This document shows positions 1 to 37,654 of a stretch of DNA of 37,654 nt, piece after piece; the stretch's first letter is position 1; each line of letters opens with the position of its first letter. A program made the translations under genes and the position numbers. The DNA comes from a virus. The DNA is taken from the IMG/VR virus record IMGVR_UViG_3300014774_000003, positions 1 through 37,654 of that record; one strand, written 5' to 3'. The notes under the pieces were generated by a model. The model ran no database searches. It saw only the letters and a program-made list of their open reading frames with translations, and was not told the origin of the DNA.

Positions 1-127
1 GCACAGCATACCCTTATGCAGTCTGGTCAGTAGTCACAGCCAATCCTGAAAACAATTTAGATTGCCCGGCGAATACTGATCATGTGTCCTTCCAGATTGT
101 GGTTTACGACACTCAGCAGAAAAGAGC
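1..127. repeat. 127-bp exact duplicate of the window end (37528..37654); circular-closure overlap
   Basis: Read directly: bases 1-127 match 37528-37654 base for base. Unique sequence length is therefore 37527 bp. Confidence 0.95.
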
Positions 128-269
128 ATCAGATATTCGAGCGGCAATACGAAAGGCTTTAGAGCCACACTGTTATGTCACCAACATTCACCCGAACCAT
201 TTTGAACGTATTGCCGACACCAATATTTTTGGTCGCGGCTTTGATGCGAATTGGTTTCTAGACAGATAG
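1..269 (+). CDS. Tail terminator / tail-completion protein (DUF3168-like); 3' part of a gene that starts at 37425 and crosses the circular junction
   Basis: The frame of track ORF 84..269 is in phase with ATG 37425 once the 127-bp overlap is collapsed (37425-37527=-102, same phase as 84). The joined product is about 123 aa (MNILPVVPTLK...AYPYAVWSVV...VSFQIVVYD...). It lies between the HK97-gp10-like gene and the tail tube gene. Confidence 0.6.
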   Translation, partial: TAYPYAVWSVVTANPENNLDCPANTDHVSFQIVVYDTQQKRASDIRAAIRKALEPHCYVTNIHPNHFERIADTNIFGRGFDANWFLDR

Positions 270-287
270 CTTTTAAATTTTCCACAT

Positions 288-311
288 AGCACCCAACCGG
301 GTGCTTTTTTT
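288..311 (+). terminator. Intrinsic terminator upstream of the tail tube gene
   Basis: AGCACCC-AACC-GGGTGCT hairpin followed by a run of 7 T. Confidence 0.6.
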
Positions 312-338
312 ATGCCTAAAATTGAGGAGCACTCGCAA

Positions 339-803
339 ATGGCAGAATTACGCACGCAAGGGACAAACGTCTTTGCTTTTGATGGTACCGACATTACGCA
401 ACTTGTCTGTGTAACCGGTATCGACTTGGGAAGTGACAGTACTTCAAAAATTGAAACAACCTGTCTTGAAGAAACGAAATCCAAATCCTATATGCCGGGG
501 CTATCTGATCCGGGTGATGGCTCACTTTCAATTCGACTTGATCCAGAAAACGACTCACACCTAAAGCTTATTCAATGGGCAGAAAATCGCACCGAACTTG
601 AATTTTATATTGGTGCGAGTGATTCAGTTGCTCCGCCAACAGTAGCTACAAATGCTGTAGCTCTACCAACTGGCCGTTCATTCTGGTCATTTAAAGGCGC
701 ATTAACTCCAGCAGTGCCAACATTTGAAGCGGATTCCATTGTGGGCTACCAGTTCACTTTACAGCGTTCAACTGGTGTAACTCTAACTCCAGCAACTGTT
801 TAA
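339..803 (+). CDS. Major tail tube protein
   Basis: GAGGAG at 324..329 sits 9 nt before ATG 339. The track start at 312 abuts the terminator T-run and has no SD. The 154-aa product is flanked by terminators and sits immediately before the G/GT chaperone pair. Confidence 0.65.
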   Translation: MAELRTQGTNVFAFDGTDITQLVCVTGIDLGSDSTSKIETTCLEETKSKSYMPGLSDPGDGSLSIRLDPENDSHLKLIQWAENRTELEFYIGASDSVAPPTVATNAVALPTGRSFWSFKGALTPAVPTFEADSIVGYQFTLQRSTGVTLTPATV

Positions 804-806
804 TCC

Positions 807-835
807 AAAGCCCCTGTATTGGGGCTTTATTCTTT
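807..835 (+). terminator. Intrinsic terminator after the tail tube gene
   Basis: AAAGCCCC-TGTATT-GGGGCTTT hairpin followed by a T-rich tract. Confidence 0.65.
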
Positions 836-845
836 CTGGTGAATC

Positions 846-1331
846 ATGAAAAAATTAACTTTAAAAGACATTAAGTCTGGCGCACTAATGGGTAAGCCGG
901 AGCATGTGACAGTCCAAATCAAAGTTGCTGGTGAAGATGCAGAGTTTGATACGCATATTCTGCCATTTAGCTACAGCACAGCAGTAGCCCAAATGAAAGC
1001 CTATGGTGAAAACAAAGAGGCCTTAGCTGGTGTTTTGGCGAGTGTTATTTGTGATGAAAAAGGCCAACTCGCATTCACTGAAGATGAAATCCGCACCCAT
1101 TTTAACCAAGCTCTAGTAGATGCGCTTTGGTCAAAAATTGTGGATATTAACGTATTGGGAAAGCAACTGAACTCAACCAAGATGACGAAATCCTCATCGA
1201 AATCAGTATCGCGCTCGGCAAAACGTACAGCGAAATCGCAGACCTCCCATACAGAGAAATTAAAAAGTACACCGCCTACATCCGAAAATACGGAAGCCTC
1301 AACCTCGGAAGAAGATTCGAGCAAGAGCTAG
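846..1331 (+). CDS. Tail assembly chaperone G (zero-frame product)
   Basis: Lies between the tube and tape measure genes. Residues after the slippery site (codon 106 onward) are low-complexity S/T/K-rich. Confidence 0.7.
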   Translation: MKKLTLKDIKSGALMGKPEHVTVQIKVAGEDAEFDTHILPFSYSTAVAQMKAYGENKEALAGVLASVICDEKGQLAFTEDEIRTHFNQALVDALWSKIVDINVLGKQLNSTKMTKSSSKSVSRSAKRTAKSQTSHTEKLKSTPPTSENTEASTSEEDSSKS

Positions 1332-1462
1332 CAAGAATTCACCAGTCTATTTTAATGCTGAAAGGCGTTAAGAACGTGAAGCTGCACGACTTGATGACCC
1401 ATGAAGAAAAGCCAGTAGAAAAGAATCTTGAGGATTATCTGGTGGAGAATTTCGGGAAATAA
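846..1462 (+). CDS. Tail assembly chaperone GT fusion made by -1 programmed frameshift at 1157..1163
   Basis: The -1 frame is open from 1151 to TAA 1460..1462 (about 100 codons) with no usable start codon, and it encodes protein-like sequence (ATELNQDDEILIEISIALGKTYSEIADLPYREIKKYTAYIRKYG...). Predicted fusion is about 205 aa. Confidence 0.75.
1157..1163 (+). promoter_or_regulatory. Slippery heptamer G GGA AAG (-1 frameshift site)
   Basis: GGGAAAG is in X_XXY_YYZ phase with the 846 frame (codons GGA 1158, AAG 1161). This is the same heptamer used by lambda G/GT. Confidence 0.75.
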
Positions 1463-1489
1463 GAAATCAATTTAGATTGGTTTCTTTTT
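1463..1489 (+). terminator. Intrinsic terminator after GT
   Basis: GAAATCAAT-TTAG-ATTGGTTTC hairpin (9 bp including one G-U pair) followed by TTTTT. Confidence 0.5.
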
Positions 1490-1539
1490 CACCTGATTAT
1501 TAGTATCTTGGTCTGAATAATAAATATTCAGGATTGAGT

Positions 1540-2151
1540 ATGTGGCTTATATTAATAATTATTGTAGTGGTCATCGGTGCAATTTTCTTGGCAAGGAAAG
1601 CCAGCATTCCGGTGGAAAACAAGACTCAAGAATTTCTCAAGACCCAACAAAATAGAGGTAAAGAGGAAGTGAGCGGTAGAAGTTTACCACCACCATTCCC
1701 AATGGGGAGCACTAGAAAAAAGGATGCGAATAAGATTGCCCCTAAGAGAATTTTCCGACTTGATTATGATTGTGCGCATGATTTTGATAGCTATCCATTC
1801 GAAATTGTTGGTGAATCACACTACCAATCCAATATTGAGCGGTTTGCTGTAAAAAGAGAGGGCAAGGGTTGCTTTACCGAAGTAGAGGCAAAAATTATCA
1901 GGGATATTAATAACAGCCACGATAAAAACGCATGCAGGGTAGACATCAGCGGATTAACAGTTGGTTATTTCCCTCGCAATAATGCCGAGAGTTGGGTAAA
2001 ACTTTTGGGGCGCTTAAATATGCCTGATAACTCAGAAGTCTATGTTAGGGCTGTGATTGTTGGTGGTGGAAGCAAAGATCATAGCTTCGGGGTAAGATTG
2101 GATATACCATCTAGAGTTGCAAATTCTGCTAAATACATAAAAGAAGTTTAA
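1540..2151 (+). CDS. Membrane-anchored HIRAN-like domain protein (moron)
   Basis: N-terminal hydrophobic helix WLILIIIVVVIGAIFLA followed by RK. C-terminal FEIVGESHYQ ... IIRDINNSHDKNACRVDISGLTVGYFPRNNAE resembles the bacterial HIRAN signature (VGxxHYQ ... N-x-x-D-x-N-A ... GY). ATG 1540 is preferred over TTG 1534. Confidence 0.55.
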   Translation: MWLILIIIVVVIGAIFLARKASIPVENKTQEFLKTQQNRGKEEVSGRSLPPPFPMGSTRKKDANKIAPKRIFRLDYDCAHDFDSYPFEIVGESHYQSNIERFAVKREGKGCFTEVEAKIIRDINNSHDKNACRVDISGLTVGYFPRNNAESWVKLLGRLNMPDNSEVYVRAVIVGGGSKDHSFGVRLDIPSRVANSAKYIKEV

Positions 2152-2160
2152 GGTCCTTGT

Positions 2161-2481
2161 ATGAAAAAAATCATTTTATTGGCTTTGGTTATCGGTCTGG
2201 TTGGGTGTTCTGGTCAGCCAAAAATATCTGAAGAGAAAAAACAGCAAGTTGTAGCCCATTTTAAAGATGACAAGACAATAAAAGATTCGGTATGGGTATC
2301 CGCCTCAACCTTTAGAGTTGGTGTGCTGGATAATGGTTCAAGCAGGGATGGGCTAGCGCAATATGTTTGTCAGGAATTAAATGCATTAGATGTTCATGGT
2401 GTGACGGTTAAGGTAATAGATATCCAGAAACTTGTCTCTACAAACAAATGGATAGATTTAGGGCAAGCAAATTGCTCGTAA
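2161..2481 (+). CDS. Lipoprotein of unknown function (moron)
   Basis: Signal peptide MKKIILLALVIGLVG-C with lipobox LVGC. Starts 9 nt after the previous stop. Confidence 0.65.
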   Translation: MKKIILLALVIGLVGCSGQPKISEEKKQQVVAHFKDDKTIKDSVWVSASTFRVGVLDNGSSRDGLAQYVCQELNALDVHGVTVKVIDIQKLVSTNKWIDLGQANCS

Positions 2482-2496
2482 AGTCTCAAAATCAAT

Positions 2497-2519
2497 AACC
2501 GCCACTAGGCGGTTTTTTT
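2497..2519 (+). terminator. Intrinsic terminator closing the two-gene insert
   Basis: AACCGCC-ACTA-GGCGGTT hairpin followed by a T run. Confidence 0.75.
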
Positions 2520-2537
2520 ACGCCTAGAGGAAAAGTT

Positions 2538-5500
2538 ATGGCTGGCAAGTTAGGTGTTTTAACATTAGATTTAATTGCTCGTATCGGCCAATTTGTTGAG
2601 CCAATGAAGAATGCCGAAAGACAGACTAAGACTTCAGCAAGCAATATGGCGCGCGATTTCGAGGAGGCTGATAAAGGTATTTCCATGTCAGCAAAGAATA
2701 TCGGGCTTTCATTGGCAGGGGTTGCTGCATCCTATGTCTCTATCGACCGACTGATCAATACTCAACGCACTTTTGATAAGCTGAATGCAGGGTTAATAAC
2801 AGCAACTGGGTCAGCAGAAGGCGCGGCAGCAGCATTTGATTCTTTGCAGAAGTTTGCAAAAGAAACTCCTTATGGCTTGGAGCAGTCTGTAGGTGCCTTT
2901 ATTAAGCTTACAAACTTGGGGTTAAAGCCATCTGAAGCCGCACTAACATCATACGGCAATACTGCTGCCGCCATGGGTAAAGATCTTGATCAAATGATTG
3001 AGGCTGTTGCTGATGCTACCACTGGTGAGTTTGAGCGATTAAAAGAATTTGGTATTAAGGCCAGCCAAGAAAATGGCAAAGTGTCGCTGACGTTTAAAGG
3101 TCAAACCACCACCATTAGAAATAATGCCAAAGAGATTGAAAAATACCTTCTTGATTTAGGCAATGTGGACTTCGCTGGTGCTATGGAAAACCGCATGAAA
3201 ACCCTAGATGGGTCTATTGCAAACCTTGAGGATACAATTGATGGATTATTCCTAAAAGTATCGCAATCAGGAATTGGTGATGCGATTAAAGCCGGTGTTG
3301 ATGGGGCTAGTGAGTCACTGGAAACCCTAGGGGATAACCTAGATACGGTTGGTGATATTGCTTTGGTGGTAGGCGCTATATTTGCTGGAAGATATGCCTC
3401 TAGTATGGTTGGCAGTATTCAAAAAACAGTTGCTGCAAGCATTGAGCAAAAACAGGCATTAGTAGCTGAACAAGCCGAAAGCGTAAAACTACTTGGCGTT
3501 CAGGCGCAAAGAGCGCGCCAAAATGTGGCTTTAGCTTTAACCGAGGTGAATCTAGCTCGCGCAGACTTTAATAATGCCACTACGGCAGCAGCTCGCGCGG
3601 CTGCAACTCAGCGATTGACAGCAGCAAACATTGCTTTAGCTATTTCCGAGAAACAGGCTTCTATTGCGACAACTGCCTATACAGCAGCTACAGGTGCGGC
3701 AACCGTAGCCACAAGCCGACTTGCAGCAGCCAAAGCGCTCTTGCTTGGATTAACAGGCGGGTGGGTTGGGCTAGGCATTACTGTGGCTTCTGTGGCGGCA
3801 GGCTATTTAATGATGAGAGATGGCGCTGATGAGTCCACCAAGTCATTAAGAGAAAATAACGAGTCCGTTGATGAGGCGGTTAAGAAATACAAGGAGCTTG
3901 ATGATGTTAAGCGTCGCGCACAGCTTGTTTCTGAAAAAAATACACTTCAGGATCTAGCAAAGGAATACGATGAAGTTAATTCAAAACTAATCACCGCCAC
4001 TTACTCATTTAGTCGTCACAATGATATGACATCTGAGCAATCAAAACAGGTTAATGCTTTGATTGCTGAATACAAGAAAACAGGTGATATTGATCAATTC
4101 TCAGGAAAGATTAACGCTCTAAACTTCATTAGCCAAACTTCTAAGGACCGATTCAATACTTTAGGTGGGTCTGTAAAAGATGCTGGTAATGAATTTAAAA
4201 ACCAAAAGTCTTTTGTGGATCAGATGGCTCCAGCCGTTAAAGGGGTGGGTGACCAGGCTAAGCAGACTGCTGGCGAGGTTTCTGGTTTAAGCGCAGAGAT
4301 TCAGAAACTTCTCAACCTTAATGCCGAGGGGGCATCGAAGAGCAATTACTTAAACGAGCTCGTAAAGAGAAATATTAATCCAGAGCTTGCTGAAATGATG
4401 TATGAGGCGCGAAAGGCTTCAAATATAGCTGGTACGAGTGAAAAGCTAAATACGAAGGTATTGAATTCTGTGCTTGATCGCTGGAAGGCAGATCAGGGTC
4501 TGAATAAAACCCTTGAGGAACGTGCAAAAATTGAGGAAAAAAACAAGAAGCTTGTCGAGGCGCAAGGTAATGCAATGAAGGTGAATGCTTTGGTTGCATC
4601 TAACGCAGCTAAAGCAAACTACGCTGCACTAGAATCCGCTAAAGGACTACCAAAAGGCTTATTGTCTGCTGTAAATATGACTGAATCACCAAATAGCAAC
4701 ACCGCTAGAAGTAGTGCTGGCGCAAGAGGTGCATTCCAGTTCATGCCAAAAACTGCTGAGCGATTTAATGTTGATGTTAATAGTGTTAATTCCAGTGCAA
4801 AAGGTGCAGCCGAGTACCTTGATAAATTACTCAAAATGTTTGAAGGCAACCTTGAGAATGCTTTACGCGCCTACAACTGGGGCGAAGGCAACATGCAGAA
4901 CTATTTAAAATATGGCTCAGGCATGAAGGATGGTCAGAAGGGTTATTTTGCTGACAGGCCAATGCCAAGAGAAACGCGCGAATACTCTGGCAAAGTAATG
5001 GGCTATATGGGTGGCTCCAGCGGTGTTTCATTCACAGAGGATTATTCTTTTGAAGACTGGTTGAAGGAGCAAGAGCAATTTGCTATTGAGCGCGAAAAAC
5101 GTGAGAAGGAGATAGCTGAAAAGCAAAAAGAACTTGTGCTTGAGGTTGCCACCTATAGAGAGAAAGTCAATTCAGAACTTGCTGATAAGTTAGAGGAGAT
5201 TGATAAGGCTGGATTCGACAGTGCAAAAACTGCTGAATTGAAAGCCGAATACAAGAAACGAGCTGAGATTGATATTCAAGTTTCAGAAGCTGCACATAGC
5301 GAAAAGTTGGCTGGGTATTCGGACTATTTGAAATCAGAAGAGCAGCTTTTAAATGAAAGCTTTGCTCGTCGTCAGCGCAATCTTAAGCTTGACCTTAGTT
5401 TGACCACGGAGGAGTACACCATCGCCTCTATAGCTCTCGAAAATCAGCGCAAGAAAGAGGTTGAATCGCTCAGAAGGGATGAAAGGTTAGATGTTCTCGA

Positions 5501-6350
5501 GACTAAAAGAGACTGGATGGGTAAGGGGGAGTATGCCCGGGAATATTACGCATTAGTGCGTGAAGAAATTCTAGCAACATCAACATATTCTCCTGAAAAA
5601 AAAGAAGCCATGCTTCAGTATGCATCTTCTCAGCAAAATCGTGAAGAATCCTACGAGCGCGACAGCGCTATTGCAGATTACCGTGATGTGATGGGCTATG
5701 GAGAAAATCCGCTAGAGCGACAGTTTGAAGTTTTGCAAAAAATGCGCGAACTCGATCTATTGAACGAAGAAGCATACCAAAATGCAAAACTTGAACTACA
5801 AGCCAAGTCTACAGCGGGATACATGGAAGGAATGCTGGGTGGATTTGCTGCGCTGGTGGATGAAAACTCTAAAACCTATGCAGTGCTGTTTGCTGCTCAA
5901 AAAGCGTTTGCGGTAGCTCAGGCAATGCTGAACATTCCAGCGGCATACTCGAAAGCTTATGATGCGGTCGTTGGTACACCATTTGTTGGCCCATATATCG
6001 CACCTGCGGTTGGTGCGGCCGCAGCAGCCTTACAGGTGGCTCAGGCCGCAAGCATGAAGTCGGTCAATCTAACTGGTATGGCCCACGACGGTATCGATAA
6101 CATTCCAAGGGAAGGTACATGGCTGCTTGATGGTGGAGAGCGTGTTTTAAATCCTGAGCAAAATAAGGATTTAACTCGATACTTGAGTGAAGCCCGTGAA
6201 AGCAATTCATCACCGAACGTCAACCTCAACCCAAACTTCGTAATTGTTGATGAGCGTGAAAAGCTTGGGGATTACCTGTTTGGACCAGATGGCAAGAAAG
6301 CCTTTGTGAAATTTTTTAAACAGAACAAACGGGAATTAGGATTCGCATAA
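2538..6350 (+). CDS. Tail tape measure protein with internal lytic transglycosylase (SLT) domain
   Basis: 1270 aa with Ala-rich coiled coil and the hydrophobic segment GLTGGWVGLGITVASVAAGYLMM. SLT motifs NMTES (Glu codon 4683..4685), AGARGAFQFMPKTAERF and AYNWGEGN. Confidence 0.9.
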   Translation: MAGKLGVLTLDLIARIGQFVEPMKNAERQTKTSASNMARDFEEADKGISMSAKNIGLSLAGVAASYVSIDRLINTQRTFDKLNAGLITATGSAEGAAAAFDSLQKFAKETPYGLEQSVGAFIKLTNLGLKPSEAALTSYGNTAAAMGKDLDQMIEAVADATTGEFERLKEFGIKASQENGKVSLTFKGQTTTIRNNAKEIEKYLLDLGNVDFAGAMENRMKTLDGSIANLEDTIDGLFLKVSQSGIGDAIKAGVDGASESLETLGDNLDTVGDIALVVGAIFAGRYASSMVGSIQKTVAASIEQKQALVAEQAESVKLLGVQAQRARQNVALALTEVNLARADFNNATTAAARAAATQRLTAANIALAISEKQASIATTAYTAATGAATVATSRLAAAKALLLGLTGGWVGLGITVASVAAGYLMMRDGADESTKSLRENNESVDEAVKKYKELDDVKRRAQLVSEKNTLQDLAKEYDEVNSKLITATYSFSRHNDMTSEQSKQVNALIAEYKKTGDIDQFSGKINALNFISQTSKDRFNTLGGSVKDAGNEFKNQKSFVDQMAPAVKGVGDQAKQTAGEVSGLSAEIQKLLNLNAEGASKSNYLNELVKRNINPELAEMMYEARKASNIAGTSEKLNTKVLNSVLDRWKADQGLNKTLEERAKIEEKNKKLVEAQGNAMKVNALVASNAAKANYAALESAKGLPKGLLSAVNMTESPNSNTARSSAGARGAFQFMPKTAERFNVDVNSVNSSAKGAAEYLDKLLKMFEGNLENALRAYNWGEGNMQNYLKYGSGMKDGQKGYFADRPMPRETREYSGKVMGYMGGSSGVSFTEDYSFEDWLKEQEQFAIEREKREKEIAEKQKELVLEVATYREKVNSELADKLEEIDKAGFDSAKTAELKAEYKKRAEIDIQVSEAAHSEKLAGYSDYLKSEEQLLNESFARRQRNLKLDLSLTTEEYTIASIALENQRKKEVESLRRDERLDVLETKRDWMGKGEYAREYYALVREEILATSTYSPEKKEAMLQYASSQQNREESYERDSAIADYRDVMGYGENPLERQFEVLQKMRELDLLNEEAYQNAKLELQAKSTAGYMEGMLGGFAALVDENSKTYAVLFAAQKAFAVAQAMLNIPAAYSKAYDAVVGTPFVGPYIAPAVGAAAAALQVAQAASMKSVNLTGMAHDGIDNIPREGTWLLDGGERVLNPEQNKDLTRYLSEARESNSSPNVNLNPNFVIVDEREKLGDYLFGPDGKKAFVKFFKQNKRELGFA

Positions 6351-6392
6351 GCTCACTTCGGTGGGCTTTATTTTTATCAATTTGAGGACAAA

Positions 6393-7604
6393 ATGAAAAT
6401 ACAAACATCATATGGCGAGGTGCATGTATTAACAAATTGCCCTCTATTGGAATCAACCGAGCGCCTGGAATGGATGACAGAGGTTCACGAATCCTTTGAT
6501 GGGAGTGAAGAGCGCTATCCACTTCGAGATGCACCACGTCAGATCCTGAATTTCAAATATACGGAAATGCGTAAGGCTATGGGCGATCTGTTCCATATGC
6601 TGTATGCCAATATGCGTAAACAGTGGGGTATTCCGCTGCGGCAGGTGAAGCGAGTCATTCCAGATATCGTTGATGACGATTACATCATTCTCGATGCAGC
6701 AGACACCATAGCCGACCTTAGAGTCGGTTTTGCTTTTATTGAGGGTAGTGAAGGTGGTCAAGTGGTCGAAATCATAGATCGTGGCCGCTACATCATTATT
6801 CAGGAAGAAATCCGGGACCCGGAAACGGATGAAATAATTCAAGAACTGATCACTGAATACCAGGATGGCTTCCGTTTGGCTGCAAATGTGACTGTAACCA
6901 ATGCTGTGATCATGCCGCTACGGATCTGCATCATCGACGGGGACGCTTCAATCAATGCTGGTGGTTTCTGGTCCAATGCTTCAGTCGTTTTTCGAGTGCT
7001 GGCAGAAGACTTGCCAGAACATACCGGTGATACGCCTGCTAAATACAAGGGTGAGGATATTTACTGGAAACCTTTGCTACTTGATGGCGACTCGCTCGAA
7101 ATGACACTGACCCAGCATCAAAACATTGTGGATGGTGCTATTGGTGGTTTTCAGCAGTACACCCATCATAAAAAACCCAAGTATCTCAAGCCATTTACTT
7201 CGGTTTTAAAAGACTGGTCAGAGTTCAATGCTTATCGCCGATTCTTGTTCCGCAGGTCTGGACGTTCACGTGCATTCTGGATGCCGCTATATGAAAAGCA
7301 TTTGAATATTTTAAATACCGGCAACATCACCACCAGTTTAAGCACCAATACCAAATACATCATTGAAGCCGACCGCAAACATATTGCTGTTAAGCGCAAG
7401 GATGGCACCTGGTCAGCGCATGAAATTACCAGTCGAACTAATGGGTCACTTACTGTTTCACCAGCCATTAATACACAGCGCAACAGCATTCAGACTATCT
7501 GCTATTTAGGGCTGCATCGCTTGGATGCAGATCAGATTGAGTTCCAATTTTTAGGCGCTGGCAAATCAAGAATTACTGTTCCAATCGTGGAGATTGATAG
7601 CTAA
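6393..7604 (+). CDS. Tail tip protein, putative distal tail protein
   Basis: First gene after the tape measure, with a GAGGA SD. No motif was recognised, so the call is positional only. Confidence 0.4.
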   Translation: MKIQTSYGEVHVLTNCPLLESTERLEWMTEVHESFDGSEERYPLRDAPRQILNFKYTEMRKAMGDLFHMLYANMRKQWGIPLRQVKRVIPDIVDDDYIILDAADTIADLRVGFAFIEGSEGGQVVEIIDRGRYIIIQEEIRDPETDEIIQELITEYQDGFRLAANVTVTNAVIMPLRICIIDGDASINAGGFWSNASVVFRVLAEDLPEHTGDTPAKYKGEDIYWKPLLLDGDSLEMTLTQHQNIVDGAIGGFQQYTHHKKPKYLKPFTSVLKDWSEFNAYRRFLFRRSGRSRAFWMPLYEKHLNILNTGNITTSLSTNTKYIIEADRKHIAVKRKDGTWSAHEITSRTNGSLTVSPAINTQRNSIQTICYLGLHRLDADQIEFQFLGAGKSRITVPIVEIDS

Positions 7605-8521
7605 TGACACGTTTAGAACTTTATCAATTTAAGCATGGGGACAAGCAGTGGTTTTTCACCAGTGCACGTAAAGCGATTACTCACAATGCGATTACTTATT
7701 TCCCGGTGCGCGGTTTAAGCCGTGGAAATGTTGAAGATGCCGATATTGATAAGTGTGAAGTCGATCTGACTTTTCCGCATCCCTATCCACTATTCAATGC
7801 TGCTGACGATAGTTTCACTCAGGTCTTTCTCAACAAGATTTATCTAGAATCGGTGTATTTCACTCTAATTGAACTGGATGGATCTGAATCACTGGTCTTG
7901 TTTAAAGGTCGGGTGACGCAGCCAAAATTCGATGACCGCGACAATACCATGACATTGGTCTGCTCGACCGCAGAAAGCTTTATGCGTCGCAAGATATTGA
8001 CCCGTAAATATCAGCGCACGTGCATGAATAACATTTACGACAAGTTTTGTGGATTGGATTTTAACGAATGGTCGTTTGAAGTGACTGTAACTGCAATCGA
8101 CGGCTTGAATGTCGCTTACACAATAAACCCGACTCAAGTTATTGATGAAAACGGTGATCCTGTTTTTGAGCAAGTGCCTGTGCTAGATGAATTTGGGCAG
8201 CCCGTTTTAGATGGACAAGGCAATCCGACTTTTGAAAATGGTGAACCGATCATGGAAATCAAATCCTATCCGTCTGACTGGCTGAATCGCGGTGTGCTTA
8301 AAAAAGATGGTGTGTTTACCTTCATTATTAACGGTGGAAGTAATAGTGCTCGACTGTATCGCCAGCATATCGGCCTGAAGGTGGGTGATGTGGTGCGAGT
8401 GGCACCAGGCTGTGATCAGTCACTGAAAATGTGTCATGAGAAATTTAACAACCATAAACGCTTTAGCGGCCATCCGAATATGCCGACCGAAAACCCGTTA
8501 GAAACTCAGTTGATTAAGTAG
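7604..8521 (+). CDS. Tail hub protein, DUF2163 / Phage_BR0599-like (GTA ORFg13-like)
   Basis: TAATG overlap with the upstream gene. The C-terminal CDQSLKMCHEKFNNHKRFSGHPNMP matches the Cys...Cys...F-N...F-G-x-P signature of the BR0599 domain. Confidence 0.6.
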   Translation: MTRLELYQFKHGDKQWFFTSARKAITHNAITYFPVRGLSRGNVEDADIDKCEVDLTFPHPYPLFNAADDSFTQVFLNKIYLESVYFTLIELDGSESLVLFKGRVTQPKFDDRDNTMTLVCSTAESFMRRKILTRKYQRTCMNNIYDKFCGLDFNEWSFEVTVTAIDGLNVAYTINPTQVIDENGDPVFEQVPVLDEFGQPVLDGQGNPTFENGEPIMEIKSYPSDWLNRGVLKKDGVFTFIINGGSNSARLYRQHIGLKVGDVVRVAPGCDQSLKMCHEKFNNHKRFSGHPNMPTENPLETQLIK

Positions 8522-8528
8522 GATAAAA

Positions 8529-11500
8529 ATGAATATTGATATTTTATTGGCTGGTTTTGATGCGTCTCAAATTGAGCAAATTGGATCTATTTTCTGGTTG
8601 GCTATTGGTGCTCTTGTTCTTTCTGTCGCTGTTGGCGTGTATACCTTCCTGCAAATGCGGAAGATGCAGAAAAAGAACCAGCCTAAGCCAAATCAGCTGG
8701 ATGGCACCATTGCGGATGAAGGTATTTCATTTTATGACTTGGCTGGTAGTCCGCATGTGCACACCAATATCACTGATATGTGGGATAAAACAACCAGCGC
8801 AATTAAACAAAAAAGCGGTGGTTTCTTGGGTATTGGCAGCTCATCTCAAGTTACTGGATATCGTTATTACGCAAAGTTTGCGGCATTCATCGGCAATCGG
8901 ATTGAGAAACTTTTAGCTATCAACTTTGATAACCGTGGCTGGATTGTAAAAGATAAGGATGATGCAAGCCCGTACCTGGAAATCATCAAGCCATCACTTT
9001 ACGGTGAAAATGAAGGTGGGGTTGCCGGAATTATTGATATTGAAGTGGGTACACCAGATCAAGAGCCAAACAAAACATATCAAAAATATTTTCCTTTGGT
9101 TTCGGGTTATCCATATCAGTCTTATTTGGTTTTTCGTGGGCTTGGTGCTGTTAAGCCTAATGGTAGTCTGATTGGTGGGGTGGTTAGCGCATTACAAGCC
9201 TATCGCCACGATTCATTTTACCTCGGCAACTCAGGCTACATGAAAGAGATGTTGTTATGGGTGAAGCGTACACGAGTTAGAAATGATGGGCGTGAGCAGT
9301 GGTATAAAGTTCGGGGTGATGGCGCAGTTGTTTGTGAGATTGATGCAACTTTAATTCCTCGTGACTATCTGGATCTTGTAACACGTGTTGAGGTAAATCC
9401 ACCACAAAACAAATGGTATGGGACATCCAACCAGGATGATCAATATCATGAATTTACACAAAAAGGCCTAATAAGTGGATATGTACATGATTTTTATCCA
9501 CAATTTGGCGGTTATGGTAAAGAGGGTCGTGTAAAAACCACTTTTCCGGATTTAAATGGTTTAGTAGTGGAGATTGAAATCTGGGGGGATGATGGGATTT
9601 CATTTTTTGACTGGAGGGGTGGTGGGTTCACACTGGTGCGCGAGTGGTCACAAACAAGTTATATCACTTGCCGAAAATATTGGATTATTTTTGATCCATT
9701 GTTTCCTGATAAAAGTTTAAGTTTTGGTATTACCGACCAAATTCCGGCCGGTTCAAATTCAAATCATAAGTGCGTTATTTGGGCGAGGCTTGTTCTTGAT
9801 CCATGGACTGGCCCGGGCAACGATGGCGATAATGAAGCTGTTGATATAAACCCAATTCACAAGATTCGTGAAATCCTCACAGACGACACAGCAATGAGTA
9901 AGCCTGAGGCTGACATTAATGATGCTAATTTTATGAAAGCTGCTGATCAAATCTGGAATGAGGGGTTGGGGGTTTCATGGGCGATTGATGAGAAGTCATG
10001 CCTCGAAGCCATTGAAGAGCTTTGTTATCACGTTGAGGCAGGTATCAGGGTTAACCGTCAGACTGGACTTTATGAAATGGTTTTATTCCGTGATGACTGG
10101 TTTGAAGAAAATGAGATTCATGATATTTCAGAAAACAAAATCAAGGATTTGTCACTTGAGGTGATGAATAGTGACGACATTGTGAATCAACTCAATGTCA
10201 CTTATTACGACCGTGAGCGCATCAAAAATTCTACTTTTTCAGTTTATGAGAATGGCTCTATTTTAACAATGGGTCATGCAAATGCTGAGTCAGTTGAGTT
10301 TCCGTATTTCATGAATATGCGAAATGCTGAGATTGTATCGAACTGGAAGTTAAAGCAGTTCTCCACACCAGCATGGTCTGGCAGCTTCACAACTGGCTGG
10401 AAAGAGGCGCGGAAATGGAACCGCTATGACTTGATTCGATTGCCGTGGTCGAGCAAGTGGAATGGTACTATTCTGGTAAGAATCATGAAAATCAATCTTG
10501 GAAATGGTACTGATAATACTGTGACGATTGATTTTGAGGAAGTAATTCCATATTCGGGAGAAATGAACACTTCGATTGTTGTTGATAGTCCTGTTGACTC
10601 TGGTATAAAGCCACCACAACCGAGCGTTAATGCAGTATTTGAAGCCCCGTATTATCTAACTGTGCTTCGTGCTGGCCAGACAAGTGCTGATTTGGAATTA
10701 TCAAACAATCCAGATATTGGCTATGTCGCAGCAATTGCGGCAAAACCGCAAAGCAATTCACTTAATGCATTACTTTATACGGATGGTGGGACAGGTGAAT
10801 TTGAACAAGTTTCTCGCCTTGATTACTGCGAAATTTTGCAACTGGATCAGCCGATTATTGAGACAACCGCATCATTTACAGTTACTGGCGTATTAACTCA
10901 AACAGCAAACTCGAATAATTTAATCTTGTTAAATGATGAATTAATGGGGTTTGTGAGCTTTGATACTGAAACGAAAGTTTTAACAGTGAAGCGCGGTGTT
11001 CTAGATACTATTCCGAAAAAGCACAATTCTGGCAATTTATTTGTTTTTGATTTACCTGATGTTGCTTTTGATTCCACCCAATACGCACAAAGTGAAATTG
11101 TTGAGGCACAAGTTTTAACAACAACGCCGAGTGGGATCCAAGAGCTTGCAGTGACAGGTATGCCGGTTGAAATTCAGGCGCGTGCAATCCGACCTTACCC
11201 TCCAGCAAATGTCAAAATTAATGGGGAGTATTTCCCTGTCGAAATTGAAACTGACTTGGTTATTACATGGGTGGATCGAAACCGCATTCAGCAAACGGGT
11301 GGTGAAATGCTAGGCTGGTTTGATGCCGCTGTAATGATTGAGCCAAGCACTCAAACGCATTTAATTCTGACGCAGTTAGATGAAAATGACATTGAACTTG
11401 CGACAACAAATGCAAACGTTACGGGCACCACAAGTTATACGATGTCAATTTCAACGATGCAAGCTAATACGCGATTTGTGAAAGTTACAATTAAAACTGT

Positions 11501-11603
11501 GCGAGATGGCTATGAGTGCTTAAATCCATTTGCGCATACAGTTGAATTATCACAATTCTTCTCAGCACCTTACGACTTAACAGTTGAGTTTAAAAATGAC
11601 TAA
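8529..11603 (+). CDS. Host specificity / central tail fibre protein (GTA ORFg15 / Phage-tail_3-like)
   Basis: 1024 aa. The GGFLGIGSSSQVTGYRYYAKFAAFIGN motif is typical of this family. It has an N-terminal hydrophobic helix IFWLAIGALVLSVAVGVYTFL. Confidence 0.7.
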   Translation: MNIDILLAGFDASQIEQIGSIFWLAIGALVLSVAVGVYTFLQMRKMQKKNQPKPNQLDGTIADEGISFYDLAGSPHVHTNITDMWDKTTSAIKQKSGGFLGIGSSSQVTGYRYYAKFAAFIGNRIEKLLAINFDNRGWIVKDKDDASPYLEIIKPSLYGENEGGVAGIIDIEVGTPDQEPNKTYQKYFPLVSGYPYQSYLVFRGLGAVKPNGSLIGGVVSALQAYRHDSFYLGNSGYMKEMLLWVKRTRVRNDGREQWYKVRGDGAVVCEIDATLIPRDYLDLVTRVEVNPPQNKWYGTSNQDDQYHEFTQKGLISGYVHDFYPQFGGYGKEGRVKTTFPDLNGLVVEIEIWGDDGISFFDWRGGGFTLVREWSQTSYITCRKYWIIFDPLFPDKSLSFGITDQIPAGSNSNHKCVIWARLVLDPWTGPGNDGDNEAVDINPIHKIREILTDDTAMSKPEADINDANFMKAADQIWNEGLGVSWAIDEKSCLEAIEELCYHVEAGIRVNRQTGLYEMVLFRDDWFEENEIHDISENKIKDLSLEVMNSDDIVNQLNVTYYDRERIKNSTFSVYENGSILTMGHANAESVEFPYFMNMRNAEIVSNWKLKQFSTPAWSGSFTTGWKEARKWNRYDLIRLPWSSKWNGTILVRIMKINLGNGTDNTVTIDFEEVIPYSGEMNTSIVVDSPVDSGIKPPQPSVNAVFEAPYYLTVLRAGQTSADLELSNNPDIGYVAAIAAKPQSNSLNALLYTDGGTGEFEQVSRLDYCEILQLDQPIIETTASFTVTGVLTQTANSNNLILLNDELMGFVSFDTETKVLTVKRGVLDTIPKKHNSGNLFVFDLPDVAFDSTQYAQSEIVEAQVLTTTPSGIQELAVTGMPVEIQARAIRPYPPANVKINGEYFPVEIETDLVITWVDRNRIQQTGGEMLGWFDAAVMIEPSTQTHLILTQLDENDIELATTNANVTGTTSYTMSISTMQANTRFVKVTIKTVRDGYECLNPFAHTVELSQFFSAPYDLTVEFKND

Positions 11604-12414
11604 TCGTTTAGAGCTAAATTGGAAATTAGATGGATTTGTGGACGAGCAGCATTATTACTGCTCCGAAACACCGATTGATCCTGAAATTTTGCCAGTACCG
11701 AAAGCTATTTTAGCGGGTGATTTGCGAACATATGTTGATACTGATATTGAAGTTGGAAAAACATATTATGTCTGTGTTGGCTCTGTGAAAAATGGGGTTG
11801 AGAAACTTAGTGATGAGAAGATTGTAGTAGCATCCCAATTCACAACAGTTGCGCTGCTTAAGTTTGACGGAAACTTAAATGATGAAACTGGGAGGCTATT
11901 TACAAGCGTTGGAACTACAAACTTTGGTTTAGACGCAAATGGACAGTATGCAATTTTTTCAGGAAACTATATTTATACAAATCACAGTAATGATTTTGAT
12001 TTTGCGAATGATTTTAGAATAGAGGTGGATGCTAAATTTTTATCACTTCCTAATAATGGCGCATCAGCGTTGCTTGGCACATATTTAAATAATGATGGGT
12101 GGGTTTTTCAATTTAGGAATGATGGTGGTCTTGGAAATAGGCTTAGGTTTGCAATAGGCGACCCAGCTTACGCTGATTTTGCTTTCACTCCAACTTTAAA
12201 CCAATTGTACAGATTTAAAGTTGAAAGACTGGACGGCTATATTGTATGCAAAGTCGATGATGTACAGGTTGGATCTTCTACATATTTACCCAACAATATA
12301 CAAGCTAATACCGCGGGAGCGCTGAATATTGGAGTGCTTAGATATATTTCATCTGTAATTCAGGTATTTAATGGTTATATCTATAAGATTAAAATAGATA
12401 AAAGAAATAGTTAA
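11596..12414 (+). CDS. Tail fibre-like protein with LamG / concanavalin-A-like lectin domain
   Basis: ATG 11596 overlaps the upstream stop by 8 nt. The FDGNLNDETGR ... GDPAYADFAFTPTLNQLYRFKVER pattern resembles LamG_3. Confidence 0.55.
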   Translation: MTNRLELNWKLDGFVDEQHYYCSETPIDPEILPVPKAILAGDLRTYVDTDIEVGKTYYVCVGSVKNGVEKLSDEKIVVASQFTTVALLKFDGNLNDETGRLFTSVGTTNFGLDANGQYAIFSGNYIYTNHSNDFDFANDFRIEVDAKFLSLPNNGASALLGTYLNNDGWVFQFRNDGGLGNRLRFAIGDPAYADFAFTPTLNQLYRFKVERLDGYIVCKVDDVQVGSSTYLPNNIQANTAGALNIGVLRYISSVIQVFNGYIYKIKIDKRNS

Positions 12415-12473
12415 CGCATAGCACCACCCTCGGGTGCTGTTGTGCAAATAGAAGTTAAAGTCTCAACCACAAG

Positions 12474-12493
12474 GCACCTTCGGGTGCTTTTCT
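12474..12493 (+). terminator. Intrinsic terminator (second of two GCACC/GGTGC hairpins) after the tail genes
   Basis: GCACC-TTCG-GGTGC followed by TTTTCT. A related hairpin AGCACC-ACCCTCG-GGTGCT at 12420..12438 lacks a T run. Confidence 0.65.
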
Positions 12494-12516
12494 ATTACCA
12501 AAATTTAGGGGGCGCA

Positions 12517-13074
12517 ATGTCAAATGACTACTCATCTGACCCACCAGTAGCAACAGCAGGGCAACTTCTTGCCATCTCAGACAAGATTAATGATCTTGGA
12601 AAAAGTATGGATAAGTTGGCTGAACTACCCCAAAAGCTTGACCGCATGAATATGCAGTTAGAGCAAGTAAACAAGGAGCATCAACAAACACGGAGTGACT
12701 TAAGTCAAACCCGGGATAATCTGCAAGATGACTTAGATCGAGCCAAGTCAAACTTCAAAAGCGAGATCAAGCAGGTTCGAAATGAGATTGATCCAAAGTT
12801 CAAAGAAATGGATATGCAGATCAGGGTGTTAAGTGAAAGTAAAACAAAGATTGATAACACCACAAGTCTTGTGCGCTTTGGTGGTATTTTCTTGGCTGGC
12901 CTATTTGTAGTCGCTTGGAATACTCAAACGAGCAAAACAGACACGGTAAATACTCAAACCATGGCAAATAGCCAGTCCATTCAAGTCCTTGAAAAACAAT
13001 CCGACCAACTTTTAAGAACAGTTGAAGAAATCCGCAACAAACTTTATGAACGAAATATGAGAGAGGAAAAATGA
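12517..13074 (+). CDS. Coiled-coil membrane protein, possible lysis-associated (holin-like or regulator)
   Basis: AGGGGG SD precedes ATG 12517. The track start 12442 would read through the terminator hairpin. There is one hydrophobic helix, FGGIFLAGLFVVAW, about 135 aa in. ATGA-coupled to the endolysin gene. Confidence 0.4.
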   Translation: MSNDYSSDPPVATAGQLLAISDKINDLGKSMDKLAELPQKLDRMNMQLEQVNKEHQQTRSDLSQTRDNLQDDLDRAKSNFKSEIKQVRNEIDPKFKEMDMQIRVLSESKTKIDNTTSLVRFGGIFLAGLFVVAWNTQTSKTDTVNTQTMANSQSIQVLEKQSDQLLRTVEEIRNKLYERNMREEK

Positions 13075-13838
13075 AATTCTTACAAGAAAACGTGCTGAAG
13101 TATACCAGCGTTAAATGGCCCCTAATTGGGGCTTTTTTATTGGGTGTAATTCCTGTTTTACTGCAGGAAGGGATTAACACACAGCTTATCCCAGCTGAAT
13201 ACCATTCACTGATTTTAACCATTGTTTTGCCTGCGCTGGCTTACTTTGGGAAAAAGAAATATCAACCCGAATTACATCCCGAGCCAACACTTTTAGGCTT
13301 TGCAAAACTCCCGGTTGACTCGATCACTTTTGATGAAGCATTCCGACGGCTTATTGGCCATGAAGGTGGCTATACCACAGACCGACGCGATGCAGGCAAC
13401 TGGACCGGTGGCAAGGTGGGGGTGGGTGTATTAAAAGGGACTAAATATGGGATTGCTGCAAATACCTACCCGAATTTAGATATTAAAAACTTATCACTTG
13501 CTCAAGCCAAAGAGATCTACAAAAAAGACTGGTGGGATAAATTGGGCGGCAATGGTCTGCATTCTGCGATTACATTCCAGCTCTGGGATTTTGCGATTAA
13601 TGCCGGCAAGAAACGAGCGATTCAGGAATTGCAGCAAGCGGTTGGTGTAACTGCGGACGGTATCATTGGTCCTAAAACTATGGAAGCTGTGAATGCTCAA
13701 GACCTAAATGATGTGATTCTAACTTTGACTGCTGAGCGGTTAAGGTTTTATACCTCACTAAAAACATGGCCAACATGGGGCAAAGGCTGGACTAATCGTG
13801 TTGCTGATAACCTGAAATATGCAGCTCAAGATAATTAG
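13071..13838 (+). CDS. Endolysin: GH108 lysozyme plus PG_binding_3, with a two-helix N-terminal membrane extension
   Basis: GHEGGYTTDRRDAGNWTGG and GTKYGI (GH108). GVTADGIIGPKT ... WGKGWTNR (PG_binding_3). N-terminal helices WPLIGAFLLGVIPVLL and LILTIVLPALAYFG. Confidence 0.8.
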   Translation: MKFLQENVLKYTSVKWPLIGAFLLGVIPVLLQEGINTQLIPAEYHSLILTIVLPALAYFGKKKYQPELHPEPTLLGFAKLPVDSITFDEAFRRLIGHEGGYTTDRRDAGNWTGGKVGVGVLKGTKYGIAANTYPNLDIKNLSLAQAKEIYKKDWWDKLGGNGLHSAITFQLWDFAINAGKKRAIQELQQAVGVTADGIIGPKTMEAVNAQDLNDVILTLTAERLRFYTSLKTWPTWGKGWTNRVADNLKYAAQDN

Positions 13839-13882
13839 CCTCTATTCACCAGAAAATCAATATTCTAATAAAACAAATAAAT

Positions 13883-13908
13883 GCCCTCACATGAGGGCTT
13901 TGTTTTTT
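13883..13908. terminator. Bidirectional intrinsic terminator between the lysis operon and int
   Basis: GCCCTC-ACAT-GAGGGC hairpin, with a T run on the + side and an A run on the 5' side (a T run for the minus strand). Confidence 0.7.
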
Positions 13909-14009
13909 ACTTTAATAAATAATTCCTCAAACCCCACCCAGACTCCTTCCTAAAAACATCTCCATTCTTAATCGTGTGCTCTATATAAAAGTAGGTCCAT
14001 GTTTTCATT

Positions 14010-14996
14010 TTAATCCAACCTATTTGCAATCTCTGATGCAGTTGCATTGTAATAAATCATCAGGCTTCTTAAATCCTTATGCCCGATCATCCGCGCCAAA
14101 TCCAATACTTCCAATTTCTGAGCAAGCCTTGTGCATGCTTCATGTCTTGAGTCGTGAAAATGTAAATCCTCAATTTCACACTTATCTCGCAACTTTCTCC
14201 AAAGTGTATCAAAGCTCGAATCTTTCACCGTAAATACCTGATGACTGCCAACACCTTTCATAAGCTCAAGCAATTCAACAGCACGCTTGGACAGAGGTAC
14301 ATGTCGTTTTGTTCCATTCTTGGTTTCATTCAAAGTCACATATCTATTCTTTAAATAAACCCGATCCCAAGTCAGGCCGCGAATTTCACCAGCACGCATT
14401 GCAGTTTCAATCGCCAAAAGAAAAGCAATCATAATTTGCTGTGTAAAATTCTCGGGTGCCTGATCATCAAACTCAGCAGCCAGACAAAGCCTGTAAATTT
14501 CATCCTCCGATATACGTCTATCTCGATGTGCTGGCGGTGGTGGCATCTTTAAATCACTCATGGGTGAATCATAAACCCACTTCCATTCCGTGCGCGCTAC
14601 TGTAAACAAGGCTGACAGTATGTTGCCCTCACGTCGTACCGAGGCCGGCTTGACTGTTTTTAATCTGGTATCACGCCACACCACAAAATCATCAGTCGTA
14701 ATTTTAGCAATATGTTTTTTGGCAATCTTTGGGAAGTTTCTCTGGAATGCTCGGAATCTCTTAATCTCTGCATCACAGCCTTTGTGCTTTGGACACACTT
14801 CTTCTATGTATCTATCAATTGCACAATTTAATGTATAATCAGGAAGCTTTCCGCGTGATAACTCTCTTAATTCAGTTTCACGTTTTGATGCCCATGCGCG
14901 AGCCTGAGTCTTAGTGTCGAATGTCGCACTTTCCCGAGTACCATTCACACTAATCTCAACTCGCCAAGCATCACCCCTTTGTCTAAAGGTGGCCAT
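14010..14996 (-). CDS. int: Tyrosine integrase
   Basis: 328 aa. MATFRQRGDAWRVEISVNG N-terminal arm/SAM-like region. Catalytic boxes AGEIRGLTW, HFHDSRHEACTRL and GHKDLRSLMIYY. Confidence 0.9.
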   Translation of the reverse strand: MATFRQRGDAWRVEISVNGTRESATFDTKTQARAWASKRETELRELSRGKLPDYTLNCAIDRYIEEVCPKHKGCDAEIKRFRAFQRNFPKIAKKHIAKITTDDFVVWRDTRLKTVKPASVRREGNILSALFTVARTEWKWVYDSPMSDLKMPPPPAHRDRRISEDEIYRLCLAAEFDDQAPENFTQQIMIAFLLAIETAMRAGEIRGLTWDRVYLKNRYVTLNETKNGTKRHVPLSKRAVELLELMKGVGSHQVFTVKDSSFDTLWRKLRDKCEIEDLHFHDSRHEACTRLAQKLEVLDLARMIGHKDLRSLMIYYNATASEIANRLD

Positions 14997-15017
14997 AAAT
15001 TCTCTCTCAAAATGTCG

Positions 15018-15245
15018 TGGCGTAAATTTGGCGTAATCAATATAGAATGAATAATAGGGAATAATAAGGAAACATTAAACTATTTAATTAATGAGCCACA
15101 CTTAAACCTATAAAATTAAAGAAAAAATAAGGAAAACTAGGGAATAATAAGGAAACCGCAAATTTCGGAAAGTGCCCGCTGAGCGCACCACTACTACCTA
15201 TAAAATCAATAACTTATAATACCTTTGGCGTAATTCTGGCGTAAT
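15018..15245. other. Repeat-rich candidate attP / int regulatory region
   Basis: TGGCGTAA occurs four times as two 11-bp-spaced pairs (15018, 15029; 15226, 15237). The 19-mer TAGGGAATAATAAGGAAAC occurs twice (15055, 15138), with a partial copy at 15126. ACCTATAAAAT occurs twice (15106, 15196). A GC-rich island CCCGCTGAGCGCACCA lies at 15175..15190. Confidence 0.45.
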
Positions 15246-15260
15246 CCATATTTTAATCAA

Positions 15261-15286
15261 GAAAAACCCCGCTATATTTTGCGGGG
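15261..15286 (-). terminator. Intrinsic terminator at the end of the Xis-like gene
   Basis: The minus strand reads CCCCGC-AAAATATA-GCGGGG followed by TTTTTC. Confidence 0.6.
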
Positions 15287-15538
15287 TCTGCCTACTGCTT
15301 TTTTTAAATCTTCCGGCCTGCTTTCCAACCAGTCAGATAATTTTTTAAGGTTCCATCTTCGGCCTTTTGTGGTTTCTGTAATGTATCTTGGTTTTGGAAA
15401 ACCTTTCAAGCAAATAATGGATGATTTGAAATACACACCACCATATCCTAAAAATTCTGCCGCCTGATCATCTGTCAACCAAATGTCTGAAGGTGGCAGG
15501 GCAACAATAAAGTTACCCATATTTGCCATTGCTGTCAT
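15272..15538 (-). CDS. Excisionase-like small DNA-binding protein
   Basis: 88 aa. WLTDDQAAEFLGYGGVYF is HTH-like, with a basic tail GRPRKI. Lies immediately upstream of int and is ATGA-coupled. Confidence 0.5.
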   Translation of the reverse strand: MTAMANMGNFIVALPPSDIWLTDDQAAEFLGYGGVYFKSSIICLKGFPKPRYITETTKGRRWNLKKLSDWLESRPEDLKKAVGRPRKI

Positions 15539-15867
15539 TGATTCACCTCCAATCTTCTACCTGCTTTGATTTCCGCATCTGTGGCGTGGCGAACTCTATC
15601 CAGAGCCACATGACCGTAATCACTTTCAGATTCAAAAAAATGTAAATCCATTTTCTCGCTATATGCGTCATACGTATAAATTTCAGAAAATTGGTCAGGC
15701 CTTTTTAAAACCACCTTATCCCCAACCTCAAAAATATTGTGCTGGCGGCGGTATTCGAGAAGTTGCTTGTCCAGCTCATCGTAATTTAAAAAGTTCAAAA
15801 GTTTCACGGGTGCATTGGCTTCAGCTTTAGCGCACCCATACCCACCCAATTGCTCAATTAGATTCAA
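15535..15867 (-). CDS. Hypothetical protein
   Basis: TTG start overlaps the upstream TGA, with a GGAGA SD. No motif recognised. Confidence 0.5.
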   Translation of the reverse strand: MNLIEQLGGYGCAKAEANAPVKLLNFLNYDELDKQLLEYRRQHNIFEVGDKVVLKRPDQFSEIYTYDAYSEKMDLHFFESESDYGHVALDRVRHATDAEIKAGRRLEVNQ

Positions 15868-16226
15868 GACACTTCTCCCAACGACTTCACCACACCACTC
15901 GGCAACCCAAACACATCTTTAAAAGCCTTATCAAATTCACCGCTTGCAATGAATTGATCAATATCAGAACTTGGATGGTCGTGCTCCTTTATATAACTGC
16001 TCAATGCTTGATATATACCGTTTGAATTTCCCTTTGTTACACCGACATGAATCTTGTCACCGATGTTCTTGACTGGAAATCCAACATCAAGATTTGAAGC
16101 ATCAATGATTTCCATAAATGGCACGAATTCGTCCTGATTAAAAATCAGATCAAATGGCATTTCTTTATGCAGCTCATCACAAACATAGTTCGCCAATTGA
16201 AGTTTGGTTAATTGAATTTCAGTCAT
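15864..16226 (-). CDS. Hypothetical protein
   Basis: GGAGGA SD sits 8 nt before ATG 16226 (MTEIQLTKLQ...). Overlaps the upstream stop by 8 nt. Confidence 0.55.
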   Translation of the reverse strand: MTEIQLTKLQLANYVCDELHKEMPFDLIFNQDEFVPFMEIIDASNLDVGFPVKNIGDKIHVGVTKGNSNGIYQALSSYIKEHDHPSSDIDQFIASGEFDKAFKDVFGLPSGVVKSLGEVS

Positions 16227-16725
16227 TGGCTTCATCCTCCACATCAGCTTTTCGATACTCACTACCCAGAATCTCAATAGCTACTGGTGCAACCTTTAGC
16301 GATGTTTCGAACTTAAAATATTCGCCCTTTTTCCAAGACAAACCATAACCAGAACCCCAAGGCAAAACTTCTTCAGCCAGAATAATCTTATTCAGCTCGT
16401 CGTAGGTCATGGACCTTGGCTTCATGGCATCATATTCAGCCTTGTGCTCCTTGGCAGTAGCGCGAGGCAAAATAGCTAAATAACCACTTTTATGCTTTGA
16501 TGTTTTCCATTTTGTTTTATCAATTTCAGCCTTTGGGTCTGCTGACATATTGAAGAAACGAAGACCATTTTGAATGCTGTCATGTGTTTGGTGCATCTCA
16601 AAACCATAGTGCTTACAGAGCTTTGTGACTTGCTCATAAAAGGCATCGCGTTTATCCATGAAGGCATCAATTTTTGCCAAGGTTTCAGCATCTTCAATTT
16701 TGTAAAAACAAGTTTGCTTAGTCAT
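16219..16725 (-). CDS. Hypothetical protein
   Basis: AGGAG SD precedes ATG 16725 (MTKQTCFYKIE...). Has the same GCCAATGACT junction as the next gene. Confidence 0.55.
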   Translation of the reverse strand: MTKQTCFYKIEDAETLAKIDAFMDKRDAFYEQVTKLCKHYGFEMHQTHDSIQNGLRFFNMSADPKAEIDKTKWKTSKHKSGYLAILPRATAKEHKAEYDAMKPRSMTYDELNKIILAEEVLPWGSGYGLSWKKGEYFKFETSLKVAPVAIEILGSEYRKADVEDEAND

Positions 16726-17086
16726 TGGCTGGCTCCTGTGCTTCACTGACATTGAAATAAGCATTAATTTCACAGCCTAAATTATGCGCATACCCTCTAG
16801 CTTCAAAGCACTCAGGGCAACCGTATTGCTCGGCATAATTGGCCATGTGGCCCCATTGGCTCATTTGCTCAGCAGAAACCAAAACAAAACCCTCAGGCAC
16901 CGCTTGGGCTTCCTTGACATCCAAGTGCAACATGCCAATACATGCGCACCAAGTCGTCCACTGGCGGTTAATGCTCTCAACACCATCTCCGGTGTATAGC
17001 TTTTTATCTTCATCAAAGCCAAACAGTTTTGCTTTTGGGTGCATCCCTTCAAAATCACCACGTCTTAAGTCAATTTGAATATCCAT
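16718..17086 (-). CDS. Hypothetical protein
   Basis: TGATG overlap with the upstream gene, with a GAGGTGGTG SD. Confidence 0.55.
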   Translation of the reverse strand: MDIQIDLRRGDFEGMHPKAKLFGFDEDKKLYTGDGVESINRQWTTWCACIGMLHLDVKEAQAVPEGFVLVSAEQMSQWGHMANYAEQYGCPECFEARGYAHNLGCEINAYFNVSEAQEPAND

Positions 17087-17316
17087 CACACCACCTCAAA
17101 AGGCTTATATTTCTTAAATTCTTCAAACAATTGAGTCGCTGGCTTGTTCAATCGGCCAGTGCCTGCAATCACCACATCACGCGGAAAGTTCTTATTCACC
17201 ACTTCACAAAAGAAGCGAACGCCATGCTGATTGACCGTTGCTCTGTAACCAATGCTAAGCAGCCAGATAATGAATGCTTCAGTCATGAGCGGATGGACTA
17301 GGGTTGGTTTTTTCAT
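17086..17316 (-). CDS. Hypothetical protein
   Basis: AGGAGG SD. ATGA overlap with the exo stop. Confidence 0.55.
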   Translation of the reverse strand: MKKPTLVHPLMTEAFIIWLLSIGYRATVNQHGVRFFCEVVNKNFPRDVVIAGTGRLNKPATQLFEEFKKYKPFEVV

Positions 17317-17930
17317 GCTGCCACCTCCTTTGGATTCAGCTCATAAATGATCTGATCAATTTTTTGATTAAACTTAATCACTGACTGTTCAATTCCCGCG
17401 ATATCCAAATCCTCTGCATTCACCCGGATAACCACCAACTGCAAATGCTCAGGCAGGCGAGGGTCGTAGCTCACAAAGTCACACCACTTGCGACGAGTGC
17501 AGGCCAATTGCCAGGTGATCTGTGGCACATATTCATTTGGAACCTCACCGGTTAAAACGGTATTCAAATGAGTCTGGGAACTTGGACACTTCACCTCCAG
17601 TTGCCCATCTTGATCAACCAGACCATCAGGACTTGCACCACTCATTTTGATAGCCGGGTGATCAATCAGGCCTGTGCCAACTACAAAATTACCGGTTTCA
17701 TTTTCATAAGCTGCAATCGCATAAGGTTCTTGATCAATACCCCATTGCATCAGGCTATTGGTTTTGGTTTCCTCCTGAACGCCGGTTAGGCGCTCAGTCA
17801 GAATTGTTAGGGTTAAGGCATTGTGAGCCTTACCTTTAACTGGTTTGGCATCGATATCCTTGATTCGGCTTGCAGTGATTTTTCCGCACCGGTCTGCATG
17901 CCAGTCTTCACTACGCTGGAGAATGGTCAT
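17313..17930 (-). CDS. exo: Exonuclease, YqaJ / lambda Exo-like (PD-(D/E)XK)
   Basis: EDWHADRCGKITASRI N-terminus, and SPDGL ... LEVKCP parallels lambda Exo SPDGL ... LELKCP. Lies directly downstream of bet. Confidence 0.8.
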   Translation of the reverse strand: MTILQRSEDWHADRCGKITASRIKDIDAKPVKGKAHNALTLTILTERLTGVQEETKTNSLMQWGIDQEPYAIAAYENETGNFVVGTGLIDHPAIKMSGASPDGLVDQDGQLEVKCPSSQTHLNTVLTGEVPNEYVPQITWQLACTRRKWCDFVSYDPRLPEHLQLVVIRVNAEDLDIAGIEQSVIKFNQKIDQIIYELNPKEVAA

Positions 17931-18771
17931 AGGTTTCCCCTTGGCGTGCTAAGGCTTGATCTGCGAGTTCAGCAACCGCTTTTAAATTGATTGAATGGCT
18001 CGTCCAGAAGTAATTTTTACAATTGCCTTTTGGTAGGGCCACATAAGCCGCTTGCAATCGTTTTGATCCGAACTGTGCTTCATTTTGAAGGTGTACCAAA
18101 TGCTCGTTTTCAAATTCTTGGTATCCCTCTGGAATCACATTATCAGTCTGGCCTTGCACGGTTTTAATTGTGCCGCTTTCTTGAATACGCTCTGCTTCGT
18201 CCTGGTCGTAAATACCAACAAAACCAAAAGCCAAACGAGCACATTGAATTAAAGCCTTGTGGCGCAAAAAGCGTTTAGGATGTGACTGCCAAGGACCTGC
18301 AAAACCATTAGCGCCCATTGGTTCACGATACACTTCATCCAGATATTCACGAACAACAGTAGGGCGGTCCCGATCCTTGCGATAAATCAGGCAATCCACC
18401 CATTCAGGGCAATCAACCTTGGCTTTATTCATGCGGACCATATTTTCCGAAAACACAAACTCAATGCCGTTCAGGTTTGGATTGCTGTTAATAATTCGGG
18501 ACCAACCATCCACACCGACCACAGGGATAATTCCCTTATTCTTGTCTGGAAATGCATAGATTTCCTTGGTCCATGGATTCAACTTGTATTGACTCGCCAC
18601 AATCATTAATGCGCCCATTTGTGCATCTGAAATTTCCTTATCGGATTTAAATGCAGTCTGGATCAGTGTTTGCTTTAATTCTTGCGGATCAACATTGTGT
18701 AACCCTAAAACTTCAGCAAGTTGAATAATTTGAGCAGCTACTAGGCCTTGGTGTTGTACTGGTGCATTCAT
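17911..18771 (-). CDS. bet: Single-strand annealing recombinase, lambda Bet homologue
   Basis: LNPWTKEIYAFPDKNKGIIPVVGVDGWSRIIN and GPWQSHPKRFLRHKALIQCARLAFGFVGIYDQDEAERI are near-identical to remembered lambda Bet segments. Confidence 0.9.
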   Translation of the reverse strand: MNAPVQHQGLVAAQIIQLAEVLGLHNVDPQELKQTLIQTAFKSDKEISDAQMGALMIVASQYKLNPWTKEIYAFPDKNKGIIPVVGVDGWSRIINSNPNLNGIEFVFSENMVRMNKAKVDCPEWVDCLIYRKDRDRPTVVREYLDEVYREPMGANGFAGPWQSHPKRFLRHKALIQCARLAFGFVGIYDQDEAERIQESGTIKTVQGQTDNVIPEGYQEFENEHLVHLQNEAQFGSKRLQAAYVALPKGNCKNYFWTSHSINLKAVAELADQALARQGETYDHSPA

Positions 18772-18782
18772 GTTCTTATTCC

Positions 18783-19793
18783 TTAAAATATGATTGAAAC
18801 GTGAGGAATGCGACCTTTATAAATCGCAGCCAAGATGCTTTTCGCAAGTTGTTCATTCACACCAGGCAATAAAGCAAGATGCTCAAGTGCTTCCGCACAA
18901 ACCTTCTTTGTGTGAGCCTCATCAGCCAAACGTGCTTCTTCCGCTTTACGCTCAGCCTCAGCTTTGGCAGCCTGTTCAGCCTCAATACGCTTACGTTCAT
19001 TTTCAGCAGCCTGCACGGCACGTAACTCGGCAGCTTCTTTTTCGGCCTTCAATCGAGCTTCACGCTGTTCTGCTTCAGCCTTTTCACGTTGGACACGTGC
19101 AGCTTCAAAACGTGCTTTTTCTTCCGCCTCACGAGTAGCTTTTTCAGCAGCTTCACGGGCAATACGTTCTTCATGTTCACGCTGCAAACGAGCTTGTTCA
19201 GCTTGGCGAAGGCGTTCTAATTCAGCCTGTTCTGCTTCGTATTTTTCACGGGATGCAAGGGCAGTGCGTAGTGCTTCCAGTGTTTCAAATTTGGCAAGCT
19301 TGGCTTGTTCCTCGTATTCCTCAAGGGATGAGTCAAGGGTTTTGCCTTCAAGAGTTGCGATAGCCTCTTTAATAGATATTGAATCCCATTCACCACACAA
19401 CGATGCATGCATGCGAATTACATCAATAAATTGCTCATGCTTCGCCACACGATCCTTTTCAGCCTGCTCCCAAGCATCACGCGGTGCCAAGATTTCATTG
19501 CGAAGTTCATCAAACTTTTTAACAGTCGCAATGCGGTCATCATCAATAACTTTGATTTGGGCCTTTTGTTCAGCGACCAATTCCTTGCCACACTTCTCAA
19601 TAAAAGTCTTGGATTTACTGATTTTCAAAGCAAGTGATCCGATCTGGTCACGGCCTTTTTTAGTGCTCACATCTGGAACATGAGAGCGCGCTTCTTGAGC
19701 AATACGCTCGAATAATTCAGCGGTGCCACCTGGCTTACGGAATGCAGCAACAACAACATTTTGATCTGCAATTTCTAATTCGAATTTTTCCAT
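18783..19793 (-). CDS. Coiled-coil protein with a long E/R/K/A-rich helix (DUF1351-like; occupies the gam position)
   Basis: GAGGTGG SD precedes ATG 19793 (MEKFELEIADQN...). About 100 residues of AEQAELERLRQAEQARLQREHEERIAREAAEK... Confidence 0.55.
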   Translation of the reverse strand: MEKFELEIADQNVVVAAFRKPGGTAELFERIAQEARSHVPDVSTKKGRDQIGSLALKISKSKTFIEKCGKELVAEQKAQIKVIDDDRIATVKKFDELRNEILAPRDAWEQAEKDRVAKHEQFIDVIRMHASLCGEWDSISIKEAIATLEGKTLDSSLEEYEEQAKLAKFETLEALRTALASREKYEAEQAELERLRQAEQARLQREHEERIAREAAEKATREAEEKARFEAARVQREKAEAEQREARLKAEKEAAELRAVQAAENERKRIEAEQAAKAEAERKAEEARLADEAHTKKVCAEALEHLALLPGVNEQLAKSILAAIYKGRIPHVSIIF

Positions 19794-19794
19794 C

Positions 19795-20301
19795 TCAAAC
19801 CACCTCTTCAAATAACTGTTCCGCGTACTCATTCACAAGACGCTGAAATTCCTGAATCTGCTCATCATTCAGCGTAAATGTCTGACCTTCCTCAGCTTCA
19901 AAATTCCAAACATCCAGCAAAGTCACAGGCGTATCTTTCACAACCAGCCAAGAATCAATATCCACTGGCTCATCAAATCGAGCATCCCTATTCGAGCTAC
20001 GCATTTCAGTCATCGTGTGAGGCAATACAGGCATTGAACAATCAGCCGTTGCATACAGGTTTTCACCAATCTGACGATATAAACCAAAGGTCAGCACGTT
20101 ATCTTCAATCGAAATATCAGAATCAACCTTGAAACTTGGCAGGTCTGAAAAGTACAAATCACGGGTGAAATCTTCATTTACCTTGCAGTCAGTTACCTTG
20201 GTGCTATGACCATCACGGCACAGGAATAAGGACTGGTTTCCGATGTGGCTAATAGGTCGCATTGCCGCACCACATCCACAGAATTGAGCGTAAGTATTCA
20301 T
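19795..20301 (-). CDS. Hypothetical protein (Cys-rich N-terminus)
   Basis: ATGA-coupled. FCGCG ... LFLCRDGH suggests a zinc ribbon. Confidence 0.5.
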   Translation of the reverse strand: MNTYAQFCGCGAAMRPISHIGNQSLFLCRDGHSTKVTDCKVNEDFTRDLYFSDLPSFKVDSDISIEDNVLTFGLYRQIGENLYATADCSMPVLPHTMTEMRSSNRDARFDEPVDIDSWLVVKDTPVTLLDVWNFEAEEGQTFTLNDEQIQEFQRLVNEYAEQLFEEVV

Positions 20302-20645
20302 TTCACACCCCCTACAATCGCAGCATTAATCTTTTCAATCTCATAACGATCAACATAGGCATTAATCGTCTTGTCAAAATGCACCACATTCAAAATGTCC
20401 AGAAACTCAACAGAAGCATCGTCCAAGGCATATTCAACATAGATGCTGTAATCGTCAGCCTTAACAGTAGCGATGCAGGTTTCATGGCAAGTACGTTTAA
20501 GCACTTCATATTTTTGAGCGGTGATAACCACTTGAGGATTATCATCAGCGACTTTGGCAGGCTGGAAAGCGTAAGCTACTGCTATCCCCGCGCTGATTGA
20601 TGCTGCAATTAATGCAGACTTGAGAATATTGAATTTAGTTGTCAT
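20298..20645 (-). CDS. Secreted or membrane-anchored small protein
   Basis: GGAGG sits 5 nt before ATG 20645. Signal-peptide-like MTTKFNILKSALIAASISAGIAVAYA. Confidence 0.55.
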   Translation of the reverse strand: MTTKFNILKSALIAASISAGIAVAYAFQPAKVADDNPQVVITAQKYEVLKRTCHETCIATVKADDYSIYVEYALDDASVEFLDILNVVHFDKTINAYVDRYEIEKINAAIVGGVK

Positions 20646-21138
20646 GGCTGCCTCCAAGCTTAAACTTAGGCAGCGGGATTGGTTGATTTGCATGAAAGGC
20701 ATCAATCATTTCTTGAGTGACAGCAATTTCTTCATCGTGATCAATTTCCCAGAAAGAGACATTCAGATGTTTTTCAGCCCAAGCTTTTAAGGAGTTGCTC
20801 AATTCAGCTTTTGCTTCATCACCAACACTATCCGATCCTGTATTACCATCAGTGAAATCACCCGGATAATTGTCATAAATGCGCAGGTCGTAATTTTCCA
20901 AAACTTCATCAGCATCCATGATGAATTGAGTAGGTGATGGCTGGCGCTTGATACCAGTAAGGAAGGTGTTGCCAACCTCTAATACGTCGTCATCAAGCAT
21001 GTCTGCCAAAGCTTCAGCAGGATTTTCATAGTCAGACCAATTATCTTCACCGCGATAGCTGAAAACTCGATCAGCATTCAACTTGCCTTCATCAACTTTT
21101 GTATTCATAATAATTTCACTCACTGTACGGTGGGTCAT
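20635..21138 (-). CDS. Highly acidic early protein (first gene of the leftward operon)
   Basis: D/E-rich throughout. Alternative start at ATG 21108 (MNTKVDEGK...). Confidence 0.5.
   Translation of the reverse strand: MTHRTVSEIIMNTKVDEGKLNADRVFSYRGEDNWSDYENPAEALADMLDDDVLEVGNTFLTGIKRQPSPTQFIMDADEVLENYDLRIYDNYPGDFTDGNTGSDSVGDEAKAELSNSLKAWAEKHLNVSFWEIDHDEEIAVTQEMIDAFHANQPIPLPKFKLGGSHDN
21083..21111 (+). promoter_or_regulatory. Candidate sigma70 promoter for a small antisense RNA
   Basis: TTGCCT (21083..21088), 17-nt spacer, CATAAT (21106..21111), on the strand opposite all surrounding genes. Confidence 0.35.
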
Positions 21139-21179
21139 GCCTCAGGTTGTTACAGCAACGCTGGGGCTTTTCTTTGTTT
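21118..21179 (+). ncRNA. Candidate ~55-60-nt antisense RNA covering the SD and ATG 21138 of the first PL gene
   Basis: Strong plus-oriented intrinsic terminator: GCCTCAG(GTTG-TTACAG-CAAC)gCTGGGGC at 21139..21167, then TTTTCTTTGTTT. No plus-strand gene lies upstream. A promoter sits about 30 nt upstream. Confidence 0.4.
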
Positions 21180-21189
21180 CGATGAAATT

Positions 21190-21219
21190 AATATAACTTA
21201 AGTTATAAAGAAGTGTCAA
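21190..21219 (-). promoter_or_regulatory. PL-like early leftward promoter with palindromic operator
   Basis: Minus strand TTGACA (21219..21214), 18-nt spacer, TATATT (21195..21190). The perfect palindrome TATAACTTAAGTTATA at 21192..21207 overlaps the spacer and -10. Confidence 0.6.
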
Positions 21220-21264
21220 TAACATAGAGAATATTATTTATAATATTTGTTATAACGGTTGTAA

Positions 21265-21290
21265 TAAAAAAGGCGCTACATAAGCGCCTT
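21265..21290 (-). terminator. Intrinsic terminator after the repressor gene
   Basis: The minus strand reads AAGGCGC-TTATGTA-GCGCCTT followed by TTTTT. Confidence 0.7.
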
Positions 21291-21305
21291 TATAATTTAG
21301 GGTAT

Positions 21306-22028
21306 TTACATTGATCCGCCCTTCCAGCAGATGCGACCTTCAATTTCTATTTTTTCTCTAATTTCTTCTAGTGACAGTATGATGTCTGGATACTGAACCT
21401 TGTCCGGATTGTCCGATCTGATTACCCAGTGCGTCACCATATTGATAAGGCGTTTCACATAATATTGCTCATCAATACACAGGAAATAAACCTTATTTGA
21501 TTTTGGTGTGTTGTCGTGTGGATTAACTAAAAGCACCTGACCATCTTCAATAGAAGGGTACATGCTTTCGCCTTTCGCATAGATCACACGCAGATCATCT
21601 GGATTAGGTAAGCCTTGCTCTCTAATCCACTGTCGACTAAATACGAGACCACCCTTAACCTCCACACTGTCTATGATAGAGCCACCGCCACATGAGCCAT
21701 AGATATCAAACTGAGGAACAAGAATATATTCATCAACGCTTGGCTTTTCACCTGGGTTTTCACCACCGACCACAACAAAGTCATTAAGGCTTCCAGACTG
21801 CTTCTTTATGTACTCTTTCCCATAGATCAGATAATCCACTGAGGTATTTAAAGCCTTCGCTACCTGAGCAATATATTTTGAGTTATCAGTCTCATTATTC
21901 TCAATTTTAGAAATAGCGGCTTGCGACACCTCTGACTTTTTAGCCAGTGCCGATTGTGACAATCCCAATCTAGTGCGTGCCTCTCTAACTCGATCACCAC
22001 AAGTTAAACCAACCATAAGAAGACCCAT
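21306..22028 (-). CDS. cI: CI-like repressor (XRE HTH plus S24 LexA-type autopeptidase)
   Basis: HTH LGLSQSALAKKSEVSQAAISKIE. S24 Ser in GESMYP and Lys in YYVKRL. Divergent from cro. Confidence 0.9.
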   Translation of the reverse strand: MGLLMVGLTCGDRVREARTRLGLSQSALAKKSEVSQAAISKIENNETDNSKYIAQVAKALNTSVDYLIYGKEYIKKQSGSLNDFVVVGGENPGEKPSVDEYILVPQFDIYGSCGGGSIIDSVEVKGGLVFSRQWIREQGLPNPDDLRVIYAKGESMYPSIEDGQVLLVNPHDNTPKSNKVYFLCIDEQYYVKRLINMVTHWVIRSDNPDKVQYPDIILSLEEIREKIEIEGRICWKGGSM

Positions 22029-22065
22029 AACAAATAATTACCTGTGTAATAATTTAACGTAATTT

Positions 22066-22126
22066 AAAATAACATGGATTATTGACTTGTCAAAACAAAA
22101 GTTATAAATTATAACCTAAGTTATAA
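22066..22126. promoter_or_regulatory. Divergent PRM-like / PR-like promoters and operator
   Basis: PR: TTGACT 22082..22087, 17-nt spacer, TAAATT 22105..22110. Candidate PRM: minus strand TTGACA 22093..22088, 16-nt spacer, TATTTT. Operator TATAACCTAAGTTATA at 22110..22125 (15/16 identical to the PL copy), plus a GTTATAA half-site at 22101..22107. Confidence 0.55.
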
Positions 22127-22139
22127 GGAAGGTCGTTCT

Positions 22140-22358
22140 ATGAATTGGGAATCGATTATTAATCAATTGTTGGAAAAGATGACCCAAAAGGAATTAGCGG
22201 CTTTGGCTGGTTGTTCTCAGCCGTTTATCTCTTTGCTGTCATCTGGTCAGCGAAAGAATGTGGATTATGAAACAGGGCAGAAACTTATTTCTCTTTGCGT
22301 AATTCATGAAGTTGAAACCACCAGAAACGAGAAAGCCCCAGCTACCGCAAATAGCTAG
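22140..22358 (+). CDS. cro: Cro-like HTH regulator
   Basis: 72 aa. MTQKELAALAGCSQPFISLLSSGQR HTH. AAGGAAGG SD. Divergent from cI. Confidence 0.75.
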   Translation: MNWESIINQLLEKMTQKELAALAGCSQPFISLLSSGQRKNVDYETGQKLISLCVIHEVETTRNEKAPATANS

Positions 22359-22365
22359 GGCTTTT
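22337..22365 (+). terminator. Weak terminator-like hairpin at the end of cro
   Basis: CCC-AGCTA-CCGCAAA-TAGCT-a-GGG followed by CTTTTGTG. The stem is imperfect. Confidence 0.3.
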
Positions 22366-22391
22366 GTGTCTAAATCCTAGGAGATTCAAAC

Positions 22392-23042
22392 ATGAATATG
22401 TTAGCACAATTTTCTACAAATCAAGCCAGTATGTCAAGTCGAGATTTGCTCGACCTGATTAATCAAGTTCGATCTGATCTGGGCGAACCATTACTTCGCC
22501 TAAATAGTTTTAACTTGAAAATTGAGGATGAGCTTGATGGAGAGAACTACACAAAAAATGTAGTTCAAAATTTCAACAATACAGAGTCAGTTGTTTTTGA
22601 ATTAACAATTGACCAATGCATGCTGATTGGCATGCGTGAATCGAAAGCGGTTCGCAAAAATGTACTGGCGATTCTGAAGCAAAAGCAGTTACCTCAATCT
22701 TTTTCCGAAGCCCTTCAACTGGCAGCCGACCAAGCCCGCCAATTAGAACTCGCAGCACCCAAAGTCCAATACTTTGACACAGTAGTCGAGCGCTCAACAC
22801 TTCTAAACGCTACCCAAGTTGCTCAAAAGCTCGGCATGTCAGCTATGGCAATGAATAAACACCTTGATCAACTGAATGTCTACAGCCGTGGCGTTAAGCG
22901 TGCACGTGTATTCCAGCAATGGTTTATTGATAAAGGCTTTGGTGAGCTTAAGCAAACCGAGCTTGGCTTTTCGCAACCAATGTTCACCACAAAAGGCGAG
23001 GCTTGGGTTATCGAGAAGTTGGTTGGTGAGGGGGTGGCGTAA
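22392..23042 (+). CDS. Antirepressor-type regulator (Rha-like N-terminus, KilA-C / ANT-like C-terminus)
   Basis: MSSRDLLDLINQVR is Rha-like. APKVQYFDTVVERSTLLNATQVAQKLGMSAMAMNKHL is KilAC-like. AGGAG SD. Confidence 0.6.
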   Translation: MNMLAQFSTNQASMSSRDLLDLINQVRSDLGEPLLRLNSFNLKIEDELDGENYTKNVVQNFNNTESVVFELTIDQCMLIGMRESKAVRKNVLAILKQKQLPQSFSEALQLAADQARQLELAAPKVQYFDTVVERSTLLNATQVAQKLGMSAMAMNKHLDQLNVYSRGVKRARVFQQWFIDKGFGELKQTELGFSQPMFTTKGEAWVIEKLVGEGVA

Positions 23043-23836
23043 TGTATTACTACTCAAAGCACATCGGTGACTACCGTTCAGCCACAGCGCATTTAGACCT
23101 GTTGCATCACGGTGTTTATCAATACCTCATGGAAACTTGCTACATGAATGAGCAGCCTTTGCCGATTGAAGTGGCAAAAGTATGTCGTTTATGTGGTGCG
23201 CGCACCCAGGAAGAAAAAGAAGCCGTTCAGAATATTTTGGATGAATTTTTCACCTTAACTGAAAAAGGGTGGGTGAATAGTCGTGTTGAAAAAGAGATTA
23301 ATGCGTACCACGCCAACTCAGATAAAAATCGCGCCAATGGGGCCAAAGGTGGCCGACCTCGTAAGAATAAAACCCAAAATAACCCAGTGGGTTTTGATTC
23401 GGTTTCATCTGGGTTAGAAAATGACGCAAATTCAAAACCCAATCAAAAGGCAACCATAAACCATAAACCATTAACCAATAACCATGAACCAATAACCAGT
23501 AACCAATATATATATACGTTCGACCTCGATTATGTGAACGCCAATTTATTGAAGTCTGGACGCAAACCAGTTGACCAGAAATACATCGATCAACTGCAAC
23601 CACAATTCGAGTTGTACTACGCAAACCAACCCATGGTTGATAACAAAGCGCTAGTGAAATTTGTTCAATGGATTATGCGCAATCAGGATCAACCTCAAAA
23701 ACAACAATCCATCACCAAAACCACAGCTCAGATTCTCGCTGAACAACGTATGCAGTTAGACCAGCAGCAAGGACAGGTGATTGATGTTGGTGAACCAAAA
23801 AAGCCATTACTGATTGAGGAGGTGGGTCGTGCATAA
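23042..23836 (+). CDS. Replication initiator-like protein (DUF1376 / YdaU family)
   Basis: MYYYSKHIGDYRSATAHLDLLHHGVYQYLMETCY matches the DUF1376 N-terminus. TAATG-coupled. Contains the iteron array. Confidence 0.65.
   Translation: MYYYSKHIGDYRSATAHLDLLHHGVYQYLMETCYMNEQPLPIEVAKVCRLCGARTQEEKEAVQNILDEFFTLTEKGWVNSRVEKEINAYHANSDKNRANGAKGGRPRKNKTQNNPVGFDSVSSGLENDANSKPNQKATINHKPLTNNHEPITSNQYIYTFDLDYVNANLLKSGRKPVDQKYIDQLQPQFELYYANQPMVDNKALVKFVQWIMRNQDQPQKQQSITKTTAQILAEQRMQLDQQQGQVIDVGEPKKPLLIEEVGRA
23452..23517. repeat. Candidate origin: 7-bp-periodic AACCA array followed by (TA)5
   Basis: AACCAT AAACCAT AAACCAT TAACCAA TAACCAT GAACCAA TAACCAG TAACCAA followed by TATATATATA, all inside the initiator gene linker. 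Confidence 0.5.
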
Positions 23837-24512
23837 CGGGATCGCCTTAGACAAGGCACGCGAATACTACGACATCATGCAAGTGATGTATGGACACAAG
23901 TTCATTAGCCAATTTAACGGCATGACTGACCTAAATCGCATTTTAAACATCATCAACGGTGCTTTGGCAATGTTGAGTGATGAGCAATTTCAAAAGGGCA
24001 TGGCTCAGTTGAATGCAAAAGCTGGATCAGGTGATTTCTGCCCAACACTTTCTGATTTTAAAGCTTGGTGTATGGCTGGCAGCTGGTGGACAGCAACAGA
24101 GGCTTGGCAACGCGCTTGTGATTACTCAAATCAATCAGAGCTTGAGTTGCTGGAGGGGAAGTTGAAAGTCACCACACTGACCAAAAAAGCATGGGATTCG
24201 GCTTATTGGTTGGTTGAGCAGGGAAGCATGAAGGAGGCTTTCAAGCAGTTCAAATCAATCTATGAAACCTACTTGGCTAAAGCACAAATGCAAGGCCGTC
24301 AGCAAGAGTGGTATGCGCCACCGAAGATGATTGGTACAGCAGCTATTCCAAAGGGCAAGCCTAAATCGTGGCTACCTGAACCAACACCGGAGGAAAAGGC
24401 TTGGGTGGAAAGCAAAGTAAAGGAATTTCAAGAAAAAGGATTGTCTTTACCGATGGCAATGATGAATGCCATGAAGTTGAAGTATGAGCAAAGCGTTGGG
24501 GGTGGGGTGTGA
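23829..24512 (+). CDS. Lambda P-like replication protein (helicase loader)
   Basis: FCPTLSDFKAWC parallels lambda P FLPSPGQFVAWC. GAGGAGG sits 6 nt before GTG 23829 (the track uses TTG 23814). Confidence 0.6.
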   Translation: MHNGIALDKAREYYDIMQVMYGHKFISQFNGMTDLNRILNIINGALAMLSDEQFQKGMAQLNAKAGSGDFCPTLSDFKAWCMAGSWWTATEAWQRACDYSNQSELELLEGKLKVTTLTKKAWDSAYWLVEQGSMKEAFKQFKSIYETYLAKAQMQGRQQEWYAPPKMIGTAAIPKGKPKSWLPEPTPEEKAWVESKVKEFQEKGLSLPMAMMNAMKLKYEQSVGGGV

Positions 24513-25171
24513 AAAACAGATTCTATTTACGTTCACCGTATGGCAATACCGGTTCAAACATGGTTTTTCATGCGATTGATGGCAAGGGCTACACCTCGGA
24601 TTTAGATTTAGCTCATGTTTATACACTGGAAGAAGCGCAAAAGGAGTGGGAATTAGCTCGTGATGGCGAGTATCCAATTTCCGCAGATCATATTGATTCA
24701 CTGAGCATCTGGAAGGTAGATCACCAATATTTACCATCAAAATCAGACTTAAGCCCATCTGATAAATATGTGCTTTTTGTTAAAGGCATCTGGGATGGAA
24801 ACGATGTTTACTGGAGCGATTTGAATGGTAATAAATCAACCAATTTTTTACATGCTCAAATAATTGGACGCACAGCTGCTGAGTGCATTAACCACAATGA
24901 TTATGTAGTGGTGCCTTTTGAATTGGCAGATAAGAAAAAACGTCGGACATTTAATTTTGCTTTGCTTAATCATAGAAAAATGATGATTGCAGCAGGCTTA
25001 AGAACTCCAGAACGCATAAAGAAAGCACGTCGTAGAGTCATAAACCCAATGACCCGATTTAACTGCCCAGCATGCGGAAAAATTAACTGGCAACACAATC
25101 CATATGATTTTGATGGATGTAAGCATTGCGATGAAGGCATGCATATTAGTTTTCAGTGGGGTGCCGCATGA
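24509..25171 (+). CDS. Hypothetical protein with C-terminal zinc ribbon
   Basis: GTGA overlap with the upstream gene. NCPACGKINW ... GCKHCDEG. Confidence 0.5.
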   Translation: MKNRFYLRSPYGNTGSNMVFHAIDGKGYTSDLDLAHVYTLEEAQKEWELARDGEYPISADHIDSLSIWKVDHQYLPSKSDLSPSDKYVLFVKGIWDGNDVYWSDLNGNKSTNFLHAQIIGRTAAECINHNDYVVVPFELADKKKRRTFNFALLNHRKMMIAAGLRTPERIKKARRRVINPMTRFNCPACGKINWQHNPYDFDGCKHCDEGMHISFQWGAA

Positions 25172-25431
25172 ACGAAAGAACGTATCAGCACAACAAGGCA
25201 GCCTCATTAAATCGTGGCATTGACGTTTTACTTGTTATTAAAAACACACCAATCGCCACAACCAAGGAAATTAAAGATCAAGCGCTGCCATACATGACGA
25301 TTAGATCGGTACAGCGCTATTTAAAAACCTTGGTGCAAGTCGGTCTTATTGGATTTGTTGGAGGTGGTAATGACGAATATCGCTATTTCCTTACACCTAA
25401 AGCCAAACAGTTATTTGGAGTGCAGGGATGA
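25168..25431 (+). CDS. Winged-helix DNA-binding protein
   Basis: ATGA-coupled. TTKEIKDQALPYMTIRSVQRYLKTLVQVGLI. Confidence 0.5.
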   Translation: MNERTYQHNKAASLNRGIDVLLVIKNTPIATTKEIKDQALPYMTIRSVQRYLKTLVQVGLIGFVGGGNDEYRYFLTPKAKQLFGVQG

Positions 25432-25631
25432 AAAGTCTAAATAAAGCTTTGCGTGAGTGGTTATTAGAAAGACGCGGTAGAGGTATGGCGCTGGCTGAGA
25501 AGCTCGACTGCTCAAGACAGTATATTTCAGAAATATCGAAGATGGAGACAGGGCTTTCATTGGCGAAGTGGGAAGAAATCCAGTGGGCCATGCTTGAAGT
25601 GGAAAGCAATGAGCAAGGAGCAGCAGCATGA
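25428..25631 (+). CDS. XRE-type HTH protein
   Basis: ATGA-coupled. MALAEKLDCSRQYISEISKME. Confidence 0.5.
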   Translation: MKSLNKALREWLLERRGRGMALAEKLDCSRQYISEISKMETGLSLAKWEEIQWAMLEVESNEQGAAA

Positions 25632-25852
25632 ACTTAATCGAGAAAACAGAATTAAAGGAATGTGACCATGATTGGGAAAATATTTCCAAGATTGGGGACA
25701 CCAAGCGTCAACTTATCTGTACCTATTGCTCAGAACAAAAAACAGAACCTTTTGATGTGAATGTAAAACAGTGGTCGGATGAGGAAACTGACCATTGCAC
25801 GGACATTCGGAATCATGTTTCTCCAAATACAAAGGTGATTGAGCATGAGTGA
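25628..25852 (+). CDS. Hypothetical protein
   Basis: ATGA-coupled. CDHDW ... CTYC pair. Confidence 0.45.
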   Translation: MNLIEKTELKECDHDWENISKIGDTKRQLICTYCSEQKTEPFDVNVKQWSDEETDHCTDIRNHVSPNTKVIEHE

Positions 25853-26159
25853 GATTAAGCAGGTTTGGGGAATTATTAAGGACTACAAGTGTGCTGATTT
25901 GAAGATGGTGCAAGACCCAGCTTTAGCGGTATTTCAGCACCAACAAGCCATCATCGATGACCTTCGCCAGCAGCTCAACAACATGGAGGCTTGTTATATC
26001 GAGAAGAAAAAACGAGTCGATGAATTGGAGGGTGCGCTCAATGAGGTTAAAGATTGGAAATCTCATCCAGTTGGGTATGAAGCATCTTTTGGTTCTTGGG
26101 GTGTAAGGGATTTCTATAGAGGCTTGGCAGAAAAAGCCCTGCGAGGTGAGCATGAGTAA
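25845..26159 (+). CDS. Hypothetical coiled-coil protein
   Basis: AGGTGA SD sits 6 nt before ATG 25845. Confidence 0.5.
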   Translation: MSEIKQVWGIIKDYKCADLKMVQDPALAVFQHQQAIIDDLRQQLNNMEACYIEKKKRVDELEGALNEVKDWKSHPVGYEASFGSWGVRDFYRGLAEKALRGEHE

Positions 26160-26298
26160 ATTCCAACAAGAAGTAGCGTTGCTTTTAATTTGCAACGTCA
26201 TTCTTTTCGCTGAGTTTAAAACAACAACATTGGGCGTATTGATGCTTATTTTCATGGCTTGCTTTGTTGTGATGATGTGGCGAGGTGCCAATGACTGA
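26152..26298 (+). CDS. Small two-helix membrane protein (48 aa; not in the ORF track)
   Basis: Hand translation: MSKFQQEVALLLICNVILFAEFKTTTLGVLMLIFMACFVVMMWRGAND. The ATG overlaps the upstream stop. Confidence 0.45.
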   Translation: MSKFQQEVALLLICNVILFAEFKTTTLGVLMLIFMACFVVMMWRGAND

Positions 26299-26707
26299 CC
26301 TGATTATCGGCATCGATCCAGACTTGGAAAAATCAGGAGTGGCTGTCTTAGGGCAGTCACTGGAACTTAAAAACTTAACCTTTCCTGAAACTGTAGAGTT
26401 ATTCCACACTCATCAGGATGAAATCAAGAAAGTGGTCATTGAAGCGGGTTGGTTGAATAAGAAATCTAATTTCCGTTTCGGCCATTCTAAGAGCGCAGGA
26501 GAGAAGATTGCTAAGAATGTGGGGGAGAACCACGCAACAGGCAAATTGCTCGCTGAAATGGCAAAAGAATGCGGTTTGGCGGTGGTATTGGTTAAGCCGA
26601 CACGCACAAAGTTGAAGGCAGAAGATTTTAATCGAATTACAGGTTGGCAAGGCAGAACAAATCAAGAGCAACGTGATGCGGCGATGCTGATTGTGGGGAT
26701 GAAGTGA
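26291..26707 (+). CDS. RuvC-like Holliday junction resolvase
   Basis: IIGIDPD ... VVIEAG ... EQRDAAM spacing matches the RuvC-fold acidic residues. Confidence 0.55.
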   Translation: MTDLIIGIDPDLEKSGVAVLGQSLELKNLTFPETVELFHTHQDEIKKVVIEAGWLNKKSNFRFGHSKSAGEKIAKNVGENHATGKLLAEMAKECGLAVVLVKPTRTKLKAEDFNRITGWQGRTNQEQRDAAMLIVGMK

Positions 26708-26844
26708 TGCTGAGCCTATTTTTAATAATTGGAACTTTGGCTGCATTTAGTGGCGGCAAAGATAAGTCAACAGGGCATAACATTGCTTTAGCGATTATGA
26801 CGATTGGTTGTTATGCCTGTGCAGTAGCACTTGAAAAGATTTAA
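26707..26844 (+). CDS. Small two-helix membrane protein (45 aa; not in the ORF track)
   Basis: Hand translation: MLSLFLIIGTLAAFSGGKDKSTGHNIALAIMTIGCYACAVALEKI. TGATG coupling. Confidence 0.4.
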   Translation: MLSLFLIIGTLAAFSGGKDKSTGHNIALAIMTIGCYACAVALEKI

Positions 26845-26856
26845 GAGGGAATAGGG

Positions 26857-27297
26857 ATGAATGCGATGGTTAAGACGGAAGTGATGAATTGGGATCGTTT
26901 TAGTATTGAAGATTGGCTTAAGCAGTATGGGGCATACATCCAGATTTCACGTATGAAGTCAGGACATCAGCCGGACTCACTTGGGGTAAATCAGATCTAC
27001 TGGCTGATTCTTGAAAATAACAAAGGGGCAGCACCACGTAAGGACCAGGTCATTTGCCAGATTAATGATTTTGAGGCTGAGCAGGTGCGGAAGTTGATTG
27101 TAGATTTTAACAAGTCGAGTTCGGTTTGTGCTTCGGCAAAGGTAGCGGTTGAGATCTTCATTGATAAATGCGTACGTGGGATGTCGTTGCGTCAGTTGGC
27201 ACATGAGCGCGGAATGGGTAAGACTTCGGTTGAGAGCATGGTATTTGCTGGAAAGTTCTATTTAGCTGGTCATGATAAACGGTTGAAATTGGGCTGA
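26857..27297 (+). CDS. Late-gene antiterminator, Q-like (phage 21 / QuuD type)
   Basis: EDWLKQYGAY parallels LERWGAWA. CQINDFEAEQVRKLI and the C-terminal MSLRQLAHERGMGKTSVESMV parallel the QuuD layout. It is the last early gene before a promoter-terminator unit. Confidence 0.6.
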   Translation: MNAMVKTEVMNWDRFSIEDWLKQYGAYIQISRMKSGHQPDSLGVNQIYWLILENNKGAAPRKDQVICQINDFEAEQVRKLIVDFNKSSSVCASAKVAVEIFIDKCVRGMSLRQLAHERGMGKTSVESMVFAGKFYLAGHDKRLKLG

Positions 27298-27305
27298 TTA
27301 ACCAC

Positions 27306-27345
27306 TTGACTGTCCGGACGCGACATGGCATATTTCTGTTATAGT
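27306..27345 (+). promoter_or_regulatory. PR'-like late promoter with a downstream -10-like element
   Basis: TTGACT 27306..27311, 17-nt spacer, CATATT 27329..27334, then TATAGT 27340..27345 at about +1. Confidence 0.5.
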
Positions 27346-27382
27346 GATCGAAGTGTACGTTAAAGCACTAGATTGATTTAAA

Positions 27383-27407
27383 AGCTCGCCAAATGGTGGG
27401 CTTTTTT
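27383..27407 (+). terminator. tR'-like intrinsic terminator
   Basis: AGCTCGCC-AAAT-GGTGGGCT (with G-U pairs) followed by TTTTTT, about 45-65 nt downstream of the promoter. Confidence 0.6.
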
Positions 27408-27422
27408 AATGCCTGAAATAAA

Positions 27423-27498
27423 GCGCCTATCGTCTAACGGATAAGACATCATATTTCTAGTGTGATTGATGCGGGTTCGAATCCTGCTGGGCGTGCCA
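27423..27498 (+). tRNA. tRNA-Arg: tRNA-Arg (anticodon UCU)
   Basis: Hand-folded 76-nt cloverleaf. Acceptor GCGCCTA/TGGGCGT (two G-U pairs). D arm GTCT-AACGGATA-AGAC. Anticodon arm TCATA-TTTCTAG-TGTGA. Variable loop TTGAT. T arm GCGGG-TTCGAAT-CCTGC. Discriminator G, encoded CCA. Confidence 0.88.
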
Positions 27499-27516
27499 AA
27501 TTCTAAGGAGAATCAA

Positions 27517-27630
27517 ATGCTCCGATTCTTATTATGTTTATTCGGCTTACATGGTGCGACTGAGATCGATTACACAGTTGATGATGAAGAAATCAAGGTG
27601 TGTCGGGATTGTTTGAAAGAAGTTGAATAA
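27517..27630 (+). CDS. Small protein (37 aa; not in the ORF track)
   Basis: AAGGAG sits 6 nt before the ATG. MLRFLLCLFGLHGATEIDYTVDDEEIKVCRDCLKEVE. Confidence 0.45.
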   Translation: MLRFLLCLFGLHGATEIDYTVDDEEIKVCRDCLKEVE

Positions 27631-27647
27631 TACAAAATCAAAAATAT

Positions 27648-27680
27648 AAGCCTGCTCATTAATTTGATCGGGCTTTTTTA
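27648..27680 (+). terminator. Intrinsic terminator (repeat family with 29109..29140)
   Basis: AAGCCTGCTCA-TTAATT-TGATCGGGCTT followed by TTTTT. Confidence 0.55.
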
Positions 27681-27702
27681 ATGCCCGGAGAAAAGTGAAG
27701 CA

Positions 27703-28092
27703 ATGAAAATTAAATTATTAGCAGTCGGTTTAATGTGCGCAACAGCACTCGTTGGTTGTTCGCGTGATGCGCAAGTCGCTTCACGCAACCTATCTCATGC
27801 AGCAGACAACTTTCAATTAGATCGACGAATCGTTTTTTATAACGGTGTTACTGGTGATTATGTTCTAACAATTGAAGGCAAGTGTGCCTTTGAAGCTGTT
27901 AGTGAGCGAAAGGTTGATGTGACCTGCAAGACCAGTGACACGGAATTTAAAAAGCATTCGCTGGGCATTTCAGACAATGTGACTTACTTTTCTGAGCAGC
28001 TAAATAGCAAAGGTGTCAGTACCTACCAGTATAAAGTTGATTTCAGACCAAGCGTTATCATTCCTGATGTGGATCTGAAGTTACCCAAATAA
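27703..28092 (+). CDS. Lipoprotein of unknown function (moron)
   Basis: MKIKLLAVGLMCATALVG-C with lipobox LVGC. Flanked by terminators on both sides. Confidence 0.65.
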   Translation: MKIKLLAVGLMCATALVGCSRDAQVASRNLSHAADNFQLDRRIVFYNGVTGDYVLTIEGKCAFEAVSERKVDVTCKTSDTEFKKHSLGISDNVTYFSEQLNSKGVSTYQYKVDFRPSVIIPDVDLKLPK

Positions 28093-28117
28093 TTCGCCGA
28101 ACGTATTACGGCAAACA

Positions 28118-28152
28118 AAGCCCCTCGCATTCTGGATGTTGAGGGGTTTTCT
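28118..28152 (+). terminator. Intrinsic terminator
   Basis: CCCCTC (28121..28126) pairs with GAGGGG (28141..28146), followed by TTTTCTCTTCTT. The loop is large (14 nt). Confidence 0.45.
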
Positions 28153-28171
28153 CTTCTTATTGGTGGTGGTT

Positions 28172-28360
28172 ATGACTCAGTATAGTGACGAAGTTATTGC
28201 GCGAGAGTTGCAGGCTGAGTTGATTCGAGCGGTAGCGCGCACCCAAGATAAACTTGGGGTGAAATTTATGACCATGAACATGGATCTCGATATTTATGGC
28301 GATGGTTCAAAAGTGAAATTCTCAACAATACCAGAGCACATCCTAAAGCCTGTGAGTTGA
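28172..28360 (+). CDS. Hypothetical protein
   Basis: ATG 28172 follows a GGTGGTGG SD-like run. The track start 28136 lies inside the terminator. Confidence 0.45.
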   Translation: MTQYSDEVIARELQAELIRAVARTQDKLGVKFMTMNMDLDIYGDGSKVKFSTIPEHILKPVS

Positions 28361-28377
28361 CTTTATTGGTGGTGTTT

Positions 28378-28599
28378 ATGGACATAGTAGAAGCAAAACG
28401 GAATTTAGAAGTACTTGAAAGAAACCGTAGCCGCTTAATGAATTACAACCATCTGTATTCAAGCTATGCATTTAAAGAAATGTGTGGTGCTGAACTGCGC
28501 AAAGTAAACAAGCAGATCCACGGCATAGAAGAACAATTAAATGCGCAACCCCAAAAGACTCGCAGCAATCAGAAAGCTGCCATGCATTCGATGTGGTAA
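28378..28599 (+). CDS. Hypothetical coiled-coil protein
   Basis: ATG 28378 follows the same TTATTGGTGGTG-TTATG context as 28172. Confidence 0.45.
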   Translation: MDIVEAKRNLEVLERNRSRLMNYNHLYSSYAFKEMCGAELRKVNKQIHGIEEQLNAQPQKTRSNQKAAMHSMW

Positions 28600-28816
28600 T
28601 CCACATAGCCAGGCTGCTCATTCAAATAGTGCTAAGCATGGTAAGGGTAGGTCGATTAAGGCCAGTGACGGGTTCACAGTGCCGCTATGTCATTCCTGCC
28701 ATTTCCAGTTCGATACCTTTCAATTGGGTAATCGGGCTGAGAGTGAATCGATGTTTGATCAGTGGCTGGTGAGAGTGAATCGGATGTTGGTGATGGAAGA
28801 TAGAGAGGTGTTTTGA
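28541..28816 (+). CDS. Zinc-binding nuclease-like protein (DUF968 / DUF1364, YbcO/Ref-like)
   Basis: LPCIRCGNPHSQAAHSNS ... GKGRSIKASDGFTVPLCHSCH matches the Cys/His layout of these nin-region families. Confidence 0.55.
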   Translation: MRNPKRLAAIRKLPCIRCGNPHSQAAHSNSAKHGKGRSIKASDGFTVPLCHSCHFQFDTFQLGNRAESESMFDQWLVRVNRMLVMEDREVF

Positions 28817-29043
28817 TGGGAACCAAGGCGAGTAAAGCGAAAGTTATCGAAAAGGCATATGAGTTTGCCGAAAAGATTATTACTGAAAACGAATACATAA
28901 TTAAGCACACAACCAATGCTGAAGTTGGTGCCAGAGCTGCGGATCGGATTGACCTGGCCAAGTCTTTCAAGCTTCTTTTGTCAGAAACACATGAAGATCT
29001 AATAAAGCTTGAAAATTATGGTAATGATGATTATTGTGGTTAA
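28816..29043 (+). CDS. Hypothetical protein
   Basis: TGATG coupling, with a GAGAGGTG SD. Confidence 0.5.
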   Translation: MGTKASKAKVIEKAYEFAEKIITENEYIIKHTTNAEVGARAADRIDLAKSFKLLLSETHEDLIKLENYGNDDYCG

Positions 29044-29108
29044 ACACCACATCACGAGATTAAAGCGAAAAGCCTTTAGTTCTACTATTGTCTTTAGTCT
29101 TGAGTTGC

Positions 29109-29140
29109 AAAGCCTGTCATTAACTTGATGGGCTTTTTTA
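29109..29140 (+). terminator. Intrinsic terminator (repeat family with 27648..27680)
   Basis: AAAGCCTGTCATTAACTTGATGGGCTTTTTTA. About 30 of 33 positions match the 27648 element. Confidence 0.55.
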
Positions 29141-29153
29141 TTTGGAGTGGGAA

Positions 29154-29639
29154 ATGCAAAAAGCCGTGTTTCCTATCCAGTCGCATGCCGACATCACTAA
29201 AGCCATTAACTACATGCATACCAATTACACTCAGGCGATTAATGAGGGTAAGCCGTTAAGGGTGGTGATTGATCAGAAGGCCGAGGATCGGAGTAAGGCG
29301 CAGAATAGACTCTATTGGATGTGGATGTCGCAATGGTCCAAGCGTCAAGGCACAGATAAAGATTCAGAACATCTATTCTTCAAGAAGCAATTCTTATCGC
29401 GTATCTATGATCGTGATGAGGTTGGTCAGTACAAACAGACATTCGCAGCAGTCAAAGTATTAAAAGAACAAAAGCATCCGCAATATCAAGCTGTGGCAGA
29501 TGGGTTGAATGAATTGATCAGTACCACGGATGCGAGTGTGGATCAGTTCACTGAATACCTAAACGACATTCATGCATTCTGTAATAAGCATGGGTGTTAT
29601 TTAAATACGCCTGATGACTTGATGTATGCTATTGGGTGA
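29154..29639 (+). CDS. ninB: NinB / Orf-family recombination mediator
   Basis: PLRVVIDQKAEDRSKAQNRLYWMWM parallels lambda NinB PIVVTIQERNRSLDQNRKLWACL. GGAG SD. Confidence 0.65.
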   Translation: MQKAVFPIQSHADITKAINYMHTNYTQAINEGKPLRVVIDQKAEDRSKAQNRLYWMWMSQWSKRQGTDKDSEHLFFKKQFLSRIYDRDEVGQYKQTFAAVKVLKEQKHPQYQAVADGLNELISTTDASVDQFTEYLNDIHAFCNKHGCYLNTPDDLMYAIG

Positions 29640-29654
29640 GGATGGAGAATAACT

Positions 29655-29975
29655 ATGCCTTTAGAGTTGAGTAATGAAACAATAGAAATGCTTAACATCA
29701 CGCAGTACAGAAAAAGCCCAGAAGAGCATAGAAGTTTATATCTTGGAAGTACATATTCATTCTTTGTTGGTTGGCTGCGTTATGGGAATGGCTTCCTTGC
29801 TGCTGCGGTAAGCAATGATAAAGCTGAGGGTTTTGCGGAAAAGTTTGAGGACCTTGATGCGGGTGATATGGACGCATCTTGGGCTTACGATTACATTGTA
29901 GCCAATGCTGATTATTGGGCCACGGCAATGACACCAAGTGAATCGCTCAAGGCAGTAGAGGATCAAATCAAATAA
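29655..29975 (+). CDS. Hypothetical protein
   Basis: GGAGAA SD. No motif recognised. Confidence 0.5.
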   Translation: MPLELSNETIEMLNITQYRKSPEEHRSLYLGSTYSFFVGWLRYGNGFLAAAVSNDKAEGFAEKFEDLDAGDMDASWAYDYIVANADYWATAMTPSESLKAVEDQIK

Positions 29976-29976
29976 G

Positions 29977-29997
29977 ACCACCTTCGGGTGGTTTTTT
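29977..29997 (+). terminator. Intrinsic terminator
   Basis: ACCACC-TTCG-GGTGGT followed by TTTTT. Confidence 0.75.
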
Positions 29998-30059
29998 AAT
30001 GGGTGACGTTATGACATGCCAAGGCTGTGAAGCAAGACGCAAATGGATGAAAGAACAAT

Positions 30060-30266
30060 ATGAGCGATCAAGAGAAAGAATGCGGTTGTGTATCGAACGA
30101 CTTACTCATAAAGCTGATCGAACAGAACAATCAGTTAATAAACCAAGTGGCCCAAGTCATCCAGATCAACAATGAACAGAATGCTCAGATCAATGAGCTA
30201 TTGATTCAGTTGGAAGGTGGTGATGAGGAAGAGAAGCCTAAGAAGAAGTCACCTTATTTGGATTGA
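30060..30266 (+). CDS. Hypothetical coiled-coil protein
   Basis: TGATG-coupled to the HNH gene. Overlaps an alternative 54-codon ORF at 30011..30175. Confidence 0.45.
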   Translation: MSDQEKECGCVSNDLLIKLIEQNNQLINQVAQVIQINNEQNAQINELLIQLEGGDEEEKPKKKSPYLD

Positions 30267-30562
30267 TGGTTATGAAGTTACCCAGACTGCAAAACAAACT
30301 ACAAGCGATGACACCGAAGCCACCGAGACCACCTAAGAATAATTGGGGTCAAGGTCGTGGTGGTAGACCGTGGCGCAGACTCAAGCAGAAGATTCATACA
30401 CGTGATGGGTGGACCTGTTGTTCATGTGGTCGTGTGACCATGGAGCTTGAGTTAGACCATATCGTTAATGTGGCTCAAGGTGGTACGGATGATGAATCAA
30501 ACCTTCAGTCGTTGTGTGTGCCGTGTCATAAGAAGAAGACCAGCAAGGAGAGTCGGACATGA
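30266..30562 (+). CDS. HNH endonuclease (packaging-associated)
   Basis: CCSCGR ... LELDHIVNVAQGGTDDESNLQSLCVPCHKKKT. Lies just upstream of the terminase genes. Confidence 0.85.
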   Translation: MVMKLPRLQNKLQAMTPKPPRPPKNNWGQGRGGRPWRRLKQKIHTRDGWTCCSCGRVTMELELDHIVNVAQGGTDDESNLQSLCVPCHKKKTSKESRT

Positions 30563-30750
30563 ACAGGCAGGAAGTGCGAGAACTAAGCCCTGGTCTTTAT
30601 AAAATCTATTGGAAGACTGGTGAGTACTCTTATGCTGCTGTAGGTGTGCTCCCTGATGGTGGTAAGTGGCTTGCTCCTATTAACTGGGTAAGACCAACAG
30701 AAAATCAAAATATTTGGAAAAAAGTGAAAAGTGTTGAGCTGTCTGTGTAA
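30559..30750 (+). CDS. Hypothetical protein
   Basis: ATGA-coupled to the HNH gene. Confidence 0.5.
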   Translation: MNRQEVRELSPGLYKIYWKTGEYSYAAVGVLPDGGKWLAPINWVRPTENQNIWKKVKSVELSV

Positions 30751-30855
30751 GTGGAGGGGGGAGTCAAAAAGTTTGAAACCCTGAGCCAGCGGACACCGCC
30801 CACCATCTCACTTACAAAAAAAATTGTCCCACACGAATATGTTAAAGGAGGGCTT

Positions 30856-31317
30856 ATGGCTTTAACAGCAAAAAAGAAGGCATTTGCCCAAGCTAAACAT
30901 GATGGTGCAAATAACAAAGAAGCCGCTATTTTCGCGGGTTGTAGCCCTGAAACAGCATCACAAGCTGGCTCAAGAATGGCGAAAGATCCAGATGTGATTG
31001 CTCACATTGAACGACTTGAAAGCGTTAAAGATGTTAACACTGATGTTAAACCAGATCAGAAGCCAATTATCACCAAAAAAGACATTGAAACTGCTGGTAG
31101 TCGTGCCGACCCGCTAAAGTTTCTGGAAGAAATCTGGACTGATCCAGTTGAAGACATGAAATTGCGAATGGATGCAGCAAAAGCAGCCCTTCCATATTTT
31201 CATGGCAAGGTTGCTGAAAAAGGCAAGAAAGAATCTCAGGTAGATGATGCTAAGGCCGCTGCAACTGGTGGTGGTAAATACGCTACTCGGTCAGCAAGAA
31301 AATCAAATTACAGTTAG
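30856..31317 (+). CDS. terS: Terminase small subunit (P27 / Terminase_4-like)
   Basis: AGGAGG sits 6 nt before ATG 30856. MALTAKKKAFAQAKHDGANNKEAAIFAGCSPETASQAGSRM is HTH-like. Confidence 0.75.
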   Translation: MALTAKKKAFAQAKHDGANNKEAAIFAGCSPETASQAGSRMAKDPDVIAHIERLESVKDVNTDVKPDQKPIITKKDIETAGSRADPLKFLEEIWTDPVEDMKLRMDAAKAALPYFHGKVAEKGKKESQVDDAKAAATGGGKYATRSARKSNYS

Positions 31318-31325
31318 GTTGAAAT

Positions 31326-33008
31326 ATGACATCACTCAATTGGTCCACAGCGTGTCCCGATTGGGAGCAAAAAATTGCAAAAGGGCAGTCACTCATGCCA
31401 TGCAAGCCATTATTCCCAGAAGAAGCGGAAATGGCATTGGATGTTTTTAAGAGTTTGGTTGTGACGGATGTGATTGGTCAGCCAACCATGGGTGAAATCA
31501 CCCGGCCTTGGGTATTTGAATTTGTGGCCTCAATCTTTGGTGCTTATAGCGAGGATGAGAGTCGACGCTTAATTCGTGAATTCTTCCTATTAATCCCGAA
31601 GAAAAACTCTAAATCAACACTGGCTGCATTCATTATGTTGACAGCGCTGATCATGAATGACCGCGGATCTGCTGAGTTGATTATTCTCGCGCCCACAAAA
31701 GAGGTCGCAGACAATAGTTTTATTCCAATTCGGGATGCGATTAAAGCGGATGAAGAATTAAGCGCACTGCTTAATATTTCCGAGCACACTAAAACAATCA
31801 CACACCGATCAACCAACGCCACCCTAAAGGTGGTTGCTGCTGAATCAAACACGGTGGGCGGTAAAAAAGCTTCGTGGATTCTGATTGATGAATTGCACTT
31901 GTTCCAAAAGAACGCAGGTGCGGCCAGTATGTTTCGTGAAGCGACCGGTGGTCTGGCATCACGTCCAGAGGGTTGCATTATCTACCTGACAACTCAGGCC
32001 AATGAGCAGCCATGTGGTGTATTTAAGCAAAAATTAGATTATGCCCGTGATATTCGTGATGGGATTAAGCAGAACAATAAGTTTCTACCTTTGATTTACG
32101 AGTTCCCAAAGCAAATGATTGAGGATGGGGAGCATCTTAAAAAAGAGAACTTCCATATACCCAACCCAAACTACGGCACCTCAGTCGATCCAGTTCAGCT
32201 TGAAGATGATTTTGAGCAGTCGCGCGATGGTGAGGAATCGGACTTTCGAGATTTTCTAGCCAAGCGGCTTAATGTTGAGATTGGTATTAATCTTCGCGCC
32301 AACCGTTGGGCAGGTGCTGAATATTGGCTGCAGCAATCCAAAGAATTCACCTTGGATAAACTAATCGAGCAATCAGACGTTATTACCTGCGGTATTGATG
32401 GTGGTGGCCTAGATGACTTACTTGGATTTGCCGTACTTGGTCGGCATAACAAAAGCCGTAAATGGTGGCTCTGGAATCATGCCTGGTGCAATAAAACTGC
32501 AGTCGAGAGACGCAAAGAGAATGCGCCAAAGTACGCTGACTATGAAAAGGAAAAAAGCCTAACTATTGTTGAGCGCATCGGCGATGACATTGATGAACTC
32601 GCAGCAATCGCAAAGAAATGTTTTGACTCGGGCAAGCTCGATAAGATCGGACTAGATCCATTGGGTTTAGGTGGTCTTTTAGATGGCTTACTTGATGCCG
32701 GTATTCCTGAAGACAAGCTGATTGCAGTAGCTCAGGGCTTTAAGTTGATGGGCTACATCCTCACCACAGAACGAAAATTAGCTGAAGGCAATCTTTACCA
32801 TGCTGGCCAAAGCTTAATGACTTGGTGTGTCGGTAATGCACGTGCAGTCATCAAGGGTAACGGCATGATGATCAGCAAACAGGAATCGGGTGTCGGGAAG
32901 ATTGACCCACTAATTGCTACGTTTAATGCGGTGGCCCTGATGAGTATGAACCCAGAGTCAGAACAAAAAGATATTTCTGAATTTTTAAATAACCCTTTGA
33001 GCACATAA
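31326..33008 (+). CDS. terL: Terminase large subunit (Terminase_1)
   Basis: 560 aa with a P-loop-like IPKKNSKST. Positioned between terS and the portal gene. Confidence 0.9.
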   Translation: MTSLNWSTACPDWEQKIAKGQSLMPCKPLFPEEAEMALDVFKSLVVTDVIGQPTMGEITRPWVFEFVASIFGAYSEDESRRLIREFFLLIPKKNSKSTLAAFIMLTALIMNDRGSAELIILAPTKEVADNSFIPIRDAIKADEELSALLNISEHTKTITHRSTNATLKVVAAESNTVGGKKASWILIDELHLFQKNAGAASMFREATGGLASRPEGCIIYLTTQANEQPCGVFKQKLDYARDIRDGIKQNNKFLPLIYEFPKQMIEDGEHLKKENFHIPNPNYGTSVDPVQLEDDFEQSRDGEESDFRDFLAKRLNVEIGINLRANRWAGAEYWLQQSKEFTLDKLIEQSDVITCGIDGGGLDDLLGFAVLGRHNKSRKWWLWNHAWCNKTAVERRKENAPKYADYEKEKSLTIVERIGDDIDELAAIAKKCFDSGKLDKIGLDPLGLGGLLDGLLDAGIPEDKLIAVAQGFKLMGYILTTERKLAEGNLYHAGQSLMTWCVGNARAVIKGNGMMISKQESGVGKIDPLIATFNAVALMSMNPESEQKDISEFLNNPLST

Positions 33009-33011
33009 ATT

Positions 33012-34277
33012 ATGGCTGATACAGATTACAGCGTTGATCTGCGTACACGGCCGTCTTTTTGGAATCGAGTCACCACGTTTTTTAGTGGTGGAAGGCTCGT
33101 TACTCCATCAAGCGGTTCGCAAAATGGCGCAGTATCCGCATCGGGCACAGTTGGCAGTTCGGTGGTATCCGATGAGCGTGCACTGCAAATTTCAACAGTT
33201 TGGGCTTGCGTCCGACTAATCTCTACAGTTACAGCTACCTTGCCACTGGATGTTTTTAAATATTCAGACAAGGGTGATGAAAAGCAGGGAAACAGTCACC
33301 CGTTGGCGCGTTTACTGCGTCATTCACCCAACCGCTTCATGACTCCAGTGGAATTCCGTGAATGCATGACCATGCAGCTATGCTTCTACGGAAACGCCTA
33401 TGCGCTGATTGAGCGTAATAGTTTTGGTGATGTGATTTCATTGAATCCGATGCTTTCAGCCAATATGGATGTGCGATTGGAAAAGGGTCAGGTGATTTAT
33501 CGTTATGCTCGCGACGGCAAGTACGTCGATCTGAAAAAGTATGAAGTATTTCACATTAAGGGCTTTGGTTTTAACGGCTTGGTTGGTCTTTCTCCAATTG
33601 CATTTGCCTGTAAATCAGCAGGTGTCGCAATCTCGATGGAAGACCACCAAAAGGACTTTTATGCCAATGGTGCCAAAGCTCCAAAGATTTTAAAAACTGG
33701 CGGTGCAATCCTCACAAAAGAACAGCGCGCACAGGTTGAGCAGAACTTCAAAGAGATTGCAGAAGGACCAGTCAATAAACGCCTTTGGATTCTTGAGGCT
33801 GGGTTTGATGCTGCTGATATTGGTGTCAGCCCGCAAGATGCCGAGCAGATGGCAGCCCGAAAGTTTCAGGTGTCGGAATTGGCGCGATTCTTTGGAGTGC
33901 CGCCTCACTTGGTTGGTGATGTTGAGAAAACAACGTCATGGGGGTCGGGCATCGAGCAGCAGAATCTAGGCTTCTTACAATACACCTTGCAGCCGTACCT
34001 GATCCGATGGGAGCAGGCAATTCAAGCATGGATTGTAAATGAGTCAGAGCGCGATTCAATTTACGTAAAACACAATGTTGAAGGTTTGCTGCGCGGTGAT
34101 TCTTCAGCCCGATCAACATTCATGTCCACAATGGTCAACAACGGTCTGATGACCGTGAATGAAGCGCGGAAACTTGATAATCGACCGCCTTTACCTGGTG
34201 GTGATCAAGCAACAAGACAATCGCAAAACGTGCCAATTGATCAATTGGGTACAGGAGGCGCAGGTGGAACTACTTAA
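33012..34277 (+). CDS. Portal protein, HK97 family
   Basis: 421 aa. Motifs ALQISTVWACVRLIS ... FYGNAYALIE ... FFGVPPHLVG are typical of this family. Confidence 0.9.
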   Translation: MADTDYSVDLRTRPSFWNRVTTFFSGGRLVTPSSGSQNGAVSASGTVGSSVVSDERALQISTVWACVRLISTVTATLPLDVFKYSDKGDEKQGNSHPLARLLRHSPNRFMTPVEFRECMTMQLCFYGNAYALIERNSFGDVISLNPMLSANMDVRLEKGQVIYRYARDGKYVDLKKYEVFHIKGFGFNGLVGLSPIAFACKSAGVAISMEDHQKDFYANGAKAPKILKTGGAILTKEQRAQVEQNFKEIAEGPVNKRLWILEAGFDAADIGVSPQDAEQMAARKFQVSELARFFGVPPHLVGDVEKTTSWGSGIEQQNLGFLQYTLQPYLIRWEQAIQAWIVNESERDSIYVKHNVEGLLRGDSSARSTFMSTMVNNGLMTVNEARKLDNRPPLPGGDQATRQSQNVPIDQLGTGGAGGTT

Positions 34278-34914
34278 AACACTTAATTTTGAAGAAACAG
34301 AATTAAAGATGCAAAAAGGGAAGGGTATTTTTGAAGGATACGCCTCCCTTTTTAATGTCCGTGATAGTGAGGGTGATGCATTCTTAAAAGGTGCATTTAC
34401 CAAAGCGATCAATTCACAGAAGACCGGTCGCAAAACCGCGATGCACTTCAACCACAACACGAAAGAAATCCCGATTGGCAAGTGGCTGACACTCGAAGAA
34501 GATTCAAAAGGGTTCTATGTGGTCGGTGAATTAACCCCGAATTTAAGCAAAGCAAACGATATTGCGGCAGCAGTCGAGCATGAAACCATTACTGGTTTAT
34601 CAGTTGCTGGCTTTGCCAACATGGACAGCGTGATTAAAAGCGCAGATGGCCGAGATATTGGCGAAGTTGCCATTCTTCGAGAAATCAGCGTATGTGTTCA
34701 CCCGATGCTGGACGAGGCTCAGTTTTCCTTGCGTAAAAGCATGGATGGTGTGAACTCAGTCCGAGATATTGAAGATTGGTTGAGGGATTCAGCTAATTTC
34801 AGTAAAAGCGAGGCGCAATCCTTTATTTCTCGCTTTAAATCTGCCCTTTTGAGCGACTCAGAAGCAGAAAAACAAACGGCATTAATTGCCAAAATCCAAT
34901 CTTTTAAAATTTAA
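34264..34914 (+). CDS. Prohead protease, HK97 family (S78)
   Basis: GIFEGYASLFNVRDSEGDAFLKGAF. AGGAGG sits 5 nt before GTG 34264. Alternative start at ATG 34309. Confidence 0.85.
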   Translation: MELLKTLNFEETELKMQKGKGIFEGYASLFNVRDSEGDAFLKGAFTKAINSQKTGRKTAMHFNHNTKEIPIGKWLTLEEDSKGFYVVGELTPNLSKANDIAAAVEHETITGLSVAGFANMDSVIKSADGRDIGEVAILREISVCVHPMLDEAQFSLRKSMDGVNSVRDIEDWLRDSANFSKSEAQSFISRFKSALLSDSEAEKQTALIAKIQSFKI

Positions 34915-34925
34915 TAGGTATTATT

Positions 34926-36086
34926 ATGACTGACTTAGCAGTTATTGAAAAAGCAATTGAGTCGCAACAAGCGGAAATTAAAAAAGCGTTTGATGCACAG
35001 CGTGAAGAAATCCAAAAAACAGGTGAGGTAAACAAAGCTTTACAGACCGACATTGCAAAACTGAATGAAGAACTGCAAAAGTCGGGCGCTCGCATGTTTG
35101 ATCTGGAGCAAAAACTCGGCAACCGTACACCAGAAGATCAACTTCAGAAGTCATTTGCTGAAAAAACAGCAGAAGAAATCACAAAGTCTTGGGATGGTCG
35201 CGCATCTAAAGCAGAAGTTGGCTCTTTCTACAAAGCTATTACTTCAGCTACTGCTTCAGCCGGTGATACTGTGGCGGTTCAGCGACTCGGTGGAATTGTA
35301 ACGCCTGGTCTACAGCGCTTGACGGTTCGTGATCTGTTGGCGCAGGGATCAACTTCCTCAAATGCAATTGAGTATGTGCGTGAGAATGTATTCACTAATG
35401 CTGCCGATGTTGTGGCGGAGGGTACATTAAAGCCTGAGTCTGATATTACATTTACCAAAGAAACCGCAAACGTGAAAACGATTGCTCACTGGATTCAAGC
35501 ATCACGCCAGATTGTTTCTGACTCAAGCCAATTGCAAAGCTACATTAACAACCGCTTAATGCACGGCTTAGCTTTGAAAGAAGAGGCTCAGCTTTTAAAT
35601 GGTAATGGCACTGGTGACAACCTGACTGGCTTAAACACGGTCGCAACCGCTTACAACACTGCGCTGACTGCCACTGGTGATACTTTTGCTGACGTGGTAG
35701 CACATGCGGTTTATCAAGTAAGCACTTCGGAGTTTGAGGCTTCTGCGGTAATCCTTAACCCTGCCGATTGGCACAAAATCGCACTGATGAAAGATCAGGA
35801 AGGTCGTTATATCTTCGGTGGACCGCAAGCATTTGCTTCAAAAGTGATGTGGGGCCTGCCAGTCGTAACCACCATGAGCCAAGCAGCAAACACGTTCACA
35901 GTGGGAGCGTTTAACCTTGCCTCTCAAGTGTGGGATAACATGGATGCGACTGTTGAAGTGTCTAATCAAGACCGTGACAACTTTGTTAAAAACATGCTAA
36001 CCATCCTTTGTGAAGAACGCCTTGCTGTGGCGCACTATCGCCCACAAGCAATCATTAAAGGCACTTTCCCTGCTGCTGGTGGCTAA
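34926..36086 (+). CDS. Major capsid protein, HK97 family
   Basis: 386 aa with an N-terminal coiled-coil delta domain. Follows the protease gene and is followed by a strong terminator. Confidence 0.9.
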   Translation: MTDLAVIEKAIESQQAEIKKAFDAQREEIQKTGEVNKALQTDIAKLNEELQKSGARMFDLEQKLGNRTPEDQLQKSFAEKTAEEITKSWDGRASKAEVGSFYKAITSATASAGDTVAVQRLGGIVTPGLQRLTVRDLLAQGSTSSNAIEYVRENVFTNAADVVAEGTLKPESDITFTKETANVKTIAHWIQASRQIVSDSSQLQSYINNRLMHGLALKEEAQLLNGNGTGDNLTGLNTVATAYNTALTATGDTFADVVAHAVYQVSTSEFEASAVILNPADWHKIALMKDQEGRYIFGGPQAFASKVMWGLPVVTTMSQAANTFTVGAFNLASQVWDNMDATVEVSNQDRDNFVKNMLTILCEERLAVAHYRPQAIIKGTFPAAGG

Positions 36087-36093
36087 TCCTGAT

Positions 36094-36120
36094 AGGGCGC
36101 TTAATTGCGCCCTTTCTTTT
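36094..36120 (+). terminator. Intrinsic terminator after the capsid gene
   Basis: AGGGCGC-TTAATT-GCGCCCT followed by TTCTTTT. Confidence 0.75.
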
Positions 36121-36136
36121 ATATATAGGTGATCCC

Positions 36137-36346
36137 ATGAAGTTACGTGTTTTAAAGCAATTTAGTCACTTTCGATTAGGTGCATTTGTCGCAAAAGAAA
36201 CCATTGAAGTGCCTGATCAGTACGCAAGTCATTTAATCGAAATTGGCGTGGCTGAAGAAATCAAATCAGCCGCCACCAAAGAAACACAATCAACTAATGA
36301 GGCGCAATCTGATGGCAATAAACGCACTCGAAGTCGTAAGCCTTGA
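36137..36346 (+). CDS. Hypothetical small head-module protein
   Basis: AGGTGA SD. 69 aa with a basic tail. Confidence 0.5.
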   Translation: MKLRVLKQFSHFRLGAFVAKETIEVPDQYASHLIEIGVAEEIKSAATKETQSTNEAQSDGNKRTRSRKP

Positions 36347-36635
36347 GCTTGCGAGACTGCAATGCGCGGTAGATGAAGGTGATTTTGATCCTTTGTTGCA
36401 GCACTACATTGAGACCGCTTTGGATTATTGTCTTAATCAGATTGACGATCCAGTAATAAACTCGGTTGAGAGAGTGCCGCGACAGGTCAAGCAGTCCATG
36501 CTGCTCCTGGTTGCAGAATGGTTTAAGAACCGAGAATCAACTATTGATGGTGCGGCATTGGAAATTCCAAATGGTGTAAAAACCATGCTTATGCAATGTC
36601 GCAATTGGTATGGTGGTGAATTACCGGAGGTATAA
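36312..36635 (+). CDS. Head-tail connector protein (gp6-like)
   Basis: MAINALEVVSLELARLQCAVDEGDFDPLLQHYIETALDYC is typical of Phage_connect_1. Confidence 0.7.
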   Translation: MAINALEVVSLELARLQCAVDEGDFDPLLQHYIETALDYCLNQIDDPVINSVERVPRQVKQSMLLLVAEWFKNRESTIDGAALEIPNGVKTMLMQCRNWYGGELPEV

Positions 36636-36636
36636 C

Positions 36637-36966
36637 ATGGCCCAACGTGCCGGCGAACTATGCCACCGTGTGACGATTCAGCAAAAAACCACGGTTTATG
36701 ATGAATATAACTATGAAACCGAAGCCTGGACTGAGTTCAAAAAGCTCTGGGGTAAAATCAGTTTCCTTTCGGTAAAAGATTCGATAAACGCCAAGGCTGC
36801 CGGATCAGAAACCACAGCACGGCTAAAACTGCGTAAACGCAAAGATATTGATACCGGTATGCGCGTTTTATTTGATGGCCAGACCTTCCAGATCGTTTCG
36901 CCACCTAAGCCTGACAACGAGAATGGTCGAATTTATATGACGCTGGAGTTGTCTTTAGTGGGGTAA
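36637..36966 (+). CDS. Head-tail adaptor / head closure protein
   Basis: GGAGG SD precedes ATG 36637. MAQRAGELCHRVTIQQKT ... RVLFDGQTFQIVSP matches Phage_H_T_join. Confidence 0.75.
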   Translation: MAQRAGELCHRVTIQQKTTVYDEYNYETEAWTEFKKLWGKISFLSVKDSINAKAAGSETTARLKLRKRKDIDTGMRVLFDGQTFQIVSPPKPDNENGRIYMTLELSLVG

Positions 36967-36969
36967 GCC

Positions 36970-37428
36970 ATGACGGTAGAATTTAATATTGAAGGCTTGG
37001 ATGAAGTTCAGGAGAAACTTAAAAGACTTGGCAATCCTCGCTTGATGAAGAATGCTGCAAGGCGCTCTATGCGTAAAGCCATGTCGATTGTCCGGGATGC
37101 CGCACGAAATAATGCAAAAGGCATTGATGATCCGCAGACAGCCGAAAAGATTTGGAAAAACATTGCGATTGCTGCGGGGAAAACACGAAACCCAAGTGAA
37201 GTGGTGATGCGTGTTGGTGTGCGTGGTGGTGCGTCATTTTCCAATCCAAATCCGCCCAATACAAGCGGTGGTGACACCCGACATTGGCGTTGGGTTGAGC
37301 TAGGCAGTGTGCACAATCCACCAACTCCATTCATGCGCCCAGCACTGCAAAACAACATCCAAGCCGTGACCAATAGCTTTGCTGAAAACTTCAATAAAGA
37401 AATCGACAAGGAACTCGCAAAATTATGA
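36970..37428 (+). CDS. HK97 gp10-family neck / tail-completion protein
   Basis: MTVEFNIEGLDEVQEKLKRLG ... PFMRPAL pattern. Confidence 0.75.
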   Translation: MTVEFNIEGLDEVQEKLKRLGNPRLMKNAARRSMRKAMSIVRDAARNNAKGIDDPQTAEKIWKNIAIAAGKTRNPSEVVMRVGVRGGASFSNPNPPNTSGGDTRHWRWVELGSVHNPPTPFMRPALQNNIQAVTNSFAENFNKEIDKELAKL

Positions 37429-37654
37429 ACATTTTACCAGTAGTTCCGACATTAAAAACCAGTCCTGAAGTCACAGCTTTGCTCGGTACCAATCCTTTAA
37501 AAGTCTGGGAAGATATTGCGCCAAGTGGCACAGCATACCCTTATGCAGTCTGGTCAGTAGTCACAGCCAATCCTGAAAACAATTTAGATTGCCCGGCGAA
37601 TACTGATCATGTGTCCTTCCAGATTGTGGTTTACGACACTCAGCAGAAAAGAGC
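37425..37654 (+). CDS. Tail terminator / tail-completion protein (DUF3168-like); 5' part, continues at 128..269 after the overlap is collapsed
   Basis: ATGA overlap with the upstream gene. The reading frame is open to the window end. Confidence 0.6.
   Translation, partial: MNILPVVPTLKTSPEVTALLGTNPLKVWEDIAPSGTAYPYAVWSVVTANPENNLDCPANTDHVSFQIVVYDTQQKR
37528..37654. repeat. 127-bp exact duplicate of the window start (1..127)
   Basis: Base-by-base identity to 1..127. Confidence 0.95.

Follow-up and report, generated by a model that had tools for sequence, protein, structure and literature searches.

Positions 1463-2519 of the window (the whole stretch of viral DNA analyzed here, 37,654 nucleotides) are best read as a moron, an accessory transcription unit, at the junction between the GT chaperone and tape measure protein (TMP) genes of a temperate Acinetobacter siphophage. 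This cassette comprises two genes flanked by conserved terminator hairpins, with G/GT upstream and the TMP gene downstream. The first gene encodes a TM-HIRAN protein and the second a lipoprotein, and most likely both are prophage factors that keep foreign DNA out. The phage is temperate, carrying genes for an integrase (14010-14996) and a CI/S24 repressor (21306-22028); gene 1 adjoins neither of them and is located in the tail operon. Every sequence feature listed in a preliminary description of this DNA was recovered at its position. The region is organized as follows:

339-803: TTP (PF16460, 1.2e-43).
846..1331, plus strand: tail assembly chaperone G (TAC; PF16459 Phage_TAC_13, 1.9e-22; phrog_1749, 9e-30).
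1157..1462, plus strand: -1 frameshift site GGGAAAG (1157-1163) and T extension of GT, ending with TAA at 1460-1462.
1461..1490, plus strand: intrinsic-terminator-like hairpin of the left border, AT-rich, 11 bp, followed by a T-run (-8.8 kcal/mol, z = -2.5).
1500..1510, plus strand: conserved element TTAGTATCTTG, containing the -10-like TAGTAT; probable -10 of the moron promoter, based on its invariance in relatives.
1507..1538, plus strand: 5'-leader RNA hairpin with the 7-bp inverted repeat 1513-1531 as its core (-8.8 kcal/mol, z = -2.2).
1540..2151, plus strand: gene 1, TM-HIRAN protein, 203 aa (Pfam HIRAN, family profile, AF2, Foldseek).
2161..2481, plus strand: gene 2, lipoprotein, 106 aa (lipobox LVGC, Cys16 at 2206-2208; phrog_7191, 1e-21).
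2497..2521, plus strand: intrinsic terminator of the right border, 7-bp GC-rich stem and T7 (called by the scanner; -11.4 kcal/mol, z = -3.5).
2538..6350, plus strand: TMP, 1270 aa (PF20155 TMP_3, 4.3e-12; SLT, 1.1e-15).

On the left side, the cassette directly follows GT. The GGGAAAG heptamer is a lambda-type slip site in the X XXY YYZ register of the G frame, and the -1 frame stays open for 101 codons up to the TAA. The stem of the left hairpin spans 1461-1486; across 14 relatives, 99.4% of its aligned cells are paired, with compensatory changes at three pairs. The consensus terminator scanner did not call this hairpin, because it has fewer than three G-C pairs. The right hairpin (2497-2514) is kept in the relatives with compensatory stem variants and is followed there by an invariant TTTACGCCTAGAGGAAAAGTT-ATG of the TMP gene, that is, the ribosome-binding site of TMP is conserved as well. 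Both terminators named in the preliminary description are real and conserved, but they are not distinctive: terminator-like hairpins also trail other late genes (288-305, 807-828, and 6349-6368), and therefore bracketing by terminators does not set the cassette apart. Its GC content differs little from its surroundings (0.36-0.42 over 1351-2550 vs. 0.41-0.46 in the flanks).

We compared the junction with that of 19 related phage loci, which were located through their chaperone (TAC) protein (63-99% TAC identity). In all 19, cargo that varies in content and is 647-3513 bp long separates TAC from TMP, and an empty site with GT contiguous to TMP was found in none of them. The conserved GT-TMP adjacency is indeed broken in the window, as had been pointed out, but this is not a singular event, since every relative is split at the same site. 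Because all relatives are interrupted and the cargo is highly variable, we regard the site as a lineage-wide moron hotspot. The genes carried there encode, among others, unrelated lipoproteins, Arc/antirepressor modules (Arc, AntA, KilA-N, Bro-N), and a DEDDh exonuclease (PADLOC PDC-S48, 4.7e-30). The first cargo slot of other relatives holds a 3'-5' exonuclease, an enzyme acting on DNA 3' ends, as we propose for gene 1. Presence and absence of cargo and its replacement by unrelated genes vary even where the chaperones are 94-99% identical. Because almost every relative carries something different at the site, we class the cargo as accessory and not as part of tail assembly, which supports the initial assignment.

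A lipoprotein or secreted protein is encoded by the last gene before TMP in about 20 of 21 loci, with or without HIRAN. The signal-peptide DNA of unrelated lipoproteins is 73-84% identical, and identity is 24-33% directly after the lipobox Cys codon. Cargo may be swapped by recombination between the conserved borders and also inside this shared signal-peptide DNA. The left border is formed by the GT stop, the terminator hairpin, and TTAGTATCTTG, the right border by the terminator and the TMP ribosome-binding site. We observed no consistent relation between lipoprotein type and the type of TMP N-terminus; a 163-aa protein was found with both TMP types. In a blastn search of positions 300-4000 against phage records, unrelated phages matched in the 5' region of TMP and nowhere else, and no close isolate was found. 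Taken together, these comparisons support a moron anatomy of the cassette: conserved terminator, -10-like element, cargo, and second conserved terminator. Extra DNA at a conserved junction and an own terminator (2497-2514 plus T7) are moron features (PMC3594210), and the class is defined by an own promoter and terminator (Juhala/Hendrix definition, PMC3594210).

The promoter is less clear-cut. The candidate in the preliminary description matches the consensus at 7 of 12 positions (-35, 3/6; -10, 4/6; spacer, 18 nt), and the promoter scanner did not call it. The 10-mer holding the -10, TTAGTATCTT, is invariant across 14 aligned relatives. TAGTATCTT occurs exactly and only once in each of 19 related loci and in the window; L022, the most distant relative, lacks it. 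The -10-like element is always located downstream of a terminator hairpin and upstream of the first cargo gene. As a conserved -35, TTGGTT was rejected: it is the descending arm of the left terminator, covaries with the ascending arm as a terminator stem, and is replaced by unrelated sequence where the upstream hairpin differs. The invariant 10-mer speaks for a promoter of the cassette's own, but the weak consensus match, the silent scanner, and the unconserved -35 do not. Because the promoter is weak by consensus and its -35 is not conserved, the 10-mer may also be an element other than a -10. Moreover, both genes are sense-oriented within the late operon, and therefore late-lytic expression by read-through is equally possible.

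The perfect 7-bp inverted repeat next to the start codon is present at 1513-1531, but is only the core of the longer leader hairpin (1507-1538), the 3' arm of which overlies the Shine-Dalgarno region. Comparable leader hairpins precede all but one cargo variant among the relatives, and of 13 distant TM-HIRAN loci, 11 have such a hairpin as well (z between -2.5 and -6.3). We rejected an operator function, because the repeat is degenerate in relatives (only the window and L023 have it in perfect form, and it is degenerate in L011 and L001) and hairpins occluding the Shine-Dalgarno sequence precede other cargo, too. The repeat is probably better read as part of an RNA hairpin sequestering the Shine-Dalgarno sequence than as an operator.

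Gene 1 consists of a TM helix (residues 2-21, 1543-1602) followed by R/K residues, a disordered, basic and Pro-rich linker (residues ~23-64), and a HIRAN domain (residues ~66-203). The window copy matches Pfam HIRAN (PF08797) with 20.4 bits (E = 4.6e-4), which is below the gathering threshold of 24.7 bits. Each of the 41 aligned family members reaches E <= 0.01 against this model (best, 2.4e-9), many gene 1 homologs carry a precomputed PF08797 match, and the NCBI title of several is HIRAN domain-containing. A profile of the family matched the HLTF HIRAN structures at 5.7e-7. The AF2 model has a mean pLDDT of 80.8, with values above 90 for the HIRAN domain, and the first 16 Foldseek matches are without exception HLTF HIRAN or lp_0118 (probability 0.99-1.00; TM-score on target, 0.38-0.53). 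These results bear out the initial identification of a membrane-anchored HIRAN protein. The N-terminal TM helix and the adjacent positive charges predict that the HIRAN domain faces the cytoplasm at the inner membrane, with merely one or two residues in the periplasm. No enzymatic or effector domain was detected: a Pfam scan (E <= 1) gave HIRAN only, and an NCBIfam scan gave nothing relevant.

In HLTF, D94 reads the 3'-OH, and the terminal bases are clamped by the tyrosines Y72 and Y93 (PMC5773155). The DPNNPYDKNA stretch of HLTF aligns with the family motif epnNsyDknA, and the alignment of 41 sequences of the gene 1 family shows no variation at D128, N125, and Y95. Judged from this alignment, gene 1 keeps the Asp that corresponds to the 3'-OH contact of HLTF, within an NNxYDKNA motif. 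The position of HLTF Y93 is Tyr in most family members and His (H127) in the window copy. With this one substitution in the window, the residues of the HLTF 3'-end pocket (Y72, Y93, D94; N90/N91) are found in the gene 1 family. The equivalence of Y95 and HLTF Y72 was deduced rather than taken from an alignment. Gene 1 may bind DNA 3' ends.

The N-terminus of gene 2, MKKIILLALVIGLVGC, contains a signal peptide and a lipobox conforming to [LVI][ASTVI][GAS]C. Cys16 is invariant in 18 homologs, in agreement with the earlier description of gene 2 as a lipoprotein with the lipobox LVGC. In lipoproteins, Ser at position +2, which gene 2 has, suggests sorting to the outer membrane. The mature domain is modeled as a small alpha/beta fold with an invariant Cys pair, C70 and C105 (AF2 pLDDT, 86.3). 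Its match phrog_7191 is a family of unknown function, and searches of NCBIfam, PADLOC, and, by Foldseek, PDB and BFVD did not yield any functional assignment; the fold searches in PDB and BFVD returned 4jm1, FliF RBM-like alpha/beta folds, and one unannotated phage lipoprotein. A Pfam match to FtsJ was below threshold and judged spurious.

The TM-HIRAN family extends far beyond this locus. At E <= 0.001, 6362 representative clusters match the family profile; among the best 147 of these, a TM helix is present at the N-terminus in 58 and at the C-terminus in about 15. Membrane anchoring, at either terminus, is a trait of the family. Unrelated tail modules, too, carry TM-HIRAN genes at the TAC-TMP junction, and in two of them, L078 (TAC_13, GC 0.59) and L073 (TAC_11, GC 0.52), the gene is on the opposite strand. 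Since they are antisense there, they require their own promoters. In the Streptococcus suis prophage Javan584, a two-TM HIRAN gene, Javan584_0002, lies between the integrase and a CI-like regulator on their strand; its product has two TM segments behind an 80-residue N-terminal region, and its similarity to gene 1 is marginal (tblastn E ~0.7, HIRAN core only). The antisense genes in L073 and L078 and the lysogeny-module gene in Javan584 indirectly support the independent transcription originally suggested for the cassette. Further TM-HIRAN copies are chromosomal, outside prophages, or located in many high-GC viral contigs. A tblastn search of gene 1 against phage records gave two matches at E <= 1e-3; with the family consensus (E <= 1), marginal HIRAN matches in streptococcal, Xanthomonas, and Pseudomonas phages were obtained, which are leads only.

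The preliminary description knew of no characterized system of such composition. This holds true, but the combination of TM and HIRAN in prophages has already been named thaL, for transmembrane HIRAN protein associated with lysogeny, a gene annotated in the lysogeny module of a pneumococcal prophage (PMC12637031). Like ThaL, gene 1 encodes a TM segment and a HIRAN domain and is an accessory gene of a temperate phage; in contrast to the streptococcal genes, it is located in a tail operon instead of the lysogeny module. ThaL was named from annotation, and gene 1 is only marginally similar to streptococcal phage HIRAN proteins. With respect to position, the closest counterpart is HK97 gene 15, the first moron described, which occupies the same GT-TMP junction (PMC3594210). 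Its product gp15, made by the prophage, is an inner-membrane superinfection-exclusion protein that prevents an infecting phage from injecting its genome (Juhala et al. 2000; Cumby et al. 2012; PMC3594210); the determinant of its specificity lies in the tail region of that phage (PMC3594210). Both gp15 and gene 1 are small proteins with an N-terminal helix in the inner membrane. But gp15 is YebO-like and lacks a DNA-binding domain, whereas gene 1 has a 135-residue HIRAN domain, and neither a Pfam match (E <= 1) nor any sequence relationship links gene 1 to YebO/gp15. Moreover, the unit described here carries a second gene.

The fold and the NNxYDKNA motif of gene 1 match the HIRAN domains of HLTF/Rad5 (PF08797; 4S0N, 4XZF, 2MZN) and lp_0118 (3K2Y). 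HLTF is a nuclear SWI/SNF-RING fork remodeller, whereas the HIRAN domain of gene 1 is stand-alone, membrane-tethered, and phage-encoded, and has an additional conserved N-terminal beta/alpha segment (residues 66-110) with a VGESHYQ motif. A proposed anti-phage role of bacterial HIRAN domains connects gene 1 to PDC-M03 (HipA-like kinase plus HIRAN) and to the HipL/HipN kinase systems, where HIRAN was suggested to sense phage DNA ends (PMC8262856). Unlike these, gene 1 has a TM anchor instead of a kinase partner or HipS-like domain; its match to PDC-M03B is weak (E = 3e-3), and the cassette contains no gene for a HipA-like kinase. Gene 2 resembles Cor (phi80/N15/HK022), Llp (T5), and Ltp (TP-J34) as a small phage lipoprotein encoded beside tail genes, and the lipoproteins of the hotspot are hypervariable, as arms-race selection would predict. 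No homology to these proteins was found for its mature domain: the PHROG match to Cor covers the signal peptide (residues 1-22, E = 0.009), and the PDB and BFVD searches gave no fold match to Llp or Ltp.

We consider it about an even bet that the cassette is a moron with exchangeable cargo, both genes of which are expressed in the prophage and act independently of each other against incoming DNA. Expression would start from the conserved -10-like element, and the leader hairpin would dampen translation by sequestering the Shine-Dalgarno sequence. For the lipoprotein, we propose a role in the envelope like that of Cor, Llp, or Ltp. TM-HIRAN would be stationed at the inner membrane and capture DNA by its 3' end on emergence into the cytoplasm, and this capture would block entry, circularization, or replication or expose the DNA to nucleases. 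This reading explains best what we observed, namely the anatomy, the domain identities, a variable hotspot, two genes that also occur apart from each other, and TM-HIRAN recurring next to TMP; topology, end binding, expression in the lysogen, and exclusion are what we infer from it. Two properties of the window copy run against it, the Pfam score below the gathering threshold and the His at the HLTF Y93 position. Other points against it are the weak promoter, the sense orientation in the late operon, the weak PDC-M03 match with no HipA partner, a gene 1 protein with no enzymatic or effector domain to stop an infection once a DNA end is bound, and a gene 2 protein resembling Cor, Llp, or Ltp in no more than the signal peptide.

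In the preliminary description, the two genes were regarded as a dedicated pair, and accordingly TM-HIRAN and the lipoprotein could form an obligate two-component system, one cross-envelope machine for exclusion or defence. The genes are only 9 nt apart in the window. In addition, of 40 loci with an N-TM HIRAN gene, 22 have a small gene for a secreted protein or lipoprotein directly downstream of it, compared to 1 of 34 for soluble HIRAN, although the first count is inflated by shared ancestry. On the A. oleivorans chromosome (L002-5), outside the hotspot, a gene for a 78-aa lipoprotein overlaps the HIRAN stop codon by 8 nt, an arrangement also seen in L044, and in L064, a gene 2 homolog again comes after a HIRAN gene, here a very divergent one (28% identity). 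But the partner lipoproteins (106, 78, 93, 139, 179, and 213 aa) are unrelated to each other: TM-HIRAN co-occurs with at least five unrelated secreted proteins and has no secreted neighbor in L029-31, L073, L078, and others. Conversely, lipoproteins of the gene 2 type mostly follow the DEDDh exonuclease (L012, L101, L103-106) and in L102 seemingly stand alone before TMP, on a contig that starts 316 nt upstream. Moreover, a gene for a lipoprotein or secreted protein precedes TMP at the hotspot regardless of HIRAN. Direct contact of the two proteins is unlikely, since HIRAN is predicted to be cytoplasmic, with almost none of gene 1 in the periplasm, and gene 2 periplasmic or outer-membrane. The two genes are separable and no obligate pair, and we regard a joint machine as rather improbable.

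Alternatively, gene 1 could be the sensor-effector of an abortive infection system, in which HIRAN senses free 3' ends of phage replication or packaging intermediates and clustering of the TM helices permeabilizes the inner membrane, so that the cell dies before any progeny form. The protein has just two parts, a putative DNA-end sensor and a membrane helix, and anchoring is widespread at either terminus; the role of phage DNA-end sensor was proposed for the HIRAN domain of HipL/HipN, too (PMC8262856). The leader hairpins suggest that expression is kept low, as for a toxic protein. But a single TM helix with hardly any periplasmic residues and without an oligomerization motif is a minimal effector. 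Moreover, with the gene inside the phage's late operon, replication of that same phage after induction would set the system off. This explanation is therefore improbable.

Gene 1 could also block transformation or conjugation and thereby protect the prophage from chromosomal curing, with the tethered HIRAN domain capturing the 3' end of ssDNA in the competence or conjugation channel and so reducing recombination by which the prophage could be lost. During transformation, ssDNA enters with its 3' end first. Hosts of TM-HIRAN prophages include naturally transformable genera (Acinetobacter and streptococci, including pneumococcus), and prophage interference with competence has been documented (PMC12637031). 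Most bacterial HIRAN domains lack the Phe142 of HLTF that is needed for duplex binding, which suggests binding of ssDNA (PMC8262856). But in PMC12637031, thaL is an annotation only, TM-HIRAN is also encoded by many high-GC viral contigs, and the strong positional link to TMP genes fits phage DNA injection better. We consider this role quite improbable. The least probable explanation is that these late genes serve lytic growth, by tethering or protecting the phage's own DNA ends, by a tail or TMP function, or in lysis: their sense orientation, an operon that must be read through anyway since hairpins lie between many late genes, and the secreted protein or lipoprotein gene upstream of TMP in nearly all relatives agree with it, but not the exchange of cargo among phages with nearly identical chaperones, the antisense TM-HIRAN genes, the lysogeny-module HIRAN of Javan584, or the chromosomal copies outside prophages.

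The mechanisms of proteins excluding DNA entry, such as HK97 gp15, P22 SieA, and T4 Imm, are poorly understood, and we know of no such protein with a recognizable DNA-binding domain. It is possible, although on the whole unlikely, that membrane-tethered HIRAN proteins (of the Acinetobacter phage, ThaL, and thousands of clusters) represent a widespread new class of entry-gate immunity. A cytoplasm-facing 3'-OH reader at the inner membrane would then seize the leading end of linear DNA as it crosses, be it a phage genome passing the tape-measure channel or ssDNA from transformation or conjugation. The gene would then recur next to TMP because the gate blocker is inherited together with the injection apparatus, on which sensitivity to it depends. 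Here, a domain of a type that recognizes 3'-OH ends is fused to a membrane anchor, in the classic position of an exclusion moron. This provides a concrete hypothesis for the interception of DNA on entry, which would also bear on the named thaL genes. With its invariant borders and swappable cargo, the hotspot is a place to mine Acinetobacter prophages for exclusion and defence genes.

By its gene content, the window is a temperate siphophage, and its genome is probably complete and circularly permuted.

Genes of the cassette, its flanks and the phage genome (window coordinates)
339-803, plus strand: tail tube gene (PF16460)
846-1331, plus strand: tail assembly chaperone G (PF16459)
1540-2151, plus strand: gene 1, ORF of 203 aa
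2161-2481, plus strand: gene 2, ORF of 106 aa
2538-6350, plus strand: tape measure gene (TMP_3 and SLT)
about 13071-13838: endolysin, between the tail genes and the integrase
14010-14996, minus strand: tyrosine integrase, a temperate-phage marker
21306-22028, minus strand: CI-like HTH/S24 repressor, a temperate-phage marker
31326-33008: TerL, then head and connector genes to the window end, continuing into 84-269

A KilAC antirepressor and RecT are also encoded, the latter belonging with the CI-like repressor to the early genes that come after the integrase. A lambda-type heptamer, GGGAAAG, lies in the correct register at 1157-1163 (the GT slip site), and the -1 frame entered there stays open for 101 codons up to a TAA at 1460-1462; on these features, the GT frameshift is real. 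Homologs point to an Acinetobacter host, with A. lwoffii and A. schindleri among the species represented.

In the preliminary description, the cassette had been regarded as a single break in the adjacency of the chaperone (TAC) and tape measure (TMP) genes. We collected 19 related loci in a search with the chaperone protein (17 IMG/VR contigs and two A. lwoffii genomes); the A. schindleri locus L001 was reached via a gene 1 homolog and is counted apart. The adjacency is interrupted in all related loci, with gaps of 647-3513 bp and differing content, and the junction is therefore a lineage-wide hotspot. Gene 1 and gene 2 occur together only in the window and in the related locus L011, while in L001 and L023 (an A. 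lwoffii locus, NZ_JBQGUZ010000009) gene 1 is accompanied by different secreted proteins, and a single lipoprotein gene makes up the cargo in L009, L024 and others. In the relative L012, a gene resembling gene 2 (G2 family) follows the gene for a 291-aa DEDDh exonuclease with a BRCT-like C-terminal tail (RNase_T in Pfam; PDC-S48 in PADLOC, 4.7e-30). A DnaQ/RNase_T-type 3'-5' exonuclease fills the first cargo slot, followed by a G2-family lipoprotein, in six loci:

L012:6694-7569
L101:3124-3996
L103-L106:3124-3999

In these loci, the exonuclease takes the place of the HIRAN gene and likewise acts on DNA 3' ends. Antirepressor modules resembling P22 immI lie 5' of the lipoprotein gene in six further relatives (L008:6614-8101, L010:6627-8447, L013, L014:6619-8082, L016 and L022), each combining a minus-strand gene for an Arc-family repressor with genes for a small RHH protein and for an antirepressor of the AntA, KilA-N or Bro-N type. 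In about 20 of 21 loci, the gene next to TMP on the chaperone side codes for a secreted protein or lipoprotein, and many unrelated families are represented. The same chaperone-TMP junction holds gene 15 of HK97, the element for which the term moron was first used, whose product is an inner-membrane protein blocking genome injection (PMC3594210); the HK97 moron and the window cassette thus have this position in common.

Both border hairpins that had been proposed are present. On the left lies an AT-rich hairpin (1461-1486 plus a T-run; -8.8 kcal/mol, z = -2.5), which the consensus terminator scanner did not call. Across 14 relatives, 99.4% of its cells remain paired, with compensatory double changes at three base pairs, which indicates a selected structure. 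The right hairpin (2497-2514 plus T7; -11.4 kcal/mol, z = -3.5) was recognised by the scanner, and nearly all relatives preserve it through alternative compensated stems; the invariant TTTACGCCTAGAGGAAAAGTT-ATG of TMP lies 3' of it. Strong terminator-like hairpins with T-runs are also found 3' of other late structural genes, at 288-305, 807-828 and 6349-6368, and therefore terminators as such do not mark the cassette out. The late operon must be transcribed through these structures and presumably depends on antitermination or leaky termination.

The promoter suggested for the cassette fared less evenly. Its -35 (TTGGTT, 3/6) and -10 (TAGTAT, 4/6), separated by an 18-nt spacer, match the consensus weakly, and the scanner did not call it. 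TTGGTT was rejected as a conserved -35: it forms the descending arm of the left terminator and changes along with it, and no other conserved -35 accompanies the element in the related loci. The 10-mer containing the -10, TTAGTATCTT, is invariant in 14/14 aligned relatives. In exact form, TAGTATCTT occurs once per locus in 19 related loci (L001, L006-L021, L023-L024) and is absent from L022, the most distant relative; in the window, the TTAGTATCTT(G/A) element occurs only at 1500-1510. It always lies about 13 nt 3' of a terminator hairpin and 25-35 nt 5' of the first plus-strand cargo gene, and it follows a different, GC-rich hairpin where an Arc/antirepressor module is inserted upstream. Its conservation and position suggest that it is probably the -10 of a moron promoter.

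The perfect 7-bp inverted repeat reported at 1513-1531 was confirmed as the core of a longer RNA hairpin (1507-1538, -8.8 kcal/mol), the 3' arm of which covers the Shine-Dalgarno region. Equivalent leader hairpins precede all but one cargo variant among the relatives, including lipoprotein-first cargo, and the repeat was therefore rejected as a protein operator. Of 13 distant loci, 11 also have a leader hairpin in front of the TM-HIRAN gene (z -2.5 to -6.3). The leader-hairpin loci, listed with the window, are L002, L025, L027, L029, L037, L040, L041, L044, L047, L049, L052 and L068; they represent very different phages and one chromosomal copy, and the 3' arm is a purine-rich Shine-Dalgarno sequence. 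This arrangement suggests that translation is damped or the 5' end stabilised.

The assignment of gene 1 to the HIRAN family was upheld. The window protein itself scores 20.4 bits against Pfam PF08797, just below the 24.7-bit threshold, but 41/41 aligned family members match this model (best 2.4e-9). The family profile matches the solved HLTF HIRAN domains (5.7e-7), with HLTF DPNNPYDKNAIKV aligned to the family motif. In the AlphaFold model, the HIRAN domain has a pLDDT >90, and the best 16 PDB fold matches are all HIRAN domains (HLTF or lp_0118; probability 0.99-1.00). D128, N125 and Y95 are invariant in the family alignment, and D128 is the counterpart of HLTF D94, the residue that reads the 3'-OH (HIRAN residue roles according to PMC5773155). 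A hydrophobic helix spans residues 2-21; no charge precedes it and R/K residues follow, from which the positive-inside rule predicts a cytoplasmic HIRAN domain, in agreement with the earlier placement. The HIRAN family profile is matched by 6362 representative clusters at E <= 1e-3. Among the best 147 of these, a TM helix is N-terminal in 58 and C-terminal in about 15; given this frequency, membrane tethering is a recurrent, selected trait.

Gene 2 encodes, as had been proposed, a lipoprotein with a textbook signal peptide, the lipobox LVGC with Cys16 and two further invariant cysteines. It belongs to phrog_7191, a PHROGs family without functional annotation. Its confident model (pLDDT 86) shows a small alpha/beta fold, for which searches of PDB and viral structures yielded nothing beyond generic alpha/beta matches and a single unannotated phage lipoprotein. 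An identification as Cor was discarded, the PHROGs Cor match being confined to the signal peptide. We compared the signal-peptide DNA (window 2161-2211) with L023:7316, L010:8521, L017:6689, L008:8728, L018:2146 and L001:8622. Between these otherwise unrelated lipoprotein genes it is 73-84% identical, and identity drops to the random level of 24-33% right after the lipobox Cys codon. This pattern suggests that cargo is shuffled by recombination in the signal-peptide sequence and the conserved borders; the signal-peptide DNA thus seems to serve as a recombination joint for swaps of the mature domain.

A profile-based scan of viral contigs yielded 68 HIRAN loci. Of 33 loci whose HIRAN gene encodes an N-terminal TM helix, at least 12 have TMP next to it when motifs are counted strictly, and the true figure is probably nearer 20, versus only 2-3 of 35 for other HIRAN versions. 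The association spans host GC classes of 0.38-0.59 and different tail-module families. In two phages with a GC content of 0.52-0.59, the gene runs antisense to the late operon:

L078: TTP_11, TAC_13, TM-HIRAN (4635-5339), TMP
L073: Phage_tail_2, TAC_11, TM-HIRAN (4875-5330), 304-aa gene, TMP_3

In this antisense orientation, the gene needs its own promoter. In L057, TM-HIRAN lies just 3' of TMP. Lysogeny modules are a second setting: the two-TM HIRAN gene of the Streptococcus suis prophage Javan584 lies between the integrase and a CI-like regulator, on the same strand as both. A soluble homolog in the Nostoc phage Nsp-JY10 adjoins an XRE repressor. A 199-aa HIRAN protein with no clear TM helix is encoded in Streptococcus phage Javan362 (L107:3635-4231) between the large terminase and portal genes, beside a putative antirepressor; by gene order, its gene too occupies a moron position inside a structural operon. 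On the A. oleivorans/calcoaceticus chromosome (L002-L005:6732-8862), an islet of four genes encodes proteins of 246 and 159 aa, both upstream and without a family match, then a TM-HIRAN protein of 210-212 aa and finally a lipoprotein of 78 aa; L004 has a prophage integrated directly next to the islet. In L044 (region 3126-6491), a further gene, for a 148-aa TM-HIRAN protein, lies outside any tail context, with two ORFs upstream that look kinase-like and PP2C-phosphatase-like by eye and a gene for a 93-aa secreted protein downstream.

Gene 1 and gene 2 had been described as a dedicated pair, and an obligate two-gene machine of TM-HIRAN and lipoprotein would explain why a small secreted or lipoprotein gene lies 3' of N-TM HIRAN in 22/40 loci, compared to 1/34 for soluble HIRAN, and why the 78-aa lipoprotein gene of A. 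oleivorans overlaps the HIRAN stop codon. However, shared ancestry and the lipoprotein that is constant in the hotspot both confound the 22/40 figure, and we therefore keep obligate pairing only as a minority explanation. G2-family genes are more often found behind the exonuclease (L012, L101, L103-106), and one seemingly stands alone before TMP in L102, a contig ending 316 nt upstream. Conversely, the secreted proteins encoded 3' of TM-HIRAN (78, 93, 139, 179 and 213 aa) are unrelated, and L029-31, L073 and L078 encode none beside it.

As a class of function, we give a prophage accessory role at the cell boundary roughly an even chance; the exact mechanism of TM-HIRAN is proposed more tentatively. 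The lysogen would make TM-HIRAN in small amounts and station it at the inner membrane, facing the cytoplasm, where it would bind the 3' end of incoming linear DNA. Capture of this end could prevent productive entry or circularisation, or expose the DNA to nucleases, while the lipoprotein would work independently, in the envelope. DNA 3' ends as the target are consistent with the gene content of the hotspot, because some relatives carry a 3'-5' exonuclease in the same slot. Competing explanations are an abortive-infection sensor-effector and a block of transformation or conjugation that would shield the prophage from recombinational curing. A role in the lytic cycle is the hardest to reconcile with how variably the genes occur among relatives, with the antisense TM-HIRAN copies and with those in lysogeny modules.

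In kind, the element is a known one, being a chaperone-TMP moron that probably carries exclusion functions. The TM plus HIRAN architecture has been named before in prophages (thaL in a pneumococcal prophage) but never characterised, and we found no description of a HIRAN-based moron or of its recurrent tape-measure linkage in the literature searched.

Follow-up and report, generated by a model that had tools for sequence, protein, structure and literature searches.

The cis-antisense RNA sar of phage P22 is 68/69 nt long, consists of two hairpins of which the second is the terminator, and blocks translation of its target (PMC12197685). The OOP RNA of phage lambda, 77 nt long and constitutive, lowers early-gene expression through duplex formation and RNase III-dependent decay (PMC5415839; PMC12197685). 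A further RNA, STnc6030 of the Salmonella prophage BTP1, is antisense to a phage mRNA and excludes superinfecting related phages (PMC12197685). A 2025 review of phage small RNAs includes none from Acinetobacter or other Moraxellaceae, and none that lies opposite a PL leader (PMC12197685). Our own search of the literature found no antisense RNA of Acinetobacter prophages and no transcript data for the phages considered below. Short antisense transcripts of doubtful function are pervasive in A. baumannii, and this was counted against the proposal made here.

The stretch of DNA analysed, termed the window, is a complete virus record of 37,654 bp with a lambdoid layout. Its host genus is Acinetobacter, and a 97%-identical version of its first PL gene is present in A. 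idrijaensis. Positions 21083-21179 of the window probably form a self-contained plus-strand small-RNA gene, convergent with PL and antisense to the ribosome-binding site of the first PL gene. The core of this idea had been put forward in an initial annotation, namely a cis-antisense RNA transcribed from a promoter within the first gene's 5' portion, with a terminator abutting PL and a sar-like way of working, and comparative evidence from related sequences now argues for such an RNA.

The left early promoter itself, TTGACA-18-TATATT (21219-21190, minus strand), is an 11/12 match and the top promoter match of the 14-kb region scanned, with a predicted +1 at 21183. It overlaps a 16-bp operator palindrome, TATAACTTAAGTTATA, at 21192-21207; a second copy is located at PR (22110), and beyond these two the window holds no further copy. 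A cI/Cro operator at the antisense promoter was looked for in the window and none is present. The cI-like repressor gene (HTH plus S24; 21306-22028, minus strand) has its own terminator. Downstream of PL, a run of minus-strand genes that includes RecT and a YqaJ exonuclease continues unbroken to 14010. Consistent with the earlier statement that the genes upstream of the antisense terminator are all on the minus strand, every long ORF from 14010 to 21108 is on that strand. The two predicted start sites, at 21183 for PL and at 21118 for the antisense promoter, are convergent and 65 bp apart, and only 4-8 bp separate the end of the antisense terminator from the PL +1. In some relatives a GGDEF diguanylate cyclase (PF00990, E = 5e-35) or a DUF3800 protein (E = 6e-24) is encoded beyond PL, on the PL strand. 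Carriers are loci L086, L162, L031, L159, L137 and L062, in the slot between repressor and PL, and the L119 group. This slot is the one in which the window has cI and lambda has rexAB.

The first PL gene encodes an acidic protein of 157 aa (phrog_1672), and the position of its start codon determines what an antisense RNA could cover. Its start had been placed at ATG 21138, behind a GAGG Shine-Dalgarno sequence, and the RNA had been thought to span both. These letters are present in the window, but they are no start site. All relatives of the acidic protein start with MNTKVDEG at the equivalent of ATG 21108. At the position of ATG 21138 they carry GTG, CTG, CCG, ACG or TTG, and in one relative a 2-nt indel between the equivalents of the two ATGs breaks the frame. 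ATG 21138 with GAGG was rejected as the gene start on these grounds, the lack of conservation of the triplet and the frame-breaking indel. On the plus strand the same triplet is the variable 3-nt linker between the two predicted hairpins (CAT, 21136-21138), the reverse complement of the non-functional ATG; in relatives the linker reads CAT, CAC, CAG, CGG, CGT or CAA. Because ATG 21108 is conserved and ATG 21138 corresponds to a variable linker, the first PL gene is 20635-21108 (minus strand), and the practical outcome is a corrected start at 21108. The true Shine-Dalgarno sequence is GAGU in the window and GGAGU in distant relatives. The slot that this gene occupies (20635-21108 in the window; loci L001-L225) is a swap site for at least nine unrelated small proteins, among them acidic proteins, lipoproteins with a lipobox, exported proteins and others, several of which share only the first 9-10 codons.

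Pattern searches of viral contigs yielded 61 loci, among which the plus-strand RNA region occurs in 46 distinct versions, and a covariance model, R1, was built from the pattern-found loci. The window contains one R1 match of 79 bits, and the next-best scores no more than 12.7 bits. Among 151 sampled Acinetobacter species genomes, 21 carry 31 copies between them, up to 3 per genome. In Moraxellaceae, copies were found in 11 of 151 genomes, the divergent ones scoring 39-58 bits. In all, the block of about 105 bp is present at more than 100 Moraxellaceae phage or prophage loci. The weakest R1 match, at 31.9 bits, is locus L225 (G183:C13), which has a terminator-like hairpin and a T-run without the CATAAT/TTG promoter; it is probably an unrelated terminator and gives a lower bound to the specificity of R1. 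Neither blastn nor tblastn against a phage collection returned a relevant match, the block being in no annotated cultured-phage record, and neither the element of the window nor the loci of 20 relatives gave a match to any Rfam family.

The candidate antisense promoter comprises a -35 hexamer TTGCCT (21083-21088, plus strand) inside codons 7-9 of the first PL gene and, after a 17-nt spacer, a -10 hexamer CATAAT (21106-21111, plus strand) over the start codon of that gene, the CAT of the -10 being the reverse complement of ATG 21108-21106. In the window alone this is a 9/12 match, and 19 such sites occur in 14 kb against 30 expected from shuffles. The match by itself is not above chance, and any significance comes from the relatives only. 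What had been called a good promoter at 21083-21111 thus stands in part: hexamers and spacer are at those coordinates and are conserved in relatives, but the match taken alone is at chance level. In silico, a separate promoter is predicted opposite the target in unrelated coding contexts: of 63 non-redundant loci, 62 have a TTGnnn at a distance of 17-18 nt from the -10, which is CATAAT in 59 of the 63 and CATACT in 4. The same two -10 variants account for 30/30 covariance-model copies in genomes and for 13/13 divergent copies. Information content over the 63 loci, anchored at the predicted +1, is below 0.8 bit upstream of -36, reaches 2.0, 1.5 and 1.4 bits at -35 to -33 (TTG) and is 1.6-2.0 bits at -14 to -7 (TTCATAAT). 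The predicted +1 is an A, 7 nt after the -10, in all copies. A. baumannii RpoD recognises canonical -10/-35 motifs, and A is its commonest start nucleotide (PMC6182133).

The reading frame that overlaps the -35 offers a further comparison. Although codon 8 of the first gene may stand for G, H, Y, S, F or I, its last base is kept as C and the next two bases as AA; the resulting CAA across codons 8/9 is the TTG of the antisense strand. At loci with an 18-nt spacer the TTG falls in another codon phase (AGT CAA). The TTG is thus kept as nucleotides and not as amino acids. Four unrelated first proteins have only codons 1-9/10 in common (MNTKVDEGK) and then diverge, which places a mosaic junction just past the -35. 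Copies found by the model, rather than by the pattern, have TTGACT-18, TTGAGA-17, TTGAAT and TTGATT. The 13 divergent copies precede yet other genes and have TTGACA-17-CATACT, TTGACG-18-CATACT, TTGACT-17, TTGCAA-18 and TTGTAA-18 as well as TTGCTG-17, TTGCGG-17, GTGACA-17 and ATGACA-17. Judged as predicted promoters, some of these, e.g. TTGACA-17-CATACT and TTGACG-18-CATACT, have better hexamers than the window. Two limits apply to these comparisons. Because -10 and start codon overlap in every case, the conservation of the -10 is inseparable from that of the translation start signal. The first nine codons may also be homologous remnants across several gene families, in which case the coding contexts are fewer than the gene families.

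Downstream of the promoter two hairpins are predicted. The 5' hairpin, ACUCACU-GUAC-GGUGGGU by folding, begins at the predicted +1, A21118, and extends to 21135 (plus strand), its 5' arm being complementary to the Shine-Dalgarno region. In the terminator hairpin (21139-21167, plus strand) a one-base bulge separates an outer stem of 7 bp from an inner stem of 5 bp, which closes a loop of 4 nt; the hairpin is followed by the U-run TTTTCTTTGTTT (21168-21179, plus strand), with 10 U in 12 nt. On the plus strand this hairpin folds at -17.5 kcal/mol (z = -3.7, with 0/200 shuffles as good), compared with -12.5 kcal/mol on the minus strand, and the strong plus-oriented terminator reported earlier at 21139-21179 is therefore confirmed at those coordinates. 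On the minus strand the hairpin is followed by CATGACCC, and for this reason it is no terminator for PL. Stem-loop and U-run thus make up an intrinsic terminator on the plus strand, the strand that would be transcribed. The TTTTnnTTGT after the hairpin is conserved among the 63 non-redundant loci. The 3' end is predicted near 21174-21177, giving an RNA of about 57-60 nt. The length of about 55-60 nt first proposed agrees with this prediction, from 21118 to 21174-21177, and with a conserved block that runs from the -35 to the U-run. Fold, U-run and conservation with covariation all point to a defined 3' end at an intrinsic terminator and to a short RNA.

Covariation was assessed in three alignments, A1 from the pattern search and A2 and A3 from covariance-model sets; the latter are free of the pattern bias of A1 but are fitted to the model structure. 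With the two-hairpin structure placed on A1, 98.9% of cells are paired, the invariance of the outer stem of the 5' hairpin and of GGGGCT being partly imposed by the search pattern and filter. None of 500 shuffles reaches the observed values for cells paired, cells changed on both sides or covariation score, and pairing falls to 34-46% when the 3' partners are slid. Changes on both sides are seen in A1 at pair 7-17 of the 5' hairpin (AU 27, UG 13, UA 3, GU 2) and, in the terminator, at pairs 33-53 (GC 37, AU 8) and 36-49 (AU 20, UA 19, GC 7). Columns 29/30 of the terminator toggle between C and U, always opposite G. The model-found set adds C-G to U-A and U·G to U-A, and at the closing pairs of the 5' hairpin the covariation includes C-G to U-A and A-U to C-G. 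In the divergent set 13 of 18 pairs are changed on both sides, 7 of 11 in the terminator, in an alignment that was fitted to the covariance model and so leans towards the structure. The loop of the 5' hairpin varies in length, from 4 to 11 nt or more. The strands can be told apart by the non-Watson-Crick pairs, all of which are G·U on the plus strand and hence C·A on the PL mRNA. The plus strand keeps 98.9% and 97.9% of pairs, the PL-mRNA strand 86.2% and 85.4%. The fold energies average -24.2 kcal/mol (plus) and -14.6 kcal/mol (PL mRNA), and the plus strand is the stabler in 73/73 variants. Both hairpins are thus selected on the plus strand. The 5' hairpin, which begins exactly at the predicted +1 and covaries, would be unneeded by a bare terminator. 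Two plus-strand peptides were considered and rejected: a 37-aa ORF at 21083-21196, which starts upstream of the predicted +1, and one from ATG 21137, which lies in the variable linker and meets no stop before the terminator.

The limits of conservation coincide with the predicted elements. Over the 63 non-redundant loci it does not exceed background before -36, rises abruptly at the -35 TTG, stays high at TTCATAAT, the +1 A, both stems and the U-run, and is back at background some 25 nt beyond the hairpin, where the PL and operator sequences of the particular immunity region start. The conserved block thus equals the predicted transcription unit, from -35 to U-run. The check on related phages that had been suggested earlier accordingly found both promoter and terminator kept. 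On the PL side of the block, promoter and operator sequences differ, and the longest PL-strand ORF beyond it encodes a different HTH_3 repressor at 8 of the 10 loci tested. The gene side has at least nine unrelated first-gene families in viral contigs, and more in genomes. The cassette is thus portable, tied neither to the immunity region nor to the first gene. At seven viral-contig loci (L017, L186, L187, L190, L191, L194 and L208) the leader is of an unrelated sequence, here called type B. It too has CATAAT over the start codon and a TTG -35; its Shine-Dalgarno sequence is a canonical GAGG. Its single hairpin has compensatory stems (GCCCAG/CTGGGC, GCCCGC/GCGGGC, GCCCCG/CGGGGC) and precedes, on the antisense strand only, 6-8 consecutive T, so that a non-homologous terminator sits in the same place.

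Three other explanations of the block have to be weighed against a small-RNA gene. It could serve the PL transcript itself, as a stabilising 5' hairpin, as a nut- or put-like antitermination signal or in translational control of the first gene. It does lie within the first 75 nt of that transcript, where lambda has nutL, and it is kept between different immunity regions and first genes. Such a sense-strand role is nevertheless highly improbable: about 14% of pairs become C·A on the PL mRNA, the fold there is some 10 kcal/mol weaker in 73/73 variants, the T-run is on the antisense strand only, and a nut or put site would need a second copy behind PR, whereas R1 matches the window once. A nut/put-type leader was excluded on the asymmetry between strands (86% vs 99% of pairs kept) together with the single copy in the window. 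The initial annotation had named a start at ATG 21108, with a hairpin acting only as mRNA leader structure and hexamers not conserved in relatives, as the finding that would speak against an antisense RNA; the start is indeed at 21108, but the hairpin is not a sense-strand leader and the hexamers are conserved.

A role as a terminator only, insulating PL, OL and cI from stray plus-strand read-through, e.g. from the late operon or the host flanks of a prophage, that would be antisense to the whole 7-kb left operon, accounts for a terminator that is strong, conserved and, in type B leaders, swapped for a non-homologous one. The promoter hexamers would then be incidental, which fits a window match at chance level and a -10 confounded with ATTATG. 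This is improbable given that the TTG is kept at 17-18 nt in 62/63 loci over unrelated codons and through the frame shift at the 18-nt spacer, that conservation sets in sharply at the -35, and that the 5' hairpin is conserved on the plus strand; an insulator needs neither that hairpin nor a -35. Transcriptional interference, finally, could be the main function, with polymerase at or from the antisense promoter obstructing initiation or elongation from PL, and the reverse; the RNA would be a by-product, and the terminator would exist only to keep antisense transcription out of PL, OL and cI. The face-to-face starts 65 bp apart, the 4-8 bp between terminator end and PL +1 and the conservation of promoter and terminator alike are all compatible with this, and there is a precedent in coliphage 186, whose pR and pL lie face to face 62 bp apart and interfere transcriptionally. 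As the main function it is nonetheless unlikely, because a 5' hairpin that covaries on the plus strand and starts at +1 indicates selection on the RNA itself, and because complementarity between the RNA 5' end and the Shine-Dalgarno sequence is kept in both subfamilies. The interference and antisense models are compatible, and both may operate.

The antisense reading implies the following course of events. Transcription would start at A21118 from the sigma-70-type promoter TTGCCT-17-CATAAT and would stop at about 21175 at the intrinsic terminator, just short of the PL start at 21183. The product would be a two-hairpin RNA of about 58 nt and a perfect complement of nearly the whole PL 5' untranslated leader. 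This RNA is complementary to about +8 to +66 of the PL mRNA, up to position -10 of the true start codon. The earlier proposal that the RNA covers leader and translation start is accordingly retained for nearly the whole leader, including the true Shine-Dalgarno sequence, but not for the start codon, nor for the supposed GAGG/ATG 21138 start; the start codon lies outside the predicted RNA and overlaps the promoter -10 instead. The 5' end ACUCAC faces GUGAGU, and in the divergent subfamily ACUCC faces a canonical GGAGU, a complementarity that makes the 5' arm of the first hairpin an anti-Shine-Dalgarno sequence. Pairing with the nascent PL mRNA would block 30S binding at the first gene. The duplex of about 60 bp at the mRNA 5' end would probably be an RNase III substrate, exposing the operon to decay or to Rho polarity. 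With the promoters face to face and 65 bp apart, full firing of PL should silence the antisense promoter, and convergent firing would add mutual transcriptional interference. From the pairing block, the decay or polarity and the silencing of the convergent promoter it would follow that the RNA is a threshold brake on leaky or early PL expression, active in lysogens and during establishment and not after full induction.

An additional role in trans can be imagined, in which the RNA of a prophage silences the PL operon of a heteroimmune phage with a matching leader and so provides a layer of cross-immunity. The leader cassette is common to phages with different repressors and operators and reaches 3 copies in a single genome, which is what suggests this role, but it is doubtful. 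By analogy with plasmid antisense-RNA incompatibility groups, hypervariable loops and mosaic exchange of hairpins would then define specificity groups. A search for trans targets in the phage found no complementarity of 12 nt or more elsewhere, the sole 11-mer being the terminator arm of a sar-like element at 22332.

This second element lies in the PR operon. A sar-like antisense RNA (22330-22393, minus strand) matches Rfam RF00262 at 32.7 bits, the gathering threshold being 43, with an E-value of 9e-4 when 5 kb were searched and of 4e-5 in a local search. Its terminator is at 22364-22332 (minus strand), and candidate promoters are at 22437-22395. Its sequence complements both the start and the GGAG Shine-Dalgarno sequence of a gene for an Ant/KilAC antirepressor-like protein (22392-23042), which is located directly downstream of cro, and it lies 1.2 kb from the PL-leader element. 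To judge by these matches, the PR operon seems to contain an embedded sar-ant pair of the P22 immI type. With the PL-leader and sar-like elements in one phage, there would be one antisense RNA facing each early operon. The terminator 3' arm GCTGGGGCTTT is identical in the two, at 21158-21168 (+) and 22332-22342 (+). Because of this identity, 11 nt of the PR transcript immediately downstream of cro are complementary to the PL-leader RNA, a match that is probably a resemblance between terminators only. Descent of the PL-leader element and the sar-like RNA from a common ancestor was also considered, in view of the similar 3' arms, and rejected as undetectable: each covariance model misses the element of the other, and the sar-like element of the window scores only 11 bits with R1.

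If the RNA is made, temperate phages of Acinetobacter and other Moraxellaceae would have an RNA layer added to their lysis-lysogeny switch. A cassette found in about 14% of sampled Acinetobacter species genomes is common enough to warrant an RNA family of its own, and it would offer a handle on the leakiness and induction of prophages where these matter for phage therapy and genome plasticity. The position is without counterpart in the 2025 review (PMC12197685), in that an antisense gene is nested between the PL start and the start codon of the first gene, whose first nine codons carry the predicted antisense promoter, and in that the antisense terminator abuts the opposing promoter.

With P22 sar, the element shares a temperate phage as its carrier, a promoter at the very start of the target gene, two hairpins and pairing with the ribosome-binding region. 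The sar covariance model RF00262 (threshold 43 bits) finds no match at 21050-21230, even at E <= 10. Membership of the sar family was rejected, since there is no Rfam match and the target is the first PL gene, which in relatives belongs to at least nine other families, and not ant. In contrast to sar, the PL-leader element targets the 5' end of the PL transcript and whichever gene comes first; its -10 lies over the start codon, so that the RNA covers the Shine-Dalgarno sequence and not the AUG; its terminator abuts the start of the target promoter, so that the RNA spans the whole leader; and its hosts are Moraxellaceae. The resemblance to lambda OOP consists in a short cis-antisense RNA, in the immunity/early region of a lambdoid phage, that ends at an intrinsic terminator. 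OOP, however, overlaps the 3' end of cII in the PR operon and touches no ribosome-binding site, and it has no sequence or structural similarity to the PL-leader element. The sar/OOP-like geometry that had been claimed thus describes how the RNA would work, like sar and partly like OOP, but not its family. STnc6030 is likewise a prophage antisense RNA and a precedent for an action in trans, but its target is a late tailspike gene and its sequence and position are unrelated. In coliphage 186 a strong lytic promoter faces a weaker one at the lysis-lysogeny switch. The arrangement described here may be analogous, with promoters face to face, 62-65 bp apart, and a strong lytic one opposing a weaker one. 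Both promoters of 186 drive long operons, with no terminator between them, whereas the weaker promoter of the present element would make only a terminated RNA of about 58 nt.
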